A stretch of 64,000 nt of DNA from Spirochaetales bacterium (GCA_028532905.1 JAQQAM010000097.1:8506-72505), one strand, 5' to 3'; positions 1 through 64,000 are shown, counted from the first letter of the stretch. Numbers and translations: made by a program. Notes: generated by a model from the letters alone, not told the origin.

Positions 1-235
1 TCTGAGTTGTATCGATCCGGATATCCAGTGACTGGATAAAACTGGTTCCTTTCTCGATATTCTCCTCAGTCCCGGTCACATCCAGAACAAGATACCCCTC
101 TTCTTCGGGGGTCACTCTAGCCCGGAAGATATTGATAATCAGATCATAGTCTTTGACCAGGTGGTAGACAATTGGTTTTTCCGTCTCACATTCGGGAAAA
201 TAGAGCATCAGTTTTCTGGTAATTGTTTCTGCCAT
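1..235 (-). CDS. NIL-domain protein, N-terminal part only (gene runs off the window start). MA1822-like partner of the COG1900/DUF39 protein
   Basis: Own translation of the minus strand from the ATG (complement of 233-235): MAETITRKLMLYFPECETEKPIVYHLVKDYDLIINIFRARVTPEEEGYLVLDVTGTEENIEKGTSFIQSLDIRIDTTQ... This is a NIL (MetN C-terminal-like) type sequence. It begins 4 nt after the stop of ORF 240..1418. Confidence 0.6.
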   Translation of the reverse strand, partial: MAETITRKLMLYFPECETEKPIVYHLVKDYDLIINIFRARVTPEEEGYLVLDVTGTEENIEKGTSFIQSLDIRIDTTQ

Positions 236-239
236 TGTC

Positions 240-1418
240 TTACACCTCCTTCATGGGATTCATCGACTGTTCCACCGGAAGCGGGGCAATGGGCTGAGTG
301 ACGGTGAATTTTCCGTTTCTGATCTCTTCTGCCAGGATGGAGGCAATTTTACGGGCTTTCCCGTAGGAGGAGAGTCCGCCGGCCTTCACTTTGCTGCCGT
401 TCAGATCAATAGTACCGGATTTGAGTTCCTCATAGCTCACATTCCCCAGAACCTTGCCGGTCCGCTCAGGATAATCGGTGGAGTAGTCAATCACCTGAGC
501 CATAATATCCCTGTCCCTAATGGTGGTCTGCAGAAGCATCTGTTCATCCAGAATGGGGATGGGAATGCCCACACCCACAGAAAGGGAAACCCCGTATCCC
601 TTCAGGCTCACACCCCTGACAAACTCGGGATCCATCTGCTTCATATCCCCTGTCAGAGCCAGAGTTCCGGCTCCTTCCGAGGGAACACCCAGAACACCCC
701 GTTCACATGAAGGAGAGTGCTGGGTTCCTTCCGAGTAGACATGCCCCTGGGCGCCGGCCAGCCAGACCCTGGTCCCCACACCGATGGTTCTGTAATAAGG
801 ATCATTGAGCAGAGGCGAAAGCTGCCCTGCCGAAGAGTATCCGCAGTTTTTCAGATGGGGCTTCAGATATCCCAGATAGGTGTAGATGGGTTTATCCGAA
901 GCATTAACAGCCACGTTGTAATTCTGGTAACAGTTTCTGGGATTCACCATAATGGCCTGGTTCAGATCGTCTATGGTGATAGTGGTCCGCAGCTCCCGCC
1001 GGGGATAATCATCAGTACCGTAGGAGAGACCAAAGAGCTGAACCTCTTCACCGGCAATCAGTTTTTCCATAACATGACCGCCGCCGAATTTAAACTCTCC
1101 CGGATAATCTATATTGGCCGGATCATTGGCTCTGAGCTGAGTGGCTCCCAGAAAAAGATCCACAGCCGCAACACCGGCATAGGCGCTCACATCATCTAGC
1201 CAGGCTTCTGTGATCCGCATTTTAGGTTTGGAGTGTCCGAAGTTCAGAAAACATCCGGAGGAACACATGGGACCGAAGGTTGCCGTTGTGACCACATCAA
1301 CCTCTTTGGCGGCCTGTTCCACCCCCTTTTTATCCACATAATCAATGATTTCCTCGGCGGTGAGAACAACTGCTTTCCCGGAACTGATTTTTTCATTTAT
1401 CTGCTCAATGGTTTTCAT
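240..1418 (-). CDS. Homocysteine biosynthesis protein, COG1900/DUF39 family (MA1821-like)
   Basis: 392-aa ORF. The N-terminus (MKTIEQINEKISSGKAVVLTAEEI..DVVTTATFGPMCSSG) and overall length are typical of DUF39 proteins. It is followed directly by a NIL-domain gene, as in methanogens. Confidence 0.75.
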   Translation of the reverse strand: MKTIEQINEKISSGKAVVLTAEEIIDYVDKKGVEQAAKEVDVVTTATFGPMCSSGCFLNFGHSKPKMRITEAWLDDVSAYAGVAAVDLFLGATQLRANDPANIDYPGEFKFGGGHVMEKLIAGEEVQLFGLSYGTDDYPRRELRTTITIDDLNQAIMVNPRNCYQNYNVAVNASDKPIYTYLGYLKPHLKNCGYSSAGQLSPLLNDPYYRTIGVGTRVWLAGAQGHVYSEGTQHSPSCERGVLGVPSEGAGTLALTGDMKQMDPEFVRGVSLKGYGVSLSVGVGIPIPILDEQMLLQTTIRDRDIMAQVIDYSTDYPERTGKVLGNVSYEELKSGTIDLNGSKVKAGGLSSYGKARKIASILAEEIRNGKFTVTQPIAPLPVEQSMNPMKEV

Positions 1419-1502
1419 GGATTACAGATTACCGGAGTTGTTTAAAAAAATCGAGTCATAATTTAGAATTGATTATACTCAGCACTACCCGGGAGGATTT
1501 AC

Positions 1503-2201
1503 ATGTTTGAAGACAGACTGATCAGAAACGGAACCACCATATCGCCCGAAGAGAGACCCCTTCTGAAACAGGAGAAAGTATTTATTGCCGGCAGCGGGGG
1601 TCTGGGGGGGAATATTCTGGAGATGATTCTGCGAGCGGGCATCGGTGAAGTCACTATAGCCGATCCCGATGTTTTTGATGAGAGTAATCTGAACAGGCAG
1701 ATTCTGAGCCGGGAAGATCTGATGGGCTATCCCAAGGTTAAAGCCGCCGCCCAACGGGCTGCCCTTGTGAATAGTGAAGTGAAACTGAATGCCCTGCAGG
1801 AGAGAGTGACTGCTGAGAATGCTCTGGAATTGATTGCCGATGCAGATATTGTTATGGATGCCCTTGATTCGGCCGAAGCCAGGCTGGTTCTGGAGGATGC
1901 TGCCGAAGAAGCGGGGATTCCCATGATTCACGGGGCTATAGCCGGCTGGTACGGCCAGGTAAGCACTGTTTTTCCGGGGGACAGAACCATGCATTCCCTG
2001 TACGGAGAAACCGGCAGTACAGAGGCCACTGCAGAGCTGGGCAACCCCTCCTTTACACCCGCTGTTATCGCCGGGATTCAGGTAGCAGAAGCGGTAAAGG
2101 TTCTCCTAAACAAGGATGGGGTTCTCCGGAACAAACTTCTTTATATTGATATGCTCAGCCATACCTATACGACCCTGGATATGATCAGATCAAAGGCGTG
2201 A
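1503..2201 (+). CDS. ThiF/MoeB/HesA-family E1-like adenylyltransferase
   Basis: Rossmann motif IAGSGGLGG followed by DPDVFDESNLNRQ. GGGAGGA Shine-Dalgarno lies 8 nt upstream of the ATG. Confidence 0.8.
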   Translation: MFEDRLIRNGTTISPEERPLLKQEKVFIAGSGGLGGNILEMILRAGIGEVTIADPDVFDESNLNRQILSREDLMGYPKVKAAAQRAALVNSEVKLNALQERVTAENALELIADADIVMDALDSAEARLVLEDAAEEAGIPMIHGAIAGWYGQVSTVFPGDRTMHSLYGETGSTEATAELGNPSFTPAVIAGIQVAEAVKVLLNKDGVLRNKLLYIDMLSHTYTTLDMIRSKA

Positions 2202-3255
2202 GACAGACCGCCGTTTCCAGAGCAAAGGGGGTGATCCATTCATCCAGGGGTAAACCTGTTGCGCAATCAATCCGGCAGATCTGAATATCATTGGAATCCT
2301 GATTGGCAATCAGCAGAAAATCTCCATCCGGACTGAAAGTGAAATCTCTGGGTGTTTTTCCCCGGCAGGAAAAGTGGGATTTTGTTCGCAACCGGATTAC
2401 ACCACCCCTTCTGTCAATCTCAAAAACAGTAATTGTATCTGTAAACCTGTTGGAAACATAAAGGGTACTCCCCGTGGGGTGTATTTTAACAGCTGCGGGT
2501 GCCGCTTTTGCTGAATCATCTGCTGTTTCAGTATCGTACTCATCTATTAAACTGAACTTACCCTCTTCCCTGATTTCTGCGCACAGGAGTTTGGCTTTCA
2601 GCTCGCACAGCACATAGGCAACCGGCCGTTCAGGATCAAGAACCATATGACGGGGGCCGTAACCGGAGGGAGTCAGAAATGCTGAGATCTCATCCATACC
2701 CGGAAGTTTCAGGTCATGAACCCGTACTTTATCGCTTCCCAGATCACAGACAAAAAGATATCTGCCCTCAGGGCTCAGGGTAATTTGATGGGCATGGGGA
2801 GCTTCCTGACGGATTTGATTCTCTCCCTTTCCGGTATAGCTGAAATGACAGACTTTATGTACAGGCAAGCCCTTTTCCAGTGAGAATCCTGTCATGCTGC
2901 CGTCCAGGTAGGAGGCTGTAAACAAAAGATCCCTGTCTTCCAGAGGCAGGAGATGACAGGAAGCCCGACCGGGACCGGAACACTCTTTCTGTTCATAAAA
3001 GACTCCCCCATGATCCTGACCAAATGCTCTGACCGAACCCTGCCCGGTTTCACTCTCTGAAATGGAATAGAGTTTCTGCCGGGACGGATCCCAGTGAACC
3101 CAGGAGGGATTGTCTATGCCTCCCAGTGTTTGAACCAGACGCAGTTCTCCGGTATCAGTATTTTGTGCCAGTATGGAAATACCTTTTCCGCATCCGCCGG
3201 GCGCATGGGGCAGTACAGTGGTGTAGGAGCCTGCGGCATAAAGCTGTTCTTTCAT
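2185..3255 (-). CDS. pgl: Lactonase, 7-bladed beta-propeller family (6-phosphogluconolactonase-like)
   Basis: 356-aa ORF with repeated propeller-blade signatures (HPTGSTLYVSNR, FSPDGDFLLIANQDSNDI, LSPEGRYLFVCDLGSDKV). Its 3' end overlaps the convergent thiF-like gene by 17 nt. Confidence 0.65.
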   Translation of the reverse strand: MKEQLYAAGSYTTVLPHAPGGCGKGISILAQNTDTGELRLVQTLGGIDNPSWVHWDPSRQKLYSISESETGQGSVRAFGQDHGGVFYEQKECSGPGRASCHLLPLEDRDLLFTASYLDGSMTGFSLEKGLPVHKVCHFSYTGKGENQIRQEAPHAHQITLSPEGRYLFVCDLGSDKVRVHDLKLPGMDEISAFLTPSGYGPRHMVLDPERPVAYVLCELKAKLLCAEIREEGKFSLIDEYDTETADDSAKAAPAAVKIHPTGSTLYVSNRFTDTITVFEIDRRGGVIRLRTKSHFSCRGKTPRDFTFSPDGDFLLIANQDSNDIQICRIDCATGLPLDEWITPFALETAVCLTPLI

Positions 3256-3338
3256 ATTTTAGTCCTTCACACCCAGAGTAACCCGCCGGGGTATGATTTA
3301 CAAAGAGGAAATTCGCAATCCGATTTGAGAAATGATGT

Positions 3339-3683
3339 TTATGTTGCCACCAGCAGACTGATGAGAACATTAAAATTTTCGTTGCTGCATTTTTTCAGGT
3401 ACTTCTTTGTTCTGAACCCTGCCTGATACACATCTTTTATAACAAGATTAACAGCCGACAGAATCTCCGGGTTATTGATTGATCTGACAATATCAATCAC
3501 TTTTTCCGGTTCCCGGTTCTCTGTCATTTGACGCTTCATCCTGCCCAGATGATCACTGCGGAGGTTGTTGGGAAGCTTCTCCAGATCAATAAGCCAGTTC
3601 ATCATGTCATCTGAATCCACTGCTGCATCGATAAAATCAATTACATTCTGATAGGGATTTTTATTGAGTATCTTCATTTCCAT
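3339..3683 (-). CDS. Hypothetical protein (114 aa)
   Basis: Clean ORF with an AAGGGAG Shine-Dalgarno just upstream of the ATG. I recognise no family. Confidence 0.45.
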   Translation of the reverse strand: MEMKILNKNPYQNVIDFIDAAVDSDDMMNWLIDLEKLPNNLRSDHLGRMKRQMTENREPEKVIDIVRSINNPEILSAVNLVIKDVYQAGFRTKKYLKKCSNENFNVLISLLVAT

Positions 3684-3747
3684 CTGACTCCCTTTTTCAA
3701 TATATCACAGATAGTACTGTTTTCTAAAAATCCCAATGATCCGTCTT

Positions 3748-4281
3748 TTAAAATTTCCGGTTATGGGCTTTCAGCTTCTTCACCGCCCAGTCATAGTGGC
3801 TGGACGTGGCAGAGACACAATAGCTTCCCAGACTGGTTGTGCCGGTCCAGTTAAAATGCTTTTTAACAAACAGTTCGTCATTGGTAAACTGGTCTATGCA
3901 GTCCAGGACTTCTGCATGGCTTGTCTTCAGCAGATCTTCGGCGGTTTCCAGGTCAGTGGACTGGTGTTTCTTCCAGAAAGCAGTATTCATTTCCCCGTAG
4001 GTCTTCCAGGTATAGGGCTCCGGGAGAAAAGGAAGATCCTTGCGGGATTGGTTTGACCGGACCCAGTGCAGAAGCAGCTGATGCCATTCATACAGATGCA
4101 CCAGGACATCCCGGAGATTTTTATCACGCCCCCAATGGGCTTCTTTCTTTTTCTCATCGGCGGAGAAATCAAACTCAGCTGCCAGAGCTTCACTTTTCAT
4201 AGTTTCGATGGTCTGCCAGAGTGTGCTGAACCCTGTCTCAGCGGCTGTGAGTAAGTCTTTTTTCGTTGCAGGTCGTGCCAT
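3748..4281 (-). CDS. ClbS/DfsB-family four-helix-bundle protein (DUF1706)
   Basis: 177 aa with family-typical segments: KKDLL..A...F..L, WGRDKNLRDVLVHLYEWHQLLLHWV, PFLPEPYTWKTYGEMN, TSSHYDWA.KK. Confidence 0.7.
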   Translation of the reverse strand: MARPATKKDLLTAAETGFSTLWQTIETMKSEALAAEFDFSADEKKKEAHWGRDKNLRDVLVHLYEWHQLLLHWVRSNQSRKDLPFLPEPYTWKTYGEMNTAFWKKHQSTDLETAEDLLKTSHAEVLDCIDQFTNDELFVKKHFNWTGTTSLGSYCVSATSSHYDWAVKKLKAHNRKF

Positions 4282-4614
4282 TGGAGATGCTCCTTTTCAT
4301 TCATTGTATTGTCTACTACCCGGATTATCCAGGTTAAACAGGACAGCTGTATGTCATGTTTAAAAAAAGATTTAAACAGTGAGGGATACGGAGGGGGCCG
4401 CAGGCAGACTCTGCCCCGGCAGAGGCCGGAGCGGCAGCGCAGCCCGGAGCAGCCCGCCCCCCGCCCCGGCGGGGGCACTGCCAAAAGTCTAAAGGTTTGA
4501 AATCCTACCGGCGCCCGTTTAGGGCCCCGGCGCAACAACGGTATAGCCCTAAGGGTGTAAAAAATCTGCACAATAATCTTATAGATTTTATATTGTTATC
4601 AATCGGGTTCCGTG

Positions 4615-4730
4615 TTAAATTTCCCCTACGCCGAGCGAAAACACCTTCACCCGTCCGGAGGGGTATGGTGTTGAGCCGATAGGGTTTGTCTGGAAACGGG
4701 CAGGCCTCCCAGTGTGGAAAGGCAGAGAAA
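4615..4730 (+). promoter_or_regulatory. Putative Moco/Tuco (molybdenum/tungsten cofactor) riboswitch upstream of tupA
   Basis: The conserved blocks I remember for the Moco RNA motif appear in the correct order: CCGAGC(4630s) ... GAGCC(4673) ... GUCUGG(4688) ... GCCUCCC(4704) ... GGAAAGG(4717). The element sits in the 5' leader of a tungstate-transport/Moco-biosynthesis operon. Boundaries are approximate. Confidence 0.55.
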
Positions 4731-4849
4731 ATCATACACCGTAGCTGGACAGAGTTTTATTACAAATGAATCCTCCTGCCGGATCTCTCATGCCTTCAAT
4801 ATTGTATGCGCCTGCAAAATGGGGCGCTGAAAAACTATTGGAGAAATCT

Positions 4850-5683
4850 ATGATGAAAAATCGAAAACCCGCCGCTGTACTGCTGGCTCTGAGCGTTCTG
4901 CTCAGCTGGAATCTGTCCGCCGAAGGACAGTACGAAAAAGAAGCCTCCCATATCAAACTGGCTACCACCACGAGTACGGAGAACTCCGGCCTCCTGGCCG
5001 AACTGCTACCTGTATACCAGGAAGATTCAGGTATAATTGTTGATGTAATTGCCGTGGGAACAGGGAAAGCCATTGCCCTGGGAGAAAACGGCGATGTGGA
5101 TGTCATTCTCGTTCATGCCCGGAGCAGAGAAGATGCCTTTGTAGAGGGGGGATACGGTGTCAACCGCAGAGATGTTATGCACAACGACTTTGTTCTGCTG
5201 GGTCCTTCCTCTGATCCTGCCGGTATAAAAGGAATGAACACTGCGGCCGATGCTCTGGCAGCTGTGGCGGCTTCGGAGTCCGACTTTATGTCCAGAGGAG
5301 ATGATTCGGGAACCCATACAAAAGAGAAGAGTCTCTGGAAAGCTGCCGGCCTGTCTCCCTCAGGAGAGTGGTACAAGGAAACCGGACAGGGAATGGGCGC
5401 CGTTCTGACCATGACCAATGAAGTTCAGGGCTATACCATGACCGACAGAGGGACCTGGCTGGCCATGAAAGACAAGCTGGATCTGGAAGTTCTGGTGGAA
5501 GGAGATCCCATTCTCTTTAACCCTTATGGTGTAATCGCTGTGAACCCCGAGCTTCACAGTCATACGGACTATGAAGGGGCTATGTCATTTATCACATTCC
5601 TCACCGGTCCCAAGGGACAGGCCATTATCCGTGACTTCAAGAAAAACGGAGAGCCCCTGTTCTACCCGGATGCGATGAAATAA
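4850..5683 (+). CDS. tupA: Tungstate ABC transporter, periplasmic substrate-binding protein
   Basis: The TTTSTENSGLL motif is typical of TupA. I moved the start to ATG 4850, which gives MMKNRKPAAVLLALSVLLSWNLSAEG as the signal peptide with GGAG 7 nt upstream. The track ORF begins at 4766. Confidence 0.75.
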   Translation: MMKNRKPAAVLLALSVLLSWNLSAEGQYEKEASHIKLATTTSTENSGLLAELLPVYQEDSGIIVDVIAVGTGKAIALGENGDVDVILVHARSREDAFVEGGYGVNRRDVMHNDFVLLGPSSDPAGIKGMNTAADALAAVAASESDFMSRGDDSGTHTKEKSLWKAAGLSPSGEWYKETGQGMGAVLTMTNEVQGYTMTDRGTWLAMKDKLDLEVLVEGDPILFNPYGVIAVNPELHSHTDYEGAMSFITFLTGPKGQAIIRDFKKNGEPLFYPDAMK

Positions 5684-6360
5684 TGACTGTTCTGGGAGAA
5701 GCTGTCAGACTGATCCTCTCCGGAGACAGCGAGCTGTATGCCATATGCCTGACTTCACTGAAGTTTTCAGGAACCTCAATCCTCCTGGCTTCACTGGCGG
5801 GGATTCCCCTGGGATTTCTTCTGAAACTGAAGGATTTTCCCGGCAGGAGGTTCATACTGGTTGCTGTGAACAGCCTGATGGCTCTTCCCACGGTTGTGGT
5901 GGGTCTGCTGGTTTATTCCCTGCTCACCCGTTCCGGCCCCCTGGGCTCTCTGGGGCTTTTGTTCACTCCCGCTGCGGTCATCATCGGTCAGGTGGTTCTG
6001 GTTCTTCCCATAGTCACCTCCATGGTGTATGGGGCCGTTTCGGATATGGACCCCCGTCTTCCCGAGACCCTGACGACTCTGGGAGCCCGGAAACAGCACT
6101 ATTACCTGATGCTGATAAAAGAGATGAAAGGGCCGGTTCTGGCGGCTGTGCTGGCCGGTTTCGGCCGGGTCATCGGAGAGGTGGGAGTGTCCATGATGCT
6201 GGGGGGGAATATCCGCTGGTATACAAGAACCATTACAACAACCATATCCCTGCAGACCAGCAAAGGGGAGTTTGAACTGGGGCTGGCATTGGGCATTATC
6301 CTGATGCTGATTGCCTTTTCCCTCAATTTTCTGATCCATATGGCGGCCCGCAATGAGTAA
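5683..6360 (+). CDS. tupB: Tungstate ABC transporter permease
   Basis: 225-aa multi-TM protein with an EAA-like loop (TLGARKQHYYLMLIKEMKGPVLAAVLAGFGR). Its ATG overlaps the tupA stop. Confidence 0.75.
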   Translation: MTVLGEAVRLILSGDSELYAICLTSLKFSGTSILLASLAGIPLGFLLKLKDFPGRRFILVAVNSLMALPTVVVGLLVYSLLTRSGPLGSLGLLFTPAAVIIGQVVLVLPIVTSMVYGAVSDMDPRLPETLTTLGARKQHYYLMLIKEMKGPVLAAVLAGFGRVIGEVGVSMMLGGNIRWYTRTITTTISLQTSKGEFELGLALGIILMLIAFSLNFLIHMAARNE

Positions 6361-7360
6361 ATATGCCGTCACCGTCCGTAATCTTTTATACAGTTATCCC
6401 GGCCAGAAAGGGAGCGGTCCCGATGAACCGGCGGTCAATATCAAAGACCTGAAACTGGAGCAGGGAAAGGTCACTGTGTTCCGGGGACATAACGGTTCGG
6501 GAAAAACAACCTTTCTGAAAATCCTGGCCGGTCTGATTCAGCCGGATCAGGGAGAGATTGTTCATACCTCAGACAGGAAGACTGTTCTGGTTCAGCAGGA
6601 ACCCTACCTGTTTCACGGCTCGGTCTCTCAGAACCTTGTATGGCCGTTGAAATTTTCCGGCATAGGAATAAAAAACAGAGAGAGTCTTGTGAGGGAGAAA
6701 CTCCGTCTGGTGGGGCTGGAGGGCTTTGAAAAAAGAAAAGCCAGAGAATTGTCGGGGGGCGAGAAAAAAAGGATCGCCATCGCCCGGGCTCTGATGACGG
6801 AAGCCCGGACTATACTGCTGGATGAACCGGATGCCAATGTGGACAGTGCCACGACACAGGAACTGGAAAAGCTGATCCGGACCTTGAGTGACCAGGGTAT
6901 GTCCATAATCCTCTGCTCCCATCAGAAAAGCTTTGCCTACAGATGTTCAGACCGGATCATTGACCTGTTTCAGGGGAGTCCTGTCAGTCATGATGAGAAT
7001 ATTTTTAAAGGACAGTACAGGTACAGCGATGGAATCTACTCCGATTTTGCTGTGGGAAATCATATGATTCACTGCCCCGGTCGGCAGGGAGAGTTCTCGA
7101 CGATTGTCATTCCCCCGGATAATATTTCTGTCTCCCGTGAGGCGGAAAAGGGTGCTATAATGGGCTCCGGCAAGGAGAACAGACTGCAGGGAACAATCCT
7201 GTCGGTACAAGCCTATAAAGAAGGCCGCTTTACGGTTACCGTAGACTGCGGACTCATCATGAAGGTCAGGATGAGCAGTTCCCTGATTTCCATGCTGAAT
7301 CTGCGGGAATCGGATACTGTCAGGCTGCTTTTCAACCCTTCGTCAGTTAGACTATACTAA
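6353..7360 (+). CDS. tupC: Tungstate ABC transporter ATP-binding protein with a C-terminal extension of about 100 aa (TOBE/Mop-like)
   Basis: Walker A GHNGSGKTT, signature LSGGEKKRIAIARAL, Walker B ILLDEPDANVD. It overlaps tupB by 8 nt. A beta-rich tail lies after about residue 225. Confidence 0.75.
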   Translation: MSKYAVTVRNLLYSYPGQKGSGPDEPAVNIKDLKLEQGKVTVFRGHNGSGKTTFLKILAGLIQPDQGEIVHTSDRKTVLVQQEPYLFHGSVSQNLVWPLKFSGIGIKNRESLVREKLRLVGLEGFEKRKARELSGGEKKRIAIARALMTEARTILLDEPDANVDSATTQELEKLIRTLSDQGMSIILCSHQKSFAYRCSDRIIDLFQGSPVSHDENIFKGQYRYSDGIYSDFAVGNHMIHCPGRQGEFSTIVIPPDNISVSREAEKGAIMGSGKENRLQGTILSVQAYKEGRFTVTVDCGLIMKVRMSSSLISMLNLRESDTVRLLFNPSSVRLY

Positions 7361-7394
7361 CTAAGACGAATCTAACTGAGAAAGGAAGATCTGA

Positions 7395-8564
7395 ATGATC
7401 GGATTACATGATATTTACAGAATACTGGACAGTCAGGAGCTATCTCCCCGGAGCGAAACCGTTCCTCTGGGAGAGGCTGCCGGACGACTTCTGAACCGGA
7501 CAATATACTCCACTCTGGACTCCCCTCCCTTTGATAAATCCGCCATGGACGGCTGGGCCATCTGCAAAGGGGATGAGGCGGGTCCCTGGAAGGTGATGGA
7601 GACTGTAGCTGCCGGCGATGTGTCAGACAGGGCCTCTCTGCAGAAGGGAGAGTGTGCCGCCATAATGACAGGGGCTAAAATTCCTGAAGGCACCGGCAAG
7701 GTAATCAGAGTGGAATATACCCGCCGGGAGGGAGATACGGTTTTTCTGGAAACAGAGGAGCCCCTGGACAATATCATTTTTCAGGGAGAGAATCTGAAAA
7801 CCGGTGATGCCGTTCTGACTCCCCGGAGGCTGAATCCGGGAGATATAGGCATTCTGGCATCTCTGGGACTGGCGGAAGTGGATGTGGCAGTGCTGCCCCG
7901 TATCGGGATTATCACAACAGGGTCGGAAATCCGGGAGCCCGGTGAGTCCCTGAGGGATGGTGAAATCTATAACAGCAACGGTCCCCAGCTGATGGCGCAG
8001 GCATCATCCCTGAACTGTCCGGTCCGGTATTACGGTATCACCGTGGATGACCGGACCTCCCTTTACAACATCATTAAGCAGGGTGTGGAGGAGAATGATA
8101 TTCTTCTATTGTCCGGGGGCGTCTCCATGGGTGAGTTCGATTTTATTCCCGAAACCCTGGAGAAGCTGGGTGTTGAAAAATCCTTTCATAAAGCCATGAT
8201 CAAACCGGGACGCCCTGTGTGGTTCGGCCGGAATGAAAGCTGTTTTGTCTTTGGACTGCCGGGCAATCCGGTATCCACCTATATCCTCTTTGAGGTGTTT
8301 GTAAAATATCTGGTCTACCGGTACTGCGGTCTGGATTACAGACCCGATGTGCTCAGGGGCGTTCTGGGAAAAGGGATTAAGAGAAGAACCTTTGACCGGA
8401 CGGAGTTTCTTCCGGTCTACTTCCGGGATGAAAAGGTGTATCCCGTATCCTACCACGGGTCCTCCCACCTCAATGCCATGGGAGAAGCAGACGGTCTGGT
8501 CATAATTGATCAGGGAATCCAGGAAGTGAAAGAGGGAGCGGTGGTCCATGTTAGACTCCTTTAA
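7395..8564 (+). CDS. moeA: Molybdopterin molybdenum/tungsten transferase MoeA
   Basis: Motifs DSPPFDKSAMDGWA, ITTGSE, IYNSNG, LLSGGVSMGEFDF, FGLPGNPVS. Confidence 0.9.
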   Translation: MIGLHDIYRILDSQELSPRSETVPLGEAAGRLLNRTIYSTLDSPPFDKSAMDGWAICKGDEAGPWKVMETVAAGDVSDRASLQKGECAAIMTGAKIPEGTGKVIRVEYTRREGDTVFLETEEPLDNIIFQGENLKTGDAVLTPRRLNPGDIGILASLGLAEVDVAVLPRIGIITTGSEIREPGESLRDGEIYNSNGPQLMAQASSLNCPVRYYGITVDDRTSLYNIIKQGVEENDILLLSGGVSMGEFDFIPETLEKLGVEKSFHKAMIKPGRPVWFGRNESCFVFGLPGNPVSTYILFEVFVKYLVYRYCGLDYRPDVLRGVLGKGIKRRTFDRTEFLPVYFRDEKVYPVSYHGSSHLNAMGEADGLVIIDQGIQEVKEGAVVHVRLL

Positions 8565-9360
8565 CAGGGAAATTTCCTACCTCCGCATCTCTGTTACCGA
8601 CCGCTGTAATCTGCGCTGCATCTACTGCATGCCCGCAGAGGGTGTTGAGAAAAAAAGACATGAAGACTGCCTCAGTTTTGAGCAGATCACTGCCATAGCC
8701 CGGGAGGCGGCAGCCCTGGGCATCAACAAAATCCGCCTCACCGGAGGTGAACCCCTGGTGCGGAAAGGGATCTGTACTCTGGTAAAGCAGCTTAAAGGTA
8801 TTGAAGGGCTGAAGACTCTGGGAATGACCACAAACGGCCATTTCCTGGAACAGTACGCTCCTGATCTGAAAAAAGCCGGGCTGGACAGCCTCAATATCTC
8901 TCTGGACACCCTGAATCCCGAACGTTACTCACACTTGACCCGGGGGGGTGATATCCGGGAGGTATTCAAGGGAATTGAGGCAGCACTGACATCAGGATTT
9001 CCTTTGAAAATCAATATGGTCGTATCCGATGACACCACTGTCTCAGAAATGAATGAGATGAAGGATTTCTGCGAAAAGAAGGGAATCCGTCTGCAGAGGA
9101 TCAGGGAGTATGATCTGAAAGAGGACAAGTTCAAGGATGAGGAGATCATCTACCACCGCCCTCCCCCCTGTGCCACCTGCAACAGAATACGGCTCCTGTC
9201 CAGGGGCAGCCTGAAACCCTGTCTTCACTCGGATAATGAAATAAGAATCGATCCGGACAATCCGGACCATATAAAAGAAGCCCTTAGAAAGGCTATTACC
9301 GAAAAACCCCGCTGCGGCAGCAGCTGTTCCACCCGGAATATGGTGGAGATCGGAGGATAG
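8548..9360 (+). CDS. moaA: GTP 3',8-cyclase MoaA (radical SAM), short form
   Basis: CNLRCIYCMP radical-SAM motif, auxiliary cluster CATCNRIRLLSRGSLKPC (CxxCx13C) and a C-terminal Gly-Gly. It overlaps moeA by 17 nt. Confidence 0.9.
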   Translation: MLDSFNREISYLRISVTDRCNLRCIYCMPAEGVEKKRHEDCLSFEQITAIAREAAALGINKIRLTGGEPLVRKGICTLVKQLKGIEGLKTLGMTTNGHFLEQYAPDLKKAGLDSLNISLDTLNPERYSHLTRGGDIREVFKGIEAALTSGFPLKINMVVSDDTTVSEMNEMKDFCEKKGIRLQRIREYDLKEDKFKDEEIIYHRPPPCATCNRIRLLSRGSLKPCLHSDNEIRIDPDNPDHIKEALRKAITEKPRCGSSCSTRNMVEIGG

Positions 9361-9822
9361 ATGAAATTCAGTCATATAGATGAAGCCGGACAGGCCCGGA
9401 TGGTGGATGTCTCCGCCAAACCGGTCATCCACAGAACCGCCACGGCAGAAGGGAAAATCTACTGTGCTCCGGAAACTGTTAAGCTGATACAGGATAATCA
9501 GATAAAGAAAGGGGATGTTCTGACAACAGCCAATATTGCCGGCGTTATCGGAGCCAAACAGACCTCCACCCTGATTCCCCTGTGTCACAACATCGGAATT
9601 GACCAGGCGGTACTGAGCCTGGAAGTGGAAGAAGACGGTGTGAGGATCACAGCCAAAACGGTCTGTACCGACAAGACAGGAATCGAGATGGAAGCTCTCA
9701 CAGCCGTCTCCGTTGCCGCCCTGACGGTGTATGACATGTGCAAGGCCGTGGACAAGAAGATGCGGATCGGCGATATACATCTGGTAGAAAAGACCAAAAC
9801 CCCTGTGACAGTCCAGGGCTGA
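9361..9822 (+). CDS. moaC: Cyclic pyranopterin monophosphate synthase MoaC
   Basis: MVDVS.K, KGDVL..A.IAG, LIPLCH, EALTAVSVAALTVYDMCKA. It starts immediately after the moaA stop. Confidence 0.9.
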   Translation: MKFSHIDEAGQARMVDVSAKPVIHRTATAEGKIYCAPETVKLIQDNQIKKGDVLTTANIAGVIGAKQTSTLIPLCHNIGIDQAVLSLEVEEDGVRITAKTVCTDKTGIEMEALTAVSVAALTVYDMCKAVDKKMRIGDIHLVEKTKTPVTVQG

Positions 9823-9874
9823 TACACAGGTCAGGAAATACAGAGCCCGGCAGACGGGTCCCGAAGGAAAACGA

Positions 9875-10321
9875 ATGAGCAGTGAAAAGCAGTTTACAAT
9901 AATGTCCATAAATATTTCGGTGAAAAAAGGGGAACAGAAGGTTCCTGTAGAGAGTGCCGAGCTGAAAGTCGACCATGGTATTATGGGAGACGCCCATGCG
10001 GGGAACTGGCACCGGCAGATTTCCATGCTGGCGGATGAAGATATAGAATCCATGCGGGGCAAAGGGGTGGAACTGAACTTCGGTGATTTTGCCGAGAATA
10101 TCACCACCCGGGGCATAGATCTCTCCTCCCTTCCGGTGGGAAGCAGAATGATGCTGGGAGACTGTGAAGTGGAAGTGACTCAGATCGGCAAAGAGTGCCA
10201 TCACGGCTGTGCCATTTTCCAGGCCGTGGGGGACTGTGTCATGCCCCGGAAAGGGATCTTTGTTAAAGTACTCAAGGGAGGAACCATCAGCAGTGACAGT
10301 AACTGTACTTACCGTAAGTGA
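9875..10321 (+). CDS. MOSC domain-containing protein (short, about 148 aa)
   Basis: GIMGDAHAG.W.RQIS.L, GDFAENITTRG.., EVTQIGKECH..C. These are typical of small MOSC proteins embedded in moa operons. Confidence 0.7.
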   Translation: MSSEKQFTIMSINISVKKGEQKVPVESAELKVDHGIMGDAHAGNWHRQISMLADEDIESMRGKGVELNFGDFAENITTRGIDLSSLPVGSRMMLGDCEVEVTQIGKECHHGCAIFQAVGDCVMPRKGIFVKVLKGGTISSDSNCTYRK

Positions 10322-10760
10322 CCGGGCCAGCCGGGGGGAATACGAAGACCTCTCAGGACCGGAAATTGAGTCCATTATCCTCGGACGGTACCCGGACTGC
10401 CGGGTCCGCCGTCATATTGTGGCGGATGAGCCGGATCAGATCCGCAGTGCCCTGGGAGAATTTCTGGGAGATGACTATATCATCACCACCGGGGGCACCG
10501 GAATCTCTCCCCGGGATGTGACACCCGATGTGTGCCGGGATTTCTGCAGCAGCGAGCTGCCGGGAATTGCCGAAATTCTGCGGAGCGAATCCTACAAAGA
10601 GACCCCCATGGCCATGCTGAGCCGGGGGTATGCCGGACTGAAGGACGGCACCATTGTGGTTAATTTTCCGGGTTCCGTCAAAGCTGTGCGTCTGTGTACT
10701 AAAGTTTTGCTTCCCATTATGGATCACAGTGGTAAAATGCTGAGAGGCGAAGGCCATTAG
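10293..10760 (+). CDS. mog: Molybdopterin adenylyltransferase MogA/MoaB family
   Basis: TVSDRASRGEYEDLSGP, IITTGGTGISPRDVTP, GSVKAV. I set the start at GTG 10293, which has AAGGGAGG 11 nt upstream. The track ORF starts at 10209, inside the preceding gene. Confidence 0.8.
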   Translation: MTVTVLTVSDRASRGEYEDLSGPEIESIILGRYPDCRVRRHIVADEPDQIRSALGEFLGDDYIITTGGTGISPRDVTPDVCRDFCSSELPGIAEILRSESYKETPMAMLSRGYAGLKDGTIVVNFPGSVKAVRLCTKVLLPIMDHSGKMLRGEGH

Positions 10761-10846
10761 ATCTATACGGAAAAAAAATGCCAACCCAATGTTTTTGCGT
10801 TGTTAGGATATAAAAACGAGATATCATAAACCAAAAGGAGTCACCC

Positions 10847-11278
10847 ATGGGAACAGTCAGTGCCATTTTCATCAAAACCGACAAGGATTCACTTCGCAAA
10901 GAGATCACTGAGGGTGAGTTCAAAGAGAACCACGGTCTTGTGGGAGATTTCAATTCAGCCGAAGGCCCCCGGCAGGTCTGCCTGATGCGGAAGGAAGACC
11001 GGACCCTGGTGGAAGCCGATGAACGCAACGGTCTGTGTTTCCCCCGTTTTCTGGAAACGGTCCAGGTGGAAGGCGTCCCCCCTGAACTTCTGAACAAAGA
11101 TAACTGGCTCCGCATCGGAGATGCCATTCTCAAGGTGACTGTAGTCGGTAAGAAATGCTGGCCTGAATGTGAAATCATCCAGAGCAAGTCGGTCTGTGCC
11201 CTCCCGAAGGCGGCCCGTTTTCTGGCGGTTCTGGAATCAGGCGTTATACGTGTGGGAGATGAAGTCACCCCTCTGTAA
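10847..11278 (+). CDS. MOSC domain-containing protein (second copy, 143 aa)
   Basis: Same architecture as 9875..10321: HGLVGD....GPRQVCLM, LRIGDAILKVTVVGKKCWPECEI. Confidence 0.65.
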   Translation: MGTVSAIFIKTDKDSLRKEITEGEFKENHGLVGDFNSAEGPRQVCLMRKEDRTLVEADERNGLCFPRFLETVQVEGVPPELLNKDNWLRIGDAILKVTVVGKKCWPECEIIQSKSVCALPKAARFLAVLESGVIRVGDEVTPL

Positions 11279-11309
11279 TACATCCGGCTTTATGGATTAG
11301 AATACTCCC

Positions 11310-13055
11310 ATGCAGATCCGAATCCACAGACTGTCTCTGAACTATCTGATCACCTTTCTCCTGATGGTGATGCTCCCCTTTTTTATCTTCGGCTACTTTA
11401 TCAACTATTACTACGGCCGTTATCTGATTCAGCAGATGGAACAGAGAATGTCGGAAACGGTCGTTCAGGTTGCCAGAAATCTGGAAGACGAGATTAATAA
11501 TATCAGCATTCTGGCCAGTTCACTGGTTCACAACTCAGAATTTCTGGAAGCTGCGGCCAGTTACAGCAGGGCCACAGGACCGGAGCAGCTGTATCTGGGG
11601 CAGGAAGCCATGGATTTTCATCTGTCCAACCTGTTCCTCTCCACCAATAAGATCGGGTCCATCTATATTTTCACAAAAAACAAGGCCCCCTATCTTTATA
11701 AAAACTTTCCGGTTCACACCAACTCCCCGGCGATTATCGAACCGGATATCGATTCCTGGATGAGCAGTGATCTCAAACACAATGTCATTCAGATTCAGGA
11801 TGAGTTTTTCACCCTTGCCGGCGGTGAGATCCCGGGCAAGGAGCCTCTCCTGACACTTCTGGTACGTCCCCAGAACAGGCCGGTCAGCAGTGAGGAGGTC
11901 AAGGCATTTCTCTTCACATTCCGTATGAATCTCCTCAAACAGATGTATAATCAGAACACATCCCAGGGCTATGGGGCGATTACAAACCGCAGTGGTGACA
12001 TCCTGCTGGGGAATGCGGAGAATGAGAAAACCAGACAGATCCTGGATCAGGACGACAGAACCGGCCGAAAATGGATACGCGTATCTGCTCCTATCCACAC
12101 CACGGGCTGGACCGTAACCCATGCCTATGAGAGGGAATCTCTCCTCCGCCCCTTCCTCCGGATCAGAACCATCTTTAATCTGATTCTCAGCGGCATTATC
12201 ATCATCTTTATTCTATACACGGTTCTCTTCTTTCAGAACATGATCAATCCGGTGAATCACCTTATCGAGTTTATGGACAAAGTGGAACAGGGAGACTATT
12301 CGGTCCGGATTCCCGACCCTGCGGGTCCGGAGGAGATGAAACATCTGCTTTTGGCCTTCAACAGTATGATCAGCCAGGTGGATCAGCTCACCCGGGACAA
12401 AGAGAGGAATGAACAGGAGAAAAACCGTCTGGAGCTGCAGGCTCTCCAGTATCAGATCAATCCCCATTTTGTAGCCAATACCCTGAACGCCATTCGTATG
12501 ATGGCGGTCGTCAATAAGGATGATCATATAAAAAATATGACAGCTTCTCTCATGCAGCTGGTCAATGACAGCTTCCGGGGAGCCGGCAATACAAGCTCTC
12601 TGACCCATGAGATGGAAAGCCTGACCAGCTATGTGCACATAATGAAGGTCCGCTTCGGAAATCCCATCAGCCTCTGCTTCACCATCCCCGAAGAGCTGAA
12701 AAACTGGAAAATAAGAAAAATGATGCTCCAGCCCCTGGTGGAGAATGCCATCATCCACGGCTTTCAGGATGGCAGCCGGAAGGGGATCATACTGATCCAG
12801 GCCTTCCGGAAACAGGACAAACTGATTATAAGAATCACAGATAACGGACAGGGAATGGATCTTCAGACAGAGGGTGTTCTGCCTGAAGGCGGAGAAGAGC
12901 GTCAGGGTCTGACGGCATTGGGCATACGATCGGTCATGAGGCGAATTGAGCTGAACTACGGAGAGGATTACGGATTGAAGATTAAAAGCAGTCCCGGACA
13001 TTACTGCTCTGTGACCCTGACCCTGCCGGGCAGTGAGAATGAGGAGTCACTATGA
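11310..13055 (+). CDS. Sensor histidine kinase, YesM-like (two TM segments, extracytoplasmic domain, HAMP, His_kinase, HATPase)
   Basis: LQYQINPHFVANTLNAI (LytS/YesM-type H-box), LQPLVENAIIHG (N-box), ITDNGQGM (G1). Confidence 0.85.
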   Translation: MQIRIHRLSLNYLITFLLMVMLPFFIFGYFINYYYGRYLIQQMEQRMSETVVQVARNLEDEINNISILASSLVHNSEFLEAAASYSRATGPEQLYLGQEAMDFHLSNLFLSTNKIGSIYIFTKNKAPYLYKNFPVHTNSPAIIEPDIDSWMSSDLKHNVIQIQDEFFTLAGGEIPGKEPLLTLLVRPQNRPVSSEEVKAFLFTFRMNLLKQMYNQNTSQGYGAITNRSGDILLGNAENEKTRQILDQDDRTGRKWIRVSAPIHTTGWTVTHAYERESLLRPFLRIRTIFNLILSGIIIIFILYTVLFFQNMINPVNHLIEFMDKVEQGDYSVRIPDPAGPEEMKHLLLAFNSMISQVDQLTRDKERNEQEKNRLELQALQYQINPHFVANTLNAIRMMAVVNKDDHIKNMTASLMQLVNDSFRGAGNTSSLTHEMESLTSYVHIMKVRFGNPISLCFTIPEELKNWKIRKMMLQPLVENAIIHGFQDGSRKGIILIQAFRKQDKLIIRITDNGQGMDLQTEGVLPEGGEERQGLTALGIRSVMRRIELNYGEDYGLKIKSSPGHYCSVTLTLPGSENEESL

Positions 13056-14188
13056 TTAACCTGCTGATTGTGGACGATGAAGTTCTGGTGAGAACCTCTG
13101 TTCAATCCTTTATGGACTGGGAGTCAGAAGGATTCACCTTTATCGGTGCTGTATCCAACGGTGAGGAAGGGCTGCAGTTTCTAAACGATCATCCGGAAAC
13201 CGATATTATCCTTCTGGATATTCATATGCCCCTTATGGACGGGATCTCTATGATGAGAGAGCTGAAGAAAAGGAACCTGACCCTGCCGGTTCTTATTCTG
13301 AGCGCCAACAATCAGTTTGAATATGTGAGAGAAGCCTTCCAGCTGGGAGCCGTCGATTATATTCTGAAATCGGAAATGGATGATGAGATTCTGCTGAAAC
13401 AGCTGAAGGAAGCGGGGAGTAAAATCAGCAAAACCTCCGGAGAAGATCAGAGTATTAATGCGGGCGAAAAAAAACTTATCATCAATTCCCTCCTGGAAGA
13501 TCTGCTGGAGGGGAAAAACCCTGAAATGAACAGAAAGCTTGTGGAAGATCTGGGATTCCGGTTTTTCTTTCCCTCTAAAATGGGAATTTTTTCCCTGGAA
13601 GAGACAGAAGCTGATGAACAGGCAGTGAAAATCATACAACTCAGAGGAGAGGAGCTGCTCAAGCAGAGAGGGGGCGGAAGTTTCCATATTCTTTCTGAAA
13701 ACAGGGCTCTTTTTTTTGTAAAACCGGAAGAAGCATTCAGTTTTTCCAGTGATTTCAGTGAGATTCTGAAAGATGCCATGAACCTGACCCCTGATATAAA
13801 CCTGAGTTGCATCTGTGAGGATTTCGGAGAGCTTCCGGGACAGTTCCGGTATATGAAAAAACTGGACTCCGGACAAAGCCGCATTATCAGAAAAGCCAAG
13901 TCCTATATCCGGAAGCACTACTCCTCTCCCGGCCTCTCCCTGGAGGAGGTCAGTCTCTATGTAGAGGTCAGCCGGACTCATTTGAGTGCCCAGTTCAAGA
14001 AAGAGAGCGGACAGACCTTCCGGGACTACCTGACACATGTGCGGATTGAAGCGGCTAAAAAGCTCCTGGATGAGACAAACCTGAAGGTCTATGAAATCTG
14101 TGAAAATGTGGGATATCCCAATGTGGAGCATTTTTCCAGAATCTTCAAAAAGCTGACAGGCACCACGCCCAACCGATATCACAGATAA
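13052..14188 (+). CDS. Response regulator with AraC-type HTH output (YesN-like)
   Basis: Receiver motifs LLIVDDE, ILLDIHMPLMDG and a C-terminal AraC HTH (ICENVGYPNVEHFSRIFKKLTGTTPNRY). It overlaps the kinase gene by 4 nt. Confidence 0.85.
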   Translation: MINLLIVDDEVLVRTSVQSFMDWESEGFTFIGAVSNGEEGLQFLNDHPETDIILLDIHMPLMDGISMMRELKKRNLTLPVLILSANNQFEYVREAFQLGAVDYILKSEMDDEILLKQLKEAGSKISKTSGEDQSINAGEKKLIINSLLEDLLEGKNPEMNRKLVEDLGFRFFFPSKMGIFSLEETEADEQAVKIIQLRGEELLKQRGGGSFHILSENRALFFVKPEEAFSFSSDFSEILKDAMNLTPDINLSCICEDFGELPGQFRYMKKLDSGQSRIIRKAKSYIRKHYSSPGLSLEEVSLYVEVSRTHLSAQFKKESGQTFRDYLTHVRIEAAKKLLDETNLKVYEICENVGYPNVEHFSRIFKKLTGTTPNRYHR

Positions 14189-14288
14189 TCATAAAAAAGA
14201 TCAAGATACCTGAACCAGATTCATTTTGCTCTCCGAATTTCAGTGTTAGCCTATTTATAGAACTACAACATTTCTAAAGGAGAAAATC

Positions 14289-15581
14289 GTGAAAAACAGT
14301 AAACTTTTAGTCTTTCTGCTCATTATGTTCGCCATAATGACACCCCTCTTCGGTTCCGGTCAGAGTGACGCTGAAGATGGAAAAGTTGTTCTGAAAATGG
14401 GAGACAACCTTCCTGACAGAACCAATACATGGGGTCTGGTTGCAGAAGAGATTAATGCCGCTTTTATTGAGGCTCATCCCAATGTGGAGTTTGAAGTAGA
14501 GAGCTATCAGGATCAGCCCTATCAGGAAAAGATCAAGATCTACGCCACTGCCGGTCAGCTTCCCGATATTATGAAATACTGGAGCTTCTCAACCCTCCTC
14601 CACCCCCTGGTTGAAAGCAATATGGTTGCCCCCCTGGACCCTGCAGACTTTGAAGGACTGGGATGGATGCCCGGTGCTCTGGAAAGCAATATGGTTGACG
14701 GAAAACTCTACGGTATTCCCGTTTCCGGTGACCTCTGGGTTATGTACTACAACAAAGCCATACTGGATGAATGCGGTGTGGGTGTTCCCACCACCATGGC
14801 TGAACTGAAAGCCGCCAGCGCCAAAATCTCTGAGATGGGATATATTCCCATGGTTACAGACGGAAAAGACGGCTGGCCTCTGAGTATTACCTTTGACAAC
14901 ATCTTCTGGAGAGTCACTGGTGACTACAGCATCATGCTTGATGCCCTGGCCGGAAAAAGATCTTTCACAGATCCCGAGTTCAAAAAAGCGGCTCAGGCCT
15001 ACCAGGATTTTTTCAAAAACGACGGCAACTTCGGTAATGACCTTGTCACAACCGACTACGGCGCTGCCCGGAACCTCTTCGGACAGCAGCAGGCTGCCAT
15101 GTACCTCATGGGTTCCTGGGAACTGGGTCTGGCTACAGATTCCAACTTCCCCGAAGAATTCAGAAGCAATGTAAGAGCCGCCAAATTCCCTGTTATGGAA
15201 TCCGGAAAAGGTGTTGCCGATGATCTGGTTGCCTGGTTCGGCGGAAACTACATTATCAAAGCCGACAGTGAACACAAAGACCTGGCCTATGAGTACCTGA
15301 AAACCTATGCGGAACTCTACCCCAAACTGGTCTGGGAAAAACAGGCTGGATTCCCTGCACAGGCCGTTGCGGCCAGCGACAGTGATACTCCCGTAGCCAA
15401 AGACCTTCTGGGAATCGGTGCTGATGCAACAGCCACCAGCGGAACCACAGGTCTTGACCTGAAAACTCCCGCCTTCAAGGAAGTTCATATGAAGCTCTGT
15501 AAAGACCTTGCCGCCGGAGTCATCTCTGTAGATGAGTTCTGCGAAAGTCTGCAGGAAGCTGCTGAAATCGCAAACAAATAA
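14289..15581 (+). CDS. Carbohydrate ABC transporter substrate-binding protein
   Basis: 430 aa with a signal peptide (MKNSKLLVFLLIMFAIMTPLFGSG) and family-1 SBP features. GTG start with AAAGGAGAA upstream. Confidence 0.8.
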   Translation: MKNSKLLVFLLIMFAIMTPLFGSGQSDAEDGKVVLKMGDNLPDRTNTWGLVAEEINAAFIEAHPNVEFEVESYQDQPYQEKIKIYATAGQLPDIMKYWSFSTLLHPLVESNMVAPLDPADFEGLGWMPGALESNMVDGKLYGIPVSGDLWVMYYNKAILDECGVGVPTTMAELKAASAKISEMGYIPMVTDGKDGWPLSITFDNIFWRVTGDYSIMLDALAGKRSFTDPEFKKAAQAYQDFFKNDGNFGNDLVTTDYGAARNLFGQQQAAMYLMGSWELGLATDSNFPEEFRSNVRAAKFPVMESGKGVADDLVAWFGGNYIIKADSEHKDLAYEYLKTYAELYPKLVWEKQAGFPAQAVAASDSDTPVAKDLLGIGADATATSGTTGLDLKTPAFKEVHMKLCKDLAAGVISVDEFCESLQEAAEIANK

Positions 15582-15596
15582 AATCTGAATCGTTAT

Positions 15597-15630
15597 ACCG
15601 CCGGGAGTCTTGTCTGCCGGCGGTTTTTTT
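15597..15630 (+). terminator. Intra-operon hairpin with a T-tract after the SBP gene (attenuator/terminator)
   Basis: ACCGCCGG (15597-15604) pairs with CCGGCGGT (15617-15624), followed by TTTTTTT. Confidence 0.6.
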
Positions 15631-15666
15631 ACACTTTTTTACAGAAACCTTTTAAGGTATTAATCA

Positions 15667-16554
15667 ATGAACAGCGTATTAAATTCAAAAAAGACCATCT
15701 TTCTGCTGGTCTTCCCGGGACTGGCCATCATGGTTTTCGCCATCCTGGCCCCCATCCTCCTGAGTCTTTATTACAGCCTTACCAGCTGGTCGGGCTTCGG
15801 AGCCAAGGAATTCATCGGTCTTGCCAACTATAAAGAGATCATCACAAAGGACGCGACCTTCTGGAGATCCCTCTGGAATGCTCTCCTCCTGCTGGGAGTC
15901 ACTGTTTTTATCCAGAATGTTCTGGCCTTTATTCTGGCGTCTGTCCTGATTCAGCTGACTGACAGACTTTCCCTGATCCTCAGAACCATATACTTTGTAC
16001 CCGCCATTCTGACCGTAGTTGTGATCACCAAACTCTGGGTGAATATCATGAACCCCAACTTCGGTCTTCTCAATAAACTGCTTAAATCCGCAGGTCTGGA
16101 AGATCTGGCCTATGCCTGGCTGAGCGATCCCAAAACGGCCCTGGGAGCTGTTATTTTTATCACGGTTTGGCATGGATTCGGATGGGCTCTGCTCTTCTAC
16201 TATTCCGGACTGACCACAGTCCCCAAAGAGCTGGAAGAGGCTGCTGTTGTGGATGGTGCAGGACCTGTTACCCGTTATCTGAAGGTTGTGATCCCTTATA
16301 TGATGCCCGTCATTCAGGCGGTTATCATCATCGACATCACAGCCTGTCTGAAGCAGATGGAAATCGTTATGCTCACCACGGCGGGAGGACCGGGCAATAC
16401 AACCCAGTTTGTGGCCTACCACCTTTATGAGCAGGCCTTCAAATTCTCCCGCTACGGCTATGGAAATGCCATTTCCATCCTGTTTGTGATCATTGCCCTG
16501 ACCATCACCCTGCTGGCAAGAAAATATCTGTCCGGAGACAATGGAAATGAATAA
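15667..16554 (+). CDS. Carbohydrate ABC transporter permease (MalF/UgpA-like)
   Basis: 295 aa, 6 TM segments, EAA loop ELEEAAVVDGAGPVTRYLKVVIP. Confidence 0.85.
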   Translation: MNSVLNSKKTIFLLVFPGLAIMVFAILAPILLSLYYSLTSWSGFGAKEFIGLANYKEIITKDATFWRSLWNALLLLGVTVFIQNVLAFILASVLIQLTDRLSLILRTIYFVPAILTVVVITKLWVNIMNPNFGLLNKLLKSAGLEDLAYAWLSDPKTALGAVIFITVWHGFGWALLFYYSGLTTVPKELEEAAVVDGAGPVTRYLKVVIPYMMPVIQAVIIIDITACLKQMEIVMLTTAGGPGNTTQFVAYHLYEQAFKFSRYGYGNAISILFVIIALTITLLARKYLSGDNGNE

Positions 16555-17389
16555 ACTGAATAAAAAAATAACTCCCGGCCAGATCGGCCTGTTTACCTTC
16601 CTGGGGCTCTTTGCTCTGGCTCAGCTCTTTCCTCTGGTCTGGCTGTTCAACTACTCCCTCCACAAGAGCGGAAACCTTTTCGGTAAGAAAGTTTTTGAAC
16701 TGCCCGATCCTCCCCAGTGGGGCAACTATGTCCGGGCCTGGACTGACGGGCGGATTGTGCAGTATTTCTCAAATACCCTCATCGTCGTGTTCTTCTCCAT
16801 AACCCTGATCATGGCCTTCTCCTTTATGCTGGCCTATGCCTGTGCCCGGATGAAATGGAAGCTGAGATCCGCCATCTACAGCATTGTGCTTCTGGGTATG
16901 GTCATCCCCATTCATACCACATTGCTGCCCAACTTTATGTGGTTCAAGCAGTTCGGTCTGATCGATACCAGAATCGGGATCATCATTCCCTATATCGCCT
17001 TTAATATGGCCTTCAGTGTGCTGATGTTTACAGGCTTTCTCCAGTCCGTGCCCTATGCCATGGAAGAATCGGCCTATATGGAAGGAGCCGGTCTGGGCCG
17101 GATACTGATCAGCATCATAGCGCCCATGGCCAAATCCGGATTTGTGACCGTGGGCATCATGGCCTTTCTGAACTGCTGGAACGAGTTCATTATGGCCAAC
17201 ACCTTTCTGGCCAGTGAACCCAAAAGGACCCTCCCCTTTGCGATTATCCGCTTTGAAGGGCAGTATTCCTCGGACTATGCGGTGCAGTTTGCCTGTATGA
17301 TTCTGGTGGCCATCATCCCCATCATCATCTACTTCACCTTTTCCAAACGGGTGATTGCCGGTGTGACTGCCGGTTCGGTGAAAGGATAA
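16541..17389 (+). CDS. Carbohydrate ABC transporter permease (MalG/UgpE-like)
   Basis: 282 aa, EAA loop MEESAYMEGAGLGRILISIIAP. It overlaps the preceding permease gene. Confidence 0.85.
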   Translation: MEMNKLNKKITPGQIGLFTFLGLFALAQLFPLVWLFNYSLHKSGNLFGKKVFELPDPPQWGNYVRAWTDGRIVQYFSNTLIVVFFSITLIMAFSFMLAYACARMKWKLRSAIYSIVLLGMVIPIHTTLLPNFMWFKQFGLIDTRIGIIIPYIAFNMAFSVLMFTGFLQSVPYAMEESAYMEGAGLGRILISIIAPMAKSGFVTVGIMAFLNCWNEFIMANTFLASEPKRTLPFAIIRFEGQYSSDYAVQFACMILVAIIPIIIYFTFSKRVIAGVTAGSVKG

Positions 17390-17392
17390 GAT

Positions 17393-19057
17393 ATGAGCGG
17401 AACGACCATACAGAATCCCATTTTTCCCGGCTTTAATGCCGACCCCTCGGCCCTGTGGACCGAAAATGGCTGCTATGTGGCCACCAGTACCTTCAACTGG
17501 ACCCCGGGGGTGAGCCTGTATCACTCAAAGGACTTTGTGAACTGGGAATTAAAAAGCAATATTCTGGACCGTGTGAGTCAGGTGGATCTGAGGGGAAACG
17601 GCGAATCCGCCGGCATCTGGGCCCCCCATATCAGCTATAACCCGGGAACCGGGCTCTACTATCTGGTGTATACGGATGTGAAAAGTCTGATGCCCAGTTT
17701 CTTTGATCTGAATAACTATGTGATAACGGCCCCGGATATGGAAGGTCCCTGGTCCGATCCTGTGTATCTGAACTCCAGCGGATTTGACCCGGCCCTGTTC
17801 CACGATGAAGACGGCCGCAGCTGGCTGACCAACCTCTCCTGGGAGTTTGAAAAACGTTTTGACCATCCCGGTTTTATCATTCTGGAAGAGATGGACGGAA
17901 ACAGCTGCGAACTGAAAGGGAATCCCGTGGAAATATACCGGGGCAACCGGAAGTTCGGCTGCCTGGAAGGACCCCAGATTATCAAACGGGAAGGCTATTA
18001 CTACCTGATAGCTGCCGAAGGGGGAACAGGATATGGTCATGCGGTGATCGTGTCCCGCTCCCTGAATATGGCTGGTCCCTATGAAGAAGCACCCAACGGA
18101 CCTCTTATCACATCCAGGCAGAATCCCCATCCTGCTGCAGATGATTACGATATGGATTTCCTGAAGCCTCAGTTCTATAATCCCGGGCTCCGTCTTCAGA
18201 AAGCAGGGCACGGCAGCATCATTGAAGACGACAAGGGAAGGAGCTGGCTCTTTCACCTCTGCGCCCGCCCTCTGATGCCCCAGATGCGCTGTGTTCTGAA
18301 CAGGGAAACCGCAATGCAGCAGATTGTCTGGACAGATGGATGGCCGGTACTGGTCTCAGGCGGCTGTTATCCGGAAGATGAAGTCAGGATAGAAGAAACT
18401 GTTGAGAAAACCATGGACATCACCTGTCAGGGTGTGCAGGAGTTTAAGGAAGATGCCCTGGGTACCCACTGGTACAGCCTGAAGGCGCCCCTGCAGGAGG
18501 ACTGGTGTTCTCTGAAAAAGAGCCCGGGAGTGTTGAGCATCCGGGGACGCAATTCCATCTACTCCGCCCATGATGCCAGCGTAATCGCCAGGCGCATCCA
18601 GCACTTTAACTTTACCGTTGAAACAGAGATGGATCTGGACTGCCGGAATTTCCGCCATATGGGCGGCCTTCTTCTGCTCACAGGAAGCCGGACCTTCTAC
18701 TATCTGAGAAAATACTACAGCCGCCCTCTGGGACAGACAGCTCTGGGAATACTGGTGAGCCGGAACGGCGCCCCCGATGAGCTGGTGGAAACAGAGTGCC
18801 CTGTAGATAACGATGCGGTGCTGACCCTGATCTGTCGGGTGAACCAGCCGACCCTGCAGTTCTCCTTCCGGGAAAACGGCGGAGAAGAAAAACGGATCGG
18901 CAGCATCATGGATGCTACCCTCCTCAGCGATGAGTATACCAATAACGGCCCGGGAGCCTTCGACGGCAGTTTCTGCGGTATGACTGTACAGGATCTGGAC
19001 CGCCACGCCAACTGGGCTGAGTTTAAGTCCTTCAGCTACAGGGCTGACGAAAAATAA
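17393..19057 (+). CDS. Glycoside hydrolase family 43 (beta-xylosidase/alpha-L-arabinofuranosidase type) with a C-terminal beta-sandwich domain
   Basis: NPIFPGFNADPS at the N-terminus, WAPHISY, EGPQIIKREGYYYLIAAEGGT. Confidence 0.85.
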   Translation: MSGTTIQNPIFPGFNADPSALWTENGCYVATSTFNWTPGVSLYHSKDFVNWELKSNILDRVSQVDLRGNGESAGIWAPHISYNPGTGLYYLVYTDVKSLMPSFFDLNNYVITAPDMEGPWSDPVYLNSSGFDPALFHDEDGRSWLTNLSWEFEKRFDHPGFIILEEMDGNSCELKGNPVEIYRGNRKFGCLEGPQIIKREGYYYLIAAEGGTGYGHAVIVSRSLNMAGPYEEAPNGPLITSRQNPHPAADDYDMDFLKPQFYNPGLRLQKAGHGSIIEDDKGRSWLFHLCARPLMPQMRCVLNRETAMQQIVWTDGWPVLVSGGCYPEDEVRIEETVEKTMDITCQGVQEFKEDALGTHWYSLKAPLQEDWCSLKKSPGVLSIRGRNSIYSAHDASVIARRIQHFNFTVETEMDLDCRNFRHMGGLLLLTGSRTFYYLRKYYSRPLGQTALGILVSRNGAPDELVETECPVDNDAVLTLICRVNQPTLQFSFRENGGEEKRIGSIMDATLLSDEYTNNGPGAFDGSFCGMTVQDLDRHANWAEFKSFSYRADEK

Positions 19058-19136
19058 GCGGGCACCCCGGGGCTGGGGTATCCGATGCGTTCATCAGTCC
19101 CCCCCCCGGAGAAGCCCCAGAAAAGGATACAAAAAC

Positions 19137-20483
19137 ATGAATGATATATACACATTCCCGAAAGACTTTATATGGGGAACAGCCACAGCCTCCTATCAGA
19201 TTGAAGGAGCCTGGAATGAAGACGGCCGGGGCCCCTCGGTCTGGGATACCTTTGCCCATACGGAAGGGAAAATCGACGACAATACGACAGGGGATAAAAC
19301 CTGTGACCACTATCACAGATTCAAAGAGGATGTGGCCCTGATGAAAAAGATGGGTCTGAAGAATTACCGCCTCTCCCTCTCCTGGTCCCGGATTCTGCCG
19401 GAAGGAAAAGGGGGCGTGAATCAAAAAGGACTGGATTTCTACAATGATCTGATCGATGAACTTCTGGCTGCCGGCATCACACCCTTCATAACCCTGTTTC
19501 ACTGGGATCTGCCCCAGGCGCTGCAGGATGCAGGAGGATGGGCCAACAGAGAGACTGCCTACCTGTACCGCGATTATGCGGAAATTGTAACAAAGGCCCT
19601 GGGAGACCGGGTCAAAAACTGGATGACCCATAACGAACCCTGGGTTCACACCATGTGCGGTCACTTCTTCGGGAATCACGCTCCCGGTCTGACAGATCTT
19701 AAAAAGGCTCTGCAGACGGCCCACCATATGCTTCTGGCCCACGGGCTGGCCATTCCGGTTATCCGCAAAAACTCGAAAGGCTGCCGGGTGGGACTGGTGA
19801 ACAACCTGGAGTGGATAGAACCGGCGTCCTCATCGGAAAGGGACAAAGCAGCAGCGGCCCGGCACGACGGCGCCTTCAACCGCTGGTATCTGGATCCTCT
19901 TTTCTTCGGCTCCTATCCTCAGGACATGATGGAGTGGTACGGAGAGGATGTCCCTCAGATTGAAGCGGGGGATATGAAAATCATCTCCACTCCCATGGAC
20001 TTTCTGGGTGTAAACTTCTACACCAGACGGATTATGGCCCACGACAGTCAGGGGAACTTCCTCAACTGCCGGCAGGTCCGCTACCCCTTTATGAGAAAAT
20101 CCGACTATGAAGAGTGGGAGAATAATGCGGAAGGACTGTACCGTCTGCTGATCAGACTGAAGGAAGACTACAACTCTCCCGAATTGATGATCACAGAAAA
20201 CGGGACTCCCCTTCAGGATAAAATAGAGAACGGAGAGGTTCATGACCCCGACAGGATAGACTACCTTTACCGTCATATGGGCGCTGCCTGGCAGGCCATT
20301 GCCGACGGAGTCGACCTCAAAGGGTATTTTGTCTGGTCCTTCCTGGACAACTTCGAATGGTGCCTGGGGTTCACAAAACGTTTCGGTCTGGTATACACAG
20401 ACTATGAAAGCGGAAAGCGGATTGTAAAGGACAGCGGACGCTGGTATGAAAAGGTACTGAAGACCAACAGCATTTCATTGTAA
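19137..20483 (+). CDS. bglA: GH1 beta-glucosidase
   Basis: FIWGTATASYQIEGA, acid/base TH(NEP)W, nucleophile ITENG, WSFLDNFEW. Confidence 0.9.
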   Translation: MNDIYTFPKDFIWGTATASYQIEGAWNEDGRGPSVWDTFAHTEGKIDDNTTGDKTCDHYHRFKEDVALMKKMGLKNYRLSLSWSRILPEGKGGVNQKGLDFYNDLIDELLAAGITPFITLFHWDLPQALQDAGGWANRETAYLYRDYAEIVTKALGDRVKNWMTHNEPWVHTMCGHFFGNHAPGLTDLKKALQTAHHMLLAHGLAIPVIRKNSKGCRVGLVNNLEWIEPASSSERDKAAAARHDGAFNRWYLDPLFFGSYPQDMMEWYGEDVPQIEAGDMKIISTPMDFLGVNFYTRRIMAHDSQGNFLNCRQVRYPFMRKSDYEEWENNAEGLYRLLIRLKEDYNSPELMITENGTPLQDKIENGEVHDPDRIDYLYRHMGAAWQAIADGVDLKGYFVWSFLDNFEWCLGFTKRFGLVYTDYESGKRIVKDSGRWYEKVLKTNSISL

Positions 20484-20490
20484 AAAGGAA

Positions 20491-20518
20491 GGGGGAGCCG
20501 GTGGCTCCCCTTTTTTTA
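20491..20518. terminator. Bidirectional rho-independent terminator between the convergent GH1 and AOR genes
   Basis: GGGGAGCC (20492-20499) pairs with GGCTCCCC (20503-20510). An A-run lies on the 5' side and TTTTTTT on the 3' side. Confidence 0.75.
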
Positions 20519-20523
20519 TGATC

Positions 20524-22398
20524 TTATGACCTCATTAACTTTTTAAGATCCCCTTCAGAGGGTCCCCCGCTGGCATCATATCCCCGAACCCGGTAGTACT
20601 GCCTGACCATCTTTTCAATGGGAACAACCGTGTTCTTTCCTTTAAAGGCGGTCTCTTTCTCACCGGTGAAGCGCCCGGGAAGGGTATCGTCGGCCGGAGT
20701 CTGTCCCATCTGAATATTCATCCAGCGCTCCAGTTTGTTGATCCGTTCTCCGGCTTTGATAAAACCCCATTTCCCCATTTTAATCCCGGTGACAGACCAG
20801 AAGTATTTGTTCAGAATGCTCCAGTCCATCAGTGCCATAGCCACTTTAGGCATGGAAATGGTGGCTATTTTCAGCAGAAACGCCGGCAGATATTTGGGAA
20901 TGACAGGTTCGGTCATAATACCGAATACCGAAAAGAGACAGACCTGAAGGGAATTGACTCCCGAATACATGTCCTCCATAAAGGCGACCCAGGAGGCTTT
21001 GCCCAGTGTCACGTGGGGAGGCATATACCCCAGGTGCTGCTCCATGGCAATCAGGTAGGAACCCAGATGACAGCCCCCCTTGTTATGCACCGCATAGCCC
21101 AGACCGTGGCCCCAGCTGGAACGGGGATCATAGGCGGCCACTTCAATTCCCTTGACCTGTATGGCAAAGTCCTCCCCGCCGTATTTCCGGCTCAGATTCC
21201 GGGAGCCCCGGGCAAGATCCTCCCCTTCCCCTTTCCTGCAGGCGATATCTCTTAAGATGGATTCTATATTGTCAAAACGGCCGAACTTCAGTTCCGTATC
21301 CCGCAGTCCCTGTTCACCGGCCTCCATGGCCCAGGCGATGGTGCCGCCGGCAGAGATGGTGTCCATTCCCAGCTCATTCATCACATCATTCCACTGTCCC
21401 ACAAGATCAGGATCGTAGTTATCGATATTGCTGCCGAACATTCCCATGGTTTCATATTCGGGAATCTGCCGCATCCTGCCGTCGGGGTACGTTCCTTTAT
21501 GTCCGCAGAGAACCGTGCAGTGCCGGCAGGTGGAGTGACGGGTTCTGTATTTTTCGGCCATCACTTCTCCCGAGTTTCTGACAATATCCGGATGATACCG
21601 GTCTCTGAAATTATGAACCGGAGCAAAGCCTCTCTCCATTCCCAGCTTCACATTTATATTGGTACCGTACAGACGGTAATCATTGCTCATCTTATTGCGG
21701 AGGATATATTTTCTGGCCTTTTTGACTGTGGCTTTCAGACGTTCGGGATCTGCCGCTTCGTAGCGGTACTCCTTCCCCCTGGCTACCACTGCCTTAAGGT
21801 TCTTGGAGCCCATAACGGCTCCCACTCCCCCTCTGCCGGCGAAACGGTGTCCCGAGCAGATATTGGCATAGAGCACTTTGTTCTCACCCGCAGGTCCGAT
21901 AACCGCAGCACCTTCTTTGGGACTCAGATTCAGGGATTCCTGAACCTCATGGGTACCCTGTCCCCAGAGCTCTTCTGCCGATTCAAAGCTCACGCCGTCT
22001 CTGTCAATTCTCAGGGTAAGGGGCAAGGCCGCCTGTCCGGAGATAATGACCCCGTCCCAGCCGGCTGTTTTACAGGCCTCTCCGAAGGGGCCGCCGCAGG
22101 AGGAGCCCACCATCAGCCCCGTCAGGGGAGATCGGGTTACAACTTCAAAACGGGCGGAACAGGGAGCACCGGTACTCAGCATGACTCCCATGGAAAAAAT
22201 CAGAAGATTATCGGCTCCCAGAGGATCAACATCCCCCAGCTGCCTCCCGGCAAAACGGTCATAATAGATTTTCAGAGCCAGCCCTTTGCCGCCGATATAG
22301 GCTTTCAGATCCATTTCTGAAATCTCATAGACAGACCAGCTCTGATCGCTCAAATTGATATCCAGGTATTTATTGGATGTACCTTTAATAATCTGCAC
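20524..22398 (-). CDS. aor: Aldehyde:ferredoxin oxidoreductase (AOR family, tungstopterin enzyme)
   Basis: 624 aa. The N-terminal AFOR_N-type sequence (GGKGLALKIYY, RFEVVTRSPLTG), the cluster-binding region HSTCRHCTVLCGH and the length all fit the AOR family. Confidence 0.85.
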   Translation of the reverse strand: MQIIKGTSNKYLDINLSDQSWSVYEISEMDLKAYIGGKGLALKIYYDRFAGRQLGDVDPLGADNLLIFSMGVMLSTGAPCSARFEVVTRSPLTGLMVGSSCGGPFGEACKTAGWDGVIISGQAALPLTLRIDRDGVSFESAEELWGQGTHEVQESLNLSPKEGAAVIGPAGENKVLYANICSGHRFAGRGGVGAVMGSKNLKAVVARGKEYRYEAADPERLKATVKKARKYILRNKMSNDYRLYGTNINVKLGMERGFAPVHNFRDRYHPDIVRNSGEVMAEKYRTRHSTCRHCTVLCGHKGTYPDGRMRQIPEYETMGMFGSNIDNYDPDLVGQWNDVMNELGMDTISAGGTIAWAMEAGEQGLRDTELKFGRFDNIESILRDIACRKGEGEDLARGSRNLSRKYGGEDFAIQVKGIEVAAYDPRSSWGHGLGYAVHNKGGCHLGSYLIAMEQHLGYMPPHVTLGKASWVAFMEDMYSGVNSLQVCLFSVFGIMTEPVIPKYLPAFLLKIATISMPKVAMALMDWSILNKYFWSVTGIKMGKWGFIKAGERINKLERWMNIQMGQTPADDTLPGRFTGEKETAFKGKNTVVPIEKMVRQYYRVRGYDASGGPSEGDLKKLMRS

Positions 22399-22810
22399 CG
22401 GGAACCTCCATTACAATGGCATCGAACTGACAGTTATCAAAGCACCATCCGCAGGCAATGCATTTATCAGGGGAACTCAGAACGGCCGCATTCTTTATGA
22501 GAGAGAGGTTCTCATCCTTCATGGACAAGGCTCCCACAGGACAGACAGCCACACAGTTCTCACAGGCATAACATTTGTCTGCCTGGATGGCAGGTTTCAG
22601 CCACTCCGCCTTTTTAAGCCTTTGAACTGTGGTCCCCTGTTCCGTTCGCACAGCCTGTTTGGGACAGACCCGGCCGCAGGAACCGCAGTCTATGCAGAGA
22701 ACCGGATTGATGAGGTGAAGTTCTTTCATTTCTCCCGTAATAGCGCTTGTGGGACAAATTCGTTTACAGGCGCCGCAGCCTATGCAGCCCGGTACGATCT
22801 GGTGTGCCAT
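22385..22810 (-). CDS. 4Fe-4S ferredoxin with four CxxCxxCxxxC motifs
   Basis: CIGCGACKRICP, CIDCGSCGRVCP, CYACENCVAVCP, CIACGWCFDNCQ. It overlaps the AOR start by 14 nt. Confidence 0.85.
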   Translation of the reverse strand: MAHQIVPGCIGCGACKRICPTSAITGEMKELHLINPVLCIDCGSCGRVCPKQAVRTEQGTTVQRLKKAEWLKPAIQADKCYACENCVAVCPVGALSMKDENLSLIKNAAVLSSPDKCIACGWCFDNCQFDAIVMEVPGADY

Positions 22811-22921
22811 GATTCCTCCGATATTAACTGTTTCAATAGTAGGGCAATATCATCATACAGGCAGTTTGGAGATACCGCAATGAGTAATGGCTCACAGTGT
22901 TCAGAACAAAACCGTTCCGCC

Positions 22922-23275
22922 TCAGCCGGGGAGAAAGTTCAGTCTGATCTGCTCATCCGCCTCCTGAACCATGGAAAAATCTCCGGCGAAGTTCAGAGAA
23001 AATCCGATCCCTCCGGCCAGCTGTTCTATGAGTTGATTCTTCAGACGGCTCCTTTCGGAACCAGGGCATTCTTCATTAAAATACAGATTCAGCTCGTGTG
23101 ACTCTGAGCCGAACTGAATAAGATAGGCGGAGTGATCGGGAAAAACAAGATCACTGTACACATGGGACACTTCCTGCCCCATCCGGCTCAGTCCCTCTTT
23201 CACATATCCCAGGGGTTTTTCGGGAAATGGTTCTGATGTCTTCTGCATAAAGACCTCCTGCTGCAGGAGATGCAA
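22922..23275 (-). CDS. Hypothetical protein (117 aa, or about 108 aa from an internal Met)
   Basis: ORF only. It lies on the same strand as, and upstream of, the ferredoxin-AOR pair. I recognise no family. Confidence 0.35.
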   Translation of the reverse strand: MHLLQQEVFMQKTSEPFPEKPLGYVKEGLSRMGQEVSHVYSDLVFPDHSAYLIQFGSESHELNLYFNEECPGSERSRLKNQLIEQLAGGIGFSLNFAGDFSMVQEADEQIRLNFLPG

Positions 23276-23435
23276 TATCCATACCAGTTGGATTCAGGCG
23301 GGCCCCAGGGGGCTTTCAGAAGGACATTGTCCCGGTATTGAAAACAGGAATGTATGAACCGCGGAAAAAATATACCTCTGAGTAGAATTTTTTAAACAAA
23401 CAGACTCATCCCGGAATCAGTTTCCGAAAATCCCA

Positions 23436-24110
23436 CTAATAAAGGGGGATGACGAAGATATATACCGCTCCGTAGAAGAAGGCACTTCCCGCCAGAACGA
23501 AGACATGCCAGATGGCATGATAAAAGGGGATTTTCTTGGATGCGTAGAAAATAGTACCCACCGAATAGGAAAGGCCTCCCCCCAGCATCCAGAACAGAAC
23601 TCTGCCCGGCAGAACAGCTGCAAAGTCCTTTATAAAGAAAACGATCAGCCATCCCATGGCCAGATAAATCAGAGTGTGCAGAACCTTCACCCGTCCCCAG
23701 AACACAAGCTTGAATACCGTCCCTAAAACAACGATAGACCACACGATAATGAGCAGCCGGTTTCTCTGATCCGGAGGAAGGGTCATACAGAAAGGTGTAT
23801 AGGTACCGGCAATAAGAATATAGATATTCACATGGTCCAGTATTCTCAAAAACCGCTTCCAGTTGGAAGGTTTGATCATATGGTACACCGAAGAGGACCC
23901 ATAGCTCAGAATCATGGAAATCCCGAATACAGTCAGTGCTGTAATATCAGAACTTCCGGCACCCCGGGCTTTAAACAGCAGCAGGATCATACCCGCGGCT
24001 GACAGAACGGCCCCGACACCATGGGTGATGCTGTTTGCTTTTTCTTCTATCTCAGAATCATGGGAATGTAGAGTTATGTGGGATTCCAGCCAGGTTGAAA
24101 CACTGAACAT
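23436..24110 (-). CDS. Hemolysin III / PAQR family membrane protein
   Basis: 224 aa, 7 TM segments, motifs NSITHGVG, SS.YH, DHV.IY.LIAGTYTPF, HAIWHVFVLAGSAFF. Confidence 0.85.
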   Translation of the reverse strand: MFSVSTWLESHITLHSHDSEIEEKANSITHGVGAVLSAAGMILLLFKARGAGSSDITALTVFGISMILSYGSSSVYHMIKPSNWKRFLRILDHVNIYILIAGTYTPFCMTLPPDQRNRLLIIVWSIVVLGTVFKLVFWGRVKVLHTLIYLAMGWLIVFFIKDFAAVLPGRVLFWMLGGGLSYSVGTIFYASKKIPFYHAIWHVFVLAGSAFFYGAVYIFVIPLY

Positions 24111-24365
24111 ATATACCTCCGGAGGGATTCATACTAACCATATTGGAAACTCACGGCAATCCATAGGCCGGAAAAAAAACAGTAAATTGCTGCGGCGAAA
24201 CAGAAACACAAAAAAACATTAATAAACAGCAGCAATCATTAGTAAACATCTAAGCGTAATCGATTGTTTTTTTTCTGCGATCTGATATATAATTATAAAC
24301 CAGTGTAGATTTAAGCACTGAAAGAGTAAAATGAAACCGGCACAGCAGCCGCCAAGGGGAAGTTT

Positions 24366-26279
24366 ATGAGAAAAATGGCAATATCTGTTATTGCAGTTCT
24401 GATCTTGTTAACATCCTGTACAACTGTACAGCAGAATGAGATCTCAAGCTATTACTCAATGGTTTACGATATATGGTATGATGCATTCAGCCCTGTAGCT
24501 GAAGAGCATATCAAAACCGGCGACAGAGTTCTGATCATTAGTATGGGTCAGGGATTCAACGGCACGATGGCACGTTACGAATTCAAACAGGACGAAACCG
24601 CAGAGGCATTTGTCCTCCCGAAATACCTGGATGACCGTCCTTTTTTCACAGAATATTTTGAAAAGGGTCTTGTGAAGTCAATCATCGACAATCAGGGAAG
24701 GGGCTTTGAAAAACTGACTCTGCCTCCCCCCTCTTCAGATCCGAAACTGGCAAGCGACGTCCTTTCGGACTGGTCTCTGGCAGACTGGTATATTGATGAA
24801 GATCTGGTGTTCAACACCAATCCTCTGGATTTTGAAGACTGGGAAGAGCTGAAAAAAACCTACAATGTCAATAAAGTTCTGATGTATACGGTCAACCGGG
24901 TTGTGGAAAAAGACAACGACTACCTGGGTATTCAGGTGGGCGTGAAACTGATCGATGCGGATGAAAAAGGACTGATCCTTCACGATACAATCGAAAATGT
25001 TGTCTCTGTAGATTACCCTGATGATAAAATGAAACTGCTTCACCGTTACTACCTTGATGTTCCTTCAGAATCTCTGACCGGCTTCCAGGACAAGCTGTCT
25101 GAAGTTCTCAGCGATGAGGGAATCAGAGGCGGCATCGATGCGGTTATGATCAAGAATGATGATATCTCCACACTGGGGAACTATCCTGTCACCATAGAAG
25201 ACTTCATCCTGGAGCAGACTCTCACCAACAGCCTGACCTCAGGGGACACTCTCAATATTCTTGAAAAACTCTCCAAACGTCAGTACAAGAAAAACTGGCA
25301 GCTCAGTAATGCCATTTTCAATCTCAACCCTCTGATGGGCGGTGAGTACAGTGAGTTTGAAGGATACTACAACACTCAGTATATGCTCTCCTACAAGACT
25401 CTCTTTGCCGAACAGACAGGAGAAATCAAAGAAATCAGTGATGATAAGGTTGAACTGAATAAAAAGATTTTGGGAGTTCACCTCAAGCTGATTGATATGG
25501 CAGATCACGGTAGAATCGTTATGAGCCACTTCCTGCCTCTGGCATCCCAGAATGATCTGGATTCCAACTTTCTGTATAAGAGCTTCAACAGGGTCAATGA
25601 GCTGTCACTGATCACAGATGCTCTGGAAGAACAGAGTGTACTGGCCGACTCCGAAAAAGCTGTGGTGATCAATGAAAGAATGGAAATATTCAAACACCAC
25701 CTGCTGAGTAACTACAGCGCCTATGAGTACATGTTCAATCTGTTCAAGAATCCCAAAAACGCAGCTATTCTTACGGAATATGAAAAACTGTATAAGCTTC
25801 TGGATTCAGAAACAGCCGGACAGACCAATGGCGACATCTACTACATTATGGCGACTCATATTATGAACAGCTGGTTTGAAGAAGGACTGAACAATCTGCT
25901 GGTTAATCAGGGCTACTATGTTGTGGATAAACTGGAATCCTTCTATTCCCGTTATCTGATAACAGAAAAATACAAGAGGGGCGGTAACGCCAGTACGAAC
26001 ATCTTCCTGTCTCCCCTTCTTCTTGAAGAATGGGGCTCCGATATCAAGGATGTATATGACATAGATAAAATTCTGTATTACATCCCCATGGAAAAAGCCG
26101 TGAAAGACGGAGACTTCGTGACTCCCGGAACCGTTGCCAGCCAGACAACATCCGGCGAGATTTCACAGTACTACCCCATACTCTCCTATGAGCTGGAGAA
26201 AATGCTCTTCTCCATTCTTGATATTCAGACGGGAGATTATCTTTTCAACAGAAACTTCGATCTGGAAGGAGGAAACTAA
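24366..26279 (+). CDS. Lipoprotein of unknown function (637 aa) with three repeated LpoB/CsgG/TolB-N-like modules
   Basis: Lipobox LLTS-C18 after a hydrophobic signal. The hallmark x-hydrophobic-LID-x2-xG-x-hydrophobic strand recurs three times: GVKLIDADEKGLIL (192-205), HLKLIDMADHGRIV (372-385), FSILDIQTGDYLF (615-627). AAGGGGAAG Shine-Dalgarno. Confidence 0.6.
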   Translation: MRKMAISVIAVLILLTSCTTVQQNEISSYYSMVYDIWYDAFSPVAEEHIKTGDRVLIISMGQGFNGTMARYEFKQDETAEAFVLPKYLDDRPFFTEYFEKGLVKSIIDNQGRGFEKLTLPPPSSDPKLASDVLSDWSLADWYIDEDLVFNTNPLDFEDWEELKKTYNVNKVLMYTVNRVVEKDNDYLGIQVGVKLIDADEKGLILHDTIENVVSVDYPDDKMKLLHRYYLDVPSESLTGFQDKLSEVLSDEGIRGGIDAVMIKNDDISTLGNYPVTIEDFILEQTLTNSLTSGDTLNILEKLSKRQYKKNWQLSNAIFNLNPLMGGEYSEFEGYYNTQYMLSYKTLFAEQTGEIKEISDDKVELNKKILGVHLKLIDMADHGRIVMSHFLPLASQNDLDSNFLYKSFNRVNELSLITDALEEQSVLADSEKAVVINERMEIFKHHLLSNYSAYEYMFNLFKNPKNAAILTEYEKLYKLLDSETAGQTNGDIYYIMATHIMNSWFEEGLNNLLVNQGYYVVDKLESFYSRYLITEKYKRGGNASTNIFLSPLLLEEWGSDIKDVYDIDKILYYIPMEKAVKDGDFVTPGTVASQTTSGEISQYYPILSYELEKMLFSILDIQTGDYLFNRNFDLEGGN

Positions 26280-28069
26280 TGAAACGTATACTACTCATTA
26301 CCCTTATCCTGAATACCTTTATATTCTCTGCCTTTGCCAGGGAGTACAGCTATCTTAATCCTCCCACAATTTCCATTATGGATTTTGATGTTAATATGGA
26401 GACATCCCAGTATGTGATCAATGATGATGTTGTCCGGTATGACCAGGACTATTACGGACAGCTGATTAATCAGACTCTCCTGACCGTTCTGATCCAGAAA
26501 AACAGCGCCAATGAAACCTTCGTAATCAATGAAGAGAGCTACGGTGAAGAGCTGGGCGGATTCTATGCCAATGACAAACAGTTCAGCCAGGCGACCTATT
26601 TTCCCACACTGTTCAAGATCTATGATAAAAAATATGTGGAAACAGCCCTGGGCAACAACAATTACACCGTTAATGATCTGTACTCCAAGAATGCAGATGC
26701 CTTCAACTATGCAGACCTGGACTTTGTTGTTCTGGGGAATGTCTACAGGAAGGGTGACAGTGTTGCTGTGAATGTGAGAGTTCTCAGTACAAACAGAGGA
26801 GAAGAACTCTACTCCTATATTGGAACCATAAAAAGCGATATGTCCAACCTGAACAGCGTCTGTAACGCCATTGCAGGTAATATTATTACTGATGTTCTGA
26901 AAAATTACTGCTCCCAGTTCATTATCAAGGTGCAGGAAACAGAGGATAAGGACGCTGATAAAATGGTGCCCGTGGACGAGGGGAAACAGCCTGTTTACTT
27001 CTGCCAGTCCCGTCAGGAATACGACAACAGCGATGATGTGATCTCCTACAATGACACCTATAAGAAAGCCGTGGCCGCCAATGAATACTACTGGCTCCTT
27101 CCCGGAGACTATGTCTTCACGGTGTACAGCAAGCAGAACCAGACCGTCCATGAGATTCCTGTGACCATAGAACCCAGAGAAATCGAACTGGTTGAGATCA
27201 CAGAGGAACATTTCAAGGTCGAAAAAGGTTCACTCACAATTTCCGGTGTCTTCCCCACCGACGGATTCAACTTCAGAATCCAGGAGAAGGCCAAGGATGT
27301 TAAATACGTCTGGGAAATCAATCAGGGAGGCAACAAAGACACCAACGAGTACAGCTTTACCTTCCAGGACGGTGAAATCTCAAACCTTATGTTTAAATAT
27401 GACGGACGTTTCTATGATGACGACGACATGAAAAGCAATGGAGATGACAACAAAACACCCAAAATCAGCTACAACGCCTTTACGAATGAGATCAAGATCA
27501 GGGATCTGAATCTGTCCAAATATGATGTTAAGGTGAATCCGGTTGCCAAATCCATACAGAGAAAAGGGGTCACCGGTATTGTATACATCTCCTCAAGGGA
27601 AATTGAAACAAGTGACAATGTCATGGCAGACCTGCATGAAGAGAAGAATGTTACCATCAGTATGTCCGACTTTGATATTAAATCTGTTGACAAGGAAGAT
27701 GCCTTCCAGCAGACCAGAATCACATTCCTTTTTGACAAGGCCTTCTCAAATGAAACGGTGCATCTCTTTGTCACCAACCAGGATGTGGAAGGTTATGTTC
27801 CTATCCGGGACATAGAAAAACTGATCATTGAGGATGAGTATTCCGAAGATGACTGGGAAGCTCTGGCCGGTCAGTCTTTCCTGATATCCATGTACAGAGA
27901 CGGAATGAGTCCTTATCACAGATACATTGATTTTGAAGACATCAGGGCCTCAAAAGACAAAATTATTATCCTTGATCTGTCTCAGGATACAGGAGCCTTC
28001 GAAGTCGGTTCCTCCTCCAGCAGCAGGTCCGGAGGCGGTCTGCTTGGCGGTCTGTTTAAAGGAAATTAA
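26279..28069 (+). CDS. Secreted protein of unknown function (596 aa): N-terminal LpoB/CsgG-like module, beta-sandwich-like regions and a Ser/Gly tail
   Basis: Signal peptide MKRILLITLILNTFIFSAFA. TISIMDFDVN ... DFVVLGNVYRKGDSVAVNVRVLSTNRGEELYS (about 148-180). WLLPGDYVFTVYSKQNQ..IPVTIEP is a PEGA/CarboxypepD_reg-like strand pattern. C-terminal SSSSSRSGGGLLGGLFKGN. The ATG overlaps the upstream stop (TAATG). Confidence 0.6.
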   Translation: MKRILLITLILNTFIFSAFAREYSYLNPPTISIMDFDVNMETSQYVINDDVVRYDQDYYGQLINQTLLTVLIQKNSANETFVINEESYGEELGGFYANDKQFSQATYFPTLFKIYDKKYVETALGNNNYTVNDLYSKNADAFNYADLDFVVLGNVYRKGDSVAVNVRVLSTNRGEELYSYIGTIKSDMSNLNSVCNAIAGNIITDVLKNYCSQFIIKVQETEDKDADKMVPVDEGKQPVYFCQSRQEYDNSDDVISYNDTYKKAVAANEYYWLLPGDYVFTVYSKQNQTVHEIPVTIEPREIELVEITEEHFKVEKGSLTISGVFPTDGFNFRIQEKAKDVKYVWEINQGGNKDTNEYSFTFQDGEISNLMFKYDGRFYDDDDMKSNGDDNKTPKISYNAFTNEIKIRDLNLSKYDVKVNPVAKSIQRKGVTGIVYISSREIETSDNVMADLHEEKNVTISMSDFDIKSVDKEDAFQQTRITFLFDKAFSNETVHLFVTNQDVEGYVPIRDIEKLIIEDEYSEDDWEALAGQSFLISMYRDGMSPYHRYIDFEDIRASKDKIIILDLSQDTGAFEVGSSSSSRSGGGLLGGLFKGN

Positions 28070-28072
28070 AGT

Positions 28073-29905
28073 ATGAAAAAGTTTCCGGCGTTACTGTTGT
28101 TTATCGTCGTTTCGGCTTCAGCATGGAGTCAGAGTCACCAGTCCAGAGGTCTGGGGGTTATCAGAGAAACAGATATAAGGAACACCGCCGGAAACAGCGG
28201 AAAGCGCTATGCTGTGTGCATCGGTATCAACCAGTATGAGCATAGCGTCATCCAGAATCTGAACAATGCCAGAAATGATGCTCTGGCATTGGGCAGGATA
28301 TTTGAAAATGAAGGTCAGTTTGATCAGGTCTTTATAATGACCGATGATATTGATCCCCGCAGCGACAGTCAGAACAACTATCCCCGGCTCAGAAATATAG
28401 AAGGACGCCTTGATTATCTGAAGGATTTTATCAATCCCGAAGACCTGGTGGTGGTCTCATTTTCCGGCCACGGCATATCCAATGAAGAGGGAGAGGGGTA
28501 TCTGATTGTTGCCGACAGCGATGTCAATGATATCTACAACACCAGCTTTCCCATAAGCCGTCTGGTAGACTGGGTGGATGAACTGAAAGTTGAAAAATCA
28601 CTCTTCCTTATAGATGCCTGCCGTGAAACAATTTCCAGCCAGGCCAGCAGAAGCCTGACCCGGAATACTCTGACCTCCCAGCGTTACACAGGTTCAAAGC
28701 TGGGGGCAATATTCTACTCCACTAAAACCGGATGGCTCAGTTATGAAGACCAGGAATCGGATTACGGCGTTTTTACCCGTTTCCTCCTGGAAGGGCTGAA
28801 GGGTAAAGCCGATTACCAGTACGGAGACAGTGACAGCATTGTAACCTTCCGGGAGCTGTCCGTTTTTGTCGAAGAGGCTGTCAGCAATTACTCCATGACC
28901 CTGGGACTGAAACAGAAACCCTTTACCGATGTCCATGGAGAACTCTCCGGAGATATTGGAATAAGTTCTTATTCCGCCAGTATCGATATACAGACCAGAT
29001 CCAATGTGGAAGAAGGTCTGGAAGAGAACCGGGATGTGTTCGGACTTCTGTCCCTCTTTTCCAATGTAAAAGGAACCGTTCTGATTGACGGTATGGACAT
29101 GGGAGAAATTGACGCCGGAGAAACTGTGATATATGAAGATATCTATGCCGGCAGCCATTTTGTAGAGATCCAGCATGAATACGGCCGTTTCCGGAATGAA
29201 TTCGGTATTAAAGAGGATGAAACCAGCGAAATAGCCAATGTTGTGGTTCTGGGAGACCAGGACATCAAACGGGTTCACGGCATCAACTTTGTCTATATCA
29301 AAGGGCGGGGTTCCATGCCGGGATTCTGGATGAGCGATGCGGAAGTCACCATGGGGCAGTATGCCGACTTTATCGAAAGAAGCGAGTACAAAACCGTCAA
29401 TGACTGGGATCAGTACTATGAAGAGGGGTATTACTACTACCCCGCTCACAATGTGAGCAAGATTGATGCACAAGAATTCTGCAAGTGGTTTTCAAAGAGA
29501 TTCAGAGTCTCTGTTTCCCTTCCTACACTCCAGCAATGGCAGTATGCGGCGGGGGGCAAATACGGTACCAAATACTCATGGGGGAATCACTGGGATGTGA
29601 AGAACTGCCAGAATTCCAGCTCCAGGCAGCCGGGAGTCCTACCGGTCATCGGTACTCAGGGACCGACTCAGATTCAGGATTTTCAGAGAGATATAACCCT
29701 GGACGGACTGACCAATATGGCCGGAAACATGCGGGAGTGGTGCCGGGATGAGTACACCAACAGCGACGGGACGGTTATCGGCACCATCGCCGGCGGCAGC
29801 TGGAAGATGTCCCGATCCAGAAACTTCCAATCCATGTATACCGGTAAAAAACCGGCTCACCAGGCTGATGTAGACCTGGGATTCAGACTGATACTGGAGC
29901 CGTAA
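28073..29905 (+). CDS. Exported caspase-like (peptidase C14) protease fused to a PEGA-like domain and a C-terminal FGE-sulfatase/SUMF1-like domain that lacks the catalytic cysteines
   Basis: Signal peptide MKKFPALLLFIVVSASAWS. Caspase block RYAVCIGINQY..NARNDA, catalytic dyad SFSG-H133-G and LID-A-C183-R. PEGA-like segment GTVLIDGMDMGEI..GSHFVEIQ (about 323-392). FGE-like segment FVYIKG..FWMSDAEVTMGQY, NMAGNMREWC, GGSW...LGFRL (about 402-610). Confidence 0.8.
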   Translation: MKKFPALLLFIVVSASAWSQSHQSRGLGVIRETDIRNTAGNSGKRYAVCIGINQYEHSVIQNLNNARNDALALGRIFENEGQFDQVFIMTDDIDPRSDSQNNYPRLRNIEGRLDYLKDFINPEDLVVVSFSGHGISNEEGEGYLIVADSDVNDIYNTSFPISRLVDWVDELKVEKSLFLIDACRETISSQASRSLTRNTLTSQRYTGSKLGAIFYSTKTGWLSYEDQESDYGVFTRFLLEGLKGKADYQYGDSDSIVTFRELSVFVEEAVSNYSMTLGLKQKPFTDVHGELSGDIGISSYSASIDIQTRSNVEEGLEENRDVFGLLSLFSNVKGTVLIDGMDMGEIDAGETVIYEDIYAGSHFVEIQHEYGRFRNEFGIKEDETSEIANVVVLGDQDIKRVHGINFVYIKGRGSMPGFWMSDAEVTMGQYADFIERSEYKTVNDWDQYYEEGYYYYPAHNVSKIDAQEFCKWFSKRFRVSVSLPTLQQWQYAAGGKYGTKYSWGNHWDVKNCQNSSSRQPGVLPVIGTQGPTQIQDFQRDITLDGLTNMAGNMREWCRDEYTNSDGTVIGTIAGGSWKMSRSRNFQSMYTGKKPAHQADVDLGFRLILEP

Positions 29906-30536
29906 TCAGGCGGGACAGAGAGTCCAGTACCCAGGTGGGCTGAACCGGAAGATCCTCCAGTCTGTTCGGACCCCACTGTGCAAATGCCGTATCCACACCG
30001 GCGGAACTGCCGCTGTTAATATCCACATAGGCATCCCCTATAAAAAGAGTCTCTCCGGGAGAACTTCCCGATTCCTTCAGAGCCCAGAGGACAGGTTCAG
30101 GAGACGGTTTGTGTTCAGCTGTACATTCGGGTGTGGCTATGACAGAGAAATACTTAAAAAGATCAAAGTGCTTCAGGTAGGAAACAAGGGAAGGTCTTGT
30201 CCTTGAGGTCACAACCCCCAGAGTTTTTCCCTGATCAGACAAAGTCTTCAGGGTGTCCCGGACAGCAGGGAAAATCTGAAGATATTCAGGATAGATTTCC
30301 CCCTGATAGGTCATATGAAATTTCAGAATCTCATCCAGTTCCTCTTTTGAAAGAGGCCCCAGTACCATTTCCATCTGGGTTGCCAGAGGGATTCCTATCT
30401 TTGAGAGGATATCATCCCGGTCTACTTCCATTCCCCTGTAGACACGGCATGTGTTCACGAATGTCTGATAGATCAGTTCCATAGTATCCAGAAGAGTTCC
30501 GTCTATATCAAAAAAGTAGGTTTTGTAATCTTTCAT
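29883..30536 (-). CDS. HAD-superfamily hydrolase (phosphoglycolate phosphatase/PpaX-like)
   Basis: FFDIDGTLLDT (motif I), GVVTSR (motif II), FIGDAYVDINSG (motif IV). It overlaps the convergent caspase gene by 23 nt. Confidence 0.8.
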   Translation of the reverse strand: MKDYKTYFFDIDGTLLDTMELIYQTFVNTCRVYRGMEVDRDDILSKIGIPLATQMEMVLGPLSKEELDEILKFHMTYQGEIYPEYLQIFPAVRDTLKTLSDQGKTLGVVTSRTRPSLVSYLKHFDLFKYFSVIATPECTAEHKPSPEPVLWALKESGSSPGETLFIGDAYVDINSGSSAGVDTAFAQWGPNRLEDLPVQPTWVLDSLSRLITAPVSV

Positions 30537-30577
30537 CCTGTACCGATTATAGGTGGTTCATCTTATAAAGTATATAT

Positions 30578-30982
30578 TTAGTTCAGAACGGAACGGATCA
30601 CCTCTCCCACAGTCTCTGCTCTGTAAGGTTTGATCAGGAAATCTGTTATACCCAGAGCGTGGAAGGTTTGGATCTGATGATCGGAGACCAGACCGGAACT
30701 CACAATAAATCGGGCCCTCCCGTCAATAGCCCTGATTTCCCGGATGGCTTGTTCACCATCCATAAGGGGCATATTCATATCCATTATGGTCAGAAGAATC
30801 GTCTCTTTATGGGCTTTATACAGCTGGACGGCTTCAGCCCCCCCGGAAGCCGTGAGAGCTTTATAGCCCAGCCTGGTCAGAACGGTGCGGCCCACAACCA
30901 GATTGATCTGCTCATCATCTACAAAAAGAATTGTATTCTGAGAAGATTCCGGTTCAGAACTGTGTATTGTGTCTTCACTCAT
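30578..30982 (-). CDS. Single-domain response regulator (receiver only)
   Basis: ILFVDDE, LTIMDMNMPLMDG, LIKPY. 134 aa with no output domain. Confidence 0.8.
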   Translation of the reverse strand: MSEDTIHSSEPESSQNTILFVDDEQINLVVGRTVLTRLGYKALTASGGAEAVQLYKAHKETILLTIMDMNMPLMDGEQAIREIRAIDGRARFIVSSGLVSDHQIQTFHALGITDFLIKPYRAETVGEVIRSVLN

Positions 30983-31035
30983 ACCTTATTGCATTATAAA
31001 CCCGGATTCCCTTTTTTGGAACAGTTGGAACTGCA

Positions 31036-31353
31036 TCAGGAGGGGATAATACGCTGAAGCTCAGCTTTCAGTGATTCATAGGGATGGGCTCCCTGAAGCC
31101 TCATCAGCTGTTTACCCTTGTGAAAAACCATAATCGTGGGAATGGACTGTATACCGTAACGCATAGCGATATCCTGTTTCTTTTCCGTATTGATTTTGAC
31201 AGTAACCATTTTTCCCTTGTATTCTCCTGCCAGTCGGGCGATAACAGGACTGACCATTTTACAGGGACCGCACCAGTCCGCATAAAAATCAACAAGAACC
31301 GGCAGCTCACTGCTGTTAATCAGATCTTCAAAACTCGGGGGTAAGTGGGCCAT
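31036..31353 (-). CDS. trxA: Thioredoxin
   Basis: 105 aa, active site WCGPCK, VLVDFYADWCGPCKM..P. Confidence 0.9.
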   Translation of the reverse strand: MAHLPPSFEDLINSSELPVLVDFYADWCGPCKMVSPVIARLAGEYKGKMVTVKINTEKKQDIAMRYGIQSIPTIMVFHKGKQLMRLQGAHPYESLKAELQRIIPS

Positions 31354-31535
31354 GGAAACTCCTTATTGACTCCGGCATGCGTTTCTGCCGGTATAAAATC
31401 ATATATAGATTTAAAATAATATATTGTAAAACAATCGGCAAATTAATTTTCTCCTGTACAATCTTAACTAGAATTTGACTTTATTATATTCTGTTATAAA
31501 CTGTTATAATATAAAGATATCCACAGGAGGCTGTT

Positions 31536-32756
31536 ATGACCCATAAAGAGAAATCTCTTACAATCAAGGAAGTGGCACAGTTTCTGGGGATATCCAATCA
31601 GATGGTCTACAACCTGATAAAAGACAAGAAGATAGAAGCCTTTAAAGTCGGCAGTGCCATCAGAATTCTATCCTCCGATCTCTATGCTTATATTGAGAGG
31701 CAGAAGGAACTGTTTCATTCGCCCCGGGAGGGTATTGAAAACTCCGATGAAAACGTCTTTATGGTGCATAATATCTGCTTCCGGAGGGAACAGTTCCAAC
31801 TGGAAAACATCAGTTTTACCATACCAAGAGGCAAGATTCTCTCTGTTATCGGTCCCTCCGGTTCCGGTAAGACAATGCTCCTCAAAGCAATTGCCGGAAT
31901 AAACAAGGCAGAACAGGGTGTGGTCTATCTGGGAAGCAAACGCCTGGACAACATCCCGGCAAGAGACCGGAATATCGGTTTTGTATTTGAAGACTATGCC
32001 CTGATGCCCAATAGAAACGGCCGGGGCAATATCCGTTTTCCACTGGAAATGATCAAACACCTGAAAAAAGACGAAATAGATCCGGCCGTCAGTGCTCTGG
32101 CCGAGGAACTGAAACTGAGCCGGGATGATCTGGATACGGTCATCTCGGAACTCCCTGAAGGGGTAAAGCAGATGATTGCTATTGCCAAGGCGGACATCCG
32201 TAATATTGATCTTCTGATTATGGACGAACCTCTGGCCAGACTGGATGCCCAGGTCAGGCTTCAGATGCGCAGTTTTCTTAAAGAACTTGTTGTGAAACTC
32301 GGAAAAACAACAATTCTGAGTCTACATGACCCTGAGACAGCTCTGGCCATGAGTGACTATATTGCGGTTCTGGACAAGGGGAAGCTGATCCAGTTCGGCA
32401 CAGCCACCGAAGTATACGGCCATCCTGAAACAGAAATTGTATTGGAGATGACCTCCCGCTATGCAGTGAATGATATTCCTGTACAGGTTCTAAAAGGGAA
32501 AACAGATCCTTTGAACCTTGAAACAGACAGGGAAGACGGCCGGTACAAGCTCTTTTTCAGAGCAGATGAGATAGAACTGCACAAGGATGGTATGGAAGTG
32601 GAGGTTCAGGACAGGCATGTACTGGACGGCAGCAGAGTCCTTGCCGGCTGCAGCAGTCCCGAGGGAAGCCTGCAGCTGGTCGTCCCGGCAGAGTATGGAG
32701 AGATTTTCAGCTTTCGGCCGAAATCCTTCTTTCTGTCGGGCCCGGAGAATTCATAA
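31536..32756 (+). CDS. Fusion protein: excisionase/MerR-superfamily HTH, MalK-like ABC ATPase with a degenerate signature motif, and a C-terminal regulatory (TOBE-like) domain
   Basis: N-terminus LTIKEVAQFLGISNQMVYNLIKDKKIEAFKVGSAIRI (HTH_17 type). Walker A GPSGSGKT, Q-loop position FEDYALMP (Glu instead of Gln), signature position LPEGVKQ instead of LSGGQ, Walker B LLIMDEPLARLD, H-loop SLHD. No permease or SBP gene is adjacent. Confidence 0.7.
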   Translation: MTHKEKSLTIKEVAQFLGISNQMVYNLIKDKKIEAFKVGSAIRILSSDLYAYIERQKELFHSPREGIENSDENVFMVHNICFRREQFQLENISFTIPRGKILSVIGPSGSGKTMLLKAIAGINKAEQGVVYLGSKRLDNIPARDRNIGFVFEDYALMPNRNGRGNIRFPLEMIKHLKKDEIDPAVSALAEELKLSRDDLDTVISELPEGVKQMIAIAKADIRNIDLLIMDEPLARLDAQVRLQMRSFLKELVVKLGKTTILSLHDPETALAMSDYIAVLDKGKLIQFGTATEVYGHPETEIVLEMTSRYAVNDIPVQVLKGKTDPLNLETDREDGRYKLFFRADEIELHKDGMEVEVQDRHVLDGSRVLAGCSSPEGSLQLVVPAEYGEIFSFRPKSFFLSGPENS

Positions 32757-32806
32757 GAGCGGAATAAAGATGGAAAGTGTTCCTTTGTTCAGACTATATT
32801 GTGTAT

Positions 32807-33253
32807 ATGAGAATAGAGGCAGTCAGTATTGAAGATCTTTTTCAGAAATCAGGAAACAAGGAAGAACTGATCCGGCTTCTGGACAGGATTATCACAGAAG
32901 AAGCTCCCGGCCTGGAAAGACAGTTTTTCTCTGGCCCCAGTATAACCATGATCGGATATGGAGAAATGCCCTGGAATACAGCTTCCGCATCAGGGACCTG
33001 GCCCGTCATCTCTCTAGCCCCTCAAAAAGATACGGTGAACCTTTATATTGCAGCCGAAAAAGAGGGCAAACCTCTCCCCTCCTTTTATATTGAGGATTTC
33101 GGAAAATCTGCTGTCGGTAAAAGCTGTGTCAGAATTCGCTCTGTTAAAACTCTGAAAAAAGAGGCTCTTATCTCTCTGATCAGAGAAACAGTTCAGTGGG
33201 CAGATGCTGAAAAGAACAGATACGGGCGCCGCTGTGCAGCAAAAACAGAATAA
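32807..33253 (+). CDS. DUF1801 (YdhG-like) domain protein
   Basis: The pattern LLDRIITEEAPGLERQFF..PSITMIGYG ... NLYIAA ... GKSCVRIRSVKTLKKEALISLIRETV resembles DUF1801. Start set at the MRIEAV Met. Confidence 0.45.
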   Translation: MRIEAVSIEDLFQKSGNKEELIRLLDRIITEEAPGLERQFFSGPSITMIGYGEMPWNTASASGTWPVISLAPQKDTVNLYIAAEKEGKPLPSFYIEDFGKSAVGKSCVRIRSVKTLKKEALISLIRETVQWADAEKNRYGRRCAAKTE

Positions 33254-33318
33254 AATTCCTTCAGGACTGGACTTTTGTCTGCAATTACATATATTTTTCT
33301 ATATATACAATATTACAT

Positions 33319-34365
33319 ATGGAGAATTATATGTGGAAAATCCTTTCATACCTTCAGAAAAACCTCAGCCTGGCAGTGCCTGTATTTATGGCTGCCGGAT
33401 TCATTACCGGTTTAACCATTGAAAAAACAGCTGTCCTTAAAGAGTTCATTCTCCCCTTAACCTTTCTGATGGTATACCCCATGATGGTCACCATGCAGTT
33501 CAAAAAAATATTTGAAGCCGGAGACAGCAAGCTGCAGATTGTGACCCAATTCATAAATTTTGCCCTGATCCCCTTTATAGCCTTTCTGATCGGAAAAGTG
33601 TTCTTCTCCGGTCAGCCGTACCTGGCGCTGGGATTTCTTCTGGTATCCCTGCTCCCGACTTCAGGAATGACAATCTCCTGGACCGGGATGTCCAAAGGAA
33701 ATATGGAAGCAGCAGTCAAAATGACTGTGTTCGGACTTCTGGCCGGCTCCTTTCTGACCCCCTTTTATATCAAGGGACTTATGGGAACCTCCATATCCAT
33801 CCCCATGACAAAGATATTCCTGCAGATCGGAACAATCGTTCTTTTACCCATGATTCTGGGAGCTGTGACCCAGCATCTGATAATCCGGAGAAAAGGGATG
33901 GAGGCCTGGAAGAACAGAATCAAGAAAAAGTTCCCCCCTTTTTCCACCTTGGGTGTTCTGTCGGTCGTTTTTATAGCCATGGCTCTCAAGGCTGAATCAA
34001 TTATGGCTGATCCTGCCGCATTCTTCGCTCTGATTCCGTCCCTGCTGATTCTCTATGGCGTCAATATTCTCATAAGCACTTTCATAGCAAAAAGATTTTT
34101 CAACAGGGCAGATGGCCTTGCTCTGGTGTACGGTACGGTCCTCAGAAACCTTTCTATTGCTCTGGCCATAGCCATGACCTCCTTCGGGAAGGAAGGCTCA
34201 GAGATCGCTCTGATTATAGCCCTGGGATATATTGTCCAGATTCAGATATCAGCATGGTATGTAAGGCTATCGGGAAAGATATTCGGTCCCCCACAGGAGT
34301 TGGAAGCCGGGACAGGACAGACTGGAAACAAAACCATTGCCCCTGCTGAATCGGGAAAAGGATAA
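33319..34365 (+). CDS. Bile acid:sodium symporter / ACR3-like (SBF-like) family transporter
   Basis: 348 aa, about 10 TM segments, SLLPTSGMTISWTGMSKGNMEAAV block typical of COG0798/SBF-like proteins. The ACR3 cysteine is absent, so I make no arsenite call. Confidence 0.6.
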   Translation: MENYMWKILSYLQKNLSLAVPVFMAAGFITGLTIEKTAVLKEFILPLTFLMVYPMMVTMQFKKIFEAGDSKLQIVTQFINFALIPFIAFLIGKVFFSGQPYLALGFLLVSLLPTSGMTISWTGMSKGNMEAAVKMTVFGLLAGSFLTPFYIKGLMGTSISIPMTKIFLQIGTIVLLPMILGAVTQHLIIRRKGMEAWKNRIKKKFPPFSTLGVLSVVFIAMALKAESIMADPAAFFALIPSLLILYGVNILISTFIAKRFFNRADGLALVYGTVLRNLSIALAIAMTSFGKEGSEIALIIALGYIVQIQISAWYVRLSGKIFGPPQELEAGTGQTGNKTIAPAESGKG

Positions 34366-34523
34366 ATACTCATTTCTGCCTATGGAAAATGCACCTTATC
34401 CATACAAAATCCTCTTTAAGGGTTCAAAATAGACTATAACTATTAATAGAAAACATTTTGACTTTTACGGATATAAATGCAATCGTATGCAGGAAAATAA
34501 TCCAAGATGTAAAGGATAAACCG

Positions 34524-36473
34524 ATGTACAAGTCCATTCTGGAAATTCCCTTTGAAACGGTAAAACACTTTCCCAACAGAATATCCCATCAGTATATGAC
34601 TCGAGACGGGGAGAAAACCCGCACCTTTGCCGAGTTTACCAGATATATCAGAGTCCTCACAGCCGGACTGGCGGATGCGGGAATCCAGCGGAAAGACCAT
34701 ATCGGTTTCTTTATGAACAACCGTTATGAATGGATTTCCACAGATATGGCGATTATGGCTCTGGGAGCTGTATCGGTGCCCAGGGGATCGGACACGACTC
34801 CCAGGGAAGTTCAGTTCATCTATAATCATTCCGATTCAAGCTACCTTATTCTGGAGAATATGAACCAGCTCAATGATCTGCTGGAAGTCTTCACAAAGGA
34901 AGACTGGAAAAAATGTATCAAGATTTTTATTCTGGACAGACCGGAAGAGAGCAAAATTCCATTAAAAATCAGGTCGAAAACATTTTTCTATGATCAGATT
35001 CTTGAGGCGGGTGAGAAAAAACTGGCCCAGGAGCCTGATATGATCGAAACTCTGATGAAAGAGATCAATGAGGACGATCTTCTCACCATTGTGTACACAT
35101 CCGGTACCACAGGGAATCCCAAGGGAGTGATGCTCACTCACAGAAACTTTATTCAGAATGTGGTAGCCAACACCCCCCGTCTGGAGATTGATTCCTCCAA
35201 AGCGGAAAAAACCGTCGTTATGCTCCCGTCCTGGCATGTGTATGAACGGGCATTCGAATACTGTGCCCTGGATTCCGCTCTGACCCTGGTCTATTCATCA
35301 GCTGGCCGTTTTGCTTCGGACCTACTGAGAATCAAACCGGAAATCATGATTTCCGTTCCCCGGGTATGGGAGTCCATATACCAGAAAATGATCAAAGCCA
35401 TCAGTCAGATGCCTGCGTTTAAGCGTTATCTCATTTTCTTTTTCATCAAAGTCAATCAAAGCTATTTATCATCTGCACTCTATATCAAGGGCTGTTACAT
35501 CTCTTTGAAAAAACGGTCAGCCCTGAAAAAAGGGATTGTCTGGTTCCTTCATCTGCTTCGTTTTATATTCCTGTATCCGGGCCATAGGATGGCGGGAGTC
35601 CTTTTTAAGCCCTTCCGGGAAAAAGTGGGAGGCCGTTTGAGGGGAGCCACATCGGCAGCCGGGTCTCTGCCCAAGTATCTGGATGAGCTGTTCAATGCCA
35701 TTGGCATAACCCTTGTAAATGCCTATGGAATGACAGAATGTGCTCCCGGTATCCTTTCCCGGACATTTCCCCGGAATACCTTCGGAACAACGGGAGTTCC
35801 CTTCGACAATACAGAGGTACAGATCAGACGGGAAGACGGCAGTGAAACGGATATCGGAGAGAAGGGAATAATCTTTGCCAGAGGTCCCCAGGTGATGCTG
35901 GGGTACTATAAGAATCCTGAGGCTACAGCCGCAGTACTGGACAGTGAAGGCTGGATGAATACCGGAGATCTGGCGGTACGATCAGAAAATGGTGAGATAA
36001 TTATTGTAGGACGCGCCAAAGATACCATTGTCCTTATGGGCGGGGAGAATGTGGAACCCGAACCCATTGAAGACAAAATGAAAGAAAGCCTCTACATCGA
36101 CCATGCCGTTGTTCTGGGACAGGATCAAAAACAGCTTTCCGCCATTGTGGCGGTGAATGAGGAAGAGCTGATGAAGCTGGCATCCGAACTGAAACTGAAG
36201 GATTTTGATATCCATATGTCCGGTAAGGATTCCATAGAACACGATCATATCTATGAAGTGATCATGAAGGAAGTGAACCAGCTCATATCAAAGGAACACG
36301 GATTCAAGCGTTTTGAGTTCATCACAAAAATACTGCCGGTGAAGAATGATTTTTCAATCGGCAGAGAACTGACCCAGACCCTCAAGGTCAAACGCCAGTT
36401 CATCGAGGAAAAATATAAATCTCTGATCAGCCGCCTGATGGATGATACGGATAAGAAAAGAAAGAAAAAATAG
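34524..36473 (+). CDS. Long-chain fatty acid-CoA ligase (AMP-forming, FAA1/FadD-like)
   Basis: AMP-binding motif YTSGTTGNPKGVMLTHRN, NAYGMTE, TGDL. Start moved to ATG 34524 (AAGGA 8 nt upstream). Lys-rich C-terminal tail. Confidence 0.85.
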   Translation: MYKSILEIPFETVKHFPNRISHQYMTRDGEKTRTFAEFTRYIRVLTAGLADAGIQRKDHIGFFMNNRYEWISTDMAIMALGAVSVPRGSDTTPREVQFIYNHSDSSYLILENMNQLNDLLEVFTKEDWKKCIKIFILDRPEESKIPLKIRSKTFFYDQILEAGEKKLAQEPDMIETLMKEINEDDLLTIVYTSGTTGNPKGVMLTHRNFIQNVVANTPRLEIDSSKAEKTVVMLPSWHVYERAFEYCALDSALTLVYSSAGRFASDLLRIKPEIMISVPRVWESIYQKMIKAISQMPAFKRYLIFFFIKVNQSYLSSALYIKGCYISLKKRSALKKGIVWFLHLLRFIFLYPGHRMAGVLFKPFREKVGGRLRGATSAAGSLPKYLDELFNAIGITLVNAYGMTECAPGILSRTFPRNTFGTTGVPFDNTEVQIRREDGSETDIGEKGIIFARGPQVMLGYYKNPEATAAVLDSEGWMNTGDLAVRSENGEIIIVGRAKDTIVLMGGENVEPEPIEDKMKESLYIDHAVVLGQDQKQLSAIVAVNEEELMKLASELKLKDFDIHMSGKDSIEHDHIYEVIMKEVNQLISKEHGFKRFEFITKILPVKNDFSIGRELTQTLKVKRQFIEEKYKSLISRLMDDTDKKRKKK

Positions 36474-36514
36474 TATTCTCCTGTGAGAAAACCTCCCCTC
36501 CCCTGGAAGGGCTA

Positions 36515-37882
36515 TCAGGACGCCTGCTTCAGAGAGTGGCTGATCCGGCGCACCTGCTTCTCATCCAGAGGCCTGAACCTGAAAAGAAGAAAAGCAGTAA
36601 TCAGAGTCAGACCTTCTGCAAAGACAGCCGTCAGCCACAGACCGTCATCCCCCAGAAACAGGGGCAGGACAAAGAGGCCTGTCATAAAAAACAGAAGGCT
36701 TCTGCAAAATGCAATAACCGCCGAATCTGCCGCTCTGTGGACTGCAGTGAAAAACATGGACATCACAAAGTTGGAACCTGTCAGCAACAGGGAGAAACTG
36801 TACAACAGGGCAATTCTGGCGGTCAGTTCCACAACATCCGTCCGGGTTCCTGCAAACAGGAGGGCCAGGGGCCGTCTGAGACTGATCATAACGGTACAGG
36901 CCATAAGGCCGGCCCCGATATTGACCAGCAGCCCCAGTTTGAGGAATGATCTGATCCGGTCCAGTTTCCCGGCACCCAGATTATAGCTGATCCCCGGCTG
37001 TACGGCCTGGGCAATTCCGCCGAAAATCATCTTGGCCAGCATGGCACCGTAACCCACGACACTGAAGGCGGCTACACCGGGACTGCCCAGCCGGGTCAGG
37101 AGAATATAATTGAACACAAGGGTCGAGATCCCCAGGGAAAGTTCATTCACCAGCTCTGAAGAACCGTTAAACATCATTTTACCCAGGCGTCTGAACTCAA
37201 AGCGGGGCCGCACCAGCCTGTATCGGGTTTGTCCAGAAATCATATAGCTCCCAAGCAGGACAACAGCTCCCGCCTGGCTGAACCCCGTGGCAAAGGCGGC
37301 GCCTCTCAGTCCCCATCCGAAACGGCCGACAAACAGATAATCCAGAACTATATTCAACAGGGAAGAGCCCAAAAGTACGGTAACAGAGAAAACCGGCGAC
37401 CCGTCGCTCCGGATAAAGGAATCCAGAAGAAAACTGAGCATAAAAAAGAGAAAAAAGAGGATAATAGAGCCCAGGTATTCCTTTACATCTGCCGCCAGAG
37501 CCCCTTCGGCTCCCAGCAACCGGACAAGAGGGTCCATAAAGATCAGTCCGGCAACGGTAATAATCAGGGCCAGGGCCGATATGAGAAGTACAGTGACGGT
37601 GTAGCTGTTCCGGGCTCCCTGTATATTGCCAGCTCCCAGCTCGGCGGCAGCGGTGGTGGCTCCTCCGACTCCGATCATTATACTGAGGCCGATGGCCAGT
37701 GACGCCAGAGGATTGATCAGATTCACAGCTGCCAGGGCTGAGGTTCCCACAAAACGGCCTATAAAGATACCGTCGATGATTCCGGCGGCAGACATGGCAA
37801 TCATTCCCATCACACCCGGAAGAGCATAAGCGATGAATATCTTTCCAATGGGATCTTTCCCCAGGTCAAAAGTCTTGTTCAT
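36515..37882 (-). CDS. MATE family efflux transporter
   Basis: 455 aa, 12 TM segments, N-terminus IFIAYALPGVMGMIAMSAAGIIDGIFIGRFVG typical of the NorM/DinF family. Confidence 0.85.
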   Translation of the reverse strand: MNKTFDLGKDPIGKIFIAYALPGVMGMIAMSAAGIIDGIFIGRFVGTSALAAVNLINPLASLAIGLSIMIGVGGATTAAAELGAGNIQGARNSYTVTVLLISALALIITVAGLIFMDPLVRLLGAEGALAADVKEYLGSIILFFLFFMLSFLLDSFIRSDGSPVFSVTVLLGSSLLNIVLDYLFVGRFGWGLRGAAFATGFSQAGAVVLLGSYMISGQTRYRLVRPRFEFRRLGKMMFNGSSELVNELSLGISTLVFNYILLTRLGSPGVAAFSVVGYGAMLAKMIFGGIAQAVQPGISYNLGAGKLDRIRSFLKLGLLVNIGAGLMACTVMISLRRPLALLFAGTRTDVVELTARIALLYSFSLLLTGSNFVMSMFFTAVHRAADSAVIAFCRSLLFFMTGLFVLPLFLGDDGLWLTAVFAEGLTLITAFLLFRFRPLDEKQVRRISHSLKQAS

Positions 37883-37889
37883 ACTTTAA

Positions 37890-37920
37890 AAGGTAAACCC
37901 TGGAGCAAGTCCAGGGTCAA
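37890..37920 (-). promoter_or_regulatory. MerR-type promoter/operator for the MATE gene: -35 TTGACC, 19-bp spacer carrying a perfect 8-5-8 palindrome, -10 TACCTT
   Basis: The minus strand reads TTGACC-CTGGACTTGCTCCAGGGTT-TACCTT-TTAAAGT-ATG. The palindrome ACCCTGGA-N5-TCCAGGGT spans 37897-37917. A 19-bp spacer is the hallmark of MerR-family-activated promoters, and a MerR/GyrI-like regulator gene lies immediately upstream. Confidence 0.6.
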
Positions 37921-37962
37921 GAAAAGATGTTCAGTTTCTAAAAAATAGTGGATGTATCCTGC

Positions 37963-38784
37963 TTATGTCTGCACTACCTGTCTGATAAAAATCTGCATCT
38001 CATTCACCCAGTCCTGTTTCCGGTGGGAGTGGAAGTCATCAATCTGCCACAGCTGGTATACCGGCCCATCTCCCTCCAGACCCTTCTGATCCATCCAGAT
38101 TTTCATCTTATCCAGCCGTTCGGAAAAACTGCTCTGTTCAATGCCTTTGTAAAGATAGGAGACATAGGAGCCGGGATCGATATGCCTGTCTGCTGAGGGA
38201 AAATACTCATAGCAGTAGTAGGCCAGATGATATAACCCCGAGTCATCAGGACGGAATTCAGTCCCCAGATGCCCGGAAATATACCAGTCCTCCGGAATCT
38301 GTTCCTCTGCCGCATTCAGGTAACTTCTGACAAGAGCCATCTCATCGATTTCATCATTGATATGAAGATCCTTCTTTATATAGAAAACCGAACGGGTCCG
38401 GCGGCTTTCTCTCAGAATAATCTGCCCCGCATTATCCCTGTAGTCCTTCAGATAGGTCATCTGGCTTTGAACTGAATCACGGATATAACTCAGTTCCTGA
38501 ATCTGATGGTCAAGAAAAGAGATACGGGACTCAAGGAGATCCATGGTGTCGTCAATGCTGTAATCCTCCAGAAACGCAGCAATCTCTTTTAAGGGGAGAT
38601 CCATTTTCCGTAACAGAAGTACAGCTGTCAGCCTGGAAATATCCTGATAATTGTAGAGGCGGTAGTTGTTGCCCCTCCTTTCCGAGGGGCTGAGTATTCC
38701 TTTTTTGTCATAGAATCGAAGGGTGTCTGCAGAGATGCGGAACAGACGGGCCACTTCACTGATAAGGAGTCCTCCGGGATTCAT
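37963..38784 (-). CDS. MerR-family transcriptional regulator with a C-terminal GyrI-like effector-binding domain (BmrR-like)
   Basis: N-terminal HTH LISEVARLFRISADTLRFYDKKGILSP followed by a coiled-coil region. The tail of about 150 aa has GyrI-like character. Confidence 0.8.
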   Translation of the reverse strand: MNPGGLLISEVARLFRISADTLRFYDKKGILSPSERRGNNYRLYNYQDISRLTAVLLLRKMDLPLKEIAAFLEDYSIDDTMDLLESRISFLDHQIQELSYIRDSVQSQMTYLKDYRDNAGQIILRESRRTRSVFYIKKDLHINDEIDEMALVRSYLNAAEEQIPEDWYISGHLGTEFRPDDSGLYHLAYYCYEYFPSADRHIDPGSYVSYLYKGIEQSSFSERLDKMKIWMDQKGLEGDGPVYQLWQIDDFHSHRKQDWVNEMQIFIRQVVQT

Positions 38785-38785
38785 G

Positions 38786-39664
38786 TCATGTTAGTTCCCG
38801 GCTCCAGGGGACGGCATCCATGGCTCCGGGTCTGGACACAGTTATAGAGGCAGCACCCGCCGCCCGGATCATGGCCTCTTTGACTCCCAGGCCTTTCAGC
38901 CTGCCAGCCAGAAAATAACCAAAATAGGTATCTCCGGCGGCTGTTGTATCCACCACTGTGGCTTTGGCGACAGGAGCAAACTCACGAAACTCATCCTTCC
39001 CGTACCAGGAGCCGTCAGCCCCTGCGGTCAGAATGATGTCCAGTCCGGGATACCGGGAGCAGAGGGTGTTCAGGGTCTCTTCATAGCTTCCCGTACTACC
39101 GGCCAGATCCTGGCCTTCAATCTCATTCACAACCAGCATATCCAGCTTCTCCAGAGACCAGGTTTTCACTTCTTCCGTATAAGGAGCCGGATTCAGGCAG
39201 ATGTTCATGCCCCGCTCATAGGCTTTCTCAATAATATAGGGCGTCAGGTTCACCTCATTCTGAAGCACCAGATAATCCCCTTCTTCAAAATGAGAGAGGG
39301 TGTCATCAATATCCTCACGGCGGTTGTTTGCGTTTCCGCCTCCCACAAGAACTATGGAATTCTGTCCCTCTTCGCTGACCTGGATAATAGCCTGTCCTGT
39401 GATTCCCTCATAACTGCGGATAAAATCCGTCTTTACCGTATAGCTTTCCAGAAGTTCTTTCAGCCATTCCCCGTCACTGCCGATGGTGCCGGCATGCCAG
39501 ACAGAGGCTCCCGCCTTGGCAAGAGCCACAGACTGGTTAGCCCCTTTGCCTCCGGCATTCTTACTGACATCAGAAGCCGGAATTGTCTCACCGGGTTTAA
39601 CAATATGGGGTACTTGATACACAATATCTATATTCAAAGATCCATAATTCAGTATTTTCATCAT
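38786..39664 (-). CDS. rbsK: Ribokinase / PfkB-family sugar kinase
   Basis: GSLNIDIVY, NAGGKGANQSVA, DTTAAGDTYFGYF. Start set at ATG 39664 (MMKILNYGS). The track ORF uses an upstream TTG at 39697. Confidence 0.8.
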   Translation of the reverse strand: MMKILNYGSLNIDIVYQVPHIVKPGETIPASDVSKNAGGKGANQSVALAKAGASVWHAGTIGSDGEWLKELLESYTVKTDFIRSYEGITGQAIIQVSEEGQNSIVLVGGGNANNRREDIDDTLSHFEEGDYLVLQNEVNLTPYIIEKAYERGMNICLNPAPYTEEVKTWSLEKLDMLVVNEIEGQDLAGSTGSYEETLNTLCSRYPGLDIILTAGADGSWYGKDEFREFAPVAKATVVDTTAAGDTYFGYFLAGRLKGLGVKEAMIRAAGAASITVSRPGAMDAVPWSRELT

Positions 39665-39905
39665 ATCCAATCTATTCTGTATTTGAAAAATGGACAAGTT
39701 TTTTTTATGCCGCTGCTGTAAGGGAGTTCAGAAAAGAATAAGACATATATGTAATAAAAAAATCATTAAAACCCTGATATCGGGGGGATTAAATGCATAA
39801 ATATACAGAACAATTGACATATTCTTACACCATACGTATGATTGGTATACATTTTCGATTTCTTTTTTTAAAGAAACTAAATAATCTAAACCTCAGGAGT
39901 AACAC

Positions 39906-41372
39906 ATGACAATTCTCTATGTGCAGTTTGCACTGTATCTGATTCTGATGCTCGGAATCGGTTACTATTATATGAAAAAAACCGGTAGCAACGCAGATTA
40001 TCTGATTGGTGGAAGAACCATAGGTCCTTTTACATCTGCCATCTCCGCAGGGGCATCGGATATGTCCAGCTGGCTTCTGCTGGGTCTTCCCGGTGCTGTT
40101 TTTGCCAGCGGTCTGATTGAAGGTGTATGGATATCTCTGGGTCTTTCCATAGGTGCCTATCTCAACTGGCTGATTGTAGCCGGCCGCCTGAGGTCCATGT
40201 CTGAAAAGATGGATGCCCTGACTCTGCCGAGTTTTATCTCCAGTCGTTTTGATGACAAAGCGGGTGTCCTGAAAATTGTATCTACACTGGTTATCCTCTT
40301 TTTCTTTACACTGTATGTGGCCTCCGGACTTAAGGGTGGAACACTCCTGTTTGCCCACACCTTCGGAGCATCCGAGCAGGCGGGACTGATTATTACCACT
40401 CTGGTGGTTGTATCCTATACCTTTCTGGGGGGATATATGGCTGTCTGCTGGACCGACCTGATTCAGGGACTCCTTATGCTGACAGCTCTTGTGTTCTGTG
40501 CCCTCCTTGGTTTTTTTGCCATTACCGGCTCTGGTGTGGATATCAGCAGCATCAATCCCGATGCCTTCAGTATCTCCACAGGCTGGATCACAGCCATATC
40601 TCTGATGGCCTGGGGATTCGGATACTTCGGCCAGCCCCATATCCTCACCAGATTTATCGGAATCAAGGATGTTCAGTCTGTAAAAAGCGCCAGAAGAATC
40701 GGTATCAGCTGGATGGTGATCTGCCTGATTCTCGCAACTCTGATCGGTATTATCGGAATCGGATACAATGCAATCCATCCCATGGAAGGGATTGCCGGAC
40801 CTGACGGAAACAGTGAACGGATTTTCCTTGCCCTGACCACGGCTCTTTTTCATCCTGTATTCGGCGGATTTGTTCTGGCTGCCGTTCTGGCTGCGGTTAT
40901 GTCCACTGCCGACTCTCAGCTTCTTGTTCTGACCTCCTCTCTGACAGAAGATATTCCTTTTATTCAGAAGAAGGATGAAAAAACAAAAGCTCTGATCAGC
41001 CGTCTGGGTGTTATCGGTTTTGCGATTGTGGCTTTTCTTATTTCCGCCAGAGATTCGGGCAATATTCTGAATATGGTGGGCTACGCCTGGGGCGGATTCG
41101 GTGCCGCTTTCGGTCCCCTTGTCATCCTGGCCCTCTGCTGGAGATCCATGACCGCCGCCGGGGCACTCGCCGGAATGATCAGCGGATCTGTGACCATCTT
41201 TATTATCAAGAATTACATATCCATTGAGGGTGAATATTTCTATGAACTTCTTCCCGGATTTATCATCGCCTTTGCCGCCATTGTTGTTGTCAGTCTTCTT
41301 ACCAAAAAACCATCGGAAGAGACACTCAAAAAGTTTGATGAGACCAATGCCGAGATAAAAGCCCTCTCCTGA
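39906..41372 (+). CDS. putP: Sodium:proline symporter (SSS family)
   Basis: 488 aa. DYLIGGRTIGPFTSAISAGASDMSSWLLLGLPG and the overall SSS signature. Confidence 0.85.
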   Translation: MTILYVQFALYLILMLGIGYYYMKKTGSNADYLIGGRTIGPFTSAISAGASDMSSWLLLGLPGAVFASGLIEGVWISLGLSIGAYLNWLIVAGRLRSMSEKMDALTLPSFISSRFDDKAGVLKIVSTLVILFFFTLYVASGLKGGTLLFAHTFGASEQAGLIITTLVVVSYTFLGGYMAVCWTDLIQGLLMLTALVFCALLGFFAITGSGVDISSINPDAFSISTGWITAISLMAWGFGYFGQPHILTRFIGIKDVQSVKSARRIGISWMVICLILATLIGIIGIGYNAIHPMEGIAGPDGNSERIFLALTTALFHPVFGGFVLAAVLAAVMSTADSQLLVLTSSLTEDIPFIQKKDEKTKALISRLGVIGFAIVAFLISARDSGNILNMVGYAWGGFGAAFGPLVILALCWRSMTAAGALAGMISGSVTIFIIKNYISIEGEYFYELLPGFIIAFAAIVVVSLLTKKPSEETLKKFDETNAEIKALS

Positions 41373-41394
41373 GGGAACCCTTTATAATAAACAG

Positions 41395-41430
41395 AGGCCC
41401 CTTTCCGAAAAGGAAACGGGGCCTTTTTTT
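41395..41430 (+). terminator. Rho-independent terminator after putP
   Basis: AGGCCCCTTTCC pairs with GGAAACGGGGCCT (one bulge), followed by TTTTTT. Confidence 0.75.
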
Positions 41431-41478
41431 AGTTCATAAAAAAGTTGAACAAAAATACCAGGGCCAAAGACCTGAAAG

Positions 41479-42432
41479 TTATCTGGATTTAGAGGGAATC
41501 ATATTGTGCTTTTCCGCGTCATAAAGGGTCACTCTGTTTTTACCGTTTTTCTTTGATACATACAGAGCCCGGTCGGCTCCTTCAATCAGGTCGGCTGTGG
41601 TATTAATATCTTCAGAAACACAGGCCAGACCAATACTGACTGTGACAGAGAGGCTCTGTCCATCCTCATTGGTGACGACCATTTCTTCTATGGCTCTGCG
41701 AAGTCGTTCAGCAAAAGTGAGAGCCCCATCGGGAGGTGTATCCAGCAGTACAACAGCAAATTCTTCTCCGCCGAAACGGGCGGCTATATCGCTGCCTCTG
41801 ATAATACCTGAACAGACAGTCCCCAGTTCTTTCAGAACCAGATCTCCAAAGGGATGTCCCAGGTTATCATTCACTTTCTTGAAATTATCAATATCCAGCA
41901 TAAGAAAACTGAAGTCCCGATGACTTCTGTTATACCTTTTGATCTCCTCATCCAGCCTGCTGTCCAGATATCGTCTGTTATACAGTCCTGTCAGAGCATC
42001 CTGACGTGTCATCATTTTCAGATTCTGTTCCAGGTAAACACTCTCTGTCACGTTCTGTACAGTGATGACAACCTTTCCCCTGCTGTCTTCATTATCCGGC
42101 AGAGGCACGAGTGAACAACTTTGCTGCATATACTCAAACTGCTTTGCATAGATACCCTTGGCGGGAAAGGGAAAAAGAAAGTTATGCAGTTTCTGTGACA
42201 GATAGACATGATTTTTAAATTTCAAAACAGACTTTATGCTTCTGGTAAAAAAAGGTGTATTCAGATGGGTAAAATGATTAAAAAGGTGGGTACCTTCAAT
42301 ATCTTGTCTTTTGATACCGCTGTTAATTTCCATCCAGTGATTCCAGAGGATCACCGTATAATGGCTGTCCAGAATGACAATTCCCGAATTCAGGACATCT
42401 AGTATACTCCGTTCCAAATGTCTATTCTCCAA
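41479..42432 (-). CDS. PAS-domain diguanylate cyclase (GGDEF)
   Basis: N-terminal PAS (LNSGIVILDSHYTVILWNHWME), active site GGEEF with an RGSD (RxxD) I-site five residues upstream. Confidence 0.85.
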   Translation of the reverse strand: MENRHLERSILDVLNSGIVILDSHYTVILWNHWMEINSGIKRQDIEGTHLFNHFTHLNTPFFTRSIKSVLKFKNHVYLSQKLHNFLFPFPAKGIYAKQFEYMQQSCSLVPLPDNEDSRGKVVITVQNVTESVYLEQNLKMMTRQDALTGLYNRRYLDSRLDEEIKRYNRSHRDFSFLMLDIDNFKKVNDNLGHPFGDLVLKELGTVCSGIIRGSDIAARFGGEEFAVVLLDTPPDGALTFAERLRRAIEEMVVTNEDGQSLSVTVSIGLACVSEDINTTADLIEGADRALYVSKKNGKNRVTLYDAEKHNMIPSKSR

Positions 42433-43057
42433 TAAACTTTGCGAGTGCTTTTTTAAGATGGGGAATAGAATTCTGGCTGTTAATCAGAATCAGATATCCC
42501 TTGGTATTTCTGTCTTCGAAGCTGAAGAAAGTGTTCATTGTTATGGCCAGATCATTTCCAACCAGTTCAGAAGAGACAAAGCTTTCATCAAAATCAGTCC
42601 CTGAGAGGATCTGGGGAGGCTGGTAGGAGATGCGGCTGTTGAGCATCTCAAAGATTCTGCCGATGCAGGCTCCGATGAGTATATTGCTTATTTCAAGGAG
42701 AACCTCTTTTTCCAGATCAATAAGCTGATCAGACTTAAAGGTATCAGCATCGCTGTCCTGAAAATAGGAAATCAGTTCCTTTTCATTTCCATAGGGAAAT
42801 ATAAGAAAAGCCATACCCTCAAAGTCCCCGTCATATTTCTGCTGAACCACAGAACTGGTAGAGAAGTCTGTAATTTCCCTGTTAACAAAATCCGGCAGAT
42901 GGGATACATCCACAGACGAGATACTGGGAACTGTCAGCTGGATGAAAATATCCATGATGTCAGCCAAATCAGCTGCTGCCGAACCAAATGAGATATTCAT
43001 GGTCTCTCTGAGAGCGTCCAGCTCCATATCTGTTAGCATAAATGCATTATCCGTCAT
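42422..43057 (-). CDS. CheC-family CheY-P phosphatase-like protein
   Basis: Two E-x2-N type sites: LRETMNISFGSAAADLA and LLEISNILIGACIG. 211 aa. It overlaps the downstream cyclase gene by 11 nt. Confidence 0.7.
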   Translation of the reverse strand: MTDNAFMLTDMELDALRETMNISFGSAAADLADIMDIFIQLTVPSISSVDVSHLPDFVNREITDFSTSSVVQQKYDGDFEGMAFLIFPYGNEKELISYFQDSDADTFKSDQLIDLEKEVLLEISNILIGACIGRIFEMLNSRISYQPPQILSGTDFDESFVSSELVGNDLAITMNTFFSFEDRNTKGYLILINSQNSIPHLKKALAKFIGE

Positions 43058-43434
43058 CAGACAGACTCCGTAGATTTCTGTTTTATTTCATCAATAAGAT
43101 CATAAACTACTTCTTTATTAGGAAGTTTTTTCAATACCCGGTAGGCTCCCAGACTCATACAGCGTTCAATGGACTTCTGCTGAATATCCGCTGTAAGTAC
43201 AACAACGACTGCTTCTGAATTAATTTTAATGATTTTTTCAAGAGCTTCGTATCCATCCATGACAGGCATAGTCAGATCCAGAAAGACAAGATCCGGTCTT
43301 TCCTGAGTATAAATATCAACGGCGATTGCACCATTTTCTGCTTCAGACAGCTCAAAACCTGAGTCATAATCCAATAGTATGGATTTAATTAGCATTCTGG
43401 CTGCCCTCGAGTCATCAACAATCAGAAGTTTCAT
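43057..43434 (-). CDS. CheY-like single-domain response regulator
   Basis: LLIVDDS, LVFLDLTMPVMDG, VLKKL. 125 aa. Its stop overlaps the cheC-like start. Confidence 0.85.
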   Translation of the reverse strand: MKLLIVDDSRAARMLIKSILLDYDSGFELSEAENGAIAVDIYTQERPDLVFLDLTMPVMDGYEALEKIIKINSEAVVVVLTADIQQKSIERCMSLGAYRVLKKLPNKEVVYDLIDEIKQKSTESV

Positions 43435-43604
43435 GAACCATCCTTAGTATATGCCTCTCCTGAAGGAAAGAACACTTGTCATATATGTATAAATACTATG
43501 CGAGTCTTTATCAAAAGTCAAAAGAACTAATATAATTACTCCCTGGGAAGCATTATGACTCTTTTTATAGACAGATTCCCATAAATTTGAGGAGACCTTT
43601 TTTG

Positions 43605-44225
43605 ATGAGTGAACTGTATCTGATCAGACACGCCCAGAGTGTGGCAAACGAAAAACGGATTATGGCCAGCCGGCAGGCATTCCCTTTGACGGAAGCAGGA
43701 AAGGCCGATGCGGCTCTGATCGCCTCACAACTGTCAGAAATAACAGAAATTGACAGAATAATCTCTTCCCCTCTGATCAGGGCGAAGCAGACAGCCGGCG
43801 CTTTCGCTTCTGTTTATAATCTGGAGGTCGAGGAAGATGAACGGATTTCTGAACAGGAACTGGGCCGCTACTCCGGCATGACCTACGATCAGGTAAAAAC
43901 AGAAGAACAGTATGAGACGGTAACCTCCAGAAGATGGAACTGGATACCCGAAGGAGGAGGAGAGTCCTACAGCATGATTGCCTCACGGGTACAGGGATTC
44001 TTCCAGTCAGTTCCCGCCGGAAAACAGGAGAAGATTCTGATTGTCACCCATGCGGTTACCTTCCGGCTGATCCGGGCTGTTCTGGAGAATACCCTGCCGG
44101 CCTACCCCGACAGCTTCCCCAATAACGGAGAGATCTGGAAAGTGGATTTCAAAGGGCTCGGTGTGTATCACCCCATTGAATCCCTGCTATTGGGAAACAG
44201 CAGAGATTTTGTACACAACCCCTGA
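43605..44225 (+). CDS. Histidine phosphatase family protein (phosphoglycerate mutase/CobC-like)
   Basis: LYLIRHAQS (RHG-type motif), SSPLIRAKQTA, VTHA. Start set at ATG 43605 with GAGGAG upstream. Confidence 0.75.
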   Translation: MSELYLIRHAQSVANEKRIMASRQAFPLTEAGKADAALIASQLSEITEIDRIISSPLIRAKQTAGAFASVYNLEVEEDERISEQELGRYSGMTYDQVKTEEQYETVTSRRWNWIPEGGGESYSMIASRVQGFFQSVPAGKQEKILIVTHAVTFRLIRAVLENTLPAYPDSFPNNGEIWKVDFKGLGVYHPIESLLLGNSRDFVHNP

Positions 44226-45821
44226 TCAGAACTCTTTTTTCAGGATTTCTGACTGTTCGGCAAGAGAATTGGCCATACTGAGAACCTTGTCGGAAGACAG
44301 TTTGATCTCATCCGCATCTTTTTTGATTTCATGGGCCACCTGTTCCAGATCTTCAGACAGCTGCTTATTACTGCCCAGATTGGTGTCGATAGTAGCCTTG
44401 TCATCGGAGACTTCATTCACACTGTCCATAACACTTGTTGTCAGTTCGTTCAGACTCATTGTGGAACGGAGTATCTCTTCACTTCCCGTGTTCAGTTCTT
44501 CGGTGCTGTTGTAGATATCATCCATGGCCCGCGCCACAGTATCGACCTCTTCTCTGATCTCTTCAAAGGAATGACCCGACTGTTTAACCTGGGCTCCCGT
44601 ATTCTCGATCGAAGCAATCATGGTCTTCAGATTCTCGGAGATCTTTTTGGCATTCCCAGAACTGCTCTCGGCCAGCTTTCTGATTTCGTCGGCAACAACC
44701 GCAAATCCCCGGCCTGCATCACCGGCGTGGGCCGCCTCAATAGCCGCATTCATGGCAAGCAGGTTCGTCTGTGCCGCGATTCCGCTGATAAGGCTGGTCA
44801 TGTCCCGGATGCTGCTGATCTGGTCAATTACATCATTAAAGGAACTCTCGGTCTGTCGGATGACCTCTTCTCCGCTTTTTGAGGTTACAATGAGACTTTC
44901 CACACTTTTTTTCCTGTTCTGAATGGTGCTGGAAACACTCTTGATGGACGCGACCATCTGTTCTATGGCGGCACTGGATTCTGTTACGTTGGCAGACTGG
45001 TTCTGGGCATTGTTTTTCAGCTCTTCCAGGCTGTTGCCGATGGCTTCCAGAGCCCGGCCGGTACTGGTATATCCGTTATTCAGATTTTCAATGGACTTCA
45101 TAATCCCCTGAACCCGGTTCTCAATAAGAACCACTGCCATTCCAGTCTCTTCCGCTGACTCTCTTAAGCCCAGAGCCTGATCGATCTGGGAAGAAACCGA
45201 ACTCACAAGGGAGATCATTCTCTTGCTGTGCTCCTCGCTCTCATCGTACTTTCTCAGTGTATCTTCGGTGACCTTAATAAAGACGTCCTTCTGAATCAGG
45301 GCCATAAAAATTCCGATTACCATTATGACAGTACTGGTGGTAAGCTGTCCGGAAAGAGGGTGTTCCACCGCTTTATAGGCTCCGGATATGATAACCATAG
45401 CTGTATACACTATGAACAGCAGCACAGAACTAAGCACGGCTATCCGGACATGCTTTCTGTTTCTGAGCTGAAAAGAAACAACCTGTGAAAAGGCTACCAG
45501 GATTATGGATGTCTGGGAAAAGGAATTGGCCCCGTGATAACCGCCGGTAAACCGTTCGGCACATATCAGAAAAAAGAGGGCAAAGGAAAAAATATAGGAT
45601 GAGAGATCATACTTGCCCTTTCTCAGCAGTAACAGGGTCACAAGAAAAACAAGATCCATCAGCAGAATCAAAGAGCCGATGATTGTTTCTCCCTGAAAAA
45701 AAACCAGTATGGTAAGAGGAATCAGCATTATTGTTATAAAAAGCTGGATAAAAAAATTGTAACCCGCTTTGATACGGATCTCATAACTGGCATCCCTGTA
45801 TGCCTCTGACAGCATGTTCAT
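44226..45821 (-). CDS. Methyl-accepting chemotaxis protein with a six-TM membrane-embedded N-terminal module
   Basis: Signalling hairpin [37 protein letters not shown]. About six hydrophobic helices in residues 20-190 with only short loops between them. Confidence 0.85.
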
Positions 45822-45897
45822 ATACTCTCCATTTTTTGTTATCTGATATATAATTTATCTTTAATATACGTTTTGGAACTAATAGAATATACTCTGC

Positions 45898-45935
45898 TCC
45901 GGGAAAAAGCCAGTTATTATTCACTTTTTCCCGGA
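45898..45935 (-). terminator. Probable terminator hairpin downstream of icd
   Basis: 12-bp perfect stem TCCGGGAAAAAG (45898-45909) / CTTTTTCCCGGA (45924-45935) with a 14-nt loop, 13 nt after the icd stop. No separate U-tract beyond the stem. Confidence 0.45.
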
Positions 45936-45948
45936 TCATTTGAAAATT

Positions 45949-48183
45949 CTACAGATTATCTGCAGAAAGGGAATCGATCAGAGTATTCAGAGTTGCCGAA
46001 GGCCGCATGGCTCTGTCAGCCAGCTCTTCATCGGGAAAATAGTATCCTCCTATATCAACAGCATGTCCCTGGGCTTCCAGGAGTTCGGACAGAATGATGT
46101 CCTCTTTGGCGGCAAGACCAGCGGCAAGGGGGGTAAAAATCTTTTTCAGGGGAAGGTCCTCATCCTGACGGGCCAGAGCCTCCGCCCAGTACAGAGCCAG
46201 ATAAAAATGGCTGCCCCGGTTGTCCAGTTCATTGACTTTTCTGGAGGGCGATTTTCTTTTTTCCAGGAGTTCGGCTGTTGCCTGATCCAGGGTTCCGGCC
46301 AGTATCCGGGCTTTGTCATTGTCAAAGACAGAAGCCAGATGCTCGAGAGACACAGCCAGTGCCAGGAATTCTCCCAGAGAATCCCAGCGGAGATGCCCCT
46401 CCGCATTGAACTGCTGCACATGTTTGGGAGCAGATCCGCCTGCACCTGTTTCAAAGAGCCCTCCCCCCTCCATAAGGGGAACGATAGAGAGCATTTTGGC
46501 ACTGGTGCCCAGCTCAAGAATGGGAAACAGGTCTGTGAGATAATCCCTGAGAACATTACCGGTCACAGAAACGGCATCCCGACCCTGACGGATTTCTTCA
46601 AGAGAAAAGAGGGTTGCCTCAACAGGCGACATGATTCTGATATCAAGCCCCTCAGTATTATATTCAGAAAGATAAGTATTCACTTTGCTGATCAGCTGAG
46701 CATCATGAGCCCGCTGAGGATCAAGCCAGAACACAGTGGCGGCCTTTGTAGCAGCGGCTCTTTTAACAGCCAGTCCCACCCAGTCACGGACAGGAGCATC
46801 CTTTACCTGACAGGCTCTGAAAATATCCCCTTCTTCCACATTCTGAGAGAGAAGAACTGAACCGTCCCCCCCGACGATGTCAATAACACCACTTCCGGGA
46901 GCCGTAAAAGTCTTATCGTGAGAGCCGTATTCCTCGGCTTTCTGAGCCATCAGCCCCACATTGGAGACAGAGCCCATAACGGAAGGATCAAAGGCGCCGT
47001 GTTTTTTACAGAAGTCGATTGTACTGCTGTACACGCCGGCATAAGAGCGGTCGGGAATCACAAACTTGGTGTCCTGCAGTTCTCCGTTCTTGTTCCACAT
47101 ACAGCCGGAACTCCGGATGGCTGCGGGCATGGACGCATCAATAATCACATCACTGGGAACATGAAGGTTTGTAATGCCCTTATCAGAGTTAACCATGGCC
47201 AGGTCGGCTTTTTCATTCAGAATGCGCTTCAAATCGGCTTCCAGAGCTTCTCTGGTTTCTGAATCAAGGGCATCCAGCCGGGAATAGAGATCTCCCAGCC
47301 CCATATTGGGATCCACACCGATTTCACCAAGCTGGTGGGAATATTTTTCGAATACCTCTTCAAAAAATACGGAAACCGCATGACCGAATATGACAGGGTC
47401 GGACACTTTCATCATAGTTGCTTTCAGGTGTATGGAGAAAAGTACGCCCCTGGCTGCCGCATCCTCTGCCTGTTCTTTCAAAAAAAGGCGGAGGGCCTTC
47501 CGGCTCATAACTGCTGCATCGATAATTTCACTTTTCTGAAGGGGAAAACTCTCTTTGAGAACCGATGATGTTCCATCAGAGCCTTTGTAAATGATTTTAA
47601 CAGAATCTTCAGACTCCAGGGTAACGGATTTTTCACTGCCGTAGAAATCTCCTTCTGTCATACTGGCCACATGGGAGGCGGAATCAGATTTCCAGGGGCC
47701 CATGGAATGGGGGTTGTTCTTTGCATAGCTTTTCACAGAGGCGGGAGCTCTTCTATCCGAGTTCCCTTCCCTTAATACAGGATTGACCGCACTTCCCTTG
47801 ATTTTGTCATATCTGGACTGAATGGAAAGCTCTTCGGGAGTTTCAGCCTCTCCGGGATAGTCGGGAACCTTGTATCCCCGGGCCTGGAGTTCGGCAATAG
47901 CGGCTTTCAGCTGGGGAATGGAGGCGGAAATGTTGGGAAGTTTTATGATATTGGCATCTTTCTGATGCACCATATCTCCCAGTTCGGCCAGAGCATCGGC
48001 AATTCTCTTGTCTTCATCCAGATACTCGGGAAAGGAGGCTATGATTCTGCCTGCCAGAGAGATATCTCTGGTTTCGACTTTAACACCCGCAGCACCTGTA
48101 AATGCCGAAATGACGGGGAGCAGAGAACGCGTAGCCAGAGCCGGCGCCTCATCTGTTTTTGTGTAAATGATTCTTGCTTGCAT
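45949..48183 (-). CDS. icd: Isocitrate dehydrogenase (NADP), monomeric type
   Basis: 744 aa. The N-terminus [14 protein letters not shown] and the length are diagnostic of monomeric IDH. Confidence 0.9.
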
Positions 48184-48299
48184 ATGATTTCCTGATGGTT
48201 TGCTGTGATGAACACCATATTACCATAGAGGGGGGAAGAGTTTAAATAGGAGCCGCGGCAAAGGTTAAGAGGAAAATATTATGAGAAAATCAGAGATTT

Positions 48300-50015
48300 G
48301 TGATTAGCAAATATAATGAATACGTATATACTTATAGTATGCCTGAAGCTGAAAAAAAATATGAATACATCATCAACACCTCATCTGACCTGATCACACT
48401 GATCAATAAGGACTACTGCTACGAAGTTGTGAATAAATCATACTGTAATATGCTGGGCAAGGAACATGAGGGTATTGTAAACACTCATGTTTCCGATATC
48501 TGGGGCGTTGAGAGATTTAATAACTCCATTAAAAATTATCTGGACCGCTGTTTCAACGGTGAGGAGATTCACTATGTAGATCAGTTTCAGTTTGGTGATT
48601 CTGTCAGGCAGATGCATGTATCCTTCTATCCCTACAGTGAAGACAACACACAAACCAGCCATGCTCTGGTTTTTTCCCACGACATCAGCAAACTGGGTGA
48701 GATTGAATCCAAGCTGCTCAATTATGAATTCCGGGACCCCGTCACAGGCCTTTTCAATGACCGTTCCCTGGATATTATTCTGGATATGGAGCTGGAAAAA
48801 GGGAAAAGGTCCCAATCGGAAAGCCGGCGCAGCCTGTTGATTCTCTCGGTGGATAACTATCAGAAAATATGTCTGGAACACGGGATTTCCACGGGTAATA
48901 TGCTCCTTGAGAATACCGGGATCAGAGTCAAGGACTGTCTCAGATCAACAGATTACGTTTTCCGGTATAACGGAAATGAACTGGCCATTCTGCTGACCAC
49001 AATGGCCCGTGACACGGAACCTTTGATTGTTGCCCAGAAACTGATCAATACGGTTTCCATTCCCTACAGAAAGAATGAAACCAATATTACCTTGAACTGT
49101 ACAATAGGAATTGCCGTATCCCCTGATGACGGCAACAGCTGTGAAGAGCTGGTCCGGAATGCCTCAAAAGCCCTGTCCTCAGCCATGAGTGAAGGAAAAG
49201 AGTTCCGTCTTTATGACCAGGACATTCAGAAGGTGACCATGTCCAGGCTGGAAATGGAGAATGATCTGAACCGGGCCTTTGATCTGAACCAGTTTGAGCT
49301 CTATTATCAGGCCATTGTGGATGAAAACAGAACCATCTGTGGATGTGAAACCCTGCTCCGCTGGAATCATCCCTCCCGAGGTATGGTGCCTCCCAGTCTG
49401 TTTATACCGATCTCGGAGCAGAACGGGCTGATTTCGGCCATTTCAAAATGGGTCCTGTTCAAAACGGCCAGGCAGATCAGAAAGTGGAGTGAAAAATACG
49501 GCATATATACTTCGGTGAATCTGACAGCCCGGGAATATGCGAATCCCGATCTCCCGGTGATTCTGGCGGCTGCCTTGAAACAGGCAGACAAACTGTCTCC
49601 CCGTTACCTCCATCTGGAAATCACCGAATCAGAAACCATGGAAAACCCGGAGAACAGCATTCGTCAGATGCAGGCCATACGGGATATGGGCTTTGAAATC
49701 TTCATGGATGACTTCGGAACCGGTCATTCCAGCCTGAGCTACCTGAAAAATCTTCCCGCTGACACCCTGAAACTGGACAAAGCCTTTATAGACAATCTGA
49801 CCACGGAAAAAGACAGCCGTGATTTTCTGGAACTGATTATCCATCTGGCAAGGAACAGAAAGAAGTCCCTCATTGTGGAAGGCGTTGAGACAGAAGAGCA
49901 GTTTACAATTCTTCTGGATGCCGGGTGCAGCCGGTTCCAGGGATATCTGTTCTCTCCCCCCCTGCCGCCTGCCCAGTTTGAGAATCTCCTGAGAAAAAAT
50001 CTGAACATTCTATAG
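48300..50015 (+). CDS. PAS - degenerate GGDEF - EAL protein (probable c-di-GMP phosphodiesterase)
   Basis: The GGDEF position reads NGNEL (RYNGNELAILL). EAL-domain motifs are intact (CETLLRW, DDFGTGHSSLSYL, EGVETEEQ). The start is uncertain: GTG 48300 or ATG 48339. Confidence 0.8.
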   Translation: MISKYNEYVYTYSMPEAEKKYEYIINTSSDLITLINKDYCYEVVNKSYCNMLGKEHEGIVNTHVSDIWGVERFNNSIKNYLDRCFNGEEIHYVDQFQFGDSVRQMHVSFYPYSEDNTQTSHALVFSHDISKLGEIESKLLNYEFRDPVTGLFNDRSLDIILDMELEKGKRSQSESRRSLLILSVDNYQKICLEHGISTGNMLLENTGIRVKDCLRSTDYVFRYNGNELAILLTTMARDTEPLIVAQKLINTVSIPYRKNETNITLNCTIGIAVSPDDGNSCEELVRNASKALSSAMSEGKEFRLYDQDIQKVTMSRLEMENDLNRAFDLNQFELYYQAIVDENRTICGCETLLRWNHPSRGMVPPSLFIPISEQNGLISAISKWVLFKTARQIRKWSEKYGIYTSVNLTAREYANPDLPVILAAALKQADKLSPRYLHLEITESETMENPENSIRQMQAIRDMGFEIFMDDFGTGHSSLSYLKNLPADTLKLDKAFIDNLTTEKDSRDFLELIIHLARNRKKSLIVEGVETEEQFTILLDAGCSRFQGYLFSPPLPPAQFENLLRKNLNIL

Positions 50016-50140
50016 ATGTCCTTCCGGAGAAGGGTTCTCTGTAATTCTCATTTATCTTTGCAGTCTGACTGCTTTCATAAAAAAAAGAATATTCGGAAAA
50101 AATAATGATCAAAGCTTAACTGATATGTTAGTATTATATT

Positions 50141-52912
50141 GTGAATCACAAAAAAACCGCCGCCGCACTTCTGTTTATTTTTCTGATCTCACTTCACATA
50201 TTTCCCCAGGCAGACCGAAGCCGGAACAGCCGGGATGTGGTCATTGGTATTTTCTCTTTCTCACCCATTAATTTCATAAATGAAGCCGGTCAGCCGGATG
50301 GTCTTTTCCCGTCAATAATAGAAGAAATTGCCCGGGAATCGGGCTGGAAGGTCCGGTATCGGGAAGGAAGCTTCAGCCAGGGAATGGAAAGGCTGCAGAA
50401 TGGGGAGATTGACCTGATGGTTTCCACGGCCTGGTCGGAAAGCCGGGCGGAGAGAATGGACTATTCCGGAGAATCTGTAGTGGAACTGTGGGGGCAGGTA
50501 TTTATACCCGGCAGCAGTAAAATCAGGAACATAAATGATCTGCAGGGTAAAACTGTAGGGGTGGTGAAAAAGGATATTACCGGACAAAACCTCATAAGAA
50601 CAGCCGAAATTTTCGATATCACATTCAATATCAGGGAGTACAGTACTTTTTTCGAGGTCTTTGAGGCCGTTGAGGCCGGCCATATCCACGCAGGGGCGGC
50701 GCCTCATCATTTCGGGCTCCGGTACGGCCCGGCATACGGACTCGTTGGAAGCAGCATTATGTTTTCACCCTTTTCTATCTATTTCACAGTAAAAAAGGGA
50801 ACAAACCGGGATCTTCTGGATGACATTGACAGAAACCTGGCCGCCTGGAAACAGGACCGGAGTTCTGTCTATTACGATGCACTCAAATACTGGATGACAC
50901 CGGAAGAACTGAGGCAAAGGACCGTCCCCCCCTGGGTCAGAATCATTATTCCCTTCTTCTCATTCCTGATTCTCTTCATACTGGTGACCAGTATACTTAT
51001 AAGAAACTCATTAAATAGAAGAATAAAACAGATTTTCAGCCGGGAGCAGCGCTACCGCAGCCTGGTTCAGAAAATTGAGGCCTTCATTCTGCGGATTACT
51101 CCCGAAGGAACGGTAACCGTCGCCAGTGACTACACACAGTCTCTGCTGAAAACAGGAGACCTGACAGGTCAGAATATTTTCGACCTGAACATCCTTCCGG
51201 ACAATCTGACCGCCGGGAACCTGCAGGAAATTGTAAATCTCAACCAGAAAGAGAAAGAGAATATCAGCTGTATTCCCGTTGACGGCGGGGAGCAATATTT
51301 TCAATGGCATCTGCATTCAGTCGGCACAGAGGAAAATGATAATATAATCTGTATAGGAATCAATGTGACCGACAGAATCAGAGTGGAATCGGCTCTGAAG
51401 GTAAGCGACGAGAGATTTATCTCATTTATGAACAATATCCCGGCCTTTGCCTATATCAGAGACAGTCAGGGCAAACTGGTGTACACCAATCCGGCAGTTG
51501 CTGCCATGATGAGTAATCCCGACAGCGATAGTCTGGAAGATTACATATCCGATCCTGAACTGATCAGGAAGATTAATGATGGGGATCAAAGAATAATCAA
51601 CAGAGAATCGGAGATGGAAACACTGGAGTATGAAGTTCAGCTGCCCGGTGAGGGAAGACCGATACATATTCATAATATACGCTTCCCCATCAATATGCCC
51701 CATAACGAAATGCTCATCGGAGGATTCGCCATTGATGTGAGTGAGTCCAAAGAGATTGAGGAACAGCTGAATCAGTCCCGCAAAATGGAAGCCATAGGAG
51801 AGCTGGCCGGGGGCATTGCCCATGATTTTAATAATCAGCTGGCCGGTATTATGGGGTATACAGACCTGCTGAGCCACGGTATAAACGACGAACGTCAGGA
51901 AAAGTATATCAGCAAACTGAAAAGTGCCATTGAAGGAGCCTCGGAACTGACAAGCCAGCTTCTCAGTTTCAGCCGCAAGAGTGACCGGGAACACAGAGCT
52001 CTTGATATTAATGATCTTACCGAAGAACTGATCAGCCTGCTGTCCCACAGTATCGGCATACAGATCAAAATCCATTTCAATGACAAGGCAGACCGTTCGG
52101 TGATTGTGGGAGACAAGAACCGGATTCAGAACGCCCTTCTGAATATTTCAATCAATGCCAGGGATGCCATGGACAATCAGGGAGATCTGTACTTTTCCAC
52201 TCAGAATATTTTTGTGGATGAAAAAATGAGTGCCCTCCAGGGTTATGTCTTGGAACCGGGACCCTATGTGAAAGTGTCAGTGGAAGATTCGGGCAATGGA
52301 ATCCCGAAAGAGATCAGAGACAAAATATTCGAACCCTTTTTTACAACAAAAAGTGAAGGCCGGGGAACCGGCATGGGGCTGGCCCAGGTGTATGGAACCA
52401 TGCAGGAACACAAAGGAAATATCACAGTGCAAAGCACCAGAGACAGGGGAACCGTATTCAGTCTCTACTTTCCCGGCAGTGAAGAACACCGGACGGAAGC
52501 AGAGACGGAAGTCAATCTGGTGGAGGATAAAAAAAACTACACCATTGCTGTGGTGGATGATGAATCCATGATCAGAGAATTTCTGAAACTGACCCTTTCC
52601 GGCAGTGGTCACACCCTCAGGCTTTTCGAAAAGGGAGAGGACTTTATAGACACTCTGAAAGAAGATAAAAACAGGTATGATCTTGTGATTCTGGATATGA
52701 TAATGCCTGGCATGAGCGGTGTTGAATGCTACAGGGAAATGATGAAAATCAACAGCAGGATGCGGGTGCTTCTTTCAAGCGGATACAGCCGAAAAGAGGA
52801 AGCGGAAGAGATAATGGCCAATAAAAATGTTCTGTATATCCAGAAACCCTTCAGTATTACAGAACTGACGACGGCAATCCGGAACCTGATGGCAGGACGA
52901 AATGATCACTGA
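50141..52912 (+). CDS. Hybrid sensor histidine kinase: periplasmic SBP_bac_3-like domain, TM, PAS x2, HisKA, HATPase, receiver
   Basis: H-box GGIAHDFNNQLAGIMGY, N-box NISINARDAM, G-boxes DSGNGI / GTGMGL, receiver DLVILDMIMPGMSG. GTG start. Confidence 0.85.
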   Translation: MNHKKTAAALLFIFLISLHIFPQADRSRNSRDVVIGIFSFSPINFINEAGQPDGLFPSIIEEIARESGWKVRYREGSFSQGMERLQNGEIDLMVSTAWSESRAERMDYSGESVVELWGQVFIPGSSKIRNINDLQGKTVGVVKKDITGQNLIRTAEIFDITFNIREYSTFFEVFEAVEAGHIHAGAAPHHFGLRYGPAYGLVGSSIMFSPFSIYFTVKKGTNRDLLDDIDRNLAAWKQDRSSVYYDALKYWMTPEELRQRTVPPWVRIIIPFFSFLILFILVTSILIRNSLNRRIKQIFSREQRYRSLVQKIEAFILRITPEGTVTVASDYTQSLLKTGDLTGQNIFDLNILPDNLTAGNLQEIVNLNQKEKENISCIPVDGGEQYFQWHLHSVGTEENDNIICIGINVTDRIRVESALKVSDERFISFMNNIPAFAYIRDSQGKLVYTNPAVAAMMSNPDSDSLEDYISDPELIRKINDGDQRIINRESEMETLEYEVQLPGEGRPIHIHNIRFPINMPHNEMLIGGFAIDVSESKEIEEQLNQSRKMEAIGELAGGIAHDFNNQLAGIMGYTDLLSHGINDERQEKYISKLKSAIEGASELTSQLLSFSRKSDREHRALDINDLTEELISLLSHSIGIQIKIHFNDKADRSVIVGDKNRIQNALLNISINARDAMDNQGDLYFSTQNIFVDEKMSALQGYVLEPGPYVKVSVEDSGNGIPKEIRDKIFEPFFTTKSEGRGTGMGLAQVYGTMQEHKGNITVQSTRDRGTVFSLYFPGSEEHRTEAETEVNLVEDKKNYTIAVVDDESMIREFLKLTLSGSGHTLRLFEKGEDFIDTLKEDKNRYDLVILDMIMPGMSGVECYREMMKINSRMRVLLSSGYSRKEEAEEIMANKNVLYIQKPFSITELTTAIRNLMAGRNDH

Positions 52913-53693
52913 AATAAACGAATACAAAGATGAAATTGACAAAGAACTGAAGAAGATTCTGTCTCATACCCTTTTCAAGGGAGCCAGACGCTCCAGCAGC
53001 TTTCTTCGTTATGTCTGTGAAAAAGCCATAGCCGGTGAGAGTCACCAGATTAAGGAATTCTCCATAGCTGTTGATGCCTTCGGCCTGGAAATGACCTTTG
53101 ACCAGCAGATGGACCCCCGCATCAGAGTGGAAGCTAAAAGACTGAGAGACAGACTCAAGCAATACTATGAGGGTCCCGGCTGTGATGATCCCATACAGAT
53201 CCGCCTGGAAAAAGGAAGCTATGTTCCTGTTTTTCAAAAAAGTGAAACCGCAGCGGCTGTGACGCAAGAGGAAGGGGCCGGGAGCCCGGGAGTCCTTCGG
53301 TCCCAAACAGATAAAAGTTCCCTTCTCCTGGAAAACCGCTTTCTCATATCACTGGATCTGCCGGAAACAAAGGGAGACGAAGGGGCGGATTTTTTTGTGT
53401 CCTGTTTTGTACAGGAACTGTTTGACAGAACAAAGCCCCCTTCCCTCTCTCTGGATGAAATTATCCGGGTTCAAAAAGAGGCCTACCCCCTGGTTCTTTC
53501 AATCGGGCTGAATATAATCGGAGACAATGTATATTTCATACTCCGTCTCAAACTGAAAGAGGAAGGAACACTTCTCCACAGTGAGAAAAAAGTATTTACC
53601 CGTCAGGACCTTGAAAACAGTGACTATGTTGAGAACATGGTGCACAGACAGGCAGAAGAACTTCTTGATTTCTGCAGGAGCGTAAACGCATGA
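52902..53693 (+). CDS. Winged-helix (CadC/OmpR Trans_reg_C-like) DNA-binding domain protein without a receiver domain, with an uncharacterised C-terminal half
   Basis: ILSHTLFKGARRSSSFLRYVCEKAI.G....IKEFSIAVDAFG....FDQQMDPRIRVEAKRLRDRLKQYYEG.G.DDPIQIRLEKGSYVPVF matches the wHTH module seen at the N-terminus of many TolB/TPR/cyclase proteins. It overlaps both flanking kinase genes (11 nt and 4 nt). Confidence 0.55.
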   Translation: MITEINEYKDEIDKELKKILSHTLFKGARRSSSFLRYVCEKAIAGESHQIKEFSIAVDAFGLEMTFDQQMDPRIRVEAKRLRDRLKQYYEGPGCDDPIQIRLEKGSYVPVFQKSETAAAVTQEEGAGSPGVLRSQTDKSSLLLENRFLISLDLPETKGDEGADFFVSCFVQELFDRTKPPSLSLDEIIRVQKEAYPLVLSIGLNIIGDNVYFILRLKLKEEGTLLHSEKKVFTRQDLENSDYVENMVHRQAEELLDFCRSVNA

Positions 53694-55258
53694 CCAAAGA
53701 GAATGCCAAAATTCTGATTGTAGATGATAATGAGATGATACGGGATGTTCTGGAAGAGATTCTCTCCATGGAAGGGTATGACGTGCAGTGCTGTTCCAAT
53801 GCCACAGAGGGTCTGGAATGCGGACACTCAGATCCTCCTGACCTGTTTATTCTGGATATAACCATGCCCGACATTGACGGTCTGGAACTGTGCCGAAGAC
53901 TTAAATCGGATCCGGCTACCATGGATATACCTGTGATATTCATCAGCGGGCTTATCGGAATGGAAGAGAAGATAGCCGGGTTTAAAGCCGGGGGAGTCGA
54001 CTATATTACCAAACCCTTCCAGAATCTGGATGTTCTGATCAGAGTGAAAACCCATGTTGAACTCAGAAAGAAAACACAGATTCTTGAATCCATGAATGAG
54101 TGGCTGGAAGAAAAGGTGGAAAAACGGACCCGGGAACTGAGGCTGGCCAAAGAATCAGCAGAAAAAGCCAATAATGCCAAGTCAGAGTTTCTGGCCAATA
54201 TCAATCATGAAATAAGAACACCTTTGAACGGCGTACTGGGAATGCTTAAACTGATGGGAAACTGTGAGATGAACGATGATCTGGAGATGTACCACAATCT
54301 TGCTGATTTCTCGGCCCGTCACCTGTCTGCGGTCTTCTCGGATATTCTGGATTATACCCAGCTGGACTCGGATTCCATGAGATTCAACTATGAGTCTCTG
54401 GATATTCATAAGCTGGTTGAAAATGTCTGCCTTTTGCAGAGAGAGCATGCCCAGAACAAAGGGCTGGAACTGAAATGGGAACTGACGGGAGACAGAACAG
54501 AGTTTGTATGTGATGAAATCAGACTGGTACAGATTCTGAACAACCTTCTGGGAAACGCTGTGAAGTACAGCAATAAAGGGGAAATTACCCTCCGCTGCCA
54601 TCTTTCTGATGATCTGAACATTGAAGTGGAAGATCAGGGAGTGGGCATTCCTTCTGAACGGACAGAGGAAATTTTTACCCCTTTTCTACAGCTGGAATCC
54701 CCCTATACAAAGGAACACAGCGGAACAGGTCTGGGACTGGCCATCAGCAGAAACCTCTGCCAGGCCATGAACGGAGCCCTGTCGGTCAACTCAAAGCCGG
54801 GAAAAGGGAGCTGCTTTACCCTGAAGCTTCCGGAGCAGAAAGCCCGATTCCCCAAACCTCCTGTTGAGCACAATAAAGGGGGAGCAGAAAATCTGAGGAT
54901 TCTGGTTGTTGAGGACAATACAATCAACCTCTACCTGCTGGAGAATATTCTGGAAGCCGCAGGATGCCGTGTTTTTCAGGCTCTCAATGGAGAAGAAGCC
55001 ATGGAAGAGCTGGAAGCATCAGATCCTGACATTGTCCTGCTGGATATGGGGCTCCCCCGGAAAAGCGGTCTGGAAGTGATCAGAGAGATCAGAGCCCGGG
55101 AGAAGTACCGGAATCTTCCGGTCATAGCCGTAACCGCCTATTCCCATAAAGATGATCTTGACCGCTTCGAGGATGCCGGAATCAATGCGGTAATAACCAA
55201 GCCCGTTTCTGAAGATGTCCTGATTGATACAATTATGCTTCACAGTGCCAGAGACTGA
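53690..55258 (+). CDS. Hybrid histidine kinase: receiver - HisKA - HATPase - receiver (soluble)
   Basis: REC1 ILIVDDN / LFILDITMPDIDG, H-box LANINHEIRTPLNGVLG, N-box LGNAVKY, GTGLGLAI, REC2 ILVVEDN / IVLLDMGLPRKSG. Confidence 0.85.
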   Translation: MTKENAKILIVDDNEMIRDVLEEILSMEGYDVQCCSNATEGLECGHSDPPDLFILDITMPDIDGLELCRRLKSDPATMDIPVIFISGLIGMEEKIAGFKAGGVDYITKPFQNLDVLIRVKTHVELRKKTQILESMNEWLEEKVEKRTRELRLAKESAEKANNAKSEFLANINHEIRTPLNGVLGMLKLMGNCEMNDDLEMYHNLADFSARHLSAVFSDILDYTQLDSDSMRFNYESLDIHKLVENVCLLQREHAQNKGLELKWELTGDRTEFVCDEIRLVQILNNLLGNAVKYSNKGEITLRCHLSDDLNIEVEDQGVGIPSERTEEIFTPFLQLESPYTKEHSGTGLGLAISRNLCQAMNGALSVNSKPGKGSCFTLKLPEQKARFPKPPVEHNKGGAENLRILVVEDNTINLYLLENILEAAGCRVFQALNGEEAMEELEASDPDIVLLDMGLPRKSGLEVIREIRAREKYRNLPVIAVTAYSHKDDLDRFEDAGINAVITKPVSEDVLIDTIMLHSARD

Positions 55259-55488
55259 GTTGTAACGGTTACATCATATTTTCCGCTGTTCCCCCTGTGT
55301 ATGAAAGGCTATAATGTAAAAGTAAATAGTTATAATTTTATTGAATTTACTATTTGAAATTGAGACTCCTGAACAGCTATATACAATTGTTCCCTATTAA
55401 AATTTGCGTCAGGAATGGGAGAGTATTAAAATAATACTCAACAGATATTTATTTTAGGAGTCATTTTTTAAACAAAAGGAGTGTTCCT

Positions 55489-57414
55489 GTGAAACGTTGG
55501 AAAGATGTTAAGATTATGGGCAAGCTGCTCATTGGCTTCGGAACAGTCATGTTTCTCCTTATCATTGTTGCTACCTGGACTTTTTTCGGAATATCAGAAA
55601 TTGTTGGCAATGCAGAAGAAGTGATCATGGGAAACGAGCTCAACGGAAATTTGGCTCAAAGAGAAGTTGACCATCTGAACTGGGCCAATGAGGTGAATCT
55701 TCTGCTCACAAATGATGAAGTAACGGAGCTGAACGTCCAGCTGGATGACCATCAGTGCGCCTTTGGAAAATGGCTTTATGGTATGGAGCGGGAAGAGGCG
55801 GAAGCCCTTATGCCCAACCTGGGCCCCTTATTCAAGGCAATAGAAGAACCCCACTTTCATCTGCACCAGTCTGCAGCCGAGATAAAAGACGTATTTGTAC
55901 AGGCAGACAATCAGCTCCCCGCCAGACTGGCCCAAAGGGAAATTGAGCATCTGGTCTGGGCGGCATCCATCAGAGACAGCCTGCTTCAGGGCAGCAGACA
56001 ACTGCAAGTCGAACTGGATCCGGACAAATGCAATCTGGGCCGGTGGATCAACTCCCCGGAAGCCCGGAATCTGTACAACAGCCAGAGTCCCGAATTCAGG
56101 GCCATTTGGGATAAGATGCTCGAAGACCATGTCGCCCTCCACAACTCGGCCGCCTCCCTGGAACCGATTATGGCAGTCAGTCAGCCCCGGAGCCTGACAT
56201 TCTTCAACAATACAGTTCTTCCCAATCTGGATAGCACCATCGAAAGTCTCGGCGGCCTCAAAGCCATAGCCGAAGAGGATCTCAGACAGATGGGAGCGGC
56301 ATTTCAGATTTACAGCACCAAAACGAGCCCTTCCCTGTCAGAAGTCCAGAGGCTTCTCAACGAAATCAGAGACAGCGCGGCCTCGCAGATTATGACGGAC
56401 GTGCAGATGCTGGAAGCCGCACAGCGGACCAGAGAGCTTATAATGGCCGGTAGTGTTGTGGCTGTCATTACGGCGATACTCCTTGCCTTCATTATTTCCA
56501 GAGGAATCACGGGAGCCATGACCAAGGGGATCAAATTTGCCATCAGTCTTTCAGAAGGAGACCTGACGGCTACGATTGATATGGATCAGAAGGATGAAGT
56601 GGGACAGCTGGCTGCTGCTCTTAAGGAAATGAGAAACAGTCTGAACCATGTGGTCTCTCAGGTCATGATCAGCTCCCAGAATGTGAGCTCCGGCAGCCAT
56701 CAGCTCAGCTCCACATCACAGCAGCTCTCCCAGGGAGCCACAGAACAGGCGGCATCCGCCGAAGAAGTCTCCTCCTCCATGGAGCAGATGATGTCCAATA
56801 TTGAACAGTCCAGTGACAATGCCCATCAGACAGAACAGATATCCTCAAAGGCGGCTGTGCAGATAGAGGAAAGCGGTAAGGCCGTAATGGAAACTGTGGA
56901 TGCTATGAAGAATATCGCAGAAAAAATATCCATCATCCAGAGCATCGCCAGCCAGACCAATATGCTCAGCCTGAATGCTGCCATAGAGGCGGCCAGGGCC
57001 GGAGAACACGGCAAAGGCTTTGCCGTTGTTGCCGCTGAGGTGGGAAAACTGGCAGCCAGCAGTAAAAAAGCGGCAGAAGAGATATCAGAGCTTACAGGCA
57101 GGAGCGTATCCCAGGCCAACAACAGCGGCGAACTGATGGATGAGCTGGTTCCCCAGATAAAAAACACAGCCGGTCTGATTCAGGAAATTTCCGCCTCCAA
57201 CAAGGAGCAGCGCACCGGTGCCGAACAGATCAACCTGGCGGTGACCCAGCTGGATCAGGTTGTACAGCAGAATGCCTCTGCCGCAGAAGAGGCGGCAGCC
57301 ATGTCGGAAGAACTGTCGGCACAGGCCAGCCACCTGCAGCAGCTGATCAGTTTTTTCAAACTGGATGAGCAGTACAAACTGAACTCGGAGAACAGACAGC
57401 TGCTGGAAGAATAA
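55489..57414 (+). CDS. Methyl-accepting chemotaxis protein whose periplasmic region carries two tandem CZB (chemoreceptor zinc-binding) motifs
   Basis: TM1 about residues 13-35, TM2 about 317-337, HAMP, then the MA domain (ASQTNMLSLNAAIEAARAGEHGKGFAVVAAEVGKLA). CZB motif 1: H62-x2-W, C90-x-F-G-x-W, H122-x3-H126. CZB motif 2: H154-x2-W, C181-x-L-G-x-W, H214-x3-H218. GTG start with AAAGGAG upstream. Confidence 0.8.
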   Translation: MKRWKDVKIMGKLLIGFGTVMFLLIIVATWTFFGISEIVGNAEEVIMGNELNGNLAQREVDHLNWANEVNLLLTNDEVTELNVQLDDHQCAFGKWLYGMEREEAEALMPNLGPLFKAIEEPHFHLHQSAAEIKDVFVQADNQLPARLAQREIEHLVWAASIRDSLLQGSRQLQVELDPDKCNLGRWINSPEARNLYNSQSPEFRAIWDKMLEDHVALHNSAASLEPIMAVSQPRSLTFFNNTVLPNLDSTIESLGGLKAIAEEDLRQMGAAFQIYSTKTSPSLSEVQRLLNEIRDSAASQIMTDVQMLEAAQRTRELIMAGSVVAVITAILLAFIISRGITGAMTKGIKFAISLSEGDLTATIDMDQKDEVGQLAAALKEMRNSLNHVVSQVMISSQNVSSGSHQLSSTSQQLSQGATEQAASAEEVSSSMEQMMSNIEQSSDNAHQTEQISSKAAVQIEESGKAVMETVDAMKNIAEKISIIQSIASQTNMLSLNAAIEAARAGEHGKGFAVVAAEVGKLAASSKKAAEEISELTGRSVSQANNSGELMDELVPQIKNTAGLIQEISASNKEQRTGAEQINLAVTQLDQVVQQNASAAEEAAAMSEELSAQASHLQQLISFFKLDEQYKLNSENRQLLEE

Positions 57415-57523
57415 GAAAAGGGGCGGGCAGCAGAGAAAGATAAGACCGGACCGGTTCCAGGCATATTGCACAATACGGGATCATACATTACATTTCACAC
57501 AATGCACTTTATAAGGAATATGT

Positions 57524-58861
57524 ATGAATCAAAATGAGGGAACTCCCGTTCCCAGACGATATGGATTTTGGACGGCTTCGGCCATGGTTGTGGGAATCAC
57601 AATCGGATCAGGGGTCTTTTTCAAGGCAGATGATGTTCTCTCGGCAGCCGGAGGGAGTCTTCCCATGGCTCTTCTGGCCTGGCTGATCGGAGGGGCAATC
57701 ATGGTTGTAACCGCCTATGTATTTGCCCGTATAGCCTCCCGGATTGAGAAAGTCAACGGAATGGTGGACTACTTTGAGGCCGCCTATGGTGAAAAGGCCG
57801 CCTATCTGGTGGCCTGGTTTATGACAATCATCTACTACCCTTCACTGGTGGCCGTTCTCTCCTGGGTTTCCGCCAACTATACTCTGGCCCTCACAGGCTG
57901 GGAACAGGGACTCTGGAGCCTGGCTCTGATTTACATGCTCCTCTTTAACATCCTGAATGTTCTGTCCCCCATGATGGCCGGACGCTGGCAGGTGAGTGCG
58001 ACAATTATCAAACTGATACCGCTTCTGCTGGTCGGTGTTTTCGGGACAATCAGCGGAATCATCAGCGGTCAGACCGTGGACAGCTTTACCAGAACCGCCG
58101 GTTCCCTGGCAACACAGGGCGGAGGACTGGCTCTGGCAACAGTATCCACCGCTTTTGCCTATGAAGGATGGATCATTGCCACCTCTATCAATTCAGAAAT
58201 ACGGGACGCCCGGAGAGTCCTGCCCCGGGCTCTGATAACAGGAACCCTGGCCATTATGCTGATCTATATGCTGTATTATCTGGGTCTTTCGGGAGTTCTT
58301 TCCAACGAAGCCATACTCCAGGCAGGGGACAAGGCACCGGTTCTTGTGGTTTCCAAAATTTTCGGTTCTGTGGGGGGCTCCCTGCTGACGGCCTTCGTTG
58401 TTGTCTCCTGTCTGGGAACTCTCAACGGTCTGGTGATGGCCACATCAAGGGGTATGTATTCCATAGCCGTCAGAGGCAGAGGCCCGGCGGTGGATTTCTT
58501 CAGCCGCATCAACAAAAAAACTGCTTCCACACTGAACTCGGCACTGGCCGGTCTGGGGATATCCCTTTTCTGGCTGCTGGTATGGTATGGTAATTTTCAG
58601 GGATGGTGGGGAGGATTCCTGGACATTTCCGAGCTGCCCATAGTCTTTCTCTATTCCATCTATTTATCTCTGTATTTCTGGTATGTCAGACATTTCAAAG
58701 ATTTCAGCTTTGTTCAGAGGTATGTCGCTCCCGCTCTGGCAGGAATAGGTTCTGTTTATATTCTTATAGGAGGACTGAGAAAGGATATGGTAATCCAGTT
58801 CCTGATCCTCTCCTGTCTCATATTCGGAGCCGCTCTGCTGCTGGACAGAAAAAAGAAATAA
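57524..58861 (+). CDS. Amino acid permease (APC superfamily)
   Basis: 445 aa, 12 TM segments, N-terminal block GITIGSGVFFK and the overall APC pattern. Confidence 0.8.
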   Translation: MNQNEGTPVPRRYGFWTASAMVVGITIGSGVFFKADDVLSAAGGSLPMALLAWLIGGAIMVVTAYVFARIASRIEKVNGMVDYFEAAYGEKAAYLVAWFMTIIYYPSLVAVLSWVSANYTLALTGWEQGLWSLALIYMLLFNILNVLSPMMAGRWQVSATIIKLIPLLLVGVFGTISGIISGQTVDSFTRTAGSLATQGGGLALATVSTAFAYEGWIIATSINSEIRDARRVLPRALITGTLAIMLIYMLYYLGLSGVLSNEAILQAGDKAPVLVVSKIFGSVGGSLLTAFVVVSCLGTLNGLVMATSRGMYSIAVRGRGPAVDFFSRINKKTASTLNSALAGLGISLFWLLVWYGNFQGWWGGFLDISELPIVFLYSIYLSLYFWYVRHFKDFSFVQRYVAPALAGIGSVYILIGGLRKDMVIQFLILSCLIFGAALLLDRKKK

Positions 58862-59104
58862 TGCATTTCTCTTCCGTCCCCCTCGGGGGGCGGAACGCTC
58901 CGGATAAGACCACCAGAACCACCCTACAATTCTGTAGGACGAACCCCTTTTAACAACATATCTGTAACTTTCAGTCAATATCTATTTTTTTACATATACG
59001 TATATTATACGTTTGTGTATCTTTTTCAAAATATAGATATTTCCTTTGTATAAATGATTTTAACATAATTCAATAATCTGTATTAATACTTTTTTGTAAA
59101 AGAT

Positions 59105-59120
59105 TGGTATATTTATTGCA
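59105..59120 (+). promoter_or_regulatory. Sigma-54 (-24/-12) type promoter candidate for amtB-glnK
   Basis: TGGTATATTTATTGCA compared with consensus TGGCACG-N4-TTGCW. The GG and GC elements have the correct spacing. It lies 39 nt upstream of the amtB ATG, and the operon context is nitrogen-regulated. Confidence 0.45.
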
Positions 59121-59158
59121 TTTCTGAAAAGCAAATACTTTTTGGAGAACACAAAACA

Positions 59159-60487
59159 ATGAACAGATCTTTTCTAAGGAAAGTCAGCGCTGCAGCCCTG
59201 CTGCTGCTACTCCCCCTTTCCTCACTCTGGGCTGCAGATGACGGCCTGGCTTCGGTCATAGCCGGCCTGGATACATTCTGGGTTCTTATGGCTGCCTTTA
59301 TGGTATTTTTCATGCAGGCCGGTTTCGGTATGGTAGAGGCCGGATTTATCCGGGCAAAAAATGCCACTAATATCCTTACGAAAAACTTCCTGGACTTCTG
59401 TATGGCGTCTCTGGGCTACTTTGCCTTCGGATACGCCCTGATGTTCGGTACAGGCAATGGCTTTATGGGCATGGAAGGCTGGTTTCTGGCAGGAGCTGAA
59501 AGTGCCGCGGATGTTCCTCTTTTCGCTTTCTGGCTGTTTCAGGCGGCCTTCTGCGGAGCTGCCGCAACCATCGTAGCCGGAGGGATGGCAGAGAGAATGA
59601 AATTTCAGGCCTACCTGATCTACTCCTTTCTGATTTCCGCTTTTATCTATCCCATTATCGGTCACTGGGTCTGGGGCGGCGGCTGGCTGGCCGCTATGGG
59701 CTTCAATGACTTTGCCGGCTCCGGTGTTGTTCATACAACAGGTGGTGTGGCTGCCCTGATCGGAACCATTCTACTGAAACCCAGAACCGGGAAATACAGA
59801 CCCGACGGTTCAGTGAAAATGATTGCCGGACACAATATCCCTCTGGCATCTCTTGGTGTATTTATCCTCTGGTTCGGCTGGTTCGGATTCAACCCCGGCT
59901 CCACCCTGTCAGTAGGCAATGGCGATCTGATTGCACGGATAGCCATCAACACAAACCTGGCGGCAGCAGCCGGCGGTGTGGCTGCCATGCTTACAATCTG
60001 GAGAATCTCCGGCAAACCAGACCTTTCCATGGCTCTCAATGGAGCTCTGGCCGGACTGGTCGCCGTTACTGCTCCCTGTGCTTTTGTTGACCCCTGGGCC
60101 GCCATCGTCATTGGATTCATCGGTGGAATACTGGTTGTTCTGGCAGCCATCCTTCTGGATAAAATGAGAATTGATGATCCTGTGGGTGCCTTCCCTGTTC
60201 ACGGAGTAAACGGTATATGGGGGACTATCTCAGTTGGTATTTTCGGAAAAGCAGCTCTTGGACTTCCCTCTGACGGTCTGGTCTACGGCGGCGGCTTTGC
60301 TCAGCTGGGCATTCAGGTTCTGGGAATCGCTGCGATTATTGCCTTCGTACTGCTGACCATGGGTGCTATCTTCAAGATAATTGATATGACCATTGGACTG
60401 AGGGTCACAAGAGACGAAGAGAATCTTGGTCTGGACATCGGCGAACACGGACTGGAATCCTACACCGGTTTTCAGATTATCGAATAA
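59159..60487 (+). CDS. amtB: Ammonium transporter
   Basis: Signal-like N-terminus, then [44 protein letters not shown]. Confidence 0.9.
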
Positions 60488-60522
60488 AGCCGCGGGGCTT
60501 TGAAATTATTATGGGAGATGAA

Positions 60523-60867
60523 ATGATGTTTTTAGTAACAGCACTGATACAGCCTCAGAAATTTGAGGATGTCAAAAAAGCCCTTTTTGAAGCGGATGTA
60601 CATAAAATGACAGTAACATCAGCCAAAGGATGCGGTCAGCAGAAAGGTTATGACGAGTCCTTCAGAGGGGTTCACTCGGAAATTATTTTGAGAAATAAAA
60701 TTCAGATTGAAATTGCGGTAAACAAGGAATTTGTAGAGCCCACAATCGATGCAATTGTCGAAGGAGCCAGAACCGGAACCATCGGTGACGGAAAAATCTT
60801 TGTCACAGAACTCAAAGAATGCGTTCGAATCAGAACCGGAGAACGGGGACACGACGCCATCGGCTGA
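60523..60867 (+). CDS. glnK: P-II nitrogen regulatory protein (GlnK type)
   Basis: [22 protein letters not shown]-loop [25 protein letters not shown]. Start set at ATG 60523 (GGGAGATGAA upstream). The track ORF starts at 60511. Confidence 0.85.
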
Positions 60868-60907
60868 TTTTCCCGTTCAAATATGCAACATATTTAAAAG
60901 ATACCTT

Positions 60908-60931
60908 CCCTGCTGAAGAAATTCAGCAGGG
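60908..60931. terminator. Hairpin terminator between the convergent glnK and DUF4395 genes
   Basis: CCCTGCTGAA (60908-60917) / TTCAGCAGGG (60922-60931) with loop GAAA. Weak T/A tracts on both sides. Confidence 0.55.
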
Positions 60932-60945
60932 AAATTTCCCAGCCC

Positions 60946-61404
60946 TCAGGCAGCACAGTCTTCACAGAATTTCGAAGGTATCCACCCCCGGTGCATTAGA
61001 AATGCAAATATCTTACATCCTGCACAGAAACCGAATCCCGACTCCAGAAATGAAAACAGTCCCAGAACCGAAATAACCAGTACAGCTGTCAGATTCAGAC
61101 CGCTGAGAGCCAGAACAAGGGCTCCCGAACTGAGGAACAGACCGATGAGCGCGGCAAATCTTTTGGGAGTAAAAAAGATGGGTCTGTACTTCAGTTTCAG
61201 AACTTGACTCAGGATCACTCCCGTCCGGGCCAGAAGGCTGAACCGGGGATACCCCAGGGCTCTTACAGCAAAATCAGCAATAAGAAAAACAGGGATCAGA
61301 GGATGAGCCGTCACTATATAAAGAAGGGAGAGGAGGAACACCTGGCCTCCCACCAGCCTGACAACAGAGGCATTTACTTTTTTTGGTATACTTACAACTT
61401 TCAT
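60946..61404 (-). CDS. DUF4395 domain membrane protein
   Basis: 152 aa, 4 TM segments. N-terminal ..NASVVRLVGGQVFLL.. and C-terminal GFCAGCKIFAFLM..G are typical of DUF4395. Confidence 0.6.
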   Translation of the reverse strand: MKVVSIPKKVNASVVRLVGGQVFLLSLLYIVTAHPLIPVFLIADFAVRALGYPRFSLLARTGVILSQVLKLKYRPIFFTPKRFAALIGLFLSSGALVLALSGLNLTAVLVISVLGLFSFLESGFGFCAGCKIFAFLMHRGWIPSKFCEDCAA

Positions 61405-61470
61405 ATACTAGTAATATTATAGTAATACTAGTAATTGTCAATATAAAAAGGATAACTTCCCTTAAAAAGT

Positions 61471-62643
61471 CTACAATATTCGATGGGCAATCTCTTCGGA
61501 AGGCTCTCCCAGGAGTATGCCCTTCTCCAGTATTTTGGATTGATCCTTGCTCAATCCTTCCATTAGAGCGGCAACACTCCGGCCCTGCCTCTCGAATATT
61601 TTCAGATACACCTCTTCACTGTCTGAGTAGACTGTCCCCTTGTCATCCTCCCGGAGATCCTGGAGGGCCATGGAAAAATAGAATTTCCCGAAGGGTTCAC
61701 ATTTAAGCCGGGTGGCTCTGTTTTCGAGACTTTCGGATTCACCGCTCATATTCAAAGCGGCTGTCCGTCCCTGGTATTCCGCCCAGTGCCAGAGCCCCCG
61801 GGGCCATCCTGGGAGAGACTCCACCGCATCGCCGGCGGCATAGATATCCGGCAGCCCTGTTTCCAGACGGAGATTACAGAGGATGCCTCTGTCTCCGTAT
61901 ATTCCCAGAGGCAGAGCCAGAGAAGGGTTCCCCCTTATCCCGGTTGAAGCCAGAATCAGATCCGTTTCCATAAGCTCCCCGTCACTGAACACTGTATAGA
62001 CAGAGCCCTGCCGGCTCAATTTACTTATATTCTGAGAAAGACGGCAGTCTATCCCCTCCTGTTTCAGAAGGCCCAGCAGTTTAGCGGAGAGAGTCTCATC
62101 CAGCCAGCGCTCCATGATCCGGCTGTCCCGGCCGGCCAGAACAACGTCCAGCCCCATTCTGCAGCACTGCTCTGCAATTTCTACAGCCTCCACTCCCAGT
62201 CCCAACACGGTAACTCTCTTACAACTCTCCAGAAGATTTCTGATTCTCTCGGTATCTTCTGCCGTTCTCAAGTGATGCACATGCTCCCACCCCGGAATAT
62301 CCGGATGAAAAGGAACAGCACCGGTGGCAAGAAGCAGCTTTCCCCAACCGTACCGGCTGCCGTCTGAACACACCAGTTCACGGGAATCAGGAAACACGGA
62401 GCTTACTGTGATTCCGTTGAGCAGATCGATCCCCTGCTCTGCGTACCAGCCGGGCTTCTGGAGGGCAAAATCCTCTTTTCCGAAGCCTGCAGCCATTTTT
62501 TTTGTGAGATGAGTCCGTTTATAGGGATACCTGTCTTCTCCGTTGATCAGAAGAATCCGGGCATCCGGATTCCGTTCCCGCAATGTTTCAGCCGCCGACA
62601 GCCCGGCTTTGGAGGCACCGATAATTACAAATTCATATTTCAT
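61471..62643 (-). CDS. FAD-dependent pyridine nucleotide-disulfide oxidoreductase family protein (Pyr_redox_2, rubredoxin-reductase/NADH-oxidase-like)
   Basis: FAD fold FVIIGASKAGLSAAE, NAD fold VTVLGLGVEAVEIAE, ATG..P and AAGD motifs. No redox-active CxxxxC is visible. Confidence 0.75.
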   Translation of the reverse strand: MKYEFVIIGASKAGLSAAETLRERNPDARILLINGEDRYPYKRTHLTKKMAAGFGKEDFALQKPGWYAEQGIDLLNGITVSSVFPDSRELVCSDGSRYGWGKLLLATGAVPFHPDIPGWEHVHHLRTAEDTERIRNLLESCKRVTVLGLGVEAVEIAEQCCRMGLDVVLAGRDSRIMERWLDETLSAKLLGLLKQEGIDCRLSQNISKLSRQGSVYTVFSDGELMETDLILASTGIRGNPSLALPLGIYGDRGILCNLRLETGLPDIYAAGDAVESLPGWPRGLWHWAEYQGRTAALNMSGESESLENRATRLKCEPFGKFYFSMALQDLREDDKGTVYSDSEEVYLKIFERQGRSVAALMEGLSKDQSKILEKGILLGEPSEEIAHRIL

Positions 62644-62713
62644 CTTTTATTTCCCGGTATTTTACTCATATATATTCATTTTAATGATTCTCAGTTCAGA
62701 TGCCAGTTTATAT

Positions 62714-62746
62714 TTGACAAAGCAACAAACATAGGTTATTAATAAC
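62714..62746 (+). promoter_or_regulatory. Candidate sigma-70 promoter of padR with a palindromic operator overlapping the -10
   Basis: TTGACA (62714-62719), 17-nt spacer, TATTAA (62737-62742). A perfect 12-bp palindrome GTTATTAATAAC (62735-62746) is flanked by ACATAG direct repeats. Confidence 0.4.
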
Positions 62747-62773
62747 ATAGATACTAAATAACAGGAGAGCAAA

Positions 62774-63319
62774 ATGTCACTGGAATTAACAATACTCGGA
62801 TTATTAAGCTGGAATCCTCAAAGCGGATACGACCTGAAGAAAAGCTTCAGCGCTGTAGAGTTCATCCCCTGGTCCGGAAACAACAACCAGATTTACAGAA
62901 CTCTTCTGCGCCTCCACTCTGAAGGCCTTGTGGACTCACAAATCACGCAGCCCGAAAGCGGTCCCGCCAAAAAGATCTACACCCTTACAGAGAAGGGCTA
63001 TACGAGTCTGAAGGCTCAGCTTCTCGGAGCTCCCGAACTGGAGCAGGTCAAAAATACGTTTCTCATACAGCTTGCCTTTGCGGAAATACTGGAAACCAGA
63101 CTGATCCTGCAGCTTCTTGAGGACTATTGCACCCAGATTACTGAACGAAAAGTGCTACTGACTGAGGAGTTCCGGAGAGCCGAAGGATACCCCGGACGGT
63201 CGGAAAGAGAGACACTCATTTGGACGCGGATTACGGACCGGCGCCTGGAATCTCTGGACAATGAGAAGAAATGGGCTGAGAGCCTCATGGAGGAACTGAA
63301 GGAGACCTTCCATGAATAA
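62774..63319 (+). CDS. PadR-family transcriptional regulator
   Basis: LELTILGLLSWNPQSGYDLKK ... NQIYRTLLRLHSEGLV ... KKIYTLTEKG, plus a C-terminal dimerisation helix region. Confidence 0.85.
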   Translation: MSLELTILGLLSWNPQSGYDLKKSFSAVEFIPWSGNNNQIYRTLLRLHSEGLVDSQITQPESGPAKKIYTLTEKGYTSLKAQLLGAPELEQVKNTFLIQLAFAEILETRLILQLLEDYCTQITERKVLLTEEFRRAEGYPGRSERETLIWTRITDRRLESLDNEKKWAESLMEELKETFHE

Positions 63320-64000
63320 AGTATTTAAAAGCACAGAAGGCCGCGGGGCGGTACTCTCCCTGTATGACAGAGCCCTTCAGGAGTCCGGGCTGGATCTCAT
63401 CACTCATAATATGGAGACCCCCTTGGGAAAAACCCATGTACTGGAATACGGCAACCCTGATAATCCTCCCCTTCTACTGATCCACGGAACGGGAAGCAGC
63501 GCTGCCTTTTTTCTGTATGCCCTGCCGGAACTGGCTGTCAGGTACCATGTATTTCTCCCGGACATCCCCGGGGAGCCCGGAAAAAGTGAAGACAGCCGCT
63601 TTTCCTGCCGGGGAGATGGGTTTTCCCGCTGGTTACAGGCAATCCTGGAGACTCTTTCAATTGAAAAAGTTCATATGGCCGGTCAGTCTCTGGGTGCCTG
63701 GGCCTCCCTCCGCTTCGCCCTGGACCATCCCGAACGGGTAAAGTCAGTACGGCTTATAAGCCCCTCGGGTCTGGCTTCACCGAAAATAAGCTATATTCCT
63801 TTATTCATCTGGTCCCTTGCGAGGGGAGATAAGGGAGTTAAAGACATGATTGCCCGTTTGCATAACTCTTCTGCGGAAGAGATTTCTCCTGAAGAAATGG
63901 AAGCCTTCCGGGTGATGATGAAACACTGCCGTCCCAGAGAAGAGGCTCCACCCCTGTTTACAGATACTGAACTCTCCTCTCTTGCTGTTCCCCTCCTCTA
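63312..64000 (+). CDS. Alpha/beta hydrolase (partial; continues past the window end)
   Basis: Own translation from ATG 63312: MNKVFKSTEGRGAVLSLYD...PLLLIHGTGSSAAFF...VHMAGQSLGAW (GxSxG nucleophile elbow)... with no stop before 64000. It overlaps the padR stop by 8 nt. It is absent from the ORF track because it is open-ended. Confidence 0.75.
   Translation, partial: MNKVFKSTEGRGAVLSLYDRALQESGLDLITHNMETPLGKTHVLEYGNPDNPPLLLIHGTGSSAAFFLYALPELAVRYHVFLPDIPGEPGKSEDSRFSCRGDGFSRWLQAILETLSIEKVHMAGQSLGAWASLRFALDHPERVKSVRLISPSGLASPKISYIPLFIWSLARGDKGVKDMIARLHNSSAEEISPEEMEAFRVMMKHCRPREEAPPLFTDTELSSLAVPLL

What the first reader, a model, noticed from the sequence alone, without database searches (positions are those of the whole stretch)
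24366..29905. Three-gene envelope operon that fits no named system: triple-module lipoprotein, secreted CsgG/LpoB-like protein, exported caspase-PEGA-FGE-like protease
**Coupling.** The three genes are tightly linked. The gene 1 stop overlaps the gene 2 ATG (TAATG at 26277-26281). Gene 3 starts 3 nt after the gene 2 stop. Genes 2 and 3 each have their own GGAGGA or AAAGGAAA Shine-Dalgarno.

**Export.** All three products carry export signals: a lipobox with Cys18 in gene 1 and classical signal peptides in genes 2 and 3.

**Domains.** Genes 1 and 2 (637 and 596 aa) contain no enzymatic domain I recognise. They repeatedly show the strand motif typical of LpoB/CsgG/TolB-N-like periplasmic scaffolds. 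Gene 3 supplies an apparently intact caspase His/Cys dyad.

**Context.** The block sits between a divergent PAQR gene and a convergent HAD gene, so it is probably an autonomous unit. An upstream TTGTTT-N18-TATAAT (24264-24293) could be its promoter. A dedicated periplasmic caspase-like protease co-encoded with two large scaffold proteins suggests regulated envelope proteolysis or surface-structure assembly. I cannot map it to curli, holdfast, flagellar or any known defence system.
Basis: partly seen in the sequence, partly recalled or inferred. Interest (0 to 1): 0.75.

Follow-up and report, generated by a model that had tools for sequence, protein, structure and literature searches.

The report
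Spirochaete envelope operon with exported caspase
Three tightly coupled genes for exported proteins (a lipoprotein built of three repeated modules, a stalk-like protein with a PelC/LpoB-type head, and a caspase-like protease fused to a non-catalytic lectin-like domain) form a real, conserved but uncharacterised envelope operon in marine and freshwater spirochaetes, often next to a membrane sensor-cyclase whose signal is unknown.

Summary
Three co-directional ORFs sit at 24366-26279, 26279-28069 and 28073-29905, with a 1-nt overlap and a 3-nt gap. All three products carry export signals.

- **g3:** Pfam finds Peptidase_C14 plus FGE-sulfatase. His133 and Cys183 are invariant in 11 homologues. 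The two catalytic cysteines of FGE are absent, so this domain is a binding module.
- **g2:** an AlphaFold model (pLDDT 78) gives an N-terminal domain that Foldseek matches to TolB-N, FlgT, PelC, GNA1162 and LpoB, followed by Ig-like sandwiches.
- **g1:** a lipoprotein with three tandem copies of a roughly 130-aa module. No Pfam or PDB relative was found. The family has only 24 clusters among 1.84 billion representative proteins.

The order g1-g2-g3 recurs in 13 distinct spirochaete loci with differing flanks, including Oceanispirochaeta. It is therefore not a chance adjacency.

New findings:
- A CHASE2 adenylate/guanylate cyclase lies nearby in 5 loci, and a DUF4384 protein in 4.
- Long-form g2 proteins carry what looks like a C-terminal outer-membrane beta-barrel.
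- Marinimicrobia have g1-like/g2-like pairs without the caspase.

The function is inferred, not shown. My best reading is an outer-membrane-tethered periplasmic scaffold that positions a caspase-like protease, probably feeding envelope signalling. No named system fits.

The parts
24264..24293 (+). Candidate promoter (TTGTTT-N18-TATAAT); weak
   Evidence: The sequence was read. The -35 hexamer matches 3 of 6 positions, and the consensus scan did not list the site. Unverified.
24366..26279 (+). g1: lipoprotein of 637 aa (signal peptide plus lipobox LTSC, Cys18), made of three tandem modules
   Evidence: ORF. Cys18 is invariant. No Pfam, NCBIfam or PDB relative. The family has only 24 clusters at 50% identity among 1.84 billion representatives.
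24600..24983 (+). g1 module 1 (residues 79-206)
   Evidence: Single-sequence phmmer with module 3 of the distant relative P0071 hits residues 76-212 at E=3.6e-6. The iterated module HMM covers 79-206. See alignment A5.
25167..25526 (+). g1 module 2 (residues 268-387)
   Evidence: phmmer hits residues 271-385 at E=2.6e-6. The iterated HMM covers 268-387.
25821..26249 (+). g1 module 3 (residues 486-628), the most divergent copy, with an insertion
   Evidence: phmmer hits residues 474-588 at E=0.016. The iterated HMM covers 486-628.
26279..28069 (+). g2: secreted protein of 596 aa (signal peptide 1-20, no lipobox)
   Evidence: ORF. There are 39 homologues, all from spirochaete sources where a source is named. 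AlphaFold model with pLDDT 78.
26363..26908 (+). g2 N-terminal alpha/beta domain (about residues 29-210) with the TolB-N/LpoB/PelC/GNA1162-type fold
   Evidence: Foldseek against PDB: TolB E=1e-7, FlgT 3w1e, PelC 9h80/5t11, GNA1162 4hrv (TMt 0.63) and LpoB 4q6l (TMt 0.59), all at probability 1.00. The mapping to residues 29-210 is inferred from the model's secondary structure.
26912..28006 (+). g2 all-beta region (about residues 212-576): three to four Ig-like beta-sandwich domains
   Evidence: Secondary structure of the model. Foldseek matches to Fab and Ig-domain chains.
28007..28066 (+). g2 disordered Gly/Ser tail ending in GGLLGGLFKGN
   Evidence: pLDDT is below 50. A tail motif like GFFxxLFGG recurs in short-form homologues. 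Long-form homologues instead carry a beta-barrel-like extension of about 170 aa.
28073..29905 (+). g3: exported protease-like protein of 610 aa (signal peptide about 1-19)
   Evidence: ORF. This is the best conserved of the three proteins, at 40-80% identity across the loci.
28202..28924 (+). g3 caspase (Peptidase_C14) domain, residues 44-284. His133 codon is at 28469-28471 and Cys183 codon at 28619-28621
   Evidence: Pfam 69.2 bits against a cutoff of 21.4. H133 and C183 are invariant in 11 of 11 sequences.
   Evidence: No Pfam family matches. PEGA matched 1 of 11 members at E=0.16. The whole segment is missing in the L011 homologue, so it is dispensable.
29315..29893 (+). g3 FGE-sulfatase-like (C-type-lectin-fold) domain, residues 415-607, non-catalytic
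   Evidence: Pfam 94.7 bits. The closest solved sequences are PorK/GldK, ToxD and SUMF2. Positions equivalent to human FGE Cys336 and Cys341 are not Cys in any of 4 family members (the FGE fragment was verified).

Best explanation
**Shown.** This is a genuine, conserved three-gene operon of a marine spirochaete (a Spirochaetales MAG close to Oceanispirochaeta). It encodes three exported proteins.
- g1 is a lipoprotein made of three tandem copies of a novel module of about 130 aa.
- g2 has an N-terminal PelC/LpoB/TolB-N-type domain followed by a chain of Ig-like sandwiches.
- g3 is a caspase-family protein with an intact His/Cys dyad, fused to an FGE-like lectin-fold domain. That domain has lost the FGE catalytic cysteines.

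**Inferred mechanism.**
- g1 and g2 form a periplasmic scaffold attached to the membranes: g1 by its lipid anchor, and g2 by a C-terminal outer-membrane beta-barrel in long-form homologues or by a short hydrophobic tail here.
- The scaffold recruits or gates g3, whose lectin-like domain supplies target or partner binding.
- g3 then cleaves envelope proteins in a controlled way.
- A CHASE2 adenylate/guanylate cyclase and DUF4384 or CsgG-like proteins are repeatedly linked to the operon in relatives. The most likely role is therefore envelope sensing or signalling, with proteolysis modulating the input to a periplasmic CHASE2 sensor, rather than bulk degradation or secretion.
- g1/g2 appear to be the ancestral core. 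The protease appears to be an add-on, because g1-like/g2-like pairs exist without it in Marinimicrobia.
For: - **Gene order and coupling:** g1-g2-g3 recur in order, with tight coupling, in 13 distinct loci whose flanks differ.
- **Export signals:** they are conserved in all three families.
- **g2 fold:** Foldseek hits TolB-N, FlgT, PelC, GNA1162 and LpoB at probability 1.00, using a model with pLDDT 78.
- **g1 triple module:**
- **g3 domains and dyad:**. The FGE cysteines are lost, and the closest solved sequences include the T9SS ring protein PorK/GldK.
- **Long-form g2:** an Ala/Pro/Ser/Thr-rich linker is followed by a Gly-rich region of about 170 aa with an alternating hydrophobic pattern, ending in F or L. 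Gly is 10-16% there against 4-7% elsewhere, and charged residues are 10-15% against 21-25%.
- **CHASE2 cyclase:** it lies directly upstream on the same strand in L010, L013 and L014, 5 kb upstream in L005, and downstream in L003.
- **DUF4384 proteins:** found in L003, L010, L014 and L019. The L019 protein also has a CsgG domain, and a second CsgG/LpoB-like protein lies nearby.
- **Marinimicrobia pairs without a caspase:**
- **Literature:** caspase-CHASE2 fusions are already known elsewhere (PMC3501461, PMC8195603).
Against: - No functional data of any kind are available.
- The g1 fold is unknown. The AlphaFold model has pLDDT 38.6. Profile comparisons of the g1 module with the g2 family, PDB and Pfam were not significant.
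- The window itself has no CHASE2 or DUF4384 gene within 64 kb. L001, L025 and L026 also lack them within 8-9 kb.
- Three of the five cyclase-linked loci (L010, L013, L014) may share the arrangement by descent. Independent occurrences of the link are therefore few.
- The beta-barrel reading of long-form g2 has no Pfam support.
- Similarity between the Marinimicrobia partner and g2 is collinear but weak (2-6 bits).
- Physical interaction among the three proteins is purely inferred from operon structure.
Confidence: 0.4

Rival explanations
1. It is a periplasmic ring or cage that forms part of a secretion or surface-structure assembly machine. In this view g2 (PelC/CsgG-type head) and g1 oligomerise under the outer membrane as PelC, CsgG or FlgT do. 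The g3 FGE-like domain plays a PorK/GldK-like structural role, and the caspase domain matures the cargo.
For: - The g2 N-terminal domain matches ring-forming proteins: PelC dodecamer, FlgT H-ring and GNA1162.
- The g3 FGE-like domain is closest in sequence to PorK/GldK among solved structures, with a weak NCBIfam GldK hit.
- Long-form g2 carries a putative outer-membrane barrel.
- An OMP_b-brl_2 gene lies directly upstream of g1 in L007.
Against: - No glycosyltransferase, polymer-export, curli, T9SS (PorL/M/N) or fibre-subunit gene recurs next to the operon.
- The GldK score is 42 bits against a cutoff of 350.
- No cargo candidate is conserved.
- Oligomerisation is untested.
Confidence: 0.2
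2. It is an envelope-located conflict or defence system. The lectin-fold FGE-like (FGS) domain of g3 would sense an invader molecule, such as a phage or predator component entering the periplasm. The caspase domain would be the effector. This would be an exported analogue of the cytoplasmic STAND-FGS-caspase systems.
For: - Caspase plus FGS is standard vocabulary of bacterial conflict systems (PMC8195603).
- There is a weak NCBIfam hit to the EACC1-associated caspase (58 bits) and a PADLOC 'caspase' hit at E=2e-7.
- The operon sits in different genomic contexts in different genomes.
Against: - No NTPase, EAD adaptor, DGR reverse transcriptase or template repeat was found.
- The EACC1 score is far below its cutoff of 140.
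- g3 is the most conserved of the three proteins (40-80% identity) rather than diversifying.
- The operon has the same flanks in the window and in Oceanispirochaeta.
- No mobile-element genes flank it.
- Recurrent neighbours are signalling genes, not defence genes.
Confidence: 0.12
3. g1 and g2 are substrates or inhibitors of g3 rather than scaffolds. For example, they could be surface or periplasmic proteins that need caspase-type maturation, or a protease/anti-protease set.
For: Co-translation-style coupling and strict co-occurrence in spirochaetes fit an enzyme-substrate operon equally well. The g1/g2 pair can exist alone in Marinimicrobia, as would be expected of proteins with a function of their own.
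Against: No conserved cleavage motif was identified, and this was not tested systematically. LpoB/PelC-type domains are typically adaptors. The model does not explain the linkage to the CHASE2 cyclase.
Confidence: 0.15
4. The adjacency of three unrelated genes is a matter of chance.
For: None beyond the lack of functional data.
Against: The same order and tight spacing occur in 13 loci, down to 30% identity and with unrelated flanks.
Confidence: 0.01

Closest known systems
Prokaryotic caspase homologues (orthocaspases/metacaspases) fused to an FGE-sulfatase domain
   Same: g3 has exactly this architecture, with an intact His/Cys dyad. The combination was catalogued in 33 of 671 prokaryotic metacaspases (PMC3501461).
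   Different: None of those proteins has been characterised. The signal peptide, the fixed operon partners g1 and g2, and the loss of the FGE cysteines are, as far as the papers I read show, not described.
PelC / LpoB / CsgG / TolB-N / GNA1162 / FlgT periplasmic alpha-beta fold
   Same: The g2 N-terminal domain has this fold (Foldseek probability 1.00, TMt 0.5-0.63). Like these proteins, g2 is exported and probably associated with the outer membrane.
   Different: There is no detectable sequence similarity to any of them. g2 has no lipobox and is fused to Ig-like domains. No pel, curli, tol or flagellar genes lie nearby. For g1 the fold is only hinted at: a marginal CsgG hit in the distant relative P0067 (20.5 bits against 20.8), and non-significant Foldseek hits to GNA1162 and PelC from a poor model.
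T9SS ring lipoprotein PorK/GldK (non-catalytic FGE-like domain)
   Same: The g3 C-terminal domain is most similar in sequence to PorK/GldK among solved structures (E about 6e-8). Like them, it is a non-enzymatic FGE-fold domain in the periplasm.
   Different: The NCBIfam GldK score is 42 against a cutoff of 350. There is no lipobox and there are no PorL/M/N partners. The host phylum has no T9SS context here.
Cytoplasmic FGS-domain conflict systems (STAND NTPase-FGS with caspase/TIR effectors) and DGR-diversified FGE/CLec-fold proteins
   Same: A lectin-fold FGS domain is combined with a caspase (PMC8195603).
   Different: All three proteins here are exported. There is no NTPase and no adaptor domain. 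No template repeat for the 3' end of g3 was found in the window, and no reverse-transcriptase gene appeared among the neighbours annotated (the window was not scanned systematically for one).
CHASE2-domain sensor proteins, including caspase-CHASE2 fusions
   Same: A CHASE2 cyclase is a recurrent neighbour. Caspase-CHASE2 fusions exist in cyanobacteria and in EACC2 systems (PMC3501461; PMC8195603).
   Different: In those fusions the caspase is cytoplasmic and CHASE2 is extracytoplasmic. Here the caspase homologue would share the periplasm with the CHASE2 domain. The window itself has no CHASE2 gene.

Membership tests
Peptidase C14 (caspase/metacaspase/orthocaspase) | Sequence match to the family profile above the curated threshold | tested here: met
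   g3 scores 69.2 bits on PF00656 against a cutoff of 21.4. All 11 family members match.
Peptidase C14 (caspase/metacaspase/orthocaspase) | Catalytic His/Cys dyad present | tested here: met
   H133 (SGHG) and C183 (DACR) are invariant in 11 of 11 sequences.
Peptidase C14 (caspase/metacaspase/orthocaspase) | Peptidase activity and P1 specificity | not testable with these tools
   This needs an enzyme assay with a C183A control.
Formylglycine-generating enzyme (FGE/SUMF1) | FGE-sulfatase fold/profile match | tested here: met
   PF03781 scores 94.7 bits against a cutoff of 23.3, over residues 415-607.
Formylglycine-generating enzyme (FGE/SUMF1) | Catalytic cysteine pair (human Cys336/Cys341) | tested here: not met
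   In the alignment with the human FGE C-terminus (verified against PDB 8aru/1y1e), the Cys336 position holds M, L, Y or L, and the Cys341 position falls in a deletion, in 4 family members. This is not an FGE enzyme.
CsgG (curli secretion channel) | Pfam CsgG profile match; lipoprotein; csgA/B/E/F neighbours | tested here: not met
   g1 and g2 of the window have no CsgG hit. There are only marginal hits in distant g1 relatives. g2 lacks a lipobox. No curli genes lie nearby.
LpoB / PelC / TolB-N-like fold superfamily | Three-dimensional fold similarity | tested here: met
   For the g2 N-terminal domain only: Foldseek probability 1.00 to TolB, FlgT, PelC, GNA1162 and LpoB.
LpoB / PelC / TolB-N-like fold superfamily | The same fold in the three g1 modules | tested here: inconclusive
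   The g1 model has pLDDT 38.6. Foldseek found nothing at E<=0.001, and among the top-ranked weak hits those with the highest probability are GNA1162 (0.69) and PelC (about 0.5). hhalign, PDB and Pfam profile searches were not significant.
T9SS PorK/GldK | NCBIfam equivalog score; lipoprotein; PorL/M/N partners | tested here: not met
   TIGR03525 scores 42 bits against a cutoff of 350. No lipobox and no partner genes were seen.
PEGA domain (claimed for the middle of g3) | Pfam PF08308 match | tested here: not met
   The window protein has no hit at E<=1. One of 11 homologues hits at E=0.16.
Known anti-phage defence systems (PADLOC) / EACC1-type caspase systems | Profile matches to system components; NTPase or adaptor partners | tested here: not met
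   PADLOC gives only a generic caspase hit. caspase_w_EACC1 scores 58 bits against a cutoff of 140. There are no partner genes.
Diversity-generating retroelement target protein (FGE/CLec-fold variable protein) | A template repeat matching the 3' end of the gene, plus a reverse transcriptase nearby | tested here: not met
   blastn of 29300-29905 against the whole window finds no second copy longer than 25 nt.

The most novel reading that the evidence does not exclude
The operon, together with the CHASE2 cyclase and the DUF4384/CsgG-like proteins that accompany it in relatives, is a previously unrecognised trans-envelope signalling device. An outer-membrane-tethered scaffold (g2, g1) controls an exported caspase-like protease (g3). 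Its cleavage product, or its cleavage of the sensor complex, is the long-sought input of a CHASE2 domain. Envelope state would thereby be converted into a cyclic-nucleotide signal.
Probability: 0.2. Interest if true: 0.8.

Novelty: new variant of a known kind. Interest (0 to 1): 0.55.

Why it matters
**Caspase homologues.** Bacterial caspase homologues are abundant, but almost none has a known substrate or role. Most discussion assumes cytoplasmic roles in cell death or immunity. Here a clearly exported, dyad-intact caspase homologue is locked into a conserved operon with two envelope scaffold proteins. That gives a defined, genetically compact system in which a non-death, periplasmic role could be tested. 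Oceanispirochaeta genomes (GCA_013166645.2) carry the operon.

**CHASE2.** The recurrent linkage to CHASE2 cyclases offers a concrete hypothesis for a sensor domain whose ligands are still unknown (PMC10581220).

**g1 family.** The g1 module is a new repeat family, without Pfam coverage, that is shared with Marinimicrobia.

Tried and rejected
- **Profile search to widen the g1 family.** It returned the same 10 proteins because of the candidate cap, so the search was wasted.
- **AlphaFold on g1 with 10 sequences.** pLDDT was 38.6, which is unusable. The Foldseek run on that model gave nothing significant.
- **Homology between g1 modules and the g2 N-terminal domain.** hhalign was not significant. 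Only the terminal beta-hairpin aligns.
- **g1 module profile against PDB and Pfam.** Nothing was found.
- **PADLOC.** No system was found.
- **DGR hypothesis for the g3 FGE-like domain.** No template repeat was found.
- **PEGA label.** It is not supported.
- **A 77-aa ORF upstream of g1 in L001.** It looked like a cyclase remnant. Its hit in L010 is out of frame with the cyclase, and its hit in the window lies in a PfkB kinase. I dropped it as noise.
- **HMM of the long-form g2 C-terminal extension against all ORFs of the window and the loci.** It hit only long-form g2 proteins. The window has no stand-alone counterpart, and the OMP gene in L007 is unrelated.
- **Pfam on long-form g2.** It gave no support for an outer-membrane-barrel family.
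- **Composition.** GC of g1/g2 (43-44%) is within the range seen across the window, so there is no sign of recent transfer.

Full report
**1. The observation**

- The g1 stop and the g2 start share one base (TAATG). g3 starts 3 nt after the g2 stop. GGAGGA and AAAGGAAA precede the g2 and g3 starts.
- g1 begins MRKMAISVIAVLILLTSC, a canonical lipobox. g2 begins with a signal peptide ending SAFA|RE, and g3 with one ending ASAWS|Q.
- Upstream lies a divergent HlyIII/PAQR gene. Downstream lies a convergent HAD hydrolase that overlaps the last 23 nt of g3.
- The proposed promoter has a perfect -10 hexamer but only a 3-of-6 match at -35. The consensus scan did not report it.
- GC content of g1/g2 (43-44%) is within the window's range.

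**2. What the proteins are**

*g3.* It matches Pfam Peptidase_C14 (residues 44-284, 69 bits) and FGE-sulfatase (residues 415-607, 95 bits).
- His133 and Cys183 are invariant in an alignment of 11 homologues.
- The FGE-like domain is closest in sequence to PorK/GldK, ToxD and SUMF2 among solved structures.
- I aligned it to the human FGE C-terminus, after verifying that fragment against PDB entries. The two catalytic cysteines are absent in all four family members examined. This domain is therefore a lectin-fold binding module, not an enzyme.
It is missing altogether in one homologue, L011.

*g2.* It has no Pfam, NCBIfam or PDB sequence relative.
- An AlphaFold2 model built from 37 homologues reached pLDDT 78.
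- Foldseek against PDB matched TolB (E=1e-7), FlgT, PelC, GNA1162 (TMt 0.63), LpoB (TMt 0.59) and HpaA, all at probability 1.00. It also matched many Ig-fold chains.
- From the model's secondary structure, the alpha/beta head is about residues 29-210. Residues 212-576 form three to four beta-sandwiches. The last 20 residues are disordered.

*g1.* It also has no database relative.
- A full HMMER scan of 1.84 billion representative proteins with the family profile found only 24 clusters at E<=1e-3.
- The most distant hits (P0067, P0069-P0073) show two or three clean tandem modules.
- A single module from one of them (P0071), used alone in phmmer, hits the window's g1 at 76-212 (E=3.6e-6), 271-385 (E=2.6e-6) and 474-588 (E=0.016). 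An iterated module HMM delimits 79-206, 268-387 and 486-628. The 'triple-module' reading is therefore correct.
- Whether the module has the LpoB/CsgG fold remains open. The g1 model failed (pLDDT 38.6). Profile comparisons to the g2 family, PDB and Pfam were not significant.
- The only hints are a borderline Pfam CsgG hit on the last hairpin of the distant relative P0067 (20.5 bits against a cutoff of 20.8; two other relatives reach only about 12.5 bits), and non-significant Foldseek hits to GNA1162 and PelC.

**3. Conservation**

The proteins come from a Spirochaetales MAG (locus tags PQJ58_07430/07435). All named homologues are spirochaetal.
- Using look-ups of g2 homologues, a scan of GTDB species genomes and a metagenome scan, I collected 13 distinct loci with g1, g2 and g3 in the same order and strand: the window, L001, L003, L005, L007, L008, L010, L013, L014, L015, L019, L025 and L026. 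Identities to the window proteins run from 30% to about 80%.
- The upstream proteins in these loci are true g1 homologues.
- Intergenic gaps stay between -4 and about +60 nt.
- Flanking genes differ between lineages. The exception is Oceanispirochaeta sp. GCA_013166645.2, where the flanks match the window.
- One variant, L011, has a shorter g3-like gene on the opposite strand.
- Across the loci outside the Oceanispirochaeta group, g3 is the most conserved of the three proteins (40-62% identity to the window protein, against 30-65% for g1 and 30-51% for g2).

Chance adjacency is excluded.

**4.

*(a) A recurrent sensor-cyclase neighbour.* A CHASE2-domain adenylate/guanylate cyclase is a recurrent neighbour.
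- It lies directly upstream on the same strand in L010, L013 and L014, 5 kb upstream in L005, and downstream in L003.
- A DUF4384 protein accompanies the operon in L003, L010, L014 and L019.
- In L019 that protein also carries a CsgG domain, and a further CsgG/LpoB-like protein lies nearby.
- The positions of these genes relative to the operon differ between lineages. That argues for functional rather than merely inherited linkage, although the number of independent events is small.
- The window has neither gene within 64 kb.

*(b) Two forms of g2.*
- Long forms (768-851 aa) add an Ala/Pro/Ser/Thr-rich linker and a Gly-rich, low-charge region of about 170 aa with an alternating hydrophobic pattern, ending in F or L. 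This is the signature of a small outer-membrane beta-barrel. Pfam does not recognise it.
- Short forms, including the window's, end in a Gly/Ser linker and a GFFxxLFGG-like tail.

*(c) Relatives outside the spirochaetes.* The distant triple-module relatives belong to Candidatus Neomarinimicrobiota.
- There the g1-like gene is followed by a protein of 556-561 aa with the same layout as g2: a signal peptide, 'DPPMIYIYxF', a 'TDFIxIGEI...EIDLKxxDVS' hairpin, beta-rich domains and an aromatic C-terminal tail.
- Its similarity to g2 is only weak and collinear.
- No caspase gene is present in either locus.
- This suggests that g1/g2 is a core pair and the protease a spirochaete addition.

**5. Mechanism**

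*Shown:* a conserved operon; export signals; an intact caspase dyad; a non-catalytic FGE-like domain; a PelC/LpoB-type head and an Ig-like stalk in g2; and a triple repeat in g1.

*Inferred:*
- g1 (lipid-anchored) and g2 (anchored to the outer membrane by a barrel or tail) build a periplasmic scaffold.
- The scaffold positions or gates g3, whose lectin-like domain provides partner or target recognition.
- Proteins with the g2 head fold typically act as adaptors or ring-formers under the outer membrane (PelC, CsgG, FlgT, LpoB, TolB; established knowledge of those families).
- The recurrent CHASE2 cyclase suggests that the output is signalling. CHASE2 is a periplasmic sensor domain whose ligands are unknown (PMC10581220). 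Caspase-CHASE2 fusions are known in other phyla (PMC3501461, PMC8195603).

I rate this scaffolded-protease and envelope-signalling model at about 0.4. The rivals are:
- a secretion or assembly ring (0.2);
- g1/g2 as substrates or inhibitors of g3 (0.15);
- an exported conflict system analogous to the cytoplasmic FGS-caspase systems (0.12). No NTPase or template repeat was found and PADLOC gave no system; no reverse-transcriptase gene was seen among the neighbours annotated;
- chance adjacency (about 0).

**6. Comparison and novelty**

The g3 architecture was catalogued in 2012 (33 of 671 prokaryotic metacaspases, PMC3501461) but never characterised. The g2 head belongs structurally, but not by sequence, to the PelC/LpoB/TolB-N group. 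g1 is a new repeat family.

Membership in CsgG, PorK/GldK, FGE enzymes, PEGA, EACC1 systems, PADLOC systems and DGR targets was tested and not met.

The ensemble is best described as a new variant built from known parts: an exported caspase homologue with dedicated envelope scaffolds. No named system fits it. Interest is moderate (0.55). The operon is real, conserved and unexplained, and it offers a handle on two open problems: the roles of bacterial caspase homologues and the input to CHASE2. However, every functional statement is still inference.

Noticed in passing
window 4617-4740 (+): A molybdenum/tungsten cofactor riboswitch (Rfam RF01055, 52.8 bits against a gathering score of 36). The same window carries an aldehyde:ferredoxin oxidoreductase, typically a tungsten enzyme, at 20524-22398 (-) with an adjacent 4Fe-4S ferredoxin.
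   Followed up: no
window 29883-29905: The convergent HAD hydrolase gene (29883-30536, -) overlaps the last 23 nt of g3. No terminator-like hairpin was found between them.
   Followed up: partly
window 31536-32756 (+); also L025 15409-16629: An unusual fusion of an excisionase-type HTH_17 domain to an ABC-transporter ATPase domain. It is conserved in Oceanispirochaeta at the syntenic position.
   Followed up: no
L001 8001-10307, L005 8001-10556, L010 10186-12513, L013 10195-12573, L014 10141-12552: Long-form g2 homologues carry a low-complexity linker and a Gly-rich C-terminal region of about 170 aa with an alternating hydrophobic pattern, ending in F or L. This looks like an 8-stranded outer-membrane beta-barrel. 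Pfam does not recognise it.
   Followed up: partly
L016 271-3615; L018 8001-11314: Candidatus Neomarinimicrobiota MAGs carry a two-gene unit: a triple-module lipoprotein distantly related to g1, followed by a protein of 556-561 aa with a g2-like layout. No caspase gene lies nearby.
   Followed up: partly
L019 8760-9830 (-) and 11329-13068 (-): Convergent with g3 is a 356-aa protein combining a CsgG domain (22.7 bits) with DUF4384 (79.8 bits). Two genes further on is a 579-aa protein with CsgG/LpoB-like hits. The neighbourhood is rich in this fold.
   Followed up: partly
L007 2468-3322 (+) and 3898-4635 (+): Directly upstream of g1 is an OMP_b-brl_2 outer-membrane barrel gene. Before that is an Apyc1-like metallo-beta-lactamase-fold protein, a family annotated as cyclic-nucleotide phosphodiesterases. 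This may be relevant to the cyclic-nucleotide link, or it may be coincidental.
   Followed up: no
L015 6858-8432 (-): A 524-aa protein with an LPP20 lipoprotein domain lies convergent downstream of g3.
   Followed up: no
L011 4562-6172 (-): A variant locus. The caspase-FGE gene is on the opposite strand and is 536 aa long. It lacks the whole middle beta-rich segment, and a 155-aa ORF of unknown function follows g2.
   Followed up: partly
window 41479-42432 (-): A PAS-GGDEF diguanylate cyclase lies about 11.5 kb downstream of the operon. No CHASE2 or class III cyclase gene was found anywhere in the window.
   Followed up: no
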